From: Massalongia carnosa
Lineage: Eukaryota
Assembly: GCA_965645245.1 (NCBI GenBank)
Contig: OZ287076.1
Span: 372,001 to 436,000, forward strand
Length of the DNA stretch: 64,000 bases
Reading direction: 5' to 3'
Shown here: one piece after another, positions 1 through 64,000 of the stretch
Layout: every line of letters starts with the position of its first letter
Numbering within the stretch: the first letter of the stretch is position 1
Translations under genes and position numbers: made by a program
Notes under the pieces: generated by a model
Seen by the model: the letters and a program-made list of their open reading frames with translations, nothing else
What the model was told of the DNA's origin: nothing
Database searches by the model: none

Positions 1-2102
1 AGGGTGTATGAAGAGTCTTCACCAGCGTCGGGCTCCTCGCTCGAGGGCGAACAGGTGTTTCGGTTCGCCGAGTCAAGAAAGCTAGGCGTGACCAGCTCGG
101 TATTCTTGATCCTCAACAAGATGATAGGGACTGGCAGTAAGTGAGATTTTCTGTTGTGGATCGGAAAGAAGGCGCGTTAAGGTGATTGGTAGTTTTCTCA
201 ACGCCGTCGGGGATTTTTGCTGCGACTGGCTCCGTGGGGGTGAGCCTGATGCTATGGGTGATTGGTGAGAGTCACAGGTTCCTCTCGAACTCACTTACCA
301 ACACAAGCCAGGTGGCATCATTACGTTTGCTGGGCTCAGCATTTATCTGGAATTTGGGTTGCAAATCCCTCGATCGGGTGGAGAGAAAAACTATCTGGAG
401 AGAGTGTACCGGAGCCCCAAGTACCTTGCAACATCGGTGTTCCTATCCCAGATGATTCTCCTAGGTTTCTCGTCTGGAAATTCCTTGGCCTTTGGAAGAT
501 ATGTGCTTTTTGCTTCCGGCAGCGATGAGCCGGACGGATGGGCCGCTCGTGGAATCGCAGTTGCCTGCATCACTTTTGCTGTCCTGTTGCACAGCACTTT
601 TCCTAAATGGGGCATGCGGCTTTTCGACGTTCTTGGAATTTTCAAGGTCGTTGTGTTACTCTTCATCGTATTCTCTGGTTTTGCAGCGTTGGCAGGTCAT
701 CGAAAGGTGCCCGATCCTCATAATTTTGACAATGCTGTAAGTAGGGATGGCCATCTCCGGTTTCATGGTTCTTTCTGCCTCTTTAGGATTTGGGTTGCTC
801 ACCTATCTTGCGCAGTTTCGTTTAGACAGAGGAGATGGATATGGAGGTGGTGGAGCATATGCTTATGCTAATGCGTTGCTAAGAATCGTCTACAGTTACA
901 AGGGATGGTGAGAATTCTTTTGCGATCTAGCTCTCAGGTGTGATTAGCTGTTAACGTAAACAGGGAAAATGCAAACTACGTGAGATCTCCAGGCTGCGGA
1001 TGAGTCATGAAATGTCAGCGAGTTGCTGAAGGATACGGGTAGGTGCTAGGAGAAATCGCCAATCCTCGCAAGACTTTGACCATCGCTGCACCTTTGGCAG
1101 TGGGAGGAGTCACCATTCTCTACGTCCTCGCAAATGTTTGGCTATCAATCACCCTCATCACTCGGTGTTTGACGATTCATAGATTGCTTATTTTGCAGCC
1201 ATCCCAAAAGCGGACTTGGCCAAATCGGAGGTCATCGTGGCAGGCCTCTTCTTCCGAAACGTCTTCGGCAACAGCGCTGGCGCAAGATCCTTACCAGCGT
1301 TTGTAGCCTTGAGCAATCTAGGAAACGTGCTAGCAGTGAGCTTTGCGCATGCCAGAGTAAATCAAGGTATTCCGGGAACGAAGCCTTAGGGGATCAGTTC
1401 GCTAACTCTCAAATGCCGTAGAGTTTGCAAAGGAGGGGCTTCTACCTATGAGCAGGTTCTGGGCTTCGAACAAACCATTCAACGCCCCCGCATCGGCAGT
1501 AAGCTTCAAACTCAGCCAACGCTTTAGAGCCACCTGGTAAGGATTAACGTTGACACTTTAAAGTTACTGCTACACTGGGTCGTCACCGTAATCATCCTGC
1601 TGGCCCCTCCAGCTGGGCCGGCCTATAACTTCATCATCGACCTGTCCGTTCCCTCTCCTCATTTTCTGTTCGAGTCCATTATCCGCATGGCATTGCTAAC
1701 ACTGCCCCCTTATGACACGCATGCAGATACACATATCCCGGCGCCTGGATAAACTCGTTCGTCGCCGCCGGTCTAATATACCTCCACTACAAACCCTCGG
1801 AGAACTGGACCTCGCCCTGGCACAGCTACCTCCCCGTCATCGTCCTCTTCTTTCTTACAAACGTCTTCCTCGCCATTGTGCCCTTCATCCCACCCACCGG
1901 CGCCACCGATCCTGACGGATACCCGTACTACGTCTTTCCCGTTGTGGGAGTGGGCGTTTTGCTGCTGGGAGCGTTGTACTGGGCCGTTTGGACAAAGCTG
2001 TTGCCCAAGATTGGCGGATATCGCGTGGTGGCTGAGAGGAAGGTTCTGGAGGATGGGGCGGAGGCGGTACGGTATCGCAAGGTAAGGGAGAAGGATCTTT
2101 AA
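1..2102 (+). CDS. Amino-acid permease, APC/LAT family (MUP1-like methionine permease); multi-exon, 5' end outside window
   Basis: Spliced reading RKLGVTSSVFLILNKMIGTG|IFSTPSGIF...IPRSGGEKNYLERVY...LGEIANPRKTL...EFAKEGLLPMSRFWASNKPFNAP...GYPYYVFPVVG; many short GT-AG introns; stop at 2100-2102. Confidence 0.9.
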
Positions 2103-5100
2103 GAGATTGGGGGGAGGAATGGTATGGGGGGTCGTCATGGAAAGTCCTTGTTGCTTTTCACCTCCTGTTAAAGGTTATTTACTGCTTAACATCGAGCTGC
2201 TCTAGTAATCATAGAAACAACTCCTGATGGAGAAGACGCCTATATTAAAAATGAATCAACACGCGGTCAAGGGGAACTATATATAGCCAGGGCCGCCCTC
2301 GCCGAACCAATGGACACCGATTCGCTTCCGAGCCGCTACCTTACATGTACAAGGTAGCCAGCCAGTCTGTTCACCCCTGATCGACCGAAGTAGGCGGAGG
2401 GCTATTTCTGGCTCGGGAAAACCCCCCGATTGCCTACCTATGAGTATTTTCATGACCCCCGGAATATTCTCCAACCCCCCGTTCCCAAATTTTGAAACAT
2501 TGTTTCTCGATGTGGTCTAGTTTGTGTTTTTTTCCCACGTTTTTTGCGGATCTCTATCTTATTTATCTAAATCTAGCTATCATCTACGTAGGAGTAGGTT
2601 TTTTGTTTAGACTTTGCATCTGAGTAGATGAATGAATGAATTAATCATGGCCCCATAGGGATAGCCCGTTTCCAACAGGCACATGGGATATTTAATGTAA
2701 ATCTATAGGGAAAAACGTCTTGGTATGCGATCCACCAGAACCAGCCGAACCCAGGTAATATGGACCAAAAACACCAACACCGCTACACCAGCTGCCTAGC
2801 ATATATGTCCCGTATGAGCGGGGATTTTCCTGTGCATTCCTGGGCGAATGAATCATGATGGTATAATTCCTTGAGAACCCAGAATTTTAACGAACAACAC
2901 ATGGAGCTCTCCCCCCCCCTCCCCCCCACCAAAGACCGTCCCCAAGTCTTTTCTACTTTATATAAAACCGCTATTATTCAAAAAAAAAAAGATCCAACAC
3001 GCTTTCCTCGCCCTTCCCCCCAGAACCTACTCCGTGCCCTTTTCACAAAGCACCCAGCATCGCTTTCTCGTGCAGGGCGAGGCATGCAATTTGAGCATCG
3101 GAAACGCCCTTGTCCATGTACCATGGCGATGTTTACACGCTGCGGTGTAAGGAGAAGAAAGGAGAGGATATGATATTCCAGGCAAGCAAGACTAACTAGT
3201 TACCGAAAGTCCGAGGAGGAGACGGGAGAGCGAGAGAACTAGATAGGAGCAAAAAGCTAAAGAAAATGAGCTGGAGGAATGGAGGGATCGGGGAGATATC
3301 TTGCGGCATATTCGGGATGTTGCCGAGAGCTTGGATTTCGCAATAATTTAGGGGGGGGGGGGTCCTAGGGATTTTTTCAAGGAGGGTTTTTGTTGGAAAT
3401 ATATAGGAAATAACCCGGATGCTTTTATCGAAGTCTGGTTGGGAAGGCGCAGCGCAGTGGCATGTGTGTCCCAAAGTTTTAGTGAATTGTCTATTGCGGA
3501 CACGAGCCAAATGACTATATAACTTTCTCCGAAAGGGGATGAGTCATGGCGTTTTGAGTTGCTGTTCTTGATGGTATTTTTCCGCCTTTCGAGAACTGAT
3601 CTTCGATTATTAGAAAACGTAATCTCATAAGGAAGATATGGAAATCTGAGAGATCATAGGATGGGTTGAAGTAGAGACTGAGTTTATTGAACTACTGAGC
3701 TCGATAGAGCAGAATATATAGCTCAAATGATAACTAAGTACACATGTGAAAGGGGACATGTCGAGGACATGTGATCGAGCATGTGAAAGAGTAAGATAAT
3801 TCAGGCTGATAGAAGAATATATATAGAACCAATCGAGGGAGTAAATGGTAGAAAAAAGCCGGGCCTCCTGGCGTCTTGCTTTGCGAAACTTGCTCGAACG
3901 TTTTTGCTTGAAAGTCTTCCTTCTTTTGTCCACCAAAGACCACCGTTAAGGCAGCCAGAGAAAGAAAGGATTTCTAAAAATCCAGGCTCTCTCGAGGGCT
4001 CTGTTACATGAGCCAAAAAAAAAAATCGAGGCCATTTAGAATCTATCGTATCCGGCCATCTCCCTGCTTGGTAGGAGCGGTTTCCTCCCAAATCCGTCTT
4101 TACAGCAGCGAGGGGAGTGGCTTGGAGATTGCGTGTTTGGGGGGTAGATCTGCATGTGTCGTTCTACACACTTGGTGTAAAGGACAACACGCGCACGTAA
4201 ATAAAAGATATGAAGTTCTCTAAAGTACTACTACCAATAAGCCCTTTATTATCTCTAAGTTTAATAAAGGAAGAGAAATAATAGAAGACTGAAGTATTTG
4301 AATACTCATATAGATGCCAAGTCTCTGTTGTTGTTGTTGTCAAGGGCATGAATGCTGTTGGTAAGGCTTTGACGGAGAAAATGCTGCCGGACTTCAGCAT
4401 CGTTGAGTCAGATACTATCACACTGTCATTTGATATCCTCCGAGTATAATATAATTCTCGATAGGAAGCTGTGCCGCAACGGCCCTCAAACGATCAATAG
4501 GATAGTCTTTCATAGAGGTTTCAAGGGGAGATCGGCTTCAAGATGAGTTGTGAGCGGAAATGAAGCACCCGCTTGGGAGTGAACTTGATGGTAGTATTTT
4601 TTCCGAGTTAGGTGATGAAGTGTGTAGAGGTATGAAAGTAGATGACGGTGATGGGTAGTTGAGCAGAAAAAAGTTTTTTTTGGGGTGTTTGGTAGGTGAG
4701 TTGTGCTGACGGAGGCTTGGACACGATAGCTTTAATAAAGAGCGGGGAGGAAGTAGAAAAGACCGATACTTCAGTGCCCTCCATCTGCATCTCTGCGTAT
4801 ATAACTCCGAGAGGACGTTGCGTGACTACTTATGTCTTGAATGACAGAAGATTGATTGTAAATAAAATCATTTTTCCCCAAGTATTGCCAGTACTCATTG
4901 ATTTCATCTCCAAACTCTTCGGCAAAGACTATCAAGATGAGAAAAAGACAACCATGAAGAGACTTCGCATAATCCAGGACTGGTAGCGTTTCCTGTCTTT
5001 CCGGGTAGGTATTTGTTGAGCTGAATGTATGATAACAATGAGCTCTATGATGAATTTATATTTACGTCAGAAGAATATCTCTTGATAGTGAAATAGATGA

Positions 5101-8100
5101 TTGATTTATTGATGGATTTATGATGAATCCTCTAAGCCTAAATTTACAAGAAGTGAATTTTGTATGAGCTTGTCTCGCTTATTACATAATCTCTGCCGTT
5201 AGTCCGACAGTATTTCAAAAGGAGCTTTGAGCGACACCTGCAGCAAAATGTTGCGAATTGCTTTTCGCTTTTGATCTATGGAGATTTTTTCGAGGATAGC
5301 TAAGTAGTTAACTAATGTCGATACATTTTAGCAATGTAGGCAAGGAGTCATAGAATCGCTATTTATGAGCTATTCTAATGAATCGTACACTATAGATAAT
5401 GAAAGGGGTGATAGGTGGGAGTGCGAATCAGATGACCTGGGGCTAGTAGAGGTAGCAGAGGAGTGGGAAACATAACTCAGCACTAGGCTCTGAAGGCCTA
5501 CAGTGAAAAAGATGAAAACATACTGCTCGATGGGCCGACTGCTGGTATGACTGAATACATGAATGATGTCAGACTGTCCTTATGTCTGGACTCCTTTTGT
5601 GACTCCCCTTTCCTTCGGCACGGAACAAACAAGCTCTGGAGAGCATACACTCTCTGCTCCACCACAATAGAAGAAGTGATTACTTTTCCTAAAAGAGAAG
5701 TCGAGATTACTCGTAATGATTGTGCTTTAAATAGGGATATGTAAAGAGATGGAGATTGAATGAACGAGCAAGCTTGCCTTTATAAGGTAAGTGTTATAGC
5801 ATGATAAGGATAAAGAATTTGCTGTTTTGTCAAGAATCCGAAATTCTTGAGAAGGTTTTGATTGAACGTGGTTATCGCTTTGATAGACAAGTCTGAGAAA
5901 TTGCTAATCGTGGAAGGTATACAGTTGCTGTACCAAAACAGAATACGAAAGAAGAGTAAGTTCCAATTCAAAGTAGGAGACAGCATGAGATAAAATACGT
6001 TATACATTGACAAGCATTGGCTCTGACCGAAGATCGCCCACATTTGAAGATCCACAAATCTCGCTTTGGCCGGGAGGACTATATATAGAGAGAATACTAC
6101 CTTCCACCTTAATATCTGGCGGGCGTATTCGAACTCGTGTGATTCCATATCTGTAGCTAATTCAACCGAGTCAATCTGGCTCACGCCCCACCAAGCCATC
6201 ATCGGTCAGCCATTCGGCAAACCCTGTCGTCATACCTTCATGGTGAAATATTTGCTTGGATGTTGGAATGAGATATATGAGATAGGCCGAGTTTTATATG
6301 TAAGAGAAAGTTAGCGGGATATTATATCTTTGCCACGGTTGCAATTTTGGAGTTGAAGATCTGCAAACAAGCTAGAGTTTTCCTCAGACAAGGTCAATGT
6401 CGAGGAATTCGAGAAGGGTGATGCCTTGGGGTAGGGGATTTTTAACGATGAAGGAAACTCAGGTATATACTCGCCGCTGTTTGAGTTTGAGATGGCGTCG
6501 AGACTTCCTTGAGAAACGAATCTTCCACCAAAGGACCCGGCCAGGCGTATTTTTGAGGTATTATAATACGGCTATGTGTTTCCACCTGAAAATCATGACA
6601 ACTTTCTGTGAGCTCTAGCTGCACTGACTGAGTGAAACATGGTTGATCTCCCCTCTCAACCACAGCTTGGACACCTAACGCATTGAAGGTGTGCTTTGTA
6701 CTGGGGTAAAGCCGTAGATAACCTTATTTATGGACTTACTCGTAGTTGCTGATCGTGAGTTATTGAACGACCTTTGGATAGGGCTCAATAATGCTGGCCG
6801 CTCTGCCGGATTATCTAGGGATGTCATGAAGAGACGTAAATGAGAGAGTAATGCTTTGAGAATTAGTAAGGCTTTGTTTCTGGGATTCATGGACTGGTTA
6901 GTTTCGTCAAGCAGTAAGACACTCAACTTGACTGGGATGATAAAATTATTACGAAAGAAGTTGGAGTTTGAACGGGGTAGGAGGCTCGGGGTTGATCCAT
7001 GCTGTACTCGCTCTTCCTGCCTTGTAAGCGTAACTAACTTCGTCGTCGACGAACTAGACTCATTGGTCCCTTGTTCTTGCACCCACCAATTATTTCTATC
7101 TGAGATAACGCCGCAGCCAGCACATACCTCTTCCTTCTACAAAACGCCATCCCCTAACATAAAGTGAGTAAACAAGAAAAAATTAATAATAACGGAAAAA
7201 ACCAATCGGAATCAATGGGCCAGCTCTCAGAAGGCGATCCTCAAGCTTACCTTAAGCGGGTTCTCATCTTTTCGTCAACCTGAATACCAATATATGTACC
7301 ACTTCATCCATTTTTGGGCACCATGCCGCCAAAAAAAAAAGTTCAGACAAGGAATAAGTGTAGGTTCGTAGTGCTATTCTCACTGAAGCGTCGTAACAGC
7401 GTATCTAAGCTAAGCCTCTTTGAGGGCCGGACTCAGTTTGTAACGTGCACATACACGTGATGAAAGAAAGGATCATCTTTCCTAAAAGCATTCCCATTCC
7501 CCTGTTGGAATGTCGCATCGTTCCTTGACACAACACACGTTGAATAGGTAATTTCATGACGCTCGAGGATTGAGCGTATTCATTCAAAATGCGCTTGATT
7601 ATCCTCTTGAAGCTGGCCAAAACTCATTTCTTGTCTCTTCGGCTTTCTTCGTACCTTCCCTTTCCTCGGATTTTACAATTTCCCTACCCTTTTTGGATAA
7701 TGAGCGAAGCCTAATAAGCAAATTGCTGCGTAGTAAGTGGAATGATAGAATCTAGAGTAAGGCTTAAGTCTCGTTTTCGCAGCGACCGAATGAGTTTATT
7801 TGCCGATTGAGCTTTTATGGAGACCGAGTGATAGATCGGGTGCTGGAATAAATGCTTGATTGTGATGATGCTGAACAAAGAATATCGGAGTGAAGAAGAG
7901 GAATGCCATCAATTTGTCGATTTCCTCCATATGCCTTCCACCAAGGACGAATATATAATGTCCCGTTAACCGGACGATCATAGAGATATAGATTCCGTTT
8001 GTCCGTTGTACAGATGCTAACTCAGCTAGCTGTTCTCGGTAGGCATTTGAGAAATAACCATGTGTCGGTGGATCGCGATTCTCGACGGCGAAGCATTCGA

Positions 8101-8898
8101 TACTAGTCAGTGCCTACGGAAAACATTGCTTCATATCCGATGTTTTTCGTAAGGGCAAAATATTTCTGGGATATATTCTTGCATCGGTTAACAGCGAAAC
8201 CGGCCATTTTTCTTAAACCCCTTCGCTAGTTGCGATAGAATAATATTGAATGTCTTCTTTGACTACGATTAGCAACCGTGCAAGATATTTGTTCAAAGCG
8301 AAAAGGTACTCCATATATAGGATAGGGTCTTCATTTCAATAGAAAAAGTGTAGTCTCCCTTGTTGTATGTTCACTTGGTCAAGAATTTTTCCTTTTCGAG
8401 AGATTCTTCCAGATATATAGGGACATTTCTGTGTTTCGACATGAAAGCTAGGGTCTCCCTTGACATTTTATCACTTCGGCAGCGACTCTATATAAGCGTA
8501 GAGTACTGTCAATACTACGGTCTCCTTGTCCTTTCCATTATTTTTGACGACAATGATCAAGCACAACCAAGCGTAGAGGAAATGTCAGCTGGGATTGAGG
8601 ATCTTGACACTAAGAACAGCCAAACAAAATGAAAATGAAATGATCCACGCAGCTTTCAGAAAAACATATTTAAGTGTAAGAAATTTCAAGTCAGTTGTAT
8701 ATTATTCATCTCTCATGACATTCTTTTGACCGGAATTATTAGGACAGACTATAATGAAGTAACACGATGCATTCCTCAAGACCAAAGCGCCTTGGTTCCG
8801 TTTAAGTCTCTGTAACCTGACGAATAAAAATTCCAACCTTGAATATAAAAAATAAATATCGAAAACGAAAGCCAGCATTAGAATTTCACGAATCTTTG

Positions 8899-9118
8899 TA
8901 TTGAGCTTGATTTATTGATCTAAGCTCTTGGTGATTGGAGAATGATTTACGTTTTAGATAGACACTTGAAATTGACACTTGGAATTGAGGTGATGATTGC
9001 TTGCATTGAAAGGATTTTGCACCCATTCTCTCAGTTACTAGAATGTTGGGATTCGGTTAATAGATTACCGTATCCGAGCTACATATCGCTTACTGCTTGA
9101 CCACTAAACTGGCTGACA
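8899..9118 (-). repeat. 3' LTR of copia element
   Basis: 220 bp, minus strand TGTCAG...TCAATA, matches 13863-14082. Confidence 0.97.
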
Positions 9119-12100
9119 CATCCCCTTGATGAAGATTTTCTCCTTCAGTGGAATCTTCATCATTTCCTTTCTCATACCCTAGGCCTAATAGCCTGATGAA
9201 TTGCTTTTGACGTTGGGGGGGTAATGACTTTGTTAGTCCATCAGCTAGAATGTTATTTGTTGAAACCCATTCTATACCGATTTGCCCCCTAGATATTTCC
9301 TGGCGGAGCCAATGCTTGTGAATATCCACATGCCTAAGCTTGGTAATAAGGCGGTTAGTGGTTAGGGCTCGGATGGTTTGACGGTTATCGCATTGAATAC
9401 TAGTTGGATGATCGAGGTGGAAATTTATTGATTGAAAAAAGCGAGTTCACCATATCAATTCTTTCCCTGCGGCTGATATGGCTAGCAATTCGGCCTCGGT
9501 TGAGCTAGTTGTGACTGTGCGCTGCTTAGAGGCCTTCCAATCGATCATTCCATTGAATAGTTTGAATGCATAGCCTTGAGAGCTATATCTAGTGCTTGAA
9601 TCATCTGCGAAGGATGCATCGCTACTGGCCAAGAATATCTCTCGTGAATAAGTAGCCTGTGTGTTGAACACAATTGCTAGATGCTTAGTATGGGCTAGAT
9701 ATTTGAGGGTACGGTTGACGCATTCCATATGGTGTTTGGATGGGTTGGTAAGAAATTCCGATAATTTGGAAGCTGCTTGGGCCACATCGGGCCTAGTGAT
9801 GACTGCGGCAAAATTCAATGATCCTACCCGCTGTTGATAGGAGTGAATTTCTTGAGCTGTTGCCATAGAATTATTTTTGGTTAATTCTTCTAGTGGTAGT
9901 GGTGATTGTGTTGAACGCTTGGTGAGGTCCAAGTTGATGTTGAACTTGGCTATTAGCTTGTCAATGAATGAATCTTGGCAAAGCCATAGCTGACGAATAT
10001 TCCTATCCCTGATGATGTGAATTCCTAGAAACCATTCCAATTGACCTAAGTATCGCATTTCGTACCTCTGAAATAGTAGAGCTTGAAACTGATCCACTTG
10101 ATTGGTGTAGCGGCGATCATATAATATGACGATATCATCCACGAAGAAGAATAGCAAGATATGGGTATCTTGACTAATGAAAAGGCAGTCCACCCCCGGG
10201 ACGGGTTCAAGATTCATCTCGATTAGGACTTTTGATAGATTTTGATACCATAGGGCCGGTGATTGCTTGAGACCGTATAGTGCTCGCAATAGGAGTAGTA
10301 GAATATTGACTTTTTCTGATCCAGGCCACCCTTCGGGCAATTTACAATAGGTAGGTTCATCAATAGGACTATTTGCAAATGCATTGACTGCGTCGTATTG
10401 GCGTGTTTCAAGGTCAAATGCGGCTAGTATAGCCATTAGCGCTCTAAAATTCCGTGCGGCCAATGTAGCTGCAAAGGTATCTTGCTCGGTACGTTGAAGA
10501 TCACCCCTAGCACATAGTCTTGATTTGTATTTGACTAAATACCCCTTTTCATCGAGTTTGTACTTGAACACCCACATGGTTGGAATAGGTGTTTTCCCTG
10601 CTATTGTTGCTGCATTGATGTTGACCTCGGTCCAGGTGTTCTTTGCAACAAGCGCCTGAATTTCCATCTGCATGGCTAATTTGAAGCCCTCTGCATGCGG
10701 ATGCTTTAGCATTTGACGATAGTTCTCAGGTTCAATAGGTAAGCTATCTCTATGAAAGCGAGTGCTTTGAGTCGGGGTATAGTCCTTTTTAGGCTCTTGA
10801 TTGGAAATGTAGTAGGAACCTGCCATGATATTGGCCGAGAATGCAGCGTGATATGAATTCAACTCGCCATTCTTGGCTTGTGCTAAGGCGGTTGAATAGG
10901 CTTCATAGCGTCTATTGCGATTGCGACTTCTTCCCATCCCCTCAGGTAAGATATTATCCGTATCGAGACTTGAATTGATATCCCTTGATGCTTTTCTAGA
11001 ATTGTTACTCTTTGCGGTGATTGATTCTGATGGATTTGAACCATGAATTGATGGGTTTGGGCTTGATGAGCTGGTAATGGAGGGGCTCGGTGTTAATAGG
11101 TAAGTGTCGTCTGATGAAATTTCGGCAGCATTTCCGTATCCAGAATTTTTGTCCAGAATTATTTCCTCCATATTTTCTTCCATGCCTTGTATGTTTTCCC
11201 TCATGCCGATTCCACTTTCCTCCTCTTCATCATCCGATCCTATTTCGGTGATAAGGGTGATGGGATCCAGATCATGAAGCTCATAGGTAATTTCAAGCAT
11301 AGGTTCGTTGACAGCTTGTAGTAGGTCAATATCGTGTGCATCATAGTAGGTGTTCTCATTAAACATCACATCCCTCGTACGAATTACTTTTCTTTGACTT
11401 GGTATCCATACTCGAAAGATATTTCTGGCTTCATACCCTACTAGATGACCGATATGTGCTCGTTCTTGAAGTTTTTGCTTCTTTGGTATCTGCTTGTTTA
11501 GTGTGTACGCTTTGCATCCATAGTGGTGGAGATGGCTGAGATCGGGCGGGTTTCCTATGACTAGCTCATAAGGTGTTTTCCATTGGTGCTTCTTCATTGG
11601 TGTGCGATTAGCTATATATCCTGCGGTGCGCACGATCTCCGGCCATAGGAAAATTGGTAGTCCCGCGTCAATTCTCATTGCCCTTGCTTTCATGGCTAAA
11701 ATTCCCCCTTTTCTCTCAGAGTGGCCGTTTTGCTCCGGTGTGTCGGGTGTTGATGATTCATAGGTGATGCCCTTTTCAACAAGCAAGTCGTTGAAATTAT
11801 TGCCCAATGACCGTTCTCCATCTGACCGAATAAACACTACCTTAGCCTTGAAGCGAGTCTCAATAAGATTGATTGCCTCCTTGCATATTTTCGATGCATC
11901 CCCTTTGCGTGGGTGGGTAAATACCATATTGAAATCGGTCGCATGGCATGCAAAGTGTGAAACCCATTCATCTTTATTCATCGCGGTGTTGAGCTGCATT
12001 AAATCATAAGTGATGCGATAAAAGGGCTCATTTGATGTTTCTGCATTTTCTGATGAACGAGAAACAATGCGATGTGCTTTGGATAAAGCGCAAGGTTCGC

Positions 12101-13730
12101 ACTCGTTGGTTTTGGGGACTTTTCCTTCTGATTCTTCTGATATTTTGACTCCCCTAGTAGATGACTCGAGATGTTGAATAGATTCATCCGAGGCATGGGC
12201 TAGCATCTGATGCCATTCGTATGCTGTTGCGGTTTTATTGGTAGCTATCTTTGGTTTCTGTTGCACTAGGAAAACTGATGCTTGATCTGATGATGTGTTG
12301 TCCTCTAGCAAATAATGGCCGTTATAACGCTTTACATAAGCAACCGTTTTCCCTTCCCGATGGAGGTGATTCTTCCAATTATCAAAGTAAAGGCCTTTCA
12401 CATAGAGCAAGTCCTGAGAAACTAGGTTGGTCATGAAGTTGGATACATAGGCTACATTTAGAAGTGTGATGCTTTGAAGTCCGGTAGGAGTTGATACGGT
12501 GATTTTGACCGTACCATAGCTTTCTATTGCTAGGCGTTGGGTGCCCGCAGTTAGATACTCTCCCATTGATTTCCTTTCCTGTGTGTAGCGCGATTTCATG
12601 GTGTTGTTGCACACATGGATATTAGACCCGTTATCCAATATCCATGAGCTCTTGATTGTGTAGCTATCTGCCGAGAATGATGACGATGTTTTAGTAGATG
12701 TAAAAGCGCCTAACTCCTTCTCAGTATTGTTGGTGTTGGTGTTGGTGGTTTTAGTGGCTTTTGATTGTTGTATTTCCTTTGATCGCTGAAGGGATTTTTC
12801 CACCTTAGCTTTCAACTGCTGGTCTTTCATTGCTTCATCAATCTGTGTTTGAATTTGGGGTCTGGAAGTCCAATTTGAGGGCCGCTTCTCTGGTACTAGA
12901 TAGTAGCAGTCATTGTACCAATGAACGGACCCACAAAGACATTTGGGAGGCGTTTTTTGCCCATTAAATGTCGCTCCCTGTCCTTCCTTCTTTTTCTCGG
13001 TTGCAAAAGCTGAATGCGTGTTGTTATTCTTATTTTTTTGCGTTTGATGCAGGCGAACATATTTACGAAAGCTCTCAATTAGCGGGTGGAAATCTTTCTC
13101 TTCCTTGCTGTCCAAAGTAATCAGATGAGCGTTGGCAAATGAAGGTTCGGTGGGAAGAACGGCCATTATAAAATCACGAATAGGCCGTGTTCCCATCATT
13201 TCACCAACTCCATATGCCTTGCCATCGGTGTAGACTGTTTGCCATTCTTCTAACCACGTTTCTATATCCTGCTTGCCTGATCCCTTGCATAACCTGTGAT
13301 ATTTGTTCTCGATCTCTATGCAGCGTGCTGAGTCGCTCGGTGCTAAGCGGGTTTTCAGTGCTCGAAGCTGGTTCCATGGGTGAGGCTCTTCTTTCTGAAT
13401 GTAGGTGGCATTTTGGACTGTGATGGTATCTTGAATGAAGGTAATAAGGTCGGCAAATGCCTTTTGCTGCTTTTCGTACTTGGCCAGCTGAATTTTGTAG
13501 ATGTGGGTTTGTGCCTTGTATACTTCGTAGGCTCTTGGGTCAAAAGTTGCGGCGTCTGTTGATAAGATGAACACCGGTTCCGTTGGCGATTGGATGCTTA
13601 TTGGCTTGGTAATGATTTCTGGATTCACTAGGTCCCAAATTCCGCTGTTTGTGGCCCGTGATCGGACGAAGGAAAACCAGGTGTCCCAATCGGCTGGCTT
13701 GCCTAGGACTATCTTTCGCGTGGTACTCAT
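9090..13730 (-). CDS. Copia gag-pol polyprotein with one in-frame TGA in RNase H
   Basis: Protease WILDNGSNIH, integrase WHQMLAH..CEPC..RSDGE..NGHSER, RT FFVDD, RNase H SSDASFAD..SSTEAE. TGA at 9447-9449 (ELIW*TRFF) is followed in frame by CDNRQTI..KLRHVDIHKHWLRQE..ADGLTK, ending at 9090 inside the 3' LTR. Likely start MSTTRK at 13730. Confidence 0.93.
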
Positions 13731-13862
13731 GTTGATTTTTGATTTGATGACTTGATGGTTATTTGATGCAAGATGATGTAAACTTACAAGGTAAGATGCA
13801 AGTTGCAAAATGCAGGTTGGTACTTTCTTCTAAAACGATGGATGTGCTTCCGGGCTCATAAC

Positions 13863-14082
13863 TATTGAGCTTGATTTATTGATCTAAGCTCTTGGTGATT
13901 GGAGAATGATTTACGTTTTAGATAGACACTTGAAATTGACACTTGGAATTGAGGTGATGATTGCTTGCATTGAAAGGATTTTGCACCCATTCTCTCAGTT
14001 ACTAGAATGTTGGGATTCGGTTAATAGATTACCGTATCCGAGCTACATATCGCTTACTGCTTGACCACTAAACTGGCTGACA
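13863..14082 (-). repeat. 5' LTR of copia element
   Basis: Copy of 8899-9118; followed on the minus strand by the PBS. Confidence 0.97.
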
Positions 14083-14617
14083 CTTTGATTTCCCGGCTTA
14101 AGGGGGAAAATGCAATATTCTTTGCAAAGGCAGCTCCTACAACACGGCATTAGATGAATCGGCCATCATAGACTAGCCAGCAGATATGACAAATGTCGAC
14201 TGAAAAGACAAAGTGGCAGTATGTAATTGCACTCAATCTCTTGGCAACCGTGATTTTGCACCACTTGCTGCGTCGCGCTCGTCTTGTGGTTTTCGTTTTT
14301 GTTGACTGAACACGAAGATTTTTGCGAGCCATAAGTCTGACGAAGCTTTTTCAAATCAATCACTTTTTTTTTCGTTCTTTCAAGACGCTGTGGAGCGATA
14401 AACTAGGTGGTGTGCGTGGTCCACTACTGCTAGGAGTGCAGGAGAACAAACGAACAAGAGAAGAACAGGACAATAGAATAAGAACAATAGCTAGACTAGT
14501 CACTGTATGCCTCGTGCCTCGTGCCTCGTATCTCTGTATGTGAACTGTATGTGTTGATGCTGTGTGTTGTAGCTATGCTACGAGCATGCTTGCTCTGTGT
14601 ATCTAAGGAGAAGAACT

Positions 14618-14690
14618 GGCCTGCTGGGTCACAAACCTCTACGTGGTGCAGGCTATCAACACCTCCTCGGAGGTGGCCAATATCTGATCA
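14618..14690 (+). ncRNA. Predicted HDV-like (delta-like) self-cleaving ribozyme
   Basis: P1 GGCCUGC/GCAGGCU with G1-U wobble; P3 ACC/GGU with 7-nt L3 UCUACGU; P4 CACCUC-CUCG-GAGGUG; J4/2 GCCAA; imperfect P2 GGUCA/UGAUC. G+1 coincides with the TSD boundary. Confidence 0.72.
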
Positions 14691-14775
14691 TCGCCAACGC
14701 GGAAGTCCACCTCGGTGGCCATTTGAACGATCAACGTCTCTACTGATCATTCGTCACCTCGAAGGCACACATACA

Positions 14776-14918
14776 AAGCCCATTCATTCGGAATGGCCAC
14801 ACCCCTCAGGCGGAAGCCTTTCACCTCATCGAAAAATCCCATTATTCAGAATGGCCACACCCCTCAGGCGGAAGCCTTTCATCACATCGAAAAGCCCATT
14901 CATTTAGAATGGCCACAC
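14776..14918 (+). repeat. 58-bp tandem repeat, ~2.5 copies, inside the SINE-like element
   Basis: GAATGGCCACAC at 14791, 14849, 14907; units contain CCATT..AATGG and AGGC-GGAA-GCCT hairpins. Confidence 0.9.
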
Positions 14919-15499
14919 TTACACACCTTCATTTATACGACACCACGATCTGCCCTCGATCACGGCCAGTCTTTCCTCCATTGAATCAAAACGTTTAAAG
15001 AGAGAGAACGTTCGTCGAAAGTGAAATACACTGTCTAGTTCATCGAGTCTATAGGATTCCTAGCGCTTGAAGATCTGGGTGTATGCACCGCGTGGTAGAA
15101 GGACGGTCTCGTTGCGTTCAACATGGGACAAGGGAGTGGTTTTACCCTGGGGGCCAGGTTTCCACTTCCTGACTGTTGTTTATGTACATAAGCAGTCACA
15201 GCGTCATATCCTTAGGATGCATACGCTTAATGAATTAATAATAATAATAATAAAAAAGGAGAAGAACTGTCTATAACTAAAAGAAAAGACTGTCACCTCA
15301 CTTCATGAGACCTTTGCTAAAACTTAGCCGGAAAAACTAACTCCCGAATCGCTAGCAATTTAGATTTTGCATTGAAATTCGCATTTGCAGCGAAAATCGC
15401 TGCAAATGCAGTTGATTAACCTTACGAACGAGAATCTTTGCCTGCGGAGCAGTTCTCGATGCACATAGAAATGACATTTTTTAAGAATGTTAAAATTAT

Positions 15500-17042
15500 T
15501 TGATTTATGGACTTGATATTTTGACGCATCATGATGAGAAAATCGATGAAAACTCTATCGTGATCGAGGACGCGATGAACATTCAACTCGAAAACACGTT
15601 CGTGATCGCGCACGCGGAGCAGAGAGATCAACTGCTGTACAAGATAGATGACTATCTGATAGGTATAGGAGACGGAGGGGAACCGGAGGGAACAGGGATT
15701 CTAGAGGAGGTGAAAAATTTTCTCGATAATCAGAGAAGCATCGACAACAACGAAAACATACCGAAGCCCATTCACGACACCCTGACTGAAATACAAAGAA
15801 GTCTAGCCCGTATCGAAAGTGCTAAGACAGCCACAACAACCACAAACAGCTATTCCGCAGCCGCCACCAGAGGTCAAGCCTCCGAGGCCCCCCCGATTCC
15901 CCGCCGCACCAAGCCAATCACTTCTTCAAAATAAACCGAACCCTCACCACAAGAAGTTCGTCAGGCCAGAGCAATGACCGTAGTCATTTCCAGCGCAAGC
16001 GACAAGGAAAAAATAAAGAACATGCCCACAAAAGATCTCGTGGAGACACTACAAGCAGAAACGGAGGGGATTCGGGGAGTTTCGCGACTCATAAGCGGAG
16101 ACCTCAAAATTCACACGGAATCACTAGAAGTCAAAAAGACTACAAGAAAAGTCGGAATGGACCCGAAAAATAGCCGACTCAGCGGCGATTAAGACACGGA
16201 CATACTCGGTCAGAGTAAATGGTGTCAAGATGGAACACATCAAAACCGCCAACCAATCGCAGGCCATAGGGTACCTGCAGACTGCTAACGCACGCCTGCA
16301 CCCGGACCTGCAGATAAAGAAAATAGCCTGGTCCACCAGGGCTATAAGGGAAAAGAAGGCGTTCTCCACGCTACATATGGAAGTCGCCACCGCCGAAACG
16401 GCCAATCGGGTCATAGCCGAGGGTCTCATAATCGACTATGAAATCAAAGACTGTGAAAGATTCACAAAGGGATGCACCATGACGCAATGTTTTAATTGTC
16501 ACAAATATGGTCATATAGGTCGATCATGTCCCAACCCCACCGCCTGCGGTCACTGTGCTGGGGCTCACCCTAGCACCGAATGCAACATGGAAACAACAGG
16601 TAGATATCAAAGATGTGCTGCATGCAGTGAAAAGGGACACGAAGCCTGGTCAACATCCTGCGAAATCAGGAAAGTCGAAAAACGCAAAGCAGAGAGGGCC
16701 ATGCAAAAACGGGTCCCATTCTACCCAGTAGTCGCCCCCGTACCGGCCCCGTTCAGGTTCCAGAGCGAAAACATCAACCCGGTCCTTGGCAGCACAAACA
16801 GCAAAAAGAGGAAAACCATACCCCCCTCCGATAGCCCCGCGAATCCCCCACGAACGGGAACATCCTGGGCTGACACGGGCATCATGAATCCAGAAAACAT
16901 GACAAAGGCCCTTGCAAAACCAGTTGTAGGTAGACCCCCACTCAGACCCCGAGCTGTATCTACTGCCCCGGCGATAATCAGAGCAAACAACACCACCAAC
17001 GACCCCTCGACCTCCCAGGCCGAATCAATGGACGTCCTATGA
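15500..17042 (+). pseudogene. LINE ORF1 (gag-like, three zinc knuckles), disrupted
   Basis: CFNCHKYGHIGRSC, CGHCAGAHPSTEC, CAACSEKGHEAWSTSC; in-frame TAA at 15932-15934 and a frameshift in an A-run near 16135; true start uncertain. Confidence 0.88.
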
Positions 17043-20000
17043 GGGACACGAAATCTCTCTCCATATTGCAGTACAATGTCAGAAATGACAGAGTGAGTAA
17101 AATGTTACCCCTCTTAGCCGATCCGAACACTCAAGACTATGACATTATCGCAATTCAGGAACCCTGACGCAATCCATCTATTCCTACCACGTTAAGCTCT
17201 CATCAAAGTGGGTTTCATTTATTATATCGCCCAAATGGAGACACCAGAGTGTGTTTCTACATAAATGATACTATTGACCCTGATAGCTGGGAAGTAGAGT
17301 ATCCGTCGGCCGACATGTGCACCCTAAAAATTCGAATGAAAATTGGAAACACATCAGACGTGATCCACGTCCACAATGTGTATAATCCCTCTCCCATTTC
17401 CTATTCTTCTATAGACAGTCCGTCCACGCTAGCAACAGTGAAACGCCAATTAATTGCAGAGACAAAACACATTTTACTGGGCGACTTCAACCTACATCAT
17501 CCATTGTGGAATCATTCGTCGAGGCCTACTCAACATGCGGAGTCGGAACAATTACTGAACATAATTGAAGAGGCAAATCTATCACTAACACTTCCAAAAG
17601 GCACCATTACATGGGAGGCTAGACAATCGTCTAGCACAATCGATCTTGTATTCATGTCAGAAGAATTAATGGATAGACTAGAACATTGCATGTCAAGACC
17701 GGAACTCAATCAGTCGTCCGATCACATTCCGATCTCCACCCGAATTGCGCTGAACAGTGAGGTTCAAACAATCAGAGAACGCAGGGCCTGGAAACTGACG
17801 AACATGAGAAAACTGAGAGAAGCGGAAAAGAGGGCGCCCCCCCCGAAGACCCCCCGATCCCCCGCCGAAATCGATGCTTACACCGTGTCAATTCAAAAAT
17901 TTCTTCAAGAAGTGATAGAAACCTCTGTACCTTGGGCTAGACCCAGTAAGTACGCCAAACCCTTTTGGAATGATGAATGCAGTGTGATCACGAAAGAAAC
18001 TCGTAGGCTCAGACGTGTCTGGTCCAATTCCAGAGACATTTCTGATTGGATAACATACACAAAATCCAATCACAGAAAACAAAAAAATCATTCAAAAGGC
18101 TAAAAGACTGTCGTTCCGCAAGGAAATAGAAAAAGCCACCGAATCGCCTACTGGTCTCTGGCGACTAGCCAAATGGGCGAAAGACAAAAGTGACCAGACA
18201 AGAGAAATTCCCAAAATGCCCAATCTCGTTCGAGACGACCAAGTAGCAGAGACGTTCGAGGAGAAATCGGACATGCTAAAACAGAAATTCTTTCCACCCG
18301 CCCCTCCGGCCGACCTCAGCGACATAGAGGGTTCATTTTACCCCAGCCCGCCACAATGTCCAATGATCATAACCAAACTAGAGGTGATGGAAGCCATACG
18401 CCGACTCAAGCCCGATACGGCCCCGGGTCCGGACGGAATAGCCAACAGAATTGTAAAGGCATGCTCGGAAAAGCTAGTCGAATTACTCACCCCACTGTTT
18501 CAAGCATGTGTAGAACAAGTATATCATCCTCGTGCATTCAAAACCGCCAACACAATCACACTCAAGAAAACAGGCAAGGATGACTATTCGGCCCCGAACG
18601 CCTATCGACCCATAGCACTCCTAAACACGCTTGGAAAAGTAATGGAATCCATCATGTCACAAAAAATAACCCATCTAGCGGAAACCCACCGACTCCTGCC
18701 CGACACCCAGATGGGCGCCAGACGAGGAAGATCAACCGAATCTGCACTAGAATTGTTGACTGAACAAATTTATACAGTGTGGGGCCAAGGCACAGACAAA
18801 GTAGCCACATTATTGAGCATGGACGTAGCAGGAGCCTATGACACAGTGACACATCGAAGACTGATTCACAATCTTCGCAAAAGGAAAATCCCAAAATGGA
18901 TCACTGACTGGGTGAACAGTTTTCTGAATGAAAGAAGCACTACCCTGGCGATTCACAGCCGAGTCACGGGCATATTCGATGTAAAAACCGGAATCCCACA
19001 AGGCTCCCCCATTTCTCCTATTCTTTATCTGTTCTACAATGCAGACCTACTAGACATATGTGAAAGACCAGGCAGCAACACGAGTGCTCTAGGCTTCGTA
19101 GATGACATCAATGTGCTAGCATACGGAAAAAGCACCGAAGAAAATTGTAAGACGCTAGAGGTAATTCACAAAAAATGTGAAAAATGGGCAAGTCGACATG
19201 GTTCAGTTTTCGCTCCGAAGAAATACGAATTGATACATCTGTCAAGAAATCTGAAGAAATTCAACATGTTCACTGTTATTCAAATAGGAAATAACATCAT
19301 AAAACCAAAGACAGACATCAGAATTCTAGGACTTCAAATCGATTCAAAATTGAAATGGGGTGCTCACACAAGGAAAATCCAGGAAAAAATGACAAAACAA
19401 TCCAGGGCATTGACAAAAATATCCACCTCCACATGGGGCGCCACTCTTCTAAAGGCACGCCAGGTTTACACCGCCGTAGTCCGGCCGGCCATGACGTACG
19501 GCTCCACCATTTGGCACATGCCAAAAGAAATTCAAAAATCAAACGTCATCTCAAACAAACTGGCTGTCATACAAAACAAATGTCTAAGAAACATAGCCGG
19601 AGCCTTCAAAGCAACGCCCATAGCTGTACTTGAAGCAGAGACATTTATAGCCTCAATTGACATACATTTAGATCAACTACAGGCCCAGACCAGACAACGC
19701 CTGTGTCGAAATGGTCAAAAGAGTTTCATCACAAATGCATGCAACAAAATAGCCAATAAACTTCGAGGTCGGGCAGGACGCAAGAGGGCCCCAGTCATCA
19801 CTCCAGGAACGCTGAAATACGCCTGGGCCAAGAGAATCACATCGGAGGCACATAACCCTCCAACACCGACACCAAATCCACCATGGGCCGAATCCCCCCC
19901 GAATCTCGCCCGAGAAATAGGGGAGGCACGCGCCGCTCATAACAAAATAACTGCTCAAATAAAAAAACTACACACATTTGCATGGCAGGCCTCGTGGAGA

Positions 20001-20740
20001 TCATATCAGGAACACACACCCGTTCCCACCCCGGCACAATCAGGTTCACTCTCCAAAAAACGCATCTAATTCCACGAAACTCTAGCCAAAGCGGAGAGCG
20101 CGCTAGCCATTCAGATACTGAAGAAGGGTAGTCGTGCGTGCTAATGGAAGGTGGTGGTACGTGATGATAGATGGCGAACTAAGCAGTGAACACACACACA
20201 CACACAAACGACCGAATGGACCTACGACTGCATAGACATGAAAAGAACTCGACGACTGAACGACTGAACGACTAGTTGATGCAACGAAATGAACGTGTGT
20301 CGATGACTACGTGACACGACGATGATGATGACAGCGTAGGTGATAGAAGATGATGTCCGGAGATGATGAAGAAAACGCCAGCAAAAAACCCGTTTTATCC
20401 CCACACAGGCTTGCCATGTCACCTGACCATAGATGACACATGTCGCCCCACCACAATACGCTCAGAAAAGATAGGCCTAGCCGCCTTCCTACATAGACAC
20501 CGAGTCCCAGACGTCTCGTCCCCGAACTGCTCATGTGGCTGGCACAAACAGACTGCAAAACATGTGATCATGTTTTGCAAACTCAACGACAACAGAAAAA
20601 CTCTGCTAAATACGATAGGCACAAACAACTATCGATTAATCACTGAGTCATCTAAAGCAATGAAATTAGTCACAAAGTGGCTAATGAAGACAGGTTTGTT
20701 GTCACAATTTTCGCTGACAGCACAGCATCTATACTGCTAA
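17039..20740 (+). pseudogene. LINE ORF2 (APE endonuclease, reverse transcriptase, C-terminal CCHC), disrupted
   Basis: ILQYNV..IAIQEP*, LGDFNLHHPLW, TIDL, SDHIPI; RT YRPIALLNTLGK, GIPQGSPISP, FVDD; CSCGWHKQTAKHVIMFC. Lesions: TGA 17165-17167, frameshift in A-run ~18081-18087, TAA 20067-20069, solo LTR at 20119. Confidence 0.92.
20119..20455. mobile_element. Solo LTR (337 bp) inserted in LINE ORF2
   Basis: TG...CA termini, 4-bp TSD ATAC (20115-20118, 20456-20459); removing it restores ORF2 frame ALAIQI-R-SEKIGLAAFL. Confidence 0.9.
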
Positions 20741-23700
20741 CAGTAGGCATGCTTTGTTTCATTTTTCATACTTGTCTTAGGTCAAAGGTTTTTTCATGGA
20801 GCACACGGCTGGGACCCGGAGGATCCTCGGCCGGACACAGGATTGCATGGTTTTTCTTCCTCAAAAGGTTTTCCATGTACTATAAAACTAGATAGACTCG
20901 CCCGCATGGGCCGGCCTTCGGCCGGTACCACATCGGAATAAGAATCATCATCATCATCATCATGAGAAAATCGATAAAGCTCGAAAAAATTTGTTTGTCT
21001 GGTAAATCGCGACGCAACGCGAAAAGTGATAAATCTGTACATCAGTCTTCGGTTTGCTCAGATTAGTTCGATTTCCATGTACATGTCTCAGGGCGAATAG
21101 GTGGCAAATGGGGTAAGAATAGCTGCCTGCGGCGGCATGAGAGCTCGAGTGTTGGAAGGCACTCATTCTGTTCCAAGAATTCCTTTAATTCTTTGTTCCT
21201 TAGAGCTTTCCTCTCGAAATGAATCGGTATTTTCTCGACTGGTCTTAAGAACATGGGATAGGATCCAAAAAATAGACACCCGAAGGATCCCCGATTGCAT
21301 CACGGAGCGGTTCATGGGAAGAACACGATCATGCTGCTAGAGTCTGTCCGAAAAAAACTTCTTGATCAGTTGGAGGTCTTGTGACTCGATATTTCAGTAG
21401 CTCCAATTTTCAAGAGGCTTATATGTTGTGCTTAGATTTCTCCCGGATCCTCTCTATGACGGAAGCCACCGGCGTAGCATTTTGAGTGGCAGGCGGGAAT
21501 TCCATCTTTGTGGTAACTAAGTGCGCAACGATTTTGCATCCACTGAACGTCTGCGTTCTTGCGGGCAGGAAATCGGCCAGGTGGATGGTCTGCTCACACC
21601 TGAAAATATCGCACAAAGCAACAGTTGCTCCCATTTCTTCGTTACATCTGCCCCTACCAGGGCATACTTTCAGCTCGTCGGACTTATGATTTAAATTTCG
21701 GGGGAGTAAGAGATGAATATATGAAACATGCTCACCGTAGCCAGCGTTTTCGCGTCCATATACTCTGGATGTTTAGATTCGGGATTGCTCAGGGCGAAGC
21801 AAGGAGACTACAAGTACGAGAGAAGCTCTTTAGGTATATGTGTTCCCATCTTCCGCCAACTCCCCGATTCATGATCTGGAGTTGTTGCGTAGTCCACCTG
21901 TGTCTCAGTCCTCGATTATATACGGTTGTCTGCACTGATTTGATCATTACACAAATCCGACTCAATATCTGATGATATTCCGATTTCGTGAACTTCGTAC
22001 CTGATTTAGTTTTTTAGATCTTACGCTTTCTATTTTGCTGATGGCGATTGTCTACTCTACTCCAAGAATCCTATTGCTGTTTCACCATCGGGATCTCAGC
22101 ATTGGATGTAAGAGGTTCCGTTGAAGCCAAATTATCACCAACGAGAAGAAGCCAGACCTAGAAAGGGCCACCCTAGCCTCAATTTAATCTATCAAATCAG
22201 CAATGTCCTCGTCGAAGATCTATTTACCATTCTTCCTTTCAAGTGGTTGAAATCCTTTGAGCAACGGAGACAGCACACCAAAGGCAGATCGTGCTCAGGA
22301 CGTAGCCGCTGGGAATAGTCTTGGCCATCAAGCCAAAACAAAATCTAGCTCGCGAAGTTCTGGATCGAGAACTGTCTTGTCTCCAGGATTTCCTCAGGAA
22401 TCTTCTCCCTGGGTGTATATGCCCTTCGTGCTATCGTCAGAAGGACTCTAATATAAAATATAACGATTGATCAATGAGGGATGAGCGATGATGATGATAA
22501 TCGTCGCTATAATATTCATCTTGCAGATTCCCGCAGCATTTTTTTCAGCATCGGCGGTAAAGAGGAAAGGGAAATACAATTGATCTCAGCCGTAAGCCCA
22601 GCCCGTAGGCTCGAGTCCACCACTCAAAGGCCCTTTTGCTAGACGAAAACATGGCTTTCCGGTCTTTTAAGGACGGCTTTTTCTAGCCTCAGAACCTTTC
22701 ATCGAGTGAAACATCTTGGGGGCGTGTCTCCAAAAAAAAAAAAAACTTTGCACGAGGGAGATTATACAACTGCTGTAGTATATATACCTATGTATCCTAG
22801 AATTTTCAGGAACAATCCCCTCGGATCTCTGTCGCGCGTGGTACGTCTTACACCTCTCCACACCTATCGATGCGAGGGGCAAGCTTGATTCATCCCTCCA
22901 TGTATGAAGTTTGACTGCAATCGGGTCCGTCTGGTCCCGGCGGATAGCTTTAAGCCTGATTGCGCAGAAAATTATATTTAGTTTCAAGACGGCCCAGACC
23001 AATTGATCTATTTCCCATTTTTATCTTCTTGCATCATGGCAGCCTCCAATCGCTCGGCCAGTCTTCCCATATCATATATTCCACGTTAGTGAAGACGCGT
23101 GGGGTAGGGGCGATGTCAATGATTTGCTAAGCCAGTTTCCACGCCGTAGCGTTTAGAGCTATTTTTGATATCTTCGATGGCTACTAGGTGGGCCATTGTG
23201 GAAGTTCCAAAAAGATATGAATCACAAATTCGGGGACAAAATATCTCTTCTGCATCATATTATTAGCACATTCTGATCTAAAGGCGATTACTAGCTAAAT
23301 CTAGCATGCCTCGTCGTTTTATGTAAAGTTGATGGATTTCCAAGGTTTAAACGGCAGCTAAAAAGCAATCTATGATATCGACTTCTGGGTTTCTCTTTGA
23401 GGAATGCCCCGGTGTGTTTATGCTTCCAAGGTCTGTCTGCCTCGTTTTGGAAGCAGCTTCAACATGAGGTGTTGTTTGATTCGCTGATTGGCTATATTTT
23501 GTTATACAGGGCGGCGGAGCACCGCCTGAAGAATATATCTTGTATATGCGACCTTTCTATAGAGAATGAAAAGTAAGAGAAAATATAGGCGATATGTAAC
23601 CTTGAAGTATTTATAGAGAAAGACCACGTTCCTCTTCAAGGATAAAGTAAGAGCAGAGTTGATATCTTGAAAATCCGGCGTCTAGACGTGCAAAAATACC

Positions 23701-26700
23701 TATCTTATCGGGTGGGGGGGTTTTTCATGCCCTGAAAACGTTCGTCACGAGTATCCTTTTGCTTTTGCGTTGTTTGAAAAGGAGATTAGCAAATCTTTTC
23801 AACGGAGCGATGAGAAACATTCCGAAAGTTTTGACCATGACGAAATGGCGAACGGTTGACTTGCTCTCTTTGGAACCCTTTGAATAGATTGCCTTGAAAG
23901 AACTTGTTGTTATACACGGCAAGCGAGAACCGTTAGACCGAAGCCGAGGCTTTGGATGTTGCTTGCTGCTCTAACACGTTTTGTTTTATGTACTAACTTA
24001 GATGAAAAAAACCCATCTCCGACTATCGTTTCCTTTCGGATTTAGGCGTTTTTCACAATTCAACGAATTGTTCGGATTTCTTTTCCTTGATCGCCGCGAA
24101 ACACGACTTCCTCAAGAAAAACGGAAACAAAAAACGCGAATGCGGTTGTGTAAGGTTTGATGTAGACATATCTTTGACAACGAATGTTGGAACCAACACT
24201 TCAAGTTCTATTGATAGATCGTCGATTTTGAGTTCGTCGCCGTCGAAAGCACGTTTGAATTTTTCGTAGTGCGAGCGACAAACTCGAATAGATCTATGAT
24301 CATGCGCGAAACCGGAGTTATTTGGTAATTGTGCACATTCTTCTTCTACGAAACGGTTTGTTGTTGCGTTATTTCCTAGGGGTGAAAGCTAGTGATATAT
24401 TTGACAGTAATCTCCATGACGCATTGCCCCTTGAGTTTTTGGAACAAAAAATTAAATTTGATAAACCGCGAGCTTAAGATCTAAAGGGCAAAGGCTCTCC
24501 AGAGTCCTGGAATTTTCGTGGTGATGTTCATGAAAGATGTGGGGCATGATAAGGAGACTGGAATAGAAATAAGAGGACCCGTAGAGGGTCGTTGAGAAGA
24601 ATAAGGGGGGAAGATGGGTAAGGAAAGACCGAGATGTTCCAAATTCTTGCGAAGCATGGAGGGAGATAGGTATAAGACAAGATAGAGAGGAGCTAAAAAG
24701 AAAGAAAGAATAGAATAGAATAATAACTTATAAGGTCAGGAGAAAAGTATCTCGAGCGCTGAACCCCTCGGAGGTCCACCACGTTGACAAATTCGAAATT
24801 CTCTATTCACATCATGGACTCTTCTAGCTACTTTCAAGAGTCGTATTACTCTGTCCTCGATGATTTCCGAGATTTCCCAAAAGGAAAATGCCACTACTCT
24901 TCAGAGTTCCGCGACCGACGTGTGATTATCCTCTTGGTTGCTTGTCGAAACAGCAAAGCAGGGCCCCTTTCTTTCCCAATCAGTTCTTTTCCTTTGGCAA
25001 CGTCTGTTGAAGAAAGGTGAGTCGGTAAAAATACTCCGTGTATGAAAATCTAGCAATTCTCGACGAGAATTGCTGTAGTAATCTCTGCGCGGATTTTTGG
25101 AACTCGCAATGCAGGTGGATACAATAGTCTTACATTAGATTTAAAAAAAATTTTCATTCCCATATGAAATTACCAAATCCATATAAATCTTGACTGAAAA
25201 CCATGAAGTCTTTAAGGAATATCTTGCGCGATTCAAGTACTCCTCAGTGCCATATCCACTGGGTATATAACCCATCCGCGGCGCGCCCCACAGAAGACCA
25301 AATTGTTCATTTCCATGGCCTTTACATTATCAGTAGAGCGCCGCTAACAGGATTGTCTATATTCCTAACCGCAATGGGGAATTTCAGTAGCTATAGCCTC
25401 GAACAAGATCAGAAGTCGAAAATCTTGGATTTAGACTTCTAAGGATCCTTACACAAACATACTTGAGATGTCGATTATAAAGTTCAATGAAAAAGGCCAG
25501 AAAAAAGCATTGAAACGATCATAAGTCCCTTGCCATAGACATGAAACATGTTCTCTCTTATTTGTATCAGTGAGTTGCTCTGTGCAGTAGTTCTTAAATA
25601 CTTAAGTCAATTGTGAACTCGGCAAAAAAATAAATGTGATTGGGGAAGTTGCAAAGAAATAACTAGATGAAGAAAGCCTCTTTAGTTCGAGACAAGCTTG
25701 TAAATTAACTTAATCCCGTGAACGTGAGATAATCACTCTCTTGAATCATCCTCAAACTGAACCTTAGGCACCCGCAATCGTTCATCGCTTGCAGGGTGTC
25801 TTGAGAAAATACGATTCTTTCTCCTGTTAGTTTCCTGTGCGATCTCTCCTAAAGTTGCGGATATGGATACTATATTGATAATAAAAGACATCCGATGTTA
25901 ATCCTGTGTTCTCTTATCCAGAAAGGGAAGGGGGAGGTTAGGGTGAAGAGATGTGTTCTGTTGTTCTTCTTCCTCGTGCATCTTCAAGGCCTTGTGTGCT
26001 CATCTGGAGTTGTATTCGGAGCTGTCTGTGGTTGGTAATCTTATGCATGACGCCCTCTTCAGAGTTTTCGATTGCTATTCTTTTTGTTCCAGTGTTAAGC
26101 CCAAATTTATAGGGATGGAATCGTTAATACGTAAAACTAAGATTCACAGAGTTTTCAATAATTATCTGGTGCCGAAGCCATGAAAATGCATGGTTTCTGT
26201 CAGTTTGCTATTGCTAGCAGTTGATAGAAGCCGAAATTGCAATGTTGCTGATTGTTTGTAAAAAGTTTCGCGTTTTGAAACCTCTCAAAGTTTGTTTCTT
26301 ACTGTTAATCTGGGCTTGATCTCAATGCCTCAATCATCTGGAAAGATATCCGCCAGAATCATTCTCAAGGCGGAATGGCTTCATCAAAGTATAACAAGGC
26401 TGCCCATGAAACTCCATCATTTGCCGCTAGATTAGCTTTGTACTTGTTGGCTCCCACTCCTGAATTCACCTCTCGAACAAACTTGGTGGTTTTGTAAACA
26501 CTGCATGGGTCTGCTTTCTCCAGGGTATTTTAATTTTACTATCTGCAAGGCATCAGATAATTGGCTTTCGATTGCCAAATATTTCTTCCTGCAATTCCTC
26601 GATCAAAAGATAAGCGGTCCCTTATCTTATCTTTTCATATATATGATCAAAGATGGAAACCCTGCGCACAACCCCTTTTTGGCCTTGTGATGCAGCTTGA

Positions 26701-29700
26701 AGCAAGGCGGAGCTAAACAGCACCCAAGGGAACCAAAGCAGTATGTCCGAGATTTATCCCCAAGATGAATCCTTTTTCTGCTCTGGCCTTGTTCTTAACT
26801 CTACCATTTATTCAGGCTTAAGAAATAAGTATGCGTCAACCCCTCTCTCCCTATTCCTTTCATATATGACCGTTCAAAAAAATAAGAGGGATCACATGAG
26901 AGACATGTACAAGACGTATATAAAGCTGGCGTATTTATTGATAGAGAATAGACCTCTCTTGGATTTTTATCTATTATAAAGGCGAGGGGTACGTTGACCT
27001 CTTTCATTGACAAAAAGGCCTTATAATCAGGGAGTTTGGTGATATAGGGGGCGCTAGACGCAGCTCGTATCTTTCTATATGTATAATAAGGAGACCTGTA
27101 AACACGCATTAGTATTATTAACAATTCGAAATCAGTTCCTAGTCTAAGAGTTCATCAATTAGAGAATGTTTTAAAGACTCGTAAGCAGATTAATGATGGC
27201 CTATTATCGGCGGCACTTATTTTTTTTGTTTATCGGTTTGCATAGTAAATTGGTTTGAATCAAAACGTTAGACTTAACCTCGCGTCACATGAATGTTTTT
27301 TCCCCTTTCGGCTTTGCACAGTGAGTCGTTGGACACATTGACCGCAAGACACCATCCCTTATCGCACAGTGTACATAAAACTCTATGCATGAACAAATAT
27401 ATCCTATTCTCTCTTCTGCTATTTCGATAAAAATTTTCCGAGAAAGCTTAAAAGCCCGTTCTCTGAATATCCTGAATCGAGAGAATTATAGATTAGAGGA
27501 AGGCAAGCCGACCTTGAAGCGCGTTTGAAAGAACCTTGAAACAGCTTATGGCAATGACCGATTAATATCAAGGAGTTCTGCATACCTAGATAATAGCTGG
27601 TGCGGCGTAAAAACGTGTGGATATCTGTAATTAATATAGATTAAAGTGAGAACTAAATAACTAGTCCCTCTCGGGACGCGGCAAACGAGCAGATTAGATT
27701 CATAAGTAAAAACATATTTTTGCATATTGGCAATCTCAATTATCATGAGAACGTTCATGAGATTGAGTAAAAAGGCGCGGAAGATTATTGTTTTAATATT
27801 AATTTGTTGTACAACTCGAGCAATGTGTCCACGGTCTTAAAACTAGCCCTTGAGATGATCGTTCGATGCTCAAGTTCTCTGTTAGCCACTCCGTTTCGAA
27901 AGACTTTAATAGCTTTCGGGCATTTTGTCGCGCGTCAGGGCTCTTGGTTGACGATTGCAAGCAATTTTAGCTGGATTTGTCTTTTCGAGTTGCCGATTCG
28001 AAGGCTTTGACATGCATGTTCTCTGTCTTAGGACCACTTTCCCTTCTTCTTTCAATAGATACATAAAGTTACTTAAATGCCAGCCCATGCATAATGTCTC
28101 CACTCTCCTTGATCTTTGAGACAGTAAGTACCCTCCTAAATTCTGGGGAGGAAGTCAAGATGACTCTTAATAGCTCAAAATTTAATATATTATTTAAATC
28201 CGAAAATGGCAAAAATTGGCACAGTGGAGTATTTAGTACAGGTAGAGTCTCTAACTTAGACATCGCGCCAAAAGCTTGACGCGTGGAAGAGAAAGGGTGG
28301 GTCGTGTTGTTTTATAAGGAATAGCTGGATAAATTTATAAAGAAGATGTATCTCTTTAAAGCTCTTTATCTGGAAAGGTCGGAGAAAACATAAACAGTTC
28401 TTCCGCTTCTCAGATAAACTTGGTTCAGCAACATTAACCTGGAGTTGAGAAGATAAACGAGGCCGTCAGCGTCGGTGCTCCCAAATGCGTTAAGTTATTT
28501 CAAGGATATCAGTATCAAGTTATGATTCCTTGTAGCTTACTCGCCGCTAAGGTTCTCTAGAGATGGCTCATGCGAAAGCCTTTACAGATAGGTTCCCAAG
28601 GACAACTCCCGTGTTCATGGGGTACCAACAGATATGATTATTATCGCATACAGTTCTAGCGGCGAGAGCAGTCATATTCAGTTGATTTGGTGACAAAGCT
28701 TCGAGGAAAAAGTTAATCGGGAGAAATCCTATAGGATTTGAAGGTATCATAATTCTTTTTAAAAGATATGTAGGTGGAACGAGTCAAGATTTGAGTTCGA
28801 ACAAACGAAGCAGAGAAAAAAGGGCCCTGAAGGCATTGACGCGGGCAAAACAACCACTTGATGTATATCCTAAGTTTCGTTAGCGAGCCCTTGAGCATAG
28901 CATATCCGGACCAGACAGGCAGTTCTAGACATTTGAGTGATGGAGACTAACTCATATACGAGTAGAGGGAGACCCATAGACCTCCGTCGGAGGCGGTCAG
29001 GGCGATTTTAGGTCTATTAACTCGAATTCAGAGAAAGACAGCATCTACAGCTCTCTTGGTCGTAAAAATTTCATGCTACTTTGCGGTCATCTAAATTTGC
29101 TTCTTCGAGCCAGGAGACCCAGAGCGTAAACGCGAATTCTCCCATTTGCTCCTGCAGTATGAGAAGGGTAAAGCTGCACGTCAGCTCCATTCCTTGGTTT
29201 TTGGCCTTTGAAAGATTGGGGGGAACGAGAACAAGAAGAAGAGGTATAGAAGTCATGGAGAACTCGCTTGGTTTTTAATCTCTGAAAGATTGGCTGAGAA
29301 CGAGAACGAAAAAAGAAAATTATGTATAACTTGCTGGGAGGAAAAATACGTGCAAAATAACTACCTTTCCAGGCGCCTTGAAGCCCCAACTAAAAGCCTT
29401 GGGCCAGGATCGTAACACCGTGAAGGGAAAAAAAAAGTGTAGCTTTTGGTGTCTCGCTATTAGCTGAAGATTTATAATGATCCAGAAGCGATCAAGCACT
29501 ACCCCAAGGATTTGGAAGAGGACGTCTCGGGATCCTGAGTTGCGTCCTAAGAGCAGGTCACGACCGACTCTTCTCTCGAAGTGCTGTACCCGCAGATACT
29601 TCTCCGCTAGCGAGACGTATAATAGGGCTTGACCACAATCGCCTAGGCGAAAGCGAATTTCGCCGGATCAATGTGGTCCGCTCGAGCCACAGCAGCTATT

Positions 29701-30971
29701 CCGAGTAAGGCGCTTGAAACTCCCGAGAACTACTGGGATACCTCCTCAAGCAGTCGGAAAGGCCTCATTAAACGGAATTAGAGCTCACATTCTTCTTTTC
29801 GACTATCATTGTCCGCATTTCTGCTGCCATCACCACAAAGAAATACACGGGCATCACCAGTCTCTGCCCTTAAACGGGTCAACTTCGATTCTTCTCCAGC
29901 AACAAATAGGCGCATCTTCTGACATGGGTGGAAGGATAATAGAGCATCGACAGCTCCTGGATGTCTTGATATTAGACCTCCCCAAGTTATAAATATATAT
30001 AGTACTTAGAGATGCGATGTCTCCAGTCCACGGTCTCCAAGGTGGTTTCTCATCCTCCTTTAAAGAACTTATGTATGTTTTTGGATATGATTTTTGATCA
30101 TGTATTGATCAAGAAGGTAAATTAAAGATGTCATGGAAAAATTAGTGAAAAGCTGAGATCTATTTATTATATATTGCAGATATGAGACAGATATTTCTCC
30201 CACTAGTTTGAATGTCGTTTTCCTGGAGGAATCGAACTTCTGAGGCTGATCAAGGCCAGCATACCGAATGCTGTCAATAAGCGTTGCCAAAGCTATGGGA
30301 AAGCACAAAATAATTCTTATTATAAACTCGGTTCTCCTTCGCCGGCAAGCTGAATTTCAAGAATATAGCGGTAAACTACCATGTCCTCTGGTGGTCTAGA
30401 CTTGACGTATCTATGAGGATGTTGACTGGTACCGGTTAACACTAAGACTAGCAACAGCCAAATTGGCAATCCTGAAAACTCGTCTTGCACTGGAGCGCCG
30501 CATTACCATTTTCTGGAGTCTGCTTATATCCTCGCAAGGAAGATAACTTTGTGTCGAAAGCATGGCAGGGGCTCTTTTCTAAGAGCCCGGCTGATGGGCG
30601 TTTTTCCTGCCGATATCACTCCCCTCCCTCCGAAGATAATAGCAAAATTTAGACAGGTTCTAGCAGATGCAACAGACAACTAAACAACGGGAACAGGCCT
30701 AGCAGCGAAAGTCAACTTTCCAAAACCAGAAGGAATAAGTCTAGGGTCCAAAACGCCATTCGTAGTAAGTCGGCTGGTGCAAATCAGCTTACACAAGCAA
30801 GCCTGACATAAGCAGCATACTCGACAACCGATTTCTTTCTGCTTGATTAAATCCCGATAAGCTCGGAACATACTTCCCCATGTTATACTTGTAGTTAGTA
30901 TGACGAAACGTTGTCTAAAGGTGGGGCTATAGTATGCAGGCCCTATCGCCCACTTCTTTGAGGATCACTGA

Positions 30972-31021
30972 TAAATGTAAGGATAACTAGTCACGCCGTT
31001 GACTAGTTATTCTTACATTTA
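30972..31021. repeat. 50-bp inverted repeat (22-bp arms, 6-nt loop)
   Basis: TAAATGTAAGGATAACTAGTCA cgccgt TGACTAGTTATTCTTACATTTA; 21/22 match, and the mismatch is G-U compatible. Confidence 0.9.
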
Positions 31022-33594
31022 AGAAAAGAAAAATTAGCCATACTTGTCGGTATACGTCGTCGGGCGCCCAGCCCCAGTAGAATAATCCAGCTGTGGACGA
31101 GTTCTCGTCCAAGAACCGAATTCTTTGTAGCGTCCACGTACTATCACCACGCATATTCGATTAACCCACAATGATACTGGAAACAGTTGTTAATCGTGGT
31201 CGCCTCAAGTCCATTGATGTCGCTGATTTTTCCAAGTCCCGGGACTTACCATCCGGAGGACAAGGAGCCTATAAGTCACTGTTATGGTCGTAAATCCCCA
31301 TAGTAAAAGACTGTCAAGTCACCGGATTCACCTGACTTTCCGGTATTAAATGAGTTCTTGTAGAAATCTATCTGGACTGATTGAAGATAAAGCTAAGATT
31401 ATTATCATCCTGTAGGTATGTTTAGAATATTTTGAAGCCGACATTTCTAGACTAAAGACATTGGAGGTCTCAAGAACAAAAAATCTTTTGAATTTCCAAA
31501 AACCACCTTTGCTTTGCGTAATTTGATTAAAGTTAATCGGAAAATCGAGATGCTTGATGCTCGAGATGACTGATGTATGTAAGTGAAACAAGATTTGTGG
31601 CACTTGAAGCCGAGACTGTGTCAATATATGTAAGCAAAACAGCTCCCACAGGGCTAATCGCCCTTTCCTCAATAACGATAGAAGATGAGTCACTAGTCAT
31701 GATAGCTACAAAAGGCAAGCTTGGCGCACACTTCGTAGATGATAAGATCAGGACTGATATTACTCTTCCAAGGGATGTAGTGATTGTGAAAAGTTTTGGA
31801 TGTCCTTGGATTTTCAGGCGAAGTAGATGTATATTTCTATTCTTGGCTCGTCCGTATATTATGTCTCTTTTTCCAATTCGGCCACAAATGTTTCTTTGGT
31901 CCTTGCTTGCTAAGAACACATACAAGCAACCAGAAGGCAGTTGTGCTCATCAGATGTGTGTCGAAATTACGAAGGACTCTGGGGTGAAAGTCTGAAACCT
32001 TTCATATAAACCTTCGCTGGCAGATGAAGAGCCGAATCTCTTGGGTTCAAGACGATTTTGTGCAAATCTGCAAAGAAAAGAGCTCAAGGGTTCTTCCGTG
32101 GGTTGTAAGTAGTGAAAAAAAAGGTTAGGATATAAAGTATAGGCATCACGATTAGAAATTTGGATAATGGTGCGTAGAAAGGCAAGCGACGAGGGGTTTA
32201 AGAAAGGGACTTATTCCGGAAATTTGTGAACTCTCGTTAGCAGTTAAGGCACAAGGATCTAAAGTTCTCAGAAGTTTGGGAGCCTTTTCATCGAATGATT
32301 TTTTTCGTCGGACTCTGTGTGGTATATGGATTTGCCTCTTTTGAATATTTTATCCAACATTAGGTGCAGTGATCAACTCCATGACCGTTCCCCTGACCGC
32401 CATCCACCCCCTCTTCGCCATTTCCGCAGATTGTGATCTAGGTTTCGGCGAATGAAGTTACAAGGGGTTTTTGATTTGATAGATTTTTTAGGGAGACCAA
32501 TATAAAGGATAGATTCAGAGAGTCGATTTGCTGCACCATCTGCTTTTGCAGAGGATGTGTAATATTCCATAGCTCTTATGGCGTCACGCAATACACGCTG
32601 AATAGGTGTGTTCTCCGAACCCAGACGTATCGGCTTTCTATTGTAGTTTAACATGCTGTTCTGGAAAAACAATCGAGGCTTTTTCCAATCAAAAAGTTGT
32701 TGCTTTCGCTAGCAAAGGCAGCCACATAGTGCCGAAAGATAAAGGTAATAGGTAATATTGCCTAGTTGTTATTGCATCGGAATCATCGTAGCTAACGTGC
32801 TTCAACTATACCATGCTCGATGCATAAGATTTGTAAAACGGGCTTTAATGGAAAGGATAACTAGCCGTGTTGGGTTTGACCAACCTGAAGTTGTTCATGT
32901 GTCTAATTTGGATAACCTTTCTCCATGATATAGTATAAGATACATCAGCATCGATACGTTGAGTAGTTATAGCGTCAAGAGGAAGAGATGTTTGCAGTAT
33001 GTCCTAGTTTAAACTGCCTACTTGGAATGCAGAAGAAATATTTGTGCAAATAGTTGCGGGGATTAAAGGTTCAAGAGAAGAAAGGAAAGGAAAGAAAATT
33101 AAAGGAAGAAATCGACGAGATATGGCTAAGAGGGGAAATTCACGGCCTTGATCTACAAGATGGTGAATTCTTATCTTACCGCTGTTTAAGTGAAGAAGTA
33201 TGAGAAATGACAGTGAGATAGAGCCTTCAGTCATGAAATTTCAGCAAGATGATAAGTATATTTTAATATAAATGAAGCGAAATGTTTGAGAGAGTAGAAT
33301 GCTGGAGTTTCGAAGGGAAAAACGAGGAATGCTTTTTCCCCAATTTTGCTCTTTCTAAGGTTCAGCATCACACACCTCATCATCGTCATAGGTTCCAGTC
33401 TCCTCAAATGCTGCAACCAAAGTAGTTGTAAGGGGCCTCACTGCTTTCATAAGCGTTGTCGGAACTTGTATAGGAATATGGTATAAGTTGTCCGTTGTCA
33501 AACCGGTATGTGCAGGGAAAAATTTACTAGTAATTGAGACCGAGTAAGTGGAGATGGACTGGTTGGGAGTAAAGGAAGCGCCCGCATCTCCCGT

Positions 33595-35057
33595 TTAAGT
33601 GAATAAAGACATTGTAGGCGAAGTAATTCTAACTACACTCGAGACGGGTGTGGGCTCAAACTCCTGGACTTGAATTTTCGCAGGCGAGGGGCTAGCCCTT
33701 GTGGCCATACTATACCCATTGGGAGGGGAGGGCGTAGGTAGTGCTGTGCTGTATCCAGCAGCCTTGGTGAAGGCGGGTGGCGCATACAAGGCGGGGGAAA
33801 GCGAACAAGGCGGACTGAAGTTTATGCTGGATTTAGATGCAAAGCATTTTGTAAGAAGTGGCTGGTCGGTGAATCCGGTTCTAGGGGTGCCGTTCGGTGT
33901 GAGCGATAGGATGTACGTAGGATCGAAGGAGCCGGCACCCCACCCAAGGTAACCCAAATAGACGTCCGATTTGTCATCCAGGTAGGCAAGTGCCTTGCAG
34001 ACGTCTATTGCACATCTTGTGTCAGGCCCTGAGACAGAAGAAGAAATTGCAATTTCTTGGGCTAAATAGACATGTCTTACTAATAAGGCAGGATGGGTCA
34101 TTACTACCCCCGCCAGTCTCTGAAAGAAGGGCAAGACGATTGTTCTTTCGTAAATATTTTGCAAGAGGTACAAAAGCGGCATCGATCCCGCTATCGAGGT
34201 ATTTATGGATGTCGAAGATCAAGTTGGTAGTAGGTCCGTCAAGATTGACGAATCTACTCAGGGCAGGAACGGATCCGGTAGGAAACTCTGCCACATTGGT
34301 ATATTCATTGCCAAATCAACTCGAGGCCCCGGAACATTATACGAGATACTACCTGGCAGTAGGATATAGTGGGAGGTAGCGCCAGCTTTGTGGATAGCTG
34401 TTACTGCCGCCTGGACAGTTTCCGCCCATACATCAATATCAACTAGATGAACGATGAGCGAGAGGATTTCAGAGACGGGTACTACGCTTCGTACTTTCAT
34501 GCGGCTCGTTCATTATACCCATGACCACTTTGGGTTCGGCTGCATATTTTATCGCCAGTTGGCTCCAAAGACTGATAAAGTCGCTTTTCACAGGACCTTC
34601 TTAGCCAATAATCTTCCCATTCCAACGTGCATAGTTGTGGATGTCGATAACGCAGTGACTACAAGTAGCCAAGCAAGCCTATACAAGAGCGTCATATCTG
34701 ACAAGGTTAGGAGCGTGCAGTTCCGCACCGCGGATGTTGTTTCTAGAAACTGCCATGCGACGGGGAGACGGTAAGCATTGAACCCATCCTTTTTGGTAAA
34801 ATGGTTCATCTGAGGGGCTCCGTCTTTTCCGCCATATTGTTGTAGGGGTGGGACAACCAAGGAGGTTGTGCAAATTCACTACACCCCATAATCAGCTTTT
34901 GCTGAACTCGCTAGATATAAGAACAACACACGTCTACTGCACAGCCAAAATCAAACCCCGCCACGTTCACACCAGTCCAGGAAACAGCAGCGAAGCCCTT
35001 GCCCAAGCTCAAAGCAACAATGCGTAGTAAGCTAAACAGAGTCTTAACCCAAAACAC
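33595..35057 (-). pseudogene. GH5 endoglucanase (Cel5A/EGII-like) pseudogene
   Basis: Signal-like N-terminus then GVNVAGFDFGC, QMNHF, AYRLPVAWQFL, IDIHNYARWNG, GIMNEPH, IFDIHKYLD, SETGGG, WGAGSFD; frameshift near 34745, TAG 34679-34681, TAA 34601-34603; no clear ATG. Confidence 0.9.
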
Positions 35058-35362
35058 TTAAACTATTCACTAAACTAGCTTAGCTTTAGACTAATAATAT
35101 ACTAATCTAAATAGGTTTAGCTGTGGCGAGGGCAAGGCAGGTCTGAGGTACTAAGGCAATACGAGGGGTCCTCAGGGTCCATCTCGGCTAGAGGGAGTGT
35201 AGGTACCTTGTACAGAGTACTCCGTACTGTACTTTGCTTTTCCTTAGGCCATCGGGTGCGGCGGGTCTGAAACATTAGATGAGGCTTTCCATGCCGGTTA
35301 CAGGGGAAGTATAACACGATTGATGACTTATAGATGGTTATTTTTTCAGCAGCGTGGGGTTA

Positions 35363-38300
35363 CTCGTATTCACCCCCATTTGCAACACACCCCCATTTGC
35401 AACACGCTAGTTAGTAAGCACCCGCATTAAAGTCCGCTAACTCCGGTATATCAAATTTTTTTCATTTCTCCCTCTTCTATCTGCATTGTCAACTTGTCAT
35501 GGAATTACCTCGCACCCTCCCACGTTTCCTGATCGGGTTAGTATTTAACAGGCTCTCTTGCCGTGAAACCTGCCCTGCATGTTGAATAGAACCGTGGCTC
35601 GTTATTCCGAACTATCCTGAAAACCTCACCCCATGTGTTCAGACCTTCTTCCGCTGCCTTCAGTGCACTCCCAAACTCCTACATCCCGAATCCAATCTCA
35701 ACGTCTCCACTATCCAAGTCTACGACTGGGATTGCCCAGCAGAGAGAGATTGCTTCGGCATGGAGAAAGGCGGAACAGGTCAAAGCGATCATGGTTAGGA
35801 AATTAGAACGAACAGAGATGAGGGCAAGTCAAGAATAGGGGAGTTGGAAGCCATGGCTATAAAACCTATGTGGTTTCTCAGGTGTTTGGAGCTCTTCGTC
35901 GGACGTCTTGTATACTATCCCTAGACCTAGCTTTCTAATAGTAACTCTTGCATATCTCCCTATCTGCACCTTGTCCGTGACACAACTCAATTAATTCATT
36001 ATGAACTCAGCAGACGAACTGCCCAAAGAGGAGCGCATTCAGCTTGCTATTGCTGCTTATAGAGAGTCATTTAATGACTGGGAAGCCGGTCCCAAAGCTT
36101 TCGAAGACAAGCCATCCGTTCGAAAAATCGCCCGTAAGCATGGTATCATTCATTCCACCCTTACTAGACGACTTGCAGAAACGAAAACTCATAAAGAAGC
36201 TGCTCTATTGCAGCAGCGATTACTTCCGGAGGAGGAATCCGCTCTCGTGGACTGGACAATACAAATGGAGGCATGGGGCTGGCCTCCTCGTGTAACACAA
36301 CTTCGCTTTATGGCGTTAGAAATGCTGATAAAGCGAGACGATCGCAACGATTTGGGTATCAATTGGGTGAGCAAATTTTTATCCCGTCATAAAGAGTTGG
36401 ATACTGTGTTTTGTCAGGCATTGGACAAGGAAAGAGCTTTAATGCATAATGCGGAAATGCTCAATCAATGGTTTCAGCTGTACGCAAAGAATTTTAATCA
36501 ATACAAATTCAATGAGGAGGACTGCTACAATATGGATGAAAAAGGATTTGCTATGGGACTAGTGGGCAAGCTCAGAGTAATTTGCTCTAAGCATGATCGA
36601 CCAGCATTATTGACTCAATGCGGTAATAGAGAATGGGTTTCTCTGATCGAATGTGTATCTGCTGATGGAGCGGTTCTTAAACCATGGGTTATTTTCAAAG
36701 GTAAACAACAGCAAAAGGCCTGGCGTTCATTTATCAAAGAAGGTGGTCACATTGCTCTGAGTGAGAATGGATGGACAAACAATGAAATCGGTCTGGATTG
36801 GTTAAAGCAGTGTTTTGAACCGGAAACACGAAGCCGTTTAAAAGGTCGCTATCGTCTTCTTATTCTCGATGGACATGCTTCTCATCTTACTTCAGAAGCG
36901 ATTCAGTTTTGTAAGGAAAAAGACATCATTCTTTTATGTCTTCCTTCTCATTCAACGGACATGCTTCAGCCTTTAGACGTTGGTGTTTTTCATCCATTGT
37001 CTACAGCCTATCGGGTGGAACTGGAGAAGTATACTAGACTAGGAGTTGGTTATTCAATTGATAAAGCAGACTTTCTGCTTCTTTATCAAAAGGCTCGAAA
37101 CAGAGCTTTATCCACTCAAAATATTCAGCATGCCTGGTCCAAAAGTGGGTTGTTTCCATTCAATCCTGCTATAGTTCTTCAAAAACTTCCTAGTCCACCT
37201 CATCCTTCTACGCCTCCGAAAATGACAGTCACGAGTTCAAATGATGTCTCTGTTTCAGTGGCATTTACTCCAGCAAATGCTGATCAAGTCAATACTTTGA
37301 TGGAGCAATTGACTGACAATGACTCAAATCAATTGATTCTCGACAAGCTTGGAAAGGCCTGCAAATCCGCGTTGGCAAGCAGTCATCTTCTCAGGATTAC
37401 AAACGAAGAACTTCTTGTAGCTGCTCGTCGTAAACACGAAAGAGCAAATCGAGCGAAGGGACATTATGGTACTGCTAGAATCATGAATTCGGAGGTTCTC
37501 GAGGAACGAGAGCAAAAGCTAGCTAGCAAAGAAAAGGAAAAGATTGATAAACAAATGACCAAAGAGTTCAATCTTTTGGTGAAATCTTTCAACAAACTCA
37601 GTCCCGATTTATTCATGGAGTCAAAACAACGCAGTCCCATCAAGAAAGCTCTTCAAAGGCCTCCGATGCTTCCTCCGCCTTCGGGTTCAATCATACTTCT
37701 CTCGCCCAGTCCTATCAAGAAGCGATCAAGAGGAAATTCATTGCCAAAAAAGACTTTCATGATTGGGCCGGAGGCGAATAGAATGAAAGAAATGCGCATC
37801 AGTCGAAGTGGTAGGACAATAAAGCCGTCGCAAAGGCTTGATTAAAGAACTAGAAACTCGCCTCGTACGCATGATCCTCCTCCTCCTAGCCAATAAAAAG
37901 TCTCTGTACGTATAAATAGTCCTTTCACAAGTTCATTTGCCCTGAGTTTATCTGTCAAATGATGTTGATGGGACTTCAGGACCTATCCTAAAAATTCCCT
38001 CCGATCCAACACAAGCAACGCCTTCTTGATCAACAGTATCGCTTTTTCGAAGCTCAAACTGGAAGACCTCGTTGATTAGAGGACATCGATTGGTCAAGGG
38101 AAAGTTATTAGGACAGTCTGCTGCTGTCAGACAGCTGGAAAGTGGGAGTGAAAAGATGAGGTTTAAACGTACATACAAAGCTCAATTCCAGTTCTTTTGA
38201 TGCAGCCATTGGGTTATATTTAAGGTCAATAAATGTTCAGATTATTCCGAACCGACTTCATCAGTTGGCTTGCAATTACTAGCAATTTTGGTGGCATGCG

Positions 38301-38395
38301 AAGCTGAAAGGTAAAGGTTTTTCGGATTTTGGTGGGGTGCTTACTAACTAGCGTGTTGCAAATGGGGGTGTGTTGCAAATGGGGGTGAATACGAG
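35363..38395 (+). mobile_element. Fot1/pogo-type Tc1/mariner DNA transposon, intact
   Basis: 61-bp TIRs (35363-35423, 38335-38395), each with two CACCCCCATTTGCAACA direct repeats; TA TSD at 35361-35362 and 38396-38397. Confidence 0.96.
36001..37845 (+). CDS. Fot1/pogo transposase (HTH, CENP-B-like HTH, DDE_1), 614 aa
   Basis: YNMDEKGF, RLLILDGHASH, LPSHSTDMLQPLDVGVF; uninterrupted ORF. Confidence 0.96.
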   Translation: MNSADELPKEERIQLAIAAYRESFNDWEAGPKAFEDKPSVRKIARKHGIIHSTLTRRLAETKTHKEAALLQQRLLPEEESALVDWTIQMEAWGWPPRVTQLRFMALEMLIKRDDRNDLGINWVSKFLSRHKELDTVFCQALDKERALMHNAEMLNQWFQLYAKNFNQYKFNEEDCYNMDEKGFAMGLVGKLRVICSKHDRPALLTQCGNREWVSLIECVSADGAVLKPWVIFKGKQQQKAWRSFIKEGGHIALSENGWTNNEIGLDWLKQCFEPETRSRLKGRYRLLILDGHASHLTSEAIQFCKEKDIILLCLPSHSTDMLQPLDVGVFHPLSTAYRVELEKYTRLGVGYSIDKADFLLLYQKARNRALSTQNIQHAWSKSGLFPFNPAIVLQKLPSPPHPSTPPKMTVTSSNDVSVSVAFTPANADQVNTLMEQLTDNDSNQLILDKLGKACKSALASSHLLRITNEELLVAARRKHERANRAKGHYGTARIMNSEVLEEREQKLASKEKEKIDKQMTKEFNLLVKSFNKLSPDLFMESKQRSPIKKALQRPPMLPPPSGSIILLSPSPIKKRSRGNSLPKKTFMIGPEANRMKEMRISRSGRTIKPSQRLD

Positions 38396-39169
38396 TATCA
38401 GAAACGTCATCAGCAACAATGTTGGTTCATGGTTCAACGGACTTTGCTGCAACACCCCAACGCTCCAATGCTGACGTGTACGTGTACTTGTACTCTGTAC
38501 AGAGTACGTGGTAACTGATCAGATAGAAAGCAAAAGGTGAGCATAACGCATGACAGAAGCCAATTTCGTCTCCCTGCTGACTTCTCTAGTCGATCCCTGT
38601 ACTATGTACTATTAGTCAATCGCGCCTATCGTCGTCGATGCGGACACACTGGATCCTGGATCCTAGACAGCACCCGTTACATTTTTCTGTTGGAGCTGCC
38701 GTCTACCATCGTATCCCGGAAATAAATCAACAGGAAGAGAGAAGCCTCTCCAGGGAAACATGCTGTGTATTGAGTTGCGTCCCCAGTGCAACCCACTGCA
38801 ATCAAGTTTGCCAACTTTGAACCGGTTCATACTCAAACATGTTGCGGCGCTAGCATCGACCAGCCTTCTCACAGGCGGTCTCCAATACATGTCACATAGG
38901 TACGGGAGAAAAGCACGTGTTCTAGCATAGTTTTCTGTGTTTTACATACATTCTAAAACCGAAAATCATCCAAACAAAACGACCTCGGTGATGGAGTTGA
39001 GACGGTCTACTTATAAGATGAATCTTTGGGAAACGTATTTGTCGAGCAACTCCGAGACAATCATCCACCTAAGACAACCCTGCCTGTGACAAACTCGCCA
39101 AACCATGAGAGACGTTGCCCTTGGCCATTTACTCCAAAGCACATGAGCAGCTCCGATTAGATTTAGAAT

Positions 39170-41458
39170 CTAAGCTCCCGGCGGTGGAGGTGGCGGAGGC
39201 TGATCGCTCGGAGGCTGTAGCACTGTCAGTTGTGCACAAAGAAGTTTCACAGGATTACTTACCGGAGGTGGAGGAGCGTCGCCTGGGGGTGGAGGTGGTG
39301 GCGCGTTTCCGGCAGATCCGTTAGAACCGTAATTTTGGAATAGCGCACCCAGGCCTGGCGGAGCACCGAGACCGCCAGCGCCCCCATGAAGACCAGGAGG
39401 TGCTCCCATGCTTTGCTGAGCGTACCCGCCGCTAGATTCACCATATCCGCCTCCTGGATATCCTCCATAACCGTAGCCTTGTTGACCTCCAGAGTGTGGA
39501 GGAGCCTCATGCTGTCGTTGCCAGGGAGCAGCCCCACCAGGGGGGCCACCGTAACCAGCGTTATGCTGATTGTGACTAGCGTAGTTATCTCCACCGCGAC
39601 CGCCACCGCTCCCAGTCCATGGAGGGGCAGCACCTCCATCACGTGACTGATAGTCATCACGACGCCCATGGTCATCTCCTCCGCGAGCCCAAGGAGCAGA
39701 TGCGCCGGTCGGTCCACGTTGCCATGGTTTGAGATCGCGGTCTCCGTCGCCGAACGTATCTCCGTTACCATTTTCATAGCCGCCTGGTCCAGCTTCAATA
39801 CGTTGAGGTGCTTCGCCGTTGCCAGCCGGCGCATTCCCAGATAACTCTTGCATGAGTTGCTGTACTGAATCAGCTATTGAACCAGTTCTACAATGAATAA
39901 TTTTGCTCACCTCGTATTCTCGGTCAACAGCATCACCACCACCAATGCGTCCAGCAGGTCCCCTGCCAGGTACTGGGGCTGGCGCATCGTTGCGCCAATT
40001 CGCTCCGCGCTGACGATCCGGACAATCCCTAGCCATGTGCCCAGCATTGCCGCACACCCGGCAAATGATATTAGCAGTAAAGTTACGCTGCTCTGGACAA
40101 TCATATTTCCGATGTCCGATTTGGCCACCTAAGAAAGTATTAGATTTATTCGATATGGAGGGACTTAGAAACTTACAATTCTGGCAGGCTTGATTCTCAT
40201 CGTCACGCAAGGTACCATTCAAAGCGGCAAGTTCACGAAGCTGGTTACGTTTGAGCTCGTTTTGTCCCTCAGGAATTGAAGCGGCCTGATTTAGTGTTAG
40301 TCAAACCCCAAGGACCTTGCAAACTATTACGTACGGTTTCAATGACATTATGGATAAGCTTCTTCGCTTTGTTGACTTTTTCTTCTGTGTCTGCCATGAT
40401 TAAACAATGCAAATCTTCCTCCTGGTTACTCGTGTGAGCTGCGTCAGAACGTCCCTTCCCTTCTTTTACAGATCCTTTGCCCCGAATAGCAATCTTAGCG
40501 AGAGACTCGGTCTCCATTTTTTTCAATGTATTCCCACGCGGGCCGATAAGTAGTCCAACTTTTGTACAAGTGCGCGAGCTATGTGTTAGTCTATGCAAAT
40601 CAATCTTTATAGCAATGTGTAAGTAGTATCATCAAGGGTTAGTGGCAACATATCGTTCGTCCTCCAAAAGATGCCGTACGCATCACCCAAAGGGAAAAAT
40701 AACAAAAGAAATGATTAGGACTTAGAGGGTTAGTTATCATACTGAAGTTAATTTCTGGATAATCATTGACCGGCACATAAACCTTCTCCTGTGTCTTAGT
40801 TGGGCGTCTATAGTCAGACGGTGGATGATAGTTAGGGATGATCTTCATGGCCTTTTCGATCTGCTTGTGGCGCTCATCTTCGAGACGCTTACGATAGCGA
40901 TATTCACGAGTGTTGACACGTTTGCCGGAATTATCGTACTGAGGCGGAGGAGATGGAGACCTAGTATGCATGATGAGCAAGTGGCCTTATGTAACAGTAG
41001 AACCAGAAACTTACCTATCGCCATCTGCTGGGACAACATCGTTGATTCTCAATTTTTCGCTAATCTCCTGAATGCGAAGATGCAAAGTATAAGCTTCAAG
41101 CTGTTCATTCGTCATATTGGCCATGATCATAGTGGGTAAACCCATCAAGCCAGCAGCTTTGTTCTCAGCAGCATCTCCCCAACGGTTTCTCTTCTTGCGT
41201 CTACGCTCACCACCTTCTACAGGCTCAGCTAATAGTTGGTTAGTGGTGATCGATGAACTGCATAAAAATAGGACGAGACTTACGTCTATCAGGACTACGA
41301 CCACGTTTGTAGTTCCCATCGGATATACCACTTGAAGGCTGAGTAGGATTATAGCCTCCATCATCGGCAGGAGGAGTGGAGTCGCTACCTCCAAACTTAC
41401 GACGTGATCCAAGTGGAATGTTGTTTGAGCCAGTGATACCTTGATTACGCCAAGCCAT
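39170..41458 (-). CDS. MSL5: Branchpoint-bridging protein / splicing factor 1 (SF1/BBP/Msl5), multi-exon
   Basis: [20 protein letters not shown] domain [42 protein letters not shown]2 [13 protein letters not shown], two CCHC knuckles, Pro-rich tail. Confidence 0.96.
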
Positions 41459-44400
41459 GATGTATCATGTGTTAGTTCAACCTCACGAAATTTTGTTGAT
41501 GAACAAGTTTGAATGAAGAGGGTTCAAAATAGAGTGAACGGGCAGTTTTGTACGTTGTTCTTAGTACGAGCTGATTGGCATTATTTTACCGCTAAACTAA
41601 ATGTGGTTACCTTCAGCTTGTGAAAAAGGTGATCATTTGCATTTCATTCAGCAAATAGTCCGAGTACTCGGTTCACGACCAAGGAAATCCCTCCTTTAAA
41701 GGTTAAATTAGAATGCTTGTAGGAAGAAACACCATCACTTTCAAGGTAGACTAACTGCCTGAGTTCAGACCTTATGCATCGCAGGAGCTCTAGACCCATA
41801 TCAGCAAGAAAAGTTATCTTTTCACACCTGTTATATTTAGGAACAAACTTCGTTGACAGTAGCAATACCGTCTGTGCTACTAGCCAAAGCAAGACATAGT
41901 GTTCCTAGAATAATAATTTAGAACCAAACCCCGAGTATCCACAAGCCATGGACGATAAAAACCAGGCAGGAGACAATTGTGCCGCACCATGCCTAGCCAA
42001 GAGACCGGTATCATGAGCGCTTCGTCAATTCTCTTGAAGACTCCAAAACCGACTTCGTATCCTCCTCGGCGTCCAACAACCCCAGATTCCTGATCGCGCC
42101 CGGTCGAGGCATGTTCTCCCGCGGGTATACAACCTCTCGTCGTCGATATGCATATTGTAAAGCTTTCGTTCTAGCGTACTATCAAGACACGGACCTCTTT
42201 CAGTCATATTCGCAGGCAGGCATGGTGGAATAAAAGTGCTAGCGAGCGGTATAAATCTGAGGGGATTCGGCTCACCTCTTTCTTGTGGTGTAAGCATTCG
42301 TAATAGTCCTCCAACGCGGGTAAACATTTTTTGGCACCTGAGACATCATCGCTGTTTGTATTGACCACATAGCAAGCCAGTAGTTCTTGCCAGAAGGGGA
42401 AGCAGCGCGATGGACCTGGAATTCACAAATTTAGATCGTTCATCCCTTGTTGACCACAGTTTCATTGTGGTGCCGAGTACTCACCGCCTGCGAGCCCATA
42501 GCCTGAAGACATGAGTTCAGACTATCTTCCTTAAACCTGTGGCTAATGCTGGTCAGGACAATGATTGAAGCTGAGGATTATTAGTGGAACATACCTACTG
42601 AAGGTTGGCGCGCAGCAGTAAATTACTCTAACTTTATAAATTACTACTTACGTAAATTACTTGCCTCAATACCTAGCCGTGCCCGGCTAAAGCCTCCTTC
42701 GTTCAGCATGTCTGAGCGCAAAACTCAACTTAACGATCACGACGAGAACGATTTCGATTTTATAAAACAAACTCACAATTTTATTATTTTCATGTTGTAA
42801 CATCGACGTCGCTTGATATCCTCATGATATGATCATGATCACTGTTTTTATTTATTTTTTTGTTATAAATTTCAACGTTTACTTATGTTTATAACGTGCA
42901 GAGCAATTTTACATACATCTTGTTATTTTCGCTAAGTCGATTCTCGATTTCTACGGAGTATGCGAAGTGCAATCAGATTGCCCCATATGAACTTTACAAT
43001 GAACAGGAATTTCAGGAAACTTTCTTTACAACCATAATCACCCCCCGTGCACCCTTTTAAACTCCATAGCTCAACCTGCGCCTCACCCAATAAGACGTTC
43101 CATTAGAGAACCGGCCACTTTATCCAATCTCCAACATTCTTTGGCACTCTTCTGCCTCTGTTGACTAAGACAGTGACAAATTCTGATAGAGGACAGAAAC
43201 CTCTTTGAAAAAATGCACTAGGAAGGTCCTTAAGGCAAAATAATCCATACGCCATCTAGCCAGAAGGCTTTACATCCATTATACCTTAAAGCCTAACAGA
43301 GCTCGGACTATGAAAAGATCCTATCGTAAGTTTTGAGTCCGGTAATCATCGCCATATTTCGGCAGTTGCAAGCAATACTCTTTGTCTCTCTCCTCTTGCC
43401 CTTTTCCGGCGCTTAACTTTCAAATCGAGTATAAGAACAACAACAAGTCCAGTGTAGCCAAGTGACTTGTGCAAATGCCAATGAATGAATCTAGCCTACG
43501 ATTGCTCTCCACAAACCCTGAATAGTTCTTCAGAGCGGTCTAGAATATCCTTGCATAACCAAGCGTAATAGGATTCAAGAAACTGAAATAATGTTATCAA
43601 AGGAAAACTTAGACCTTGATATGTCTGAAACGTTTGAAGCGCCTCATGAGAAACTCGATGCTGACTCCCCCCACCCCGCATGTAGTCCAAGTAGGTTTTA
43701 CATCCCGGTCACATGCAAGACGTAATTTTGAACAAACTACAGCACTCTTGTAGGATCTCAGAAGCAGCATGAGTAAAGATCCAGTGCTCTATAGAGTTTC
43801 GAACTTCTGCTGGTTATTACGCTCAGCTCTGCCAACTATAAAGATTTTAAGATTTCTTTTACTAAATCAGTAGATTATGCATTGGTGGTGACGAAGCAAA
43901 GAAAATGACTTATTTAAAGGGAAGGATAGAATGCTTTCCCTTATCTAATGTAAAATCGATCTATATTAACGCCTATCTTCAGAGAAGTTATCGCAGCTGC
44001 TGGAAGACATGAAAGGAATTATTTGTAAAATACAGAGGTTATTCGCCTTTTTTTAAATACAGCAAACTCTGAGGATATACCTGGATTTTGGAAAGATCTT
44101 TATTCACCTGGTAACTCGATACAGAACGGCTGCATACGCCGACCACCGAGATCACCGTAGATTTTGTGACCGTGCATAAATTTCTAGCTCGTAGGTCAAA
44201 AGCTCGCTGACAACCGACAGCTAATTCAGGTTATTGCATAGGAGATTCTCCGAGGATAGATTTCTCTCCTGCTGAATTGGTTAGTAACACCTTCCGTCGT
44301 TGAAGTTACGGGCCTTGAGTATCTATCGGCATCAAGTCCCTAGATTAGACAAGGGCGAATTGTTACTTGAGAAAGAAAATGATTTGAGTTGATCACCACG

Positions 44401-44642
44401 CTAATTACCTCTCCAAGGCAATCACCTGCAAGGTCAGCGTTAGGGATGCAGTGCGGCCCGAACAAACGCTTAGTTAATCAACGAGTGAGGGGACACGCTC
44501 GTCCGTAATTTGAAATCATTTCTCATCTACATAATGACTATTTCTTAGCTCTTTGCAGATCGAATGTAACCCTCTAAAGTTTAAGAATTCAGCCTCTATG
44601 ATCCAATCATATCGTTAAGGGTACCTTATTTGATGCTTACTA

Positions 44643-44675
44643 GCACTGAGTAGGCACTGAGTGGGCACTGAGTGG
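44643..44675. repeat. Three tandem 11-bp GCACTGAGT(A/G)G units upstream of the GMC gene
   Basis: gcactgagtag gcactgagtgg gcactgagtgg, ~200 bp before ATG 44865. Confidence 0.7.
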
Positions 44676-44864
44676 AAAGCGAACCGTCTGTAGGTGGTTG
44701 ATTAAGTAAATCAAAGCCAAGACGTTGTAACTACACCATCAAGCCGATTTCAGCACACGCATTCGCCTTCATAAATGAATATATAAACTGAAATGAATAG
44801 AGCTATCTAGATGTTTATCTTGCGAAAATCTTCATGAAAAGTTGAACCCGCAATAGCAAATAAT

Positions 44865-46979
44865 ATGGCAAGCAGTTTTGATTTCATCGTGGTAGGAGGT
44901 CTGTAACTCTCCGGAGACCGTTGATTTTATCTTTAACGCACATCAAAATATAGGCGGAACAGCTGGATGTCTACTCGCGGCGAAGCTTGCACATGCGAAA
45001 ACCCAGCCTACAGTGCTATTAATTGAAGCTGGCGGAGAACCAATAGGGGAGACTCTTCGATCACCATACGATAGATTTACACCTCTCTTTACACGCCCTG
45101 ACCTTGATCACAAATACTTGACAACTAGTCAATGTCAGCTCAACAATCGAGTCCTACCCTATGCTCGTGGAAAGGGTCTTGGCGGAAGCACTATCCTAAA
45201 CTTTATGCGTGAGTGGGATAACCATTGTCCTCCAACTCTTGCCTAATGGGATTCAGTCTATCTCAAAGGATCAGCGGAAGATTACAACCGATGGGCAGAG
45301 CTCGTCGGCGATGATAACTGGAGATGGGAGAAGACAAAGGAAAACTTTAAAAAGGTGAAATCATTCATTTGAGTTTGTCGCAGAAGACTAACGAAATGGT
45401 TTGACTAGATTGAAACATACCACACCTCTATTAATGAAAGTTACTCGAAATATGCAAATCCAAAGAAAGGAGATCACGGCTATGACGGGTGAGTCTTGAT
45501 AGTGACATATTACTTTCAGATAAGCCCGACGCTTACAGACTGTAGTTTGGTTGACGTTTGCCTTCCGCCTGTTTTGGAGAAAGGTGTTGATGTGCTTGCA
45601 GATTCTGCCGCCGCCTTTGGGGTACGTTATCTACTAATGAAGTTTAATACTTTCTAATAAGCTCATCAGTATCCACGAAACCTTGACTTGAACTCCGGAA
45701 ACCCTATCGGAATTGGTGTTTTCCCTGCTTCATACGCTTATGGCCATCGCACAACAAGTGCTACGGCACATCTTGCCAGTGTACCAGACAATCTGACTAT
45801 CTGGACAAACTCGGCTGTTAATCAACTTCAGTTCGAAGGGAAACGGGTCATTGGGGTTGAACTTGTGGATGGTCGCCAAGGTATGTTGACTGGAGTCCGA
45901 GTGATGTGTAAATAATAACTTGTTGCACCAAAAGCCAAATCAGAGAAAGAGGTTGTACTTAGCGCTGGAGCATTTGACACCCCAAAGATCCTCATGTTGT
46001 CCGGTGTGGGACCAGTAGAGGAGCTAGACGCTCATAAAATCAAAGCTGTCCACATACTTCCAGGGGTCGGTAAAAATCTACAAGATCATGTAGTGATTTT
46101 CATCAGCACTCGAGTTGACGGCATACTCGCCGAGAAGCATGCATTCGAAGCCGATGTAGATGGCATGCTTCGCGCTCGAGAAATTTGGGCCAAGGATGGG
46201 ACCGGTCCATTAGCACACCATAATGGAAGTCTCTTCGGCGGCTTCCTAAAACTCAAAGCATTAGCAGAATCAGATGAGTTCAACGAGTTGGACGCAGATT
46301 TAAAAGAATATCTCTCCAAGCCATCAATTCCGGCATTCGAGTTTGGATCAGGCGTGCCAATGATGCCGCCAAACTATCAGTTAACGAGTGATGACTCATA
46401 TCTTACATACGCGGGGATACTAATGAATTCCCAGTCTCGCGGCGAAGTCACGCTGCGTTCTGCAAATCCGAAGGATGCTCCTTTTATTAACCCTTGCTAC
46501 CTCAGTCATGCTTTTGACAGAAAAGCAATGATAGAACTCATCCGCGAGATAATGAATTTTCAGCAAAAGTCTGACATTGGTCAATATTTTCGAGGCTATA
46601 TTTATGGCCCTAAGAGTATGACTGATGAAGATATCCTGGTTGCTAAAGCCCTCTGCTAAAGAAGTGTTTAGCGAGCTAACGGTGTCTACAGGAGTTTGTA
46701 AAAGAGGCGGCGGGACCAGCATGGCATGCGAACGGTACGGTCATGATGGGGAAATCCAATGACCCGAATGCATGTGTGGCTCCAGACTTCCGTGTGTATG
46801 GTGTCAAGAACCTTCGTGTGGCAGATTTGAGCGTGTGTCCTTTGACTCCGAAGTAAGTCATATTATGAGATAGGCTTAGAAAGGCCTCACTAAAAATCGA
46901 CAGCAACCACACACAAAGTACTGCGTATCTAGTTGGTTATAATGCCGCATTGGCAATCATTGACGAGTGGCAACTTTGA
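44865..46979 (+). CDS. GMC (glucose-methanol-choline) oxidoreductase, multi-exon, no signal peptide
   Basis: FDFIVVG|GGTAGC FAD motif, ARGKGLGGSTILNFM, LMLSGVG, GVGKNLQDH, SRGEVTLRS, WHANGTVMMG, VYGVKNLRVADLSV, NHTQSTAYLVG. Confidence 0.93.
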
Positions 46980-49445
46980 AGTCGGGAATTAACTGGTGTT
47001 CGTTTAGAAAGTTGGTCTTAGCAAAGTAAGCAGAAGGAAGGGAGATCCCCGAGTCTTGGGTTCTGATTTGTGTGCTTCCAGGCGCGAGTTCGTTTCTTCT
47101 ATTTGAGCAAAGTTGAAGGCCTTTCGAGAGCCATTTTTTTTTTTCAGAGAGTCTTCCCTCGAATGGCTTTTCATTTTAGTAGCAATAGTGTCATGATATA
47201 AGCATGCTCCCTCGCTGTTCGTCTAGTCGTGCACAAAGAGCAAGAAACTTATCTCGAGGTTGTTTCCTAATTCTCGAATAAATCCCCGGGCATTCCAAAA
47301 GTGCTGTCTGTTCCATTGAACTACTCTAGCTTTACGGAGTACATCAGGTCTATTTTATGACGTTAAGATTAGATGTTCGGTGCCAAATTAGATTAGCCGC
47401 GGCTATTGCTAGCTAAATCATGTTGAATAGTCGCGTAGCATTAATAAGCAGAATATCAAAGTTTGATTTAAAATTTTTGCCCTCGAGCAATTAGTCTGAT
47501 TAACATTTGTTGAAGTTATCGCCTCACACTGCATTTTGAATCATGAGACTGAGAGATACGAAGCATTTGATATAAGATAACGAAGTTTACATTAATCTAT
47601 CAAAAAGGATCCAAAAGGAATAGCCATCTCTTTATCTGATTGGTAGATACTTAAGGTGTCGGGAGATTAAAGTCGTACATAATAGTTAGTGAGGTACGGT
47701 GATGCCTTCGCTCTAGGAAAAAGGATACAAGGTATGTAAATTACCTGTAGCACTAAATTGTAATGTCATCTCTTGACCGTTTCTTTTCATCATATAAGAA
47801 TCTACACATCAGAAGTTCGAGAAGTTTTCCCTTTAGTGCCACTGACCAAAGCCGGCTTGATGAATGAAGCTTGGATACGAGCTCTAACCTATAGCCCCTA
47901 GGATCCTTTCAGACAGAGATCGTTGTTTGGTCTCCTCCAAGGAACACCGTAATGATCTAAGACAGTCCGCAAACCTTCGACGGGCATTATCTTCTCCGAT
48001 GAACCCAATAGCCTCAACCCTCATCCATCATTGCGCACTTCCCACCCTACTCAGTCCTCAGCTCATACTCCTGCATTAAATAATTTATCTTCTACCGGTT
48101 GACGCTTTGTCGCATCTACTCCTTGTGTCTTCTAGGGCTCACTTCGCTATAACTTCTCATGAAGCTCCTCCTGCGCTCCATACCCCCCCCCCCCCCCTTC
48201 ATCCGTGGCCTCTGTGCGACGGACTTATCGGGTTCCTTTCCCCTTTCAGACTTCATTCTGCCCTGCACACCTTACGTCGTGCTAAGGGTAACTGCCAAGA
48301 TGCCGCAGGATGCCGCAAGATGCTTCTTCTTTCTTTTCCTCATACGCTAATGCATAGCTGATGGTGAAGATTGTAGGCTCGAGGGAGCGTTACGGGGTAG
48401 GGCGTAAGGGCTTAGTGGGTGTGCCGCATTTGTGCATACATAATGGCATAGATAAGTGGGACTATAATGGCTTTGATGAGCGGCCGCCAAGAGTAGAGAT
48501 TTCCATGGACAGAGAACTTGTTCGCAAAGAGCTGTAGAACCAAGCAAATTCAAGCATGAGTTGACGAATGACAAGGACATCAACCCCTCACAGAATTTTT
48601 CAGACCATAATCATTTTTCTCGGTTGACAAAAATTGACAGAGAGGGCAGAGCTATATATTCGGTGCGGAGGACTCTAGGGGTAAGCGGAGCAGGTTTAGC
48701 GTCAAGCCAGCCTGTTAAGATTGAAATCATTCAAAAGCGGAATAGAATTTCTGTCGCGAAAGGCAGTATCATCGGGCATTGGGAAATTTATATCTAGAAA
48801 ATTTGACCGCCATGTTGCAATGGCTGTAAGAAGTCGGAAGAGCTTTGGAGGGGAGCTATTAACTCTGATGAAAGCTATAGACGTCAACTAGGAACACTTC
48901 ATTCTCAGACCCTTGTCATCATCACTATCTCTTCCATTCTGTTCGCATAGCAAAAGGAGTAGCTGAAGGAATCGCTAAATGGCTTATCAAAGAAAGTGGA
49001 CATGCGTGACAGAATTGCATACCTATATCGTTCATGACTGCATGAAATGTCCGGAGTTTTAACACGTAACTAAGCTGAAACGTATCGTCTTCATCTTTTT
49101 CGTCGTCTTCACCTCTCCATCCCCTTCACCTTCTCCGCCTTCTCCTCGGCCCTTCTCGCCTTTCCTTGCCATCCTCGTATCAAGGGATGAGGCCTCAGTT
49201 CCATGTTATTATTAAGACAATGTAGAGTCGGAATTTACACAGTATTTACACGGTAAGTTCATTAGAGTAGCGCTCTTACAGCAGCCTCTGCCGCAACCCC
49301 GCATTTCAAGTGAAGCCTCGGCCCCCGCAGTTGATACAATTCGTTGCATGCGGTGTCTTTGCTCTGTACATACTCCGTACGCCGTACTCCTAGTCAACTG
49401 GGAATTAATCTACCCAGTGATCCAGAAAGCTCGTATGAGAAATAG

Positions 49446-49510
49446 CATCTCCATCTCCATCTTCATCTCCATCTTCATCTCCATCTTCATCTCCATCTTC
49501 ATCTCCATCC
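49446..49510. repeat. (CATCTC/CATCTT)n microsatellite just upstream of the glutaminase gene
   Basis: About 10 hexamer units. Confidence 0.9.
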
Positions 49511-49597
49511 TCCTCACTATCTACTGATAAATGCATCTCATGGTTCCTTCATTAATTAAGCAATATTATCATTCGGCGTCTTTTTGATACACCTATC

Positions 49598-52506
49598 ATG
49601 TATCGGTTTCTTCTTGTAACTATCACTTGTTCAACTTTTTGCGCTACAACCGCTCAAGCTTCTTGGTTGACTCCTCATGTGCTGCCTTTGGTTGTCCGCA
49701 ATCCATATCTAAGCTTATGGCTCAATGATGCGAGAGATAACCCCTGGAACAGATGGCCGATGTTCTGGACTGGGCAGGAGGTATAGACATTCATTTGAAC
49801 TTGCCTGAACGAAGAAGCTAGCCACGCTGTAATCGTCTTTGGAAAATTTAAAGCTAAAAGCGGACAGATTGGCTTCTCGGTCTTAGCGAGCGTACCAGGA
49901 TCGGGCAACGTATATCCACTGCTGGGCAGAGCACACGACTCGCTTCTACCAGTTCCCAAAGGCAATCCGTAAGCTAAAATGGAGTGACTGGCTCGTTAAA
50001 CTGGCAAACTGAGATCTCCCGTCAGGTATAACGTCTCTTATACGACATATATTGGGTCCAACTACGATGCCTCTACGACAAACTTGACATATCTTATTCC
50101 TGCGCCCCCCACCGTCGACGCGTCAACGGCTCCTCTTGAGCTTGTCCTCTCATTCTTATCCCCCATTACTCCCACATCAACTCTCCGTCAGTCCATTCCC
50201 GCCTCTTATCTGACCGTGCACGTCAAGGGCGGTTTCGATGTCAATGTCTATCTCGACCTGAATGGCCAATGGGTGAGCGGGGATAGGGGAAGCTCCATAG
50301 TATGGGAATACAGCGAGCGAAAGCATGAAGGGAGTGATATCAGTCTTAAGACCTGGAAAGTGAAGAGAGAGACAGAGCTGTTACTTTCGGAATTTCGAGA
50401 TCAAGCCGAATGGGGAACTTTGCATTTCACTGCTCCTTCGGTAGAAGATGATAAACCCTAGTAACATCGTATATCTAATAATGCTAGGGCGTTCATCATC
50501 AATGCGGAACATCGGCCCTTCTTCGCCATCGATTCTCGCGGACCGGCACACTTCAAAATACCGTGGACGATTTCTACCGCGGTATAATGGATGAAGAGCC
50601 TGTATTTGCATTTGCCAAGTCCTTTAAGCTGAATGCATCTTCTACCACATCAAGCATACTCTTCACTATCGCACATATACAAGATCCAGTTGCTCAATTT
50701 GCGGCAGCACGAGGGTTGACTTTCATGCGTCCATTGTGGGCTTCTTGGTTTCCCTTGGCGGAGAAGCTTTTGACATTCCACTATCTCGACTTCGCCAACG
50801 CTTTCAAACTGGCCGCTGAGTACTCCGCCCAACTCACGAAAGATGCATACAAGTCCGGATCGGACGATTACGTGGACATTGTGGCGCTCTCTGCTCGTCA
50901 AGTCATTGGTGCCAGCTCCTTTTCTGGTACTCCCGATGATCCGATTTTGTTTCAGAAGGAGATTTCATCAAGTGGTAATTTCCAAACGATTGATGTCATT
51001 TTCCCCACCTTCCCTTTTTTTCTCTATACCAATCCCCGCTGGTTAGCATATACGCTTGAACCCCTAATTGAACACGTTCTTAGCGGTCAATACCCAAACA
51101 AATACGCACCGCACGATATTGGCTATCACTTTCCAAACGCAACAGGTCATGCCGATGGAAGAGACGAGTACATGCCGGTTGAGGAATGTGGAAACATATT
51201 GATCATGGGCCTTGCGCTCATCAACAGTTTAAAATATGAGAAAGACTCAACTGCTGGTTCGGCTTGGTCTAGTTCAGGGAGTGATGCATTTGACGCACGA
51301 CTGACTACGAGCGCTTTCTCATTACGTACGCTTGAAACAAGGGATGGCATCGTTGGGTTGGATGATCGCTGGGGTGGATCTATCAAAGGCGATAAGCAGG
51401 CTAGAAAATGGGTTGAAAGAAGCTACAGATTATGGAAACAATGGACTGGATACTTGATTGAGTTTTCTCTTGAACCGTTTCATCAACGTACAAACTGTTT
51501 TCGCGGCCTCGCACCAGCAGGCTAACCTAAGCTAGTCTCCACCGATGACTTTGCCGGCCCCCTACAGCTTCAAACCAATCTTGCTCTCAAAGGCATTCTC
51601 GGTATCAAAGCAATGAGCCACATTGCGGAAGTTGTGGGAAATTTAGATGACGTGAAATACTATAAGGCAGGGTTTGTTCTGTCGCTACTTAATCAGCTAC
51701 ACGCTCATGCATTCTAGAACATCTCGGACGTCTACATTTCGAGATGGGAGCAACTTGGCATCTCCCGGGACGGCACACACGCCAAGCTAGCGTACGATTG
51801 GTACGGTTCTTGGACAACGCTTTACAACCTCTATGCGGATTCGCTGCTCTGCTTCCACATCGAAGCCACCGAATCACTGAGGACGAAGTCTTCAGCCGCG
51901 AAGAAAAAGGACCATCCCAAACATCATGGAGACGGCAGCAGCTCTACGGGCTTTGTTCCTCCACGCGTTTATAAGATGCAAAGTGATTGGTACCACAACG
52001 TGCGTCAGCGTTACGGGCTTCCCCTGGATAGCAGGCATCTCTACACGAAAACGGACTGGGAGTTCTTCGCAGCGGCGGTGACGAGCAAGTCGGTTAGGGA
52101 AGAGATTTTGCAAAGCGTTGCGTTGTGGATCAACGAAACCAGTACCGGTAAGTGTTGTTACATCTTTCATTCCCCCTTCTCCACATACCCAAGCCCCCTC
52201 CCAAGTCCCTCCCCCTCCCTCCTATTTATCCCTAACCCCCAAATTCTTCAAACCAAGAAAGCCGCATGCCTAATAACGCCAGATCGTCCTCTTCCCGACC
52301 TCCACGACACAGAGGGTACTGGCGGCTTCTCCGGCGTTACGTTCATCGCTCGCCCCGTCGTTGGCGGCCATTTCGCCTTCTTGACGCTCGAGCGCGCGTG
52401 CGGGGGGGTAGCGAGGCGGGCGTTGGAATTTTTGGAGGAGGAGGTGGTAGTGGTGAACAAAGGGTACAGGGTTCAGGGGACGGGGTCAAGGTCGGGGGAG
52501 TTGTGA
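49598..52506 (+). CDS. Secreted glutaminase GtaA-like protein, multi-exon
   Basis: Signal peptide, PLVVRNPYLSLW, WPMFWTG, FLSPITPTSTLRQSIPASY, KEISSSGNFQTIDV, HDIGYHFPNATGH, MPVEECGN, STDDFAG..QTNLALKG, YGLPLDSRHLYTKTDW, ARPVVGGHFA. Confidence 0.92.
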
Positions 52507-53520
52507 GTGATATTTTAGGGCTTACGACGAAAGGTGCGCTCCGGGATTACCGCATGAACGACTTGGATATTCTAGTTAGGATTTTTTTTGGTGGCACGCT
52601 GATTCGCCTAGCTAGCTAACTCGGGGCTGTCGATACCTACCTTCCCACCACCTCCCCCCGCCCTTTAGTTCAGAGGTGGGGGGACTCGGGTCGCTGCTGC
52701 TGCATGGAACCGGGCTGTTTCTGTTTCACTTTCTCTATCTACTTACACGGCTTTATGCGGCCTGAACCGCTGGCTGGCTGACTGGACAACCAAACAGTTC
52801 GGGGAACAAACCGACCAATAGAACGAACAGATCAGAGCAGAACCGTTCCGCTTGGGGATTTCATTACTCCATTTCATCTATCATGAAATCTTTTTCTCTT
52901 TTCTTCGTTTCCTTTATCGGCTTGTGTTGGGGTATTTTTGGTTGACATGACTTGGCCTGGGGCTTGGGACTGACACCTGGCTGGTAATGGCACTGGGAAA
53001 CGGGACTAAGATACTGGTGTGTGTGCGGTTTAGTTGATGGTGGCTTCTTCGTTTAGGTATGTATATAGGTGGGTAGGTACGTTTAGTCTATTCATGGAGT
53101 ATATCATATCATTCCCCTCTATTTCCCCTATAAATCAATCTTCCCCCCCCTCCCCCTCCCCCCCCGGGTCCCCTCTCCCTCTTTTTCCCCAAATCCTTCT
53201 ATCTATTTACCCACTCACCCATCCATCCACCCATCCATCCATCCATCATACCCACCCACCCCAATCCCAATCCCATCCATCATACTCACTCACTCACTCA
53301 CTCACCCGCCCCCCCTGCCAATCCACCACCTCACAGCCCAGCACCTCACCCAAAGCCAGAAGAAAAGGGAAAAGGGGAAAGAGAGAAAATGAAAGGGTGA
53401 GCGAGGATCGGGGTTGGAGAGAGGGAGAAGGGAGAAGGGGTGGGGGGGAGGAGAGGAGGAAGACGTGGAGGGGGAAAAAATATATATATATATATATATA
53501 TTATATACACCCCGAACTTA

Positions 53521-55905
53521 GGATTTGGAATTGCCCTTTTCGATCAGGAAAGGGAGCAGGGCCGCTTTAGAGGGAGCAACGAGGGAGCAAGGGGGCGCAG
53601 CAAGGGAGCACCGAGGGAGCACAGGGGAGTATCGAGTGAGCATGGGGGAGCAGGCACAGGGGCGCAGCACAGGGAGCCTGAATTGGAATTTTCATACCCG
53701 GCTCTACCTGCTTACATTCATTTTATCGTGGATACTGTTGGCTTCAGCCTCCTGCTGCCTGGATTCAACCTTACTAGAAGTCTGCCGTCAATTTCTTAGG
53801 GTTCCTTCACAGGATAGATTCACAGCGCCTACTTACAATCTTGTGCTTCTTCAGGATCTATAACGCAAAGATTATAATCAAACTTGCGGGTATGCCTGAG
53901 GCTGCCAAAAGACGTAAGGACCTTCTGTCAGGTCCGGCCCCCTGCCAGCACCTGGGAACAGCAGTAGTGTGAGACTTAGCAGGTTTTGTAGGTAGGAACA
54001 TCAAGTAGTCATAGCATATCATGCATTTAACAATATGTCAGGTAAACACAATGAACTCGAAATTATTCTGTCATTTAATTTGCTAAGGATTGTAATCTCC
54101 GTCATTAACATTGCCATTACGCTTGGTAAGGTCTAAAAGCGCATCACGACAACGCTCTACTGCTAGCTCTTCACGAGATGTTTCTAAATGAAGCCTTAAC
54201 TGATCGAAGGTCAATGGAAACCTTGTGTTTCCCCCGTCTGTAGCATCAAGAGGGTAGAAGTCGCTCAACTTGAGATCAAGTTCCGAAGTTGCATTATCTG
54301 GAACAAAGTACTATAATAAAATCGAGTTAGCATATATTGTAGCTAAATAGAAGAAAAGAAGTACAGCTTACAGATCGAGTTCCTTTCTGCTTCGCCTCTC
54401 CGTTTACTGCATCTCTCTTCCATATCTCAAGAAACACGCCCATCTTATTAACCCAAACCAAATTGTTTATCTGAAGCGAGCCAAAGCTGTCGTTCGAATC
54501 TTCAGGAATGACCATAGAAGTATCAAGATCATTAAGATCAGGGAACCCAAGGTCCTTAACCTCATCATCTTTCATTTTGCCGATAGGAGAATGATATCGA
54601 GGATTCTCCTCCACTTTGATTAGAATCACAGTTCTTATATCCCTGTTTCCTTCTATCCATATTTTGGTGTCATCAATAAGTTCTTTATATGTTTCTGTGA
54701 AACCAATTTCAACCACAGCGGTGTATAAGACTTTATGATTTTGCCCTTTGTATTTGAATAACACGTCTGGTTCCTTTTTACTACCTTCGTAAGCCCCTGT
54801 AAAAGCCCCTACTCTTTGAGACCCTACAACGGCGAGTTGCCTCGTTGTTTCAGATCGAAGGTCTTGTTTAGCAAGTCCATTACTTTCAATAAAGGGAGAC
54901 GCAAGAATCTCGTGAACAGGTGAAGGCATCCATTGAATAATCCCAATGCAACTTCGAGAGTTGAAGGAGATAGATGGCCAGCTAAAACAAATTATATTAG
55001 CTATTATAATTTGCATATCAGGGTCTAAAGAGTATACCGAAGGTCAAATCTATTATAATCAAGAGCTTCATCCAGCTTTCGAAAATAACTTGCTGGCATA
55101 TGTACTCGTTCTACACTCCGCAAAGGTATGAACTTCTGTTCTCTGCGTTCCTTGTTGGCGAGGACACTTTCTTTAAGTCTTGCCTCGTATATAGTAAGGT
55201 CTAAAGGCGTCAACATCTCGAGTGGGCTTTCAGGAGGGGTTGCTGGATGATTCGACAGGACAGGAGGACTGATAGTAGGTAAGAGATTATGCTTCAGAAG
55301 CGGTGCATGTCGGAATCTTCTGATGGTGTGATCTTTCGTCGTGACGGCAGTTTCTGGAATGGCGAGGCAGTAGAATAAGAGGTTCTGGAGAGCGATTGAA
55401 ATGCTGGACCTTGACCAGAAGGCTGACGAGGATTTAAGCCGTCATACCCATTGCGTAACGGGAAGTCCATCGCTTCTGAGGAGGACAAAGGCTAGACCGA
55501 AGAACCTTGTCTTTATCTTCAAATGATAATTCTCTGGGACAGCTTCACTAGAGATTTCCCAAACCCAAACAATTTTACGGATGGGTCTGACTAGGTAGAA
55601 GGAGGATGGAGACTTTCTTCTGGTGGGGGCACCGACTACTGGTGGGGGCACCGACTAACTAAAAACTAAAAGCTAAGCTTACTAAGCAATCGCACCTTCC
55701 CAACTCAACCGACGCGCCACACGATAAACTTCGTTTGGGCTTATCCGTCGCTCAGAATTATTGAGACAAAATTGTGAGAGTGAGTAGCGAGGGAGCACGA
55801 GGGAGCAAAGAGGGAGCATGGGAGAGCAGCGAGCGAGCATGGGTGAGCAGAGAGGGAGCAGATAAACGAAATAGCCGTTAGTGAGCGAGCAGGGTGGCAA
55901 TGTCC
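53521..55905. mobile_element. Candidate unclassified mobile unit with phased subterminal repeat arrays and a nuclease-like gene
   Basis: CTTAG direct repeat at 53517-53521 and 55905-55909 (or TTA|GG...CC|TTA); offset inverted ends GGA-TTTGGA-ATTGCC versus GGA-C-ATTGCC; GGGAGCA arrays at 53552-53678 and 55782-55891. Confidence 0.55.
54083..55470 (-). CDS. Hypothetical protein with PD-(D/E)XK restriction-endonuclease-like domain; two introns; 5' end uncertain
   Basis: WMPSPVHE...SKKEPDVLF...[24 protein letters not shown]...VILIKVEE; introns ~54980-55037 and ~54312-54370; start is either ATG 55216 or ATG 55470 with a frameshift. Confidence 0.7.
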
Positions 55906-56530
55906 TTAGTCAACACAAGGTCACGTGCTGTTCAGTTTTGAAGATTACTATATATCTATATCTTTATATATTTTTGGAGCAGATGAGTAGATTGATAGGT
56001 ATATAGGTAGGATAGGTAAGGCTGTATCCTACTCTTTGAATGTCGGGTTCGATTATCGTTCTAAAAAAAAAAGAAGGTAGGTAGGTAGATGCATAAACGG
56101 CGCCACAGGTCCCCCGTTCTCTCCTTTCTCCCAATCGATATCCAACGTACATGAATCCCTTTTCATGCCGTACGCAACACTTCCATTTGGTGGCGATTGA
56201 AGGGAAACAGAGCAGGAAAGGTACGAGGTTGCTTTCGTTCTGCTTGTTTGGTCCTGTCGGCGTTCGGTCGCTACTGCTTGCAGCAACCATCCTCCTTGCT
56301 TGGTTCCCGTTATCTACGTGTTAGGTACCCTACAATGTATCCTACTGTATGCTCTTGGCTCAATGATATGTGCTGGCCTGTACTCACATTACCCCCCGAG
56401 CAAAGGGCTGGTCTCCCATTTTAAGATATCTTTGTCTCTTGGGACATGATGGTCCGTTTTTCTGGCCATCTCTTCCACCTCTAGGAATCGTTCTGCTCAA
56501 CTTCCCCCCTTCCGCTCATCCTTGCCCTCG

Positions 56531-57906
56531 CTACCAAATCCTAATCCCCCTCCACCCCCTCCCTCTACTTTCCTTCTCCCCCGGCTTCTCCTCTTCCACT
56601 TCACCGCCTAGCCCTCTACTTCCCATCACCTCATGATTATTCCCATCTCCACCAATTCTACCCTCTAATTCACCAGCGTTGACTCCCCAGTTGCGTCGCA
56701 TGACTGCACTATTCACCACCCCCTTCAATATGCCCAGAGATCCGCTTCGCTTTCCAAATAAATTGCGTGTGGGACTATGGGTGTCACGACCGGAGATGGA
56801 GCGTTTCGGGGGTGATGGTGAGCGGCGAAGGGAGGAAAACATGTTTGGGCCCGAAGACGAGGGGAGGGAGCGGGAACGGGATTTTGATATTTTGAGGGAG
56901 GAGATAAGGTGAGGTGTAACAGGGTTCTTTTGGGGGGTGGGGGAGGGAGAGGGGGTATAAGGGGGAGTTTTGGCGACGGGGGGTGGGAATAGGTGCGTAC
57001 GTGCGCTGGTGGTTGCGAGATTTGGCGAAGACGATACGGGTTTGATGGTGGGAGGGGAGTCGATGGAAGAGTCACGGCTTCCTATAGGGGAGATGACGCC
57101 AAGGGCTTCAAGCTGGTCTAGAAAATAAAGTTAGCTTTCGGTGAAAAAAGGTATAAGGCCAATGAAAGTCAAAAGGTACCCCAGCTTCGGTAATAGTAGC
57201 GGAAGGTCGCAAAAGGTTGATCAAGAGGATCCACTAGTGCGTATTTGTAGTAGCGTTGAGGATGGTTCGATGGTAAAGGGCCAGCTTTGACGAGGCTATT
57301 TCATGTTTGTACTTAGCGATGTAGAAGATTGAAAGTCGGTAGATGCACTGACTTGACACCACCTGCATCACCTTGCTTAGAAGACTTTCTAGCCGCCATG
57401 CTAGACATATCCCGGAAGTTTTGAACTTGAGGCGGTATTCTCTTTCTCCCCTTGGATCGGTACACTTTTATCTCCATGACATCTTCAAGACCATTAGGAT
57501 GCGGCTTCGCCGCTTTTTCAGGTTCGCTTCCAAAGCATAGAGCTCTCATTTCAATGGTCGGCCGACCCATCCAGATCTCGCCCGAATCGAACATGGCGAA
57601 CATGGTCTGGCCTTTGTACCCGTCTGCCTCGCTGCACCCCCAACTGAGCACGCATGCACCATTGAGAAAAAGTTTGAAATAATAGAGGGCTTTGGGAGGG
57701 TGTGAAGGTGAAACGCTATAGGAGATCCAGAATTGAGAGGAAGGATAGGTCGATATATAGACGGATACGAGTGAGTGATCCGGATTGATGAGAACTGGAA
57801 TGGGAGAGAACGGGTCGTTTGGGGCTAAGGGTGGTGCGTATTCTGGTATGGTCAGGATATCGAACTGGGACGTTAGAGAGATAGTGATGCTGCGGTAGGT
57901 CGGCAT
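56531..57906 (-). CDS. Conserved-looking fungal hypothetical protein, 3 exons, Pro/Ser-rich C-terminus
   Basis: MPTYRSITISLTSQFDILTIPEY..SQFWISY..YYFKLFLNG..SWG..MEIKVYRSKGRKR; exon 2 QRYYKYALVDPLDQPFATFRYYYRSW; exon 3 DQLEALGV... to stop at 56531. Confidence 0.8.
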
Positions 57907-60331
57907 TGTATTTGCTTATAGCACAAGAAATTTAGAAGGTGCGGGTGAAATAGAAGGATGAGGTTAAAAGGTCTGGTGTTGAAAAAAAAAACAGAGTGAT
58001 GTGACTTGGAGGGAGAAGTTGTGTGAATAGTATCATTAAACCCACGCTACTTTGCCTGGCGTGCCCTAAGAAAGCGAACGAGGATTTCCGTTCAGTTCGA
58101 TTGAAGCTACCAAAGTAAGATTCCCATGGTGAGATGATTCAGCTTACTCTCCTATATATGTTCGGCTAAGCTCATGATCAAGAGATCAATTTACACTTGC
58201 TATATTTCTGATGGCGTTAAACAGGATTCAGTATCAAGGATGGAAACCGGTTATATCCCGTTTTGGTGGTGTCGCAGCAGGTTTTGTTGGATAGACAATA
58301 TAGACAACACTATAAAAAAACAAATGAAAAATAATAGTTCAGTTTTCCGTACCATTGATCTCAATTTCATCAAAAATCCCTTCACCCAGGACTTGATGAG
58401 CTTGGGCCGTTGAGAAACTCTGGAAAGACAAGATGCAGACGTAACGACGAACTATCCTCAGAAACGAAGCAGTAAGTCAAGGGATCAAAAGGAACATAAC
58501 TCACGTCAGTCAATCAAATATTCAGAAGGACTCGGGATTAACCAGCGAATATTCAGGATACTATTTGTGGCTCGGGGCATGTCCATCATAACGAAAAGGG
58601 CATAGGGGTTGTTAAAGAGCAAAATCGTCGCCAACCAACTTTTGAGTCACGGTTCAAGAACCTTCAACTAGAAAGAAGCCAGGATTCCTGCCCCCGTCAG
58701 TTGGTTTAGCTTGACACATGAAGTATCGAACATGTGCCTTCACCAGATAGGCGATCAAGTTGCTTGGCTTGACTCGTCGGACATCTTTGGGCTATGAATC
58801 AACCAGAAGTTGGACAAGAGCACTAGTTTCCTTACGACTCAGCGCTCAGATTAATGAAACTGCGAGGCCGTTTTGAGTCCAGAAAACCAGTTGAATAATG
58901 GCAGAGCTTGTCCCAAATAGAGATCATTAGCATAGTGGATGATCCTCTGTGTGAGCCTTAGTCGCCTCGTATTAGATCTTATAGAGGGCAAAATGATAGG
59001 CTGACGATAGTCATCGGAAGTATACACGCTGTGGACCTCTCAAAACATAAGTTTTACTAATAGAGGTAGCGGTAGCCACAAACCGCCTAAACTCGGAAAT
59101 CGGCAGAGAAATACGAGGTAGAAACTGCTAAATATATTTTTAAATCTGAAGGCGGATACGGAGAGTTCGGCAGGAGCGATTGATAAATTTCTTCTCGCCC
59201 TATGCTTAGTTTGGTAGCATGTAAATCGTCACCCACGCTATGAGATGTGGATATGAATCCGAGAAATTCCACTTATAGATATACCTTATCGATGCCCCTG
59301 ATATTCTTCATGTTTATAACATCAACCCAAATTCAAATCAATGTAAAATATCAGATCCAAACATTCAAAGGTTAGCCACAAGACTATCTTCTAACCGAAA
59401 CCTCAGCCTGCGTCCGGGTCGCCGCTAAAATCCGGTATCCGAGCATGAACATCTCTTGAATAACGCGGCAAGAAAGGATTTGCATAGTAAGTATATTATT
59501 GAATTTCTAATTCATGGCTAACAAAGCCTCAAGAAAGAAAAATGAACGTCTTCCTTGGAGAGCTACCAAATGGTACGGTCCTCTTCTCTGCGCCTATTAA
59601 TCTGGTTAAGCGCTTCCCCATAACGTAGAAGCACCAGCTTTTTAGAGCAGAGAAAGATAACCTATATCTACGCCCACAAGGACGCAGCTAAGTTGATCAT
59701 TGAATGGATGGCAGCAGGTAGAATAGATAGTGTTAAGGGACCTATTCCCTTCCCAAACAACGATATCCTCAGCTGCTGAGCCCGAGCGACCTAGTTATGT
59801 TTCTGGAGAGTAAAGCTTTGAAAACCGTACCTTTAAGCAAGGATCAATAGCAGAGAAGCTGCTTGCAGGCATCGATTTTTAAGGGAACAGCCCAGGGCTC
59901 CTAATGATTTGCAAACCGGGAAGTGATGTTAACAAGACCTGGGCAAAAATAGGGCATCGAGAGAGTTTTGATGCTGTCTAGCCAATACAGGGATCGAAGA
60001 GAGAACCCAGATAAACACAAAGTCGCCTGATACAAGACATCATTCAGCTCGTGAGCAACAATGCATTAAGCGTTAGCCCTCAAATCAGAAAGGACTGATG
60101 GATCAAAGAATGGGGCGGCCCGATGTATGCGTTAATCTTTGAAAAGCAACATTTGCATTTATCAGATGATGTGACAAAAAGAAGGCCTTGGACTAAAAAG
60201 TCTAAGTCTTATTATCAGCGATGCAGGTTTCCCATGTATTCGATAGTCTCGAATTCCAGAGGGTATATCCATATCAGACGCCCACACCAAGGAGAACATC
60301 GTGGCGGCCAGTGCTTTTAGTATATGTTTCT

Positions 60332-60892
60332 CTAAGCCTCCTTCGGCTCGCCATTTTCTTTCTTGGTATCAGCTGATAGATTTTCTCCAACTCTACAGTC
60401 GACCTCCTCCTTGAGCTCCGGTATAGCCTTGACTATTTCTTCTGCCAGAACATCTCGAAACCCAGCGAAAGCCTCACTTTTGCCTTTGAGGTACTGGTTT
60501 TGTTTCTGCGCAAGTTCAACAAATTCTCTGGTGTAGATATCCGGATTTCGACCATCTTCAACATACTCTATTATTTCGGGGGGGATTTGGGTTGACAGAT
60601 TAGAGGAAGTAGCGGATAAGGACAAGAGAGAGTTAGATAGCTGAGATCTGCGGCGCCCCATGATACCAATTAGCACTCCCTCTATAATAATTTTCGTTTG
60701 AACAAATATACATCTTGCGTATCAGCTGTTGTTGGGTTTCAGGCCCGAGATAACCATGCACAGCGGATTGAATCTCGAAAAGGTCCTGAATCACCTCCTT
60801 CAGGCTGTCTGTAAAGTCCTGTAAGGCACATATTCCAAAAATTAGCGGGTTGAGGACGTACCGTCCACAGCATCAAGTTGTATTGGAGCCAT
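60332..60892 (-). CDS. MED10: Mediator subunit Med10 (Nut2), 3 exons
   Basis: MAPIQLDAVD|DSLKEVIQDLFEIQSAVHGYLGPETQQQLIRK|..IPPEIIEYVEDGRNPDIYTREFVELAQKQNQYLKGK. Confidence 0.95.
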
Positions 60893-61277
60893 CGCAAGAT
60901 TAATGCTTTGGAAACGGATGTTGTATGCGTATTATAAGGTTACCAATTTTAGCTCGCTGAGCTAACAGCTCACCACGTGAGCATTGCAGCATATAGGGCT
61001 TAGGGCCTAATTAGCCTTGGGTTTGTTTACTGCTCCAACGAAACTCAATAAACATTGCAGCATTTTATCATTGCTTCATTGTTGCAAAGTATTTCATAGA
61101 GCATTGCCTCGTTCTCACTTTTTGCATACCCTTGCTTAATATATTACATGCCTACATATTTTCACTAAATGCGATTAAGCCTACCAGTGATGCTACTCCG
61201 AGCTAAATCAACATCAAGGTATTAAGAGTATCGCAGGTGGCTAGTATCCAGGAGCTTAGATATATCAGAGTATTAGC

Positions 61278-64000
61278 ATGGACTCCATTCATTGCTTCTC
61301 TCCCAATTCCAAAAAAGACCAGCCTCTATGCGCCGAATCTCTAGCTACGGAAGCTGCATGGACTACAGCCCGATGCAACCGTCTTCTCCGTCCTTTATCA
61401 TCGAAACTTGCGTTACTTCGCAAGGCCCGGCAGCTTCACCAGCAGTTGAGATCTAATGAGGCGCCAGCCTTGAAATCGAAAGCACCAATTACTAGCGAAG
61501 CCTTCCCGCTTGGTGCGACAAGCAGCACAAATGCGTCCTACCATTCATCCACGAAATTGACAGGCAAATGTCAAGGCTGGACACCTAGTCCAAGACCGAG
61601 GAAAAGGATCAAGCGTACATATTCTTCAAGGGAAGTTGGGCATGGTCTCAGAAGAGAAATAACCGAGTCCCTAGTCGGCCTTGATGAGAACCAACCATCA
61701 TTATACAACAACGACACAAGCGCAGATCAGCAGTTCCCCGCCCATTACTTTTCCAAAAGGATCTGTTTACGCTCGAAATCTTTTGATGATGAATTGTTGC
61801 CAGACGAAGGTATCACAACATCTTGGCGCGAAGGTGTCCCAATGTTACAAGCTGATTCGCAAATTTTGTCTCGGCAGCCTATCAAAGCTACACAACCAGA
61901 TCGCTGCAGATTAATCAAAGGATTACGAAGTGGACTTGAAGCCCTCCTCAAAGCCACTGCGAACGATGGCACCAAATCCAATACTGGCAGTCGCACACTC
62001 TTCTCAACATGTCTAAGGAAGACGTCGGAATACATCGCTGCGGAGGAGCTTTGGTGCAAGAGAGAAGATCCCGAAAGCGTGGTCGACATATCATCAGCTG
62101 TATACAATGACCTAGAAGCTTTTGGATCATTTCCAAATTACGGCTGGAAGCCTTTGAAAGAGGTCGTCAGAGCTCATGGGATTGCGTTGCTGGGAACTGC
62201 TATCAAAGATAGGCTCATCACTTCTATTGTAATTTGCCAATGGGTTAGGGTATGCCTTGACCATGGCGCATACGATGAGGGAGAGCAGTTATTAGAATGC
62301 ATGATCACTACGATGGAACCGTTTGAAAAACCGGCAAGCGTGCGCAGTAGTTTCCCTGAGAGCTCTAATCTAGGTATGTTGAATTATTTTGCGAGTGTTT
62401 CCAAGCGGTACGGATTTCAATATCGACAGCTTGCGAAACTTTTCAGTAGCGGCGTACTTCCTATTGAATGGATGTCTACTGGTAATATGATTCCTTGCTG
62501 GAACAGAGCTATACATTCCATCATGGAGGAGAATGGCCAGGCCGGTGAGGCGGCATATTTACTGCGCACTACATTATCAATTTCCTATGGATTATCAAAC
62601 GTATCTCTTTGTTCCCAGATACACAAAATCCGAGTAAGAGCTGACAGTTCGGGTATTACGCCAAGCCGGTCTTTCCTTCCAGGCCAGGCAATACATACCC
62701 CCCGTCCAGCGAAACAGAAAGTATTGCACCGTGCAGGATGCGGGATTGAAGATATGAATCACGCGTTCGATTCGACTCGACTACATCTACTCACGATACT
62801 AAGTACTCTGGTTTTCGTCCAGAAATCAGCGGCTGCTTCCAAGTCAAGTGAACCCAGGCCACCAAGCCTCCGCATTCTGCAAGACATAACACTTGGATTC
62901 CACCAAGCTATTGCGATTCGATCTCACGACCCTAGTTCTGACGATTTTTTGCATTTGCCTGAAGAAAAAGGCCCGAAGTGTCTCCTGTTGCTGGCCGCCG
63001 GGTTGATAGCAGCTAGGGTTGACAATGACAAGGTTAACCTAGATCCAGGAGAAAATCAGGATTTTGCCCTTATACGCCATTTGCACCCTGGTCATGAGTT
63101 TCTGAGATCAGGTGCATCATTCATTCGCGCTGTTGCCAACTGCTGTGGACAAGCTGCATCTTACGAAGCATTTCAATATTTGCAGGAACTAGTCCGACAC
63201 CTACTCCAAACAGACGAAAATCATGGTCAAGCACTTGAGTCACGACATCTCTTTGGAAAAATTGCCGCGGCTGCAGCGGTTCAATTCTCAACAGCAACAA
63301 GCCTTCCGCGATACATTAGCTGGGCGTTGGAATTAGAGTCGTCCGTTAACCGAAGGAGCGTTGGAGCGGATTTTCAGACCCCATTAAAACCCTCCATGCT
63401 TGCTGTCACGAGGACTAAAAGTGGCTTTCGGTGGGAGGAAGGAATTTGCGAGTGGGTGGCTGGTACACCCATGATTCCGATGCCAACCCCATCCCTCATA
63501 GGGCAAGCATCCAACGCGGCCCCAGGAATGGACGGCGACACATCTCCTATAGTTACCCTAGAGTCTTCCTCTATTAAGCCATCGCCTTGTCTCGTCGAAG
63601 TGCCAACCAAGTCTATCAAGTTTAACAGCCGAGCGAAGTCATCAGAGGCTTCCCCTCATCCTGCGGTCAAGTCCTCATACGGTGCATTCTTCCGAGTCGA
63701 GATCAATCATTCTGAGCGTAGAGAAGCTCGAATCAGGCAGTCCTGTGGCAAGGCAAACCCGAACACGAGCGGAATCGGTCGAGGGAACACGGCGTCGCGC
63801 CCACGCGTCAACATCGCACCTAGTGAGCAATCACCTCAAAAGTCGTCACTAGAAACGCCTAAGGACAGTTTTCACACGCTTAAGCAGTCGGCTCCGCAAA
63901 CCAAGGGTGGAAATTCTCGGAGACGGAAGCATAAGCCATGCAAGCCCCAGGTTTCATGCATCTTTAGTGAACACGAAGGCCGGGAAACCAGCGTGGCTTG
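61278..64000 (+). CDS. Large fungal hypothetical protein, divergent from MED10, runs off the window end
   Basis: ATG 61278: MDSIHCFSPN...AAWTTARCNRLLRPLSSKLALLRK; later WEEGICEWVAGTP-type motif near 63430. Missing from the ORF track, consistent with no stop before 64000; I did not check every codon. Confidence 0.75.
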   Translation, partial: MDSIHCFSPNSKKDQPLCAESLATEAAWTTARCNRLLRPLSSKLALLRKARQLHQQLRSNEAPALKSKAPITSEAFPLGATSSTNASYHSSTKLTGKCQGWTPSPRPRKRIKRTYSSREVGHGLRREITESLVGLDENQPSLYNNDTSADQQFPAHYFSKRICLRSKSFDDELLPDEGITTSWREGVPMLQADSQILSRQPIKATQPDRCRLIKGLRSGLEALLKATANDGTKSNTGSRTLFSTCLRKTSEYIAAEELWCKREDPESVVDISSAVYNDLEAFGSFPNYGWKPLKEVVRAHGIALLGTAIKDRLITSIVICQWVRVCLDHGAYDEGEQLLECMITTMEPFEKPASVRSSFPESSNLGMLNYFASVSKRYGFQYRQLAKLFSSGVLPIEWMSTGNMIPCWNRAIHSIMEENGQAGEAAYLLRTTLSISYGLSNVSLCSQIHKIRVRADSSGITPSRSFLPGQAIHTPRPAKQKVLHRAGCGIEDMNHAFDSTRLHLLTILSTLVFVQKSAAASKSSEPRPPSLRILQDITLGFHQAIAIRSHDPSSDDFLHLPEEKGPKCLLLLAAGLIAARVDNDKVNLDPGENQDFALIRHLHPGHEFLRSGASFIRAVANCCGQAASYEAFQYLQELVRHLLQTDENHGQALESRHLFGKIAAAAAVQFSTATSLPRYISWALELESSVNRRSVGADFQTPLKPSMLAVTRTKSGFRWEEGICEWVAGTPMIPMPTPSLIGQASNAAPGMDGDTSPIVTLESSSIKPSPCLVEVPTKSIKFNSRAKSSEASPHPAVKSSYGAFFRVEINHSERREARIRQSCGKANPNTSGIGRGNTASRPRVNIAPSEQSPQKSSLETPKDSFHTLKQSAPQTKGGNSRRRKHKPCKPQVSCIFSEHEGRETSVA

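What the first reader, a model, noticed from the sequence alone, without database searches (positions are those of the whole stretch)
14605..15269. Ribozyme-headed 638-bp non-coding retroelement (fungal SIDE-like element)
Seen: a unit bounded by a 13-14-bp TSD and a (TAA)6 tail. Its first base is G+1 of an HDV/CPEB3-like fold: 7-bp P1 with G-U at the cleavage site, P3 with 7-nt loop UCUACGU, tetraloop-capped P4, J4/2 GCCAA. P2 has two mismatches and P1.1 would be a single U-A pair. Established: HDV-like ribozymes process the 5' ends of R2 and other LINEs, and R2 gives rise to short internally deleted elements. Inference: a promoter-independent non-autonomous element that cuts itself out of read-through transcripts and borrows a LINE RT. 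Its tail differs from the neighbouring LINE, so the partner is elsewhere.
Basis: partly seen in the sequence, partly recalled or inferred. Interest (0 to 1): 0.8.

Follow-up and report, generated by a model that had tools for sequence, protein, structure and literature searches.

The report
Ribozyme-headed short retroelement in a fungus
A 638-base non-coding jumping element, present in many copies in lichen-associated fungi, begins exactly at the cut site of a hepatitis-delta-type self-cutting RNA fold; this design is known from insects and trypanosomes, and I found no report of it in fungi.

Summary
An exact 14-bp direct repeat (14605-14618 / 15256-15269) brackets a 638-bp unit (14618-15255) that ends in (TAA)6.

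**Ribozyme fold.** The best Rfam match in the whole window is a full-length HDV-like ribozyme at 14618-14689: RF02682, 33.6 bits, below its gathering score of 44. A covariance model built from 14 independent, strongly covarying metagenomic HDV-like ribozymes scores 14618-14690 at 49.1 bits. That is the only hit in the window.

**Family evidence.** Contigs of four public runs were laid on the stretch.
- The unit belongs to a high-copy family.
- Its homology starts exactly at G14618 in all four runs, with differing upstream flanks.
- Depth falls sharply after about 15250.
- One contig shows the empty target site.

**Content.** The unit has no ORF longer than 63 aa and no tRNA or other Pol III-type head.

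**Best reading.** This is a non-autonomous non-LTR retroelement. Its RNA 5' end is made by self-cleavage, and an unidentified LINE with a (TAA)n tail copies it in trans.

**Not shown.** Cleavage activity, expression, the partner LINE, and origin by internal deletion (the "SIDE" label).

It is a new member of a known kind, apparently unreported in fungi. Interest is moderate.

The parts
14605..14617 (+). Left copy of the target-site duplication. It is 13 bp for certain. G14618 could be its 14th base or the element's first base.
   Evidence: Exact repeat of 15256-15269. The empty site in the X10 contig carries a single copy.
14618..15255 (+). The whole 638-bp non-autonomous non-LTR retroelement.
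   Evidence: TSD and tail. High-copy family with its 5' border at 14618 and a depth drop after about 15250. No internal ORF over 63 aa.
14618..14690 (+). HDV-like ribozyme fold, with predicted cleavage 5' of G14618. P1 14618-14624/14648-14654; P2 14627-14633/14683-14689; P3 14635-14637/14645-14647; L3 14638-14644; J1/4 14655-14659; P4 14660-14665/14670-14675; J4/2 14676-14682.
   Evidence: RF02682 33.6 bits and RF00094 27.2 bits, both full length. Model R1 49.1 bits. Structural alignment A3.
14677..14677 (+). Predicted catalytic cytosine, the equivalent of HDV C75.
   Evidence: It aligns with the conserved C of GGCUAA in both the Rfam alignments and R1. The role is inferred from the family.
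14707..14721 (+). Second CUCG-capped hairpin followed by GCCA. It looks like a partial duplicate of P4 plus J4/2. Its role is unknown.
   Evidence: Read from the sequence. Not followed up.
14775..14948 (+). Three tandem 58-nt units (100%, 86% and 60% identity to the first). Their number varies among family copies.
   Evidence: the repeat finder family D2. Contig joints skip 106-122 nt here (table 5).
15100..15235 (+). Structured 3' region, including a terminal hairpin at 15200-15227 just before the tail. It is a candidate recognition site for the partner reverse transcriptase.
   Evidence: MFE -44.2 kcal/mol, z = -2.79, and 0 of 200 shuffles fold as well. The function is inferred.
15236..15255 (+). 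(TAA)6 followed by AA: the 3' tail.
15256..15269 (+). Right copy of the target-site duplication.

Best explanation
The unit 14618-15255 is one young copy of a high-copy, non-coding, non-LTR retroelement family found in lichen-associated fungi. Its first 73 nt fold as an HDV-like self-cleaving ribozyme.

**Proposed cycle.**
1. A copy is transcribed as part of a longer transcript from any upstream promoter (inferred).
2. The ribozyme cuts 5' of G14618 and so creates the element's exact RNA 5' end. This is inferred from the fold and from the shared 5' border of the copies.
3. The structured 3' region plus the (TAA)n tail is recognised in trans by the reverse transcriptase and endonuclease of an autonomous LINE with the same tail. 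That LINE is not in this window (inferred).
4. Target-primed reverse transcription to the very end of the cleaved RNA gives full-length copies that begin with G+1 and are flanked by 13-14-bp target-site duplications. The outcome is shown; the mechanism is inferred.
For: **Ribozyme fold.**
- The best Rfam hit of the whole window is full-length RF02682 at 14618-14689: 33.6 bits, E = 0.019 over the window and 6e-5 locally. RF00094 scores 27.2 bits.
- A metagenome scan with the L3/J1/4 core returned 57 loci.
- 14 distinct ribozymes from those loci show 95.3% paired cells. 18 of 23 pairs have changes on both sides. The covariation score is 0.796, against 0.233 in shuffles (0 of 500 reach it) and at most 0.212 when the partners are slid.
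- Model R1, built from these 14, hits the window only at 14618-14690: 49.1 bits, E = 4.6e-9.
- I then gave R1 46 of the 57 loci. A ribozyme family that was not used for training scores 45-60 bits. Of the 16 loci that carry the search pattern by chance in coding DNA, only one scores, at 28.5 bits. About 20 bits therefore come from P1, P4 and J4/2 and not from the pattern.
- P2 pairs at 6 of 7 positions in the register that covaries in the references.

**Retroelement.**
- Exact 14-bp TSD and a (TAA)6 tail.
- Contigs of four runs were laid on the stretch: 2067 from X1, 134 from X4, 5 from X9 and 2 from X10.
- Matches start exactly at 14618 in all four runs. In X1, 13 contigs carry loose upstream ends with only 0.4 agreement, which means different flanks. 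X4 record 10, X9 record 16 and X10 record 8 also start there.
- X1 depth falls from 73,830 (15214-15250) to 3,869 (15251-15287). X4 depth falls from 56.7 to 8.17.
- An 8,942-nt X10 contig runs along the left flank to 14596. It then continues with one TSD-like copy and directly the right flank (TCTATAACTAAA...). This is an empty site.
- No ORF over 63 aa lies inside the element. ARAGORN finds no tRNA. Rfam gives no tRNA, 5S or 7SL match at E up to 10.
- None of the 40 best-supported variant sites falls in 14618-14700. 24 fall in 14701-15127 (table 3).
Against: - Both Rfam hits are below their gathering scores: 33.6 against 44, and 27.2 against 50.
- P1.1 can form only one U-A pair, and P2 has a C-C mismatch.
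- The minimum-free-energy fold is not significantly more stable than shuffles: z = -1.56, and 14 of 200 shuffles fold as well.
- R1 was trained on sequences picked with 19 nt copied from this very ribozyme, so part of its score is circular.
- I could not see the sequences of other copies. No covariation within this family is shown, and 49 variant rows were not displayed.
- No partner LINE was found.
- Cleavage and expression are untested.
Confidence: 0.75

Rival explanations
1. The element is a genuine non-autonomous retroelement, but the HDV-like fold is inactive or vestigial. The shared 5' end would then be a transcription start from an internal promoter. This is the situation in L1Tc/NARTc, where the first 77 nt are both a promoter and a ribozyme.
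For: Sub-threshold Rfam scores. A single-pair P1.1 and a mismatch in P2. According to the abstract listing of PMC3383444, Pr77 of L1Tc/NARTc is an internal promoter that coincides with the ribozyme.
Against: The family border coincides to the base with the fold's +1 in four runs. The same J1/4 (AUCAAC) occurs in 14 natural ribozymes with strong covariation. There is no tRNA, 5S or 7SL head. There is no box-B-like site on the + strand of the element; that motif was recalled from memory.
Confidence: 0.12
2. The ribozyme is active, but its main value to the element is not release from read-through transcripts. Instead the folded 5' end would serve as a structure that protects the uncapped RNA, binds the LINE protein, or marks the template end for the reverse transcriptase.
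For: The review PMC6765202 reports proposals that HDV-like ribozymes of R2 and L1Tc have roles beyond cleavage, such as IRES-like activity (passages read). A second P4-like hairpin follows the ribozyme at 14707-14721.
Against: There is no ORF to translate. Nothing here distinguishes these roles from simple 5' processing.
Confidence: 0.08
3. The fold is a chance resemblance. The unit would be an ordinary SINE or a one-off internally deleted LINE fragment.
For: Short pseudoknot descriptors can fit by chance.
Against: E = 4.6e-9 with R1, and the sole hit in 64 kb. It is also the top Rfam hit of the window. All four helices, the G-U closing pair and the J4/2 C lie in the canonical register. The family is high-copy with varied flanks, so it is not a one-off.
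Confidence: 0.03

Closest known systems
R2 SIDEs and R2/R1 hybrid SIDEs of Drosophila (Eickbush and Eickbush 2012, PMC3414825; abstract read)
   Same: Short non-coding non-LTR elements with an HDV-like ribozyme at the 5' end and a LINE-type 3' end, mobilised in trans. The hybrid SIDEs have 14-bp target-site duplications.
   Different: SIDEs insert site-specifically in rDNA and are rare. Both of their ends are traceable to known R2 or R1 parents. This family is dispersed and high-copy, lives in fungi, has a (TAA)n tail and internal 58-nt repeats, and has no identified parent.
L1Tc/NARTc and related Pr77-bearing elements of trypanosomatids (PMC3185411, PMC3383444, PMC4035085; abstract listings only)
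   Same: An autonomous LINE and abundant non-autonomous derivatives share an HDV-like ribozyme in their first ~77 nt, which releases the RNA from co-transcripts.
   Different: In those elements the same 77 nt also act as an internal promoter. The host is a protist with polycistronic transcription. No sequence relation to them was tested here.
Minimal bacterial and phage HDV-like ribozymes (Rfam RF02682 drz-Fpra type; theta ribozymes, Kienbeck et al. 2024, PMC10879173, passages read)
   Same: These are the best Rfam match. The L3 (UCUACGU), the J1/4 (AUCAAC) and the GGCYAA J4/2 are shared with 31 metagenomic matches in 30 loci, five of which abut tRNA genes.
   Different: Those sit next to tRNAs or between prokaryote-style genes, not at the head of a retroelement. 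The likeness may reflect a constrained core and not common descent.
Fungal 'HDV ribozyme variants' (Li and Breaker 2017, PMC5640933; passages and one supplementary table read)
   Same: Self-cleaving HDV-class ribozymes in ascomycetes. Both have one extra nucleotide between P2 and P3 (here A14634).
   Different: That class has a C-G pair at the cleavage site and a loop E in P4. This one has G-U and a plain 6-bp P4 with a tetraloop. The paper's main text never uses words beginning 'transpos' or 'retrotranspos' (0 occurrences).
Fungal SINE/LINE pairs and I-type LINEs with microsatellite tails (Mg-SINE/MGL of Magnaporthe; the TAA-tailed Drosophila I factor). Recalled from memory, not from any call.
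   Same: A short non-coding element that ends in a triplet-repeat tail and presumably shares its 3' end with a LINE.
   Different: As I recall, classical fungal SINEs have a tRNA-like Pol III head. This element has a ribozyme head and no Pol III features.

Membership tests
HDV-like self-cleaving ribozymes | Nested double pseudoknot with P1, P2, P3 and P4 in the canonical order and spacing. | tested here: met
   Full-length alignments to RF02682 and RF00094 and to R1. P1 has 7 of 7 pairs, P3 3 of 3, P4 6 of 6, and P2 6 of 7 in the covarying register.
HDV-like self-cleaving ribozymes | Purine-pyrimidine pair (typically G-U) at the base of P1, next to the cleavage site. | tested here: met
   G14618 pairs with U14654.
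HDV-like self-cleaving ribozymes | Catalytic cytosine in J4/2 (the C75 equivalent). | tested here: met
   C14677 aligns with the conserved C of GGCUAA. Its catalytic role is inferred.
HDV-like self-cleaving ribozymes | P1.1 mini-helix between L3 and J1/4, two pairs in HDV itself. This detail is recalled from memory. | tested here: inconclusive
   Only one U-A pair is possible. The same J1/4 (AUCAAC) is present in 14 natural ribozymes with strong covariation, but these were selected for that motif.
HDV-like self-cleaving ribozymes | Score at or above Rfam's curated gathering score. | tested here: not met
   33.6 against 44 for RF02682, and 27.2 against 50 for RF00094.
HDV-like self-cleaving ribozymes | Site-specific self-cleavage that leaves a 5'-OH on +1. 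| not testable with these tools
   No RNA holder was listed. A bench assay is needed.
HDV-like self-cleaving ribozymes | Compensatory changes among homologues of this particular ribozyme. | tested here: inconclusive
   The sequences of other copies could not be read. One search lists no well-supported variant in 14618-14700, but 49 rows were not shown.
Non-autonomous non-LTR retroelement (SINE in the broad sense) | Target-site duplication and a simple-repeat or A-rich 3' tail. | tested here: met
   A 13-14-bp exact TSD and (TAA)6.
Non-autonomous non-LTR retroelement (SINE in the broad sense) | Many copies with the same ends in different flanks, and an empty site. | tested here: met
   13 X1 contigs have unlike sequence before 14618. 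Homology starts at 14618 in four runs. Depth drops after about 15250. The X10 contig shows the empty site.
Non-autonomous non-LTR retroelement (SINE in the broad sense) | No coding capacity for its own reverse transcriptase. | tested here: met
   The longest internal ORF is 63 aa.
Non-autonomous non-LTR retroelement (SINE in the broad sense) | 3' end shared with an autonomous partner LINE. | not testable with these tools
   No genome is held. The only LINE in the window shares nothing with the element and has a (TCA)n tail.
SIDE (short internally deleted element) | Both ends derived from a full-length LINE by internal deletion. | not testable with these tools
   The parent LINE is unknown. The genome-contig scans found 0 matches.
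Classical Pol III SINE | A tRNA-, 5S- or 7SL-derived head with an internal Pol III promoter. | tested here: not met
   No such Rfam match at E up to 10. ARAGORN finds nothing. There is no + strand box-B-like site in the element; the motif was recalled from memory.
Fungal HDV ribozyme variants (Li and Breaker 2017) | A C-G pair at the cleavage site and a loop E replacing part of P4. | tested here: not met
   This ribozyme has G-U at the site and an uninterrupted 6-bp P4. The criteria come from passages of PMC5640933.
Theta ribozymes | The cleavage site abuts a tRNA gene. | tested here: not met
   No tRNA lies in 14400-15500.

The most novel reading that the evidence does not exclude
This would be a promoter-less, self-cleaving 'ribozyme SINE' that has recently swept to high copy number through several differently labelled lichen-associated fungi, possibly by horizontal transfer inside lichen consortia. 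In two of the runs its first 115-172 nt differ from this copy by a single base, while the adjacent repeat differs by about 8%. Its ribozyme module belongs to the minimal bacterial and phage subclass (drz-Fpra and theta type) and not to the R2/CPEB3 type, so it may have been captured from a prokaryotic or phage source.
Probability: 0.12. Interest if true: 0.75.

Novelty: new member of a known kind. Interest (0 to 1): 0.5.

Why it matters
Ribozyme-headed LINEs and their short parasites are documented in metazoans and trypanosomatids (review PMC6765202, passages read). Fungal HDV-class ribozymes are known, but they were reported with 'widely variable gene associations' and without any mention of transposons (PMC5640933).

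A high-copy fungal family whose copies all begin at the ribozyme's +1 would give at least some fungal HDV-like ribozymes a clear job. It would extend the 'cleave yourself out of any transcript' strategy to a third eukaryotic group.

It would also offer a compact, natural 5'-end-defining module with a matching 3' recognition end, for studying trans-mobilisation by fungal LINEs. For genome annotators it marks a repeat class in lichen-fungal genomes that lacks the tRNA, 5S or 7SL head by which classical SINEs are recognised.

Tried and rejected
**Searches that gave nothing.**
- Own-genome search: no genome is held.
- A second copy in the window: none.
- Earlier findings by sequence and by place: nothing.
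- Two scans of genome contigs, with a 21-mer from the ribozyme and a 24-mer from the element body: 0 matches each.
- The metagenome scan returned 57 loci, but none belongs to this element's family.

**Expression.** No RNA holder was listed, so expression and in vivo 5' ends could not be examined.

**Readings I rejected.**
- The neighbouring LINE (15549-20962) as partner: it has no shared sequence and a different tail.
- The A-run-preceded metagenomic ribozyme family (L010-L012, L016 and others) as a retroelement: in the two loci checked (L028, L041) every ORF of 120 aa or more lies on the opposite strand, which looks like a prokaryotic or phage context.

**Weak or unhelpful results.**
- The MFE fold of the ribozyme reproduces P1 and P4 but is not significantly stable, z = -1.56.
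- My MAFFT alignment A1 put one family out of register and was dropped in favour of A2 and A3.
- One literature search was badly framed and returned only lichen papers.

**Sources I could not read.**
- Ruminski 2011, Webb 2009 and Webb and Luptak 2011 are not held. The '11 canonical fungal examples' cited by Li and Breaker could therefore not be checked for a transposon context.
- The Stockholm alignments of Li and Breaker are not among the held supplements.

**Not in print, as far as searched.** Full-text searches found no paper on a fungal retroelement with an HDV-like ribozyme, judged from titles and abstracts: 7 papers, 13, 15 listed of 221, 5 and 1.

Full report
**What is in the sequence**

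The 14-mer AAGGAGAAGAACTG occurs exactly at 14605-14618 and again at 15256-15269. Between the two copies lies a 638-bp unit (14618-15255) that ends in (TAA)6 plus AA at 15236-15255. Runs of four or more TAA units occur nowhere else in the 64 kb; 0 of 100 shuffles give 3 matches.

The unit contains no internal ATG-started ORF longer than 63 aa. It has three tandem 58-nt units at 14775-14948.

Its 3' terminal 156 nt fold better than all 200 shuffles, with z = -2.79. The fold includes a hairpin at 15200-15227 directly before the tail.

**The ribozyme fold**

No Rfam family reaches its gathering score in the window. At relaxed thresholds the best match in the whole window, out of 4227 families on both strands, is RF02682 (the HDV ribozyme of F. 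prausnitzii).
- It covers 14618-14689 and model positions 1-74 of 74.
- It scores 33.6 bits against a gathering score of 44. E is 0.019 for the window and 6e-5 for a 201-nt search.
- RF00094 (HDV ribozyme) follows at 27.2 bits against 50.

The helices, read from these alignments and from the sequence, are:
- **P1:** 14618-14624 with 14648-14654, 7 bp, with G14618-U14654 at the predicted cleavage site.
- **P3:** 14635-14637 with 14645-14647, closing the loop UCUACGU.
- **J1/4:** AUCAA, followed by C14660, which opens P4.
- **P4:** 14660-14665 with 14670-14675, capped by CUCG.
- **J4/2:** G14676 C14677 C14678 A A. C14677 sits at the place of the catalytic cytosine.

A plain MFE fold recovers P1 and P4, but it is not unusually stable (z = -1.56). 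That is uninformative for a pseudoknot.

**An independent yardstick**

I scanned the metagenome collection for the L3/P3 core and J1/4, leaving the seven P1 bases free. This gave 57 loci, none of them from this element's family.

Inspection split the loci into two groups:
- clear ribozyme shapes;
- chance matches inside coding DNA.

Fourteen distinct ribozymes that aligned without a register shift (A2) give strong support for the nested double pseudoknot:
- 95.3% of cells are paired.
- 18 of 23 pairs have changes on both sides, including all 7 pairs of P2.
- The covariation score is 0.796, against 0.233 in shuffles (0 of 500 reach it) and at most 0.212 when partners are slid.

The J1/4 variant AUCAAC allows only a one-pair P1.1. 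These results show that the variant is used by natural, evolutionarily maintained ribozymes.

A covariance model built from these 14 (R1) finds exactly one match in the window: 14618-14690, 49.1 bits, E = 4.6e-9.

The training set was fished with 19 nt of this ribozyme, so I checked how much that alone contributes. I gave R1 46 of the 57 loci. The 11 left out were near-duplicates of non-ribozyme hits, plus L035, which overlaps L034. The result was:
- Of the 16 chance-match loci, only L038 scored, at 28.5 bits.
- A ribozyme family not used in training scored 45.2-60 bits.
- The window's 49.1 bits therefore includes roughly 20 bits from P1, P4, J4/2 and their spacing.

In the model-guided alignment A3 the window's P2 falls in the covarying register and pairs at 6 of 7 positions: G27-C89, G28-U88, U29-A87, C30-G86, A31-U85, a C32/C84 mismatch, and A33-U83 (window positions 146xx). 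On A3 as a whole, 91.3% of cells pair.

**A mobile, multi-copy family that starts at the ribozyme's +1**

No genome is held for this window, so I used public runs. Twenty runs from 13 studies hold part of the unit.
- Eight runs hold half or more of its sampled words.
- These eight come from five coded organisms and one lichen metagenome.
- The best holder may be the window's own sample.

I laid the contigs of X1, X4, X9 and X10 on 14400-15500.

- **Number of contigs.** 2067 from X1, 134 from X4, 5 from X9 and 2 from X10 were laid. The stretch also includes an unrelated repeat at 14400-14600.
- **5' border.** It is at 14618 to the base.
  - X1 has 13 contigs whose upstream parts (median 255 nt) agree only 0.4 with each other, which means different flanks.
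  - X4 record 10, X9 record 16 and X10 record 8 all begin at 14618.
  - X9 has yet another upstream sequence.
- **3' border.** Summed depth falls from 73,830 to 3,869 in X1, and from 56.7 to 8.17 in X4, between bins 15214-15250 and 15251-15287.
- **Empty site.** An 8,942-nt X10 contig follows the left flank to 14596. It then reads ATAAGGAAAAGAACTATCTATAACTAAACT: one diverged copy of the duplicated target, followed directly by the right flank (window 15270 onward, TCTATAACTAAA).
- **Conservation.** None of the 40 best-supported variant sites lies in 14618-14700, while 24 lie in 14701-15127. 49 rows were not shown, and some diverged contigs that start at 14618 carry about 14% differences.
- **Internal variation.** The middle of the element varies by deletions around the 58-nt repeats (table 5).

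The tool warns that summed depths are not copy numbers. I conclude only that there are many copies.

**What it is not**

- **Not a Pol III SINE.** There is no tRNA, 5S or 7SL match at E up to 10. ARAGORN finds nothing. There is no + strand box-B-like site; that motif was recalled from memory.
- **Not related to the adjacent LINE.**
  - That LINE spans about 15549-20962 and has Exo_endo_phos_2 and RVT_1 domains.
  - Its TSD is GAGAAAATCGAT and its tail is (TCA)n.
  - It shares no sequence with the element.
- **Not the published fungal HDV variant class.** That class has a C-G pair at the cleavage site and a loop E in P4 (PMC5640933, passages).
- **Not a theta ribozyme.** No tRNA lies next to it.

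**Mechanism**

Shown:
- the anatomy;
- insertion with a TSD;
- many copies that share the first base;
- an HDV-class fold whose +1 is that same base.

Inferred:
- read-through transcription;
- self-cleavage 5' of G14618, which gives the template its end;
- recognition of the structured 3' end and (TAA)n tail by a LINE reverse transcriptase;
- target-primed reverse transcription to the end of the cleaved RNA.

The main rival is that the fold is inactive and the common 5' end is a transcription start. Only a bench test can exclude it. I put it at about 0.12.

**Comparison and novelty**

The design matches two known cases:
- R2 SIDEs of Drosophila (abstract of PMC3414825);
- L1Tc/NARTc of trypanosomes (abstract listings).

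A review states that LINEs and SINEs with HDV-like ribozymes are known in diverse metazoans (PMC6765202, passages).

For fungi, my searches found no such report. Li and Breaker 2017 do not mention transposons. Three key papers were not readable.

I therefore rate this as a new member of a known kind, well supported and of moderate interest.

A bolder reading remains open but unsupported: recent horizontal spread among lichen fungi, with a ribozyme module of the bacterial and phage minimal subclass.

Noticed in passing
window 8899-14083: A copia-type LTR retrotransposon on the minus strand. It has two 221-nt LTRs that are 100% identical and an uninterrupted 1427-aa polyprotein (RVT_2, SH3_retrovirus, Pol_BBD, gag_pre-integrs). 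It looks very young.
   Followed up: partly
window 15549-20962: An APE-type LINE on the + strand with Exo_endo_phos_2 and RVT_1 domains, split into three ORFs. It has a (TCA)n tail and a GAGAAAATCGAT target duplication at 15537-15548 and about 20964-20975. It seems 5'-truncated, and 20080-20390 looks like foreign or diverged sequence inside it.
   Followed up: partly
window 35361-38397: A pogo/Tc5-type DNA transposon with perfect 63-nt terminal inverted repeats and a 614-aa DDE_1 plus HTH_Tnp_Tc5 transposase ORF.
   Followed up: partly
window 14400-14600: The DNA just left of the insertion is itself a high-copy repeat in runs X1 and X4, and its end lies near 14570-14600. The element therefore landed at or beside the end of another repeat (tables 2 and 7).
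   Followed up: no
window 15191-15206: Nine X1 contigs continue after about 15204 with a run of A instead of the last ~30 nt plus (TAA)n. Most contigs also carry an extra AAT after 15190. This suggests a subfamily with a different 3' end or tail (tables 4 and 7).
   Followed up: no
window 14707-14721: A second CUCG-capped hairpin followed by GCCA lies just downstream of the ribozyme. It resembles a partial duplicate of P4 plus J4/2.
   Followed up: no
L002 6482-6562; L014 3196-3271; L034 5345-5420 and 8053-8128; L042 561-634; L056 2961-3036: Metagenomic HDV-like ribozymes with the same core start at or within a base of the 3' end of a tRNA gene, inside dense tRNA arrays. This is the theta-ribozyme arrangement. 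L056 also holds a CTA-anticodon tRNA, which ARAGORN labels tRNA-Pyl.
   Followed up: partly
L010-L012, L016, L020, L027-L029, L031, L033, L037, L041, L048, L051, L057: A soil and sediment family of HDV-like ribozymes (P1 CCUGAAC type). In the rows printed most follow a T-run or short spacer and then an A-run. In L028 and L041, the two loci checked, all ORFs of 120 aa or more lie on the opposite strand. The context is unknown but is probably prokaryotic or phage.
   Followed up: partly
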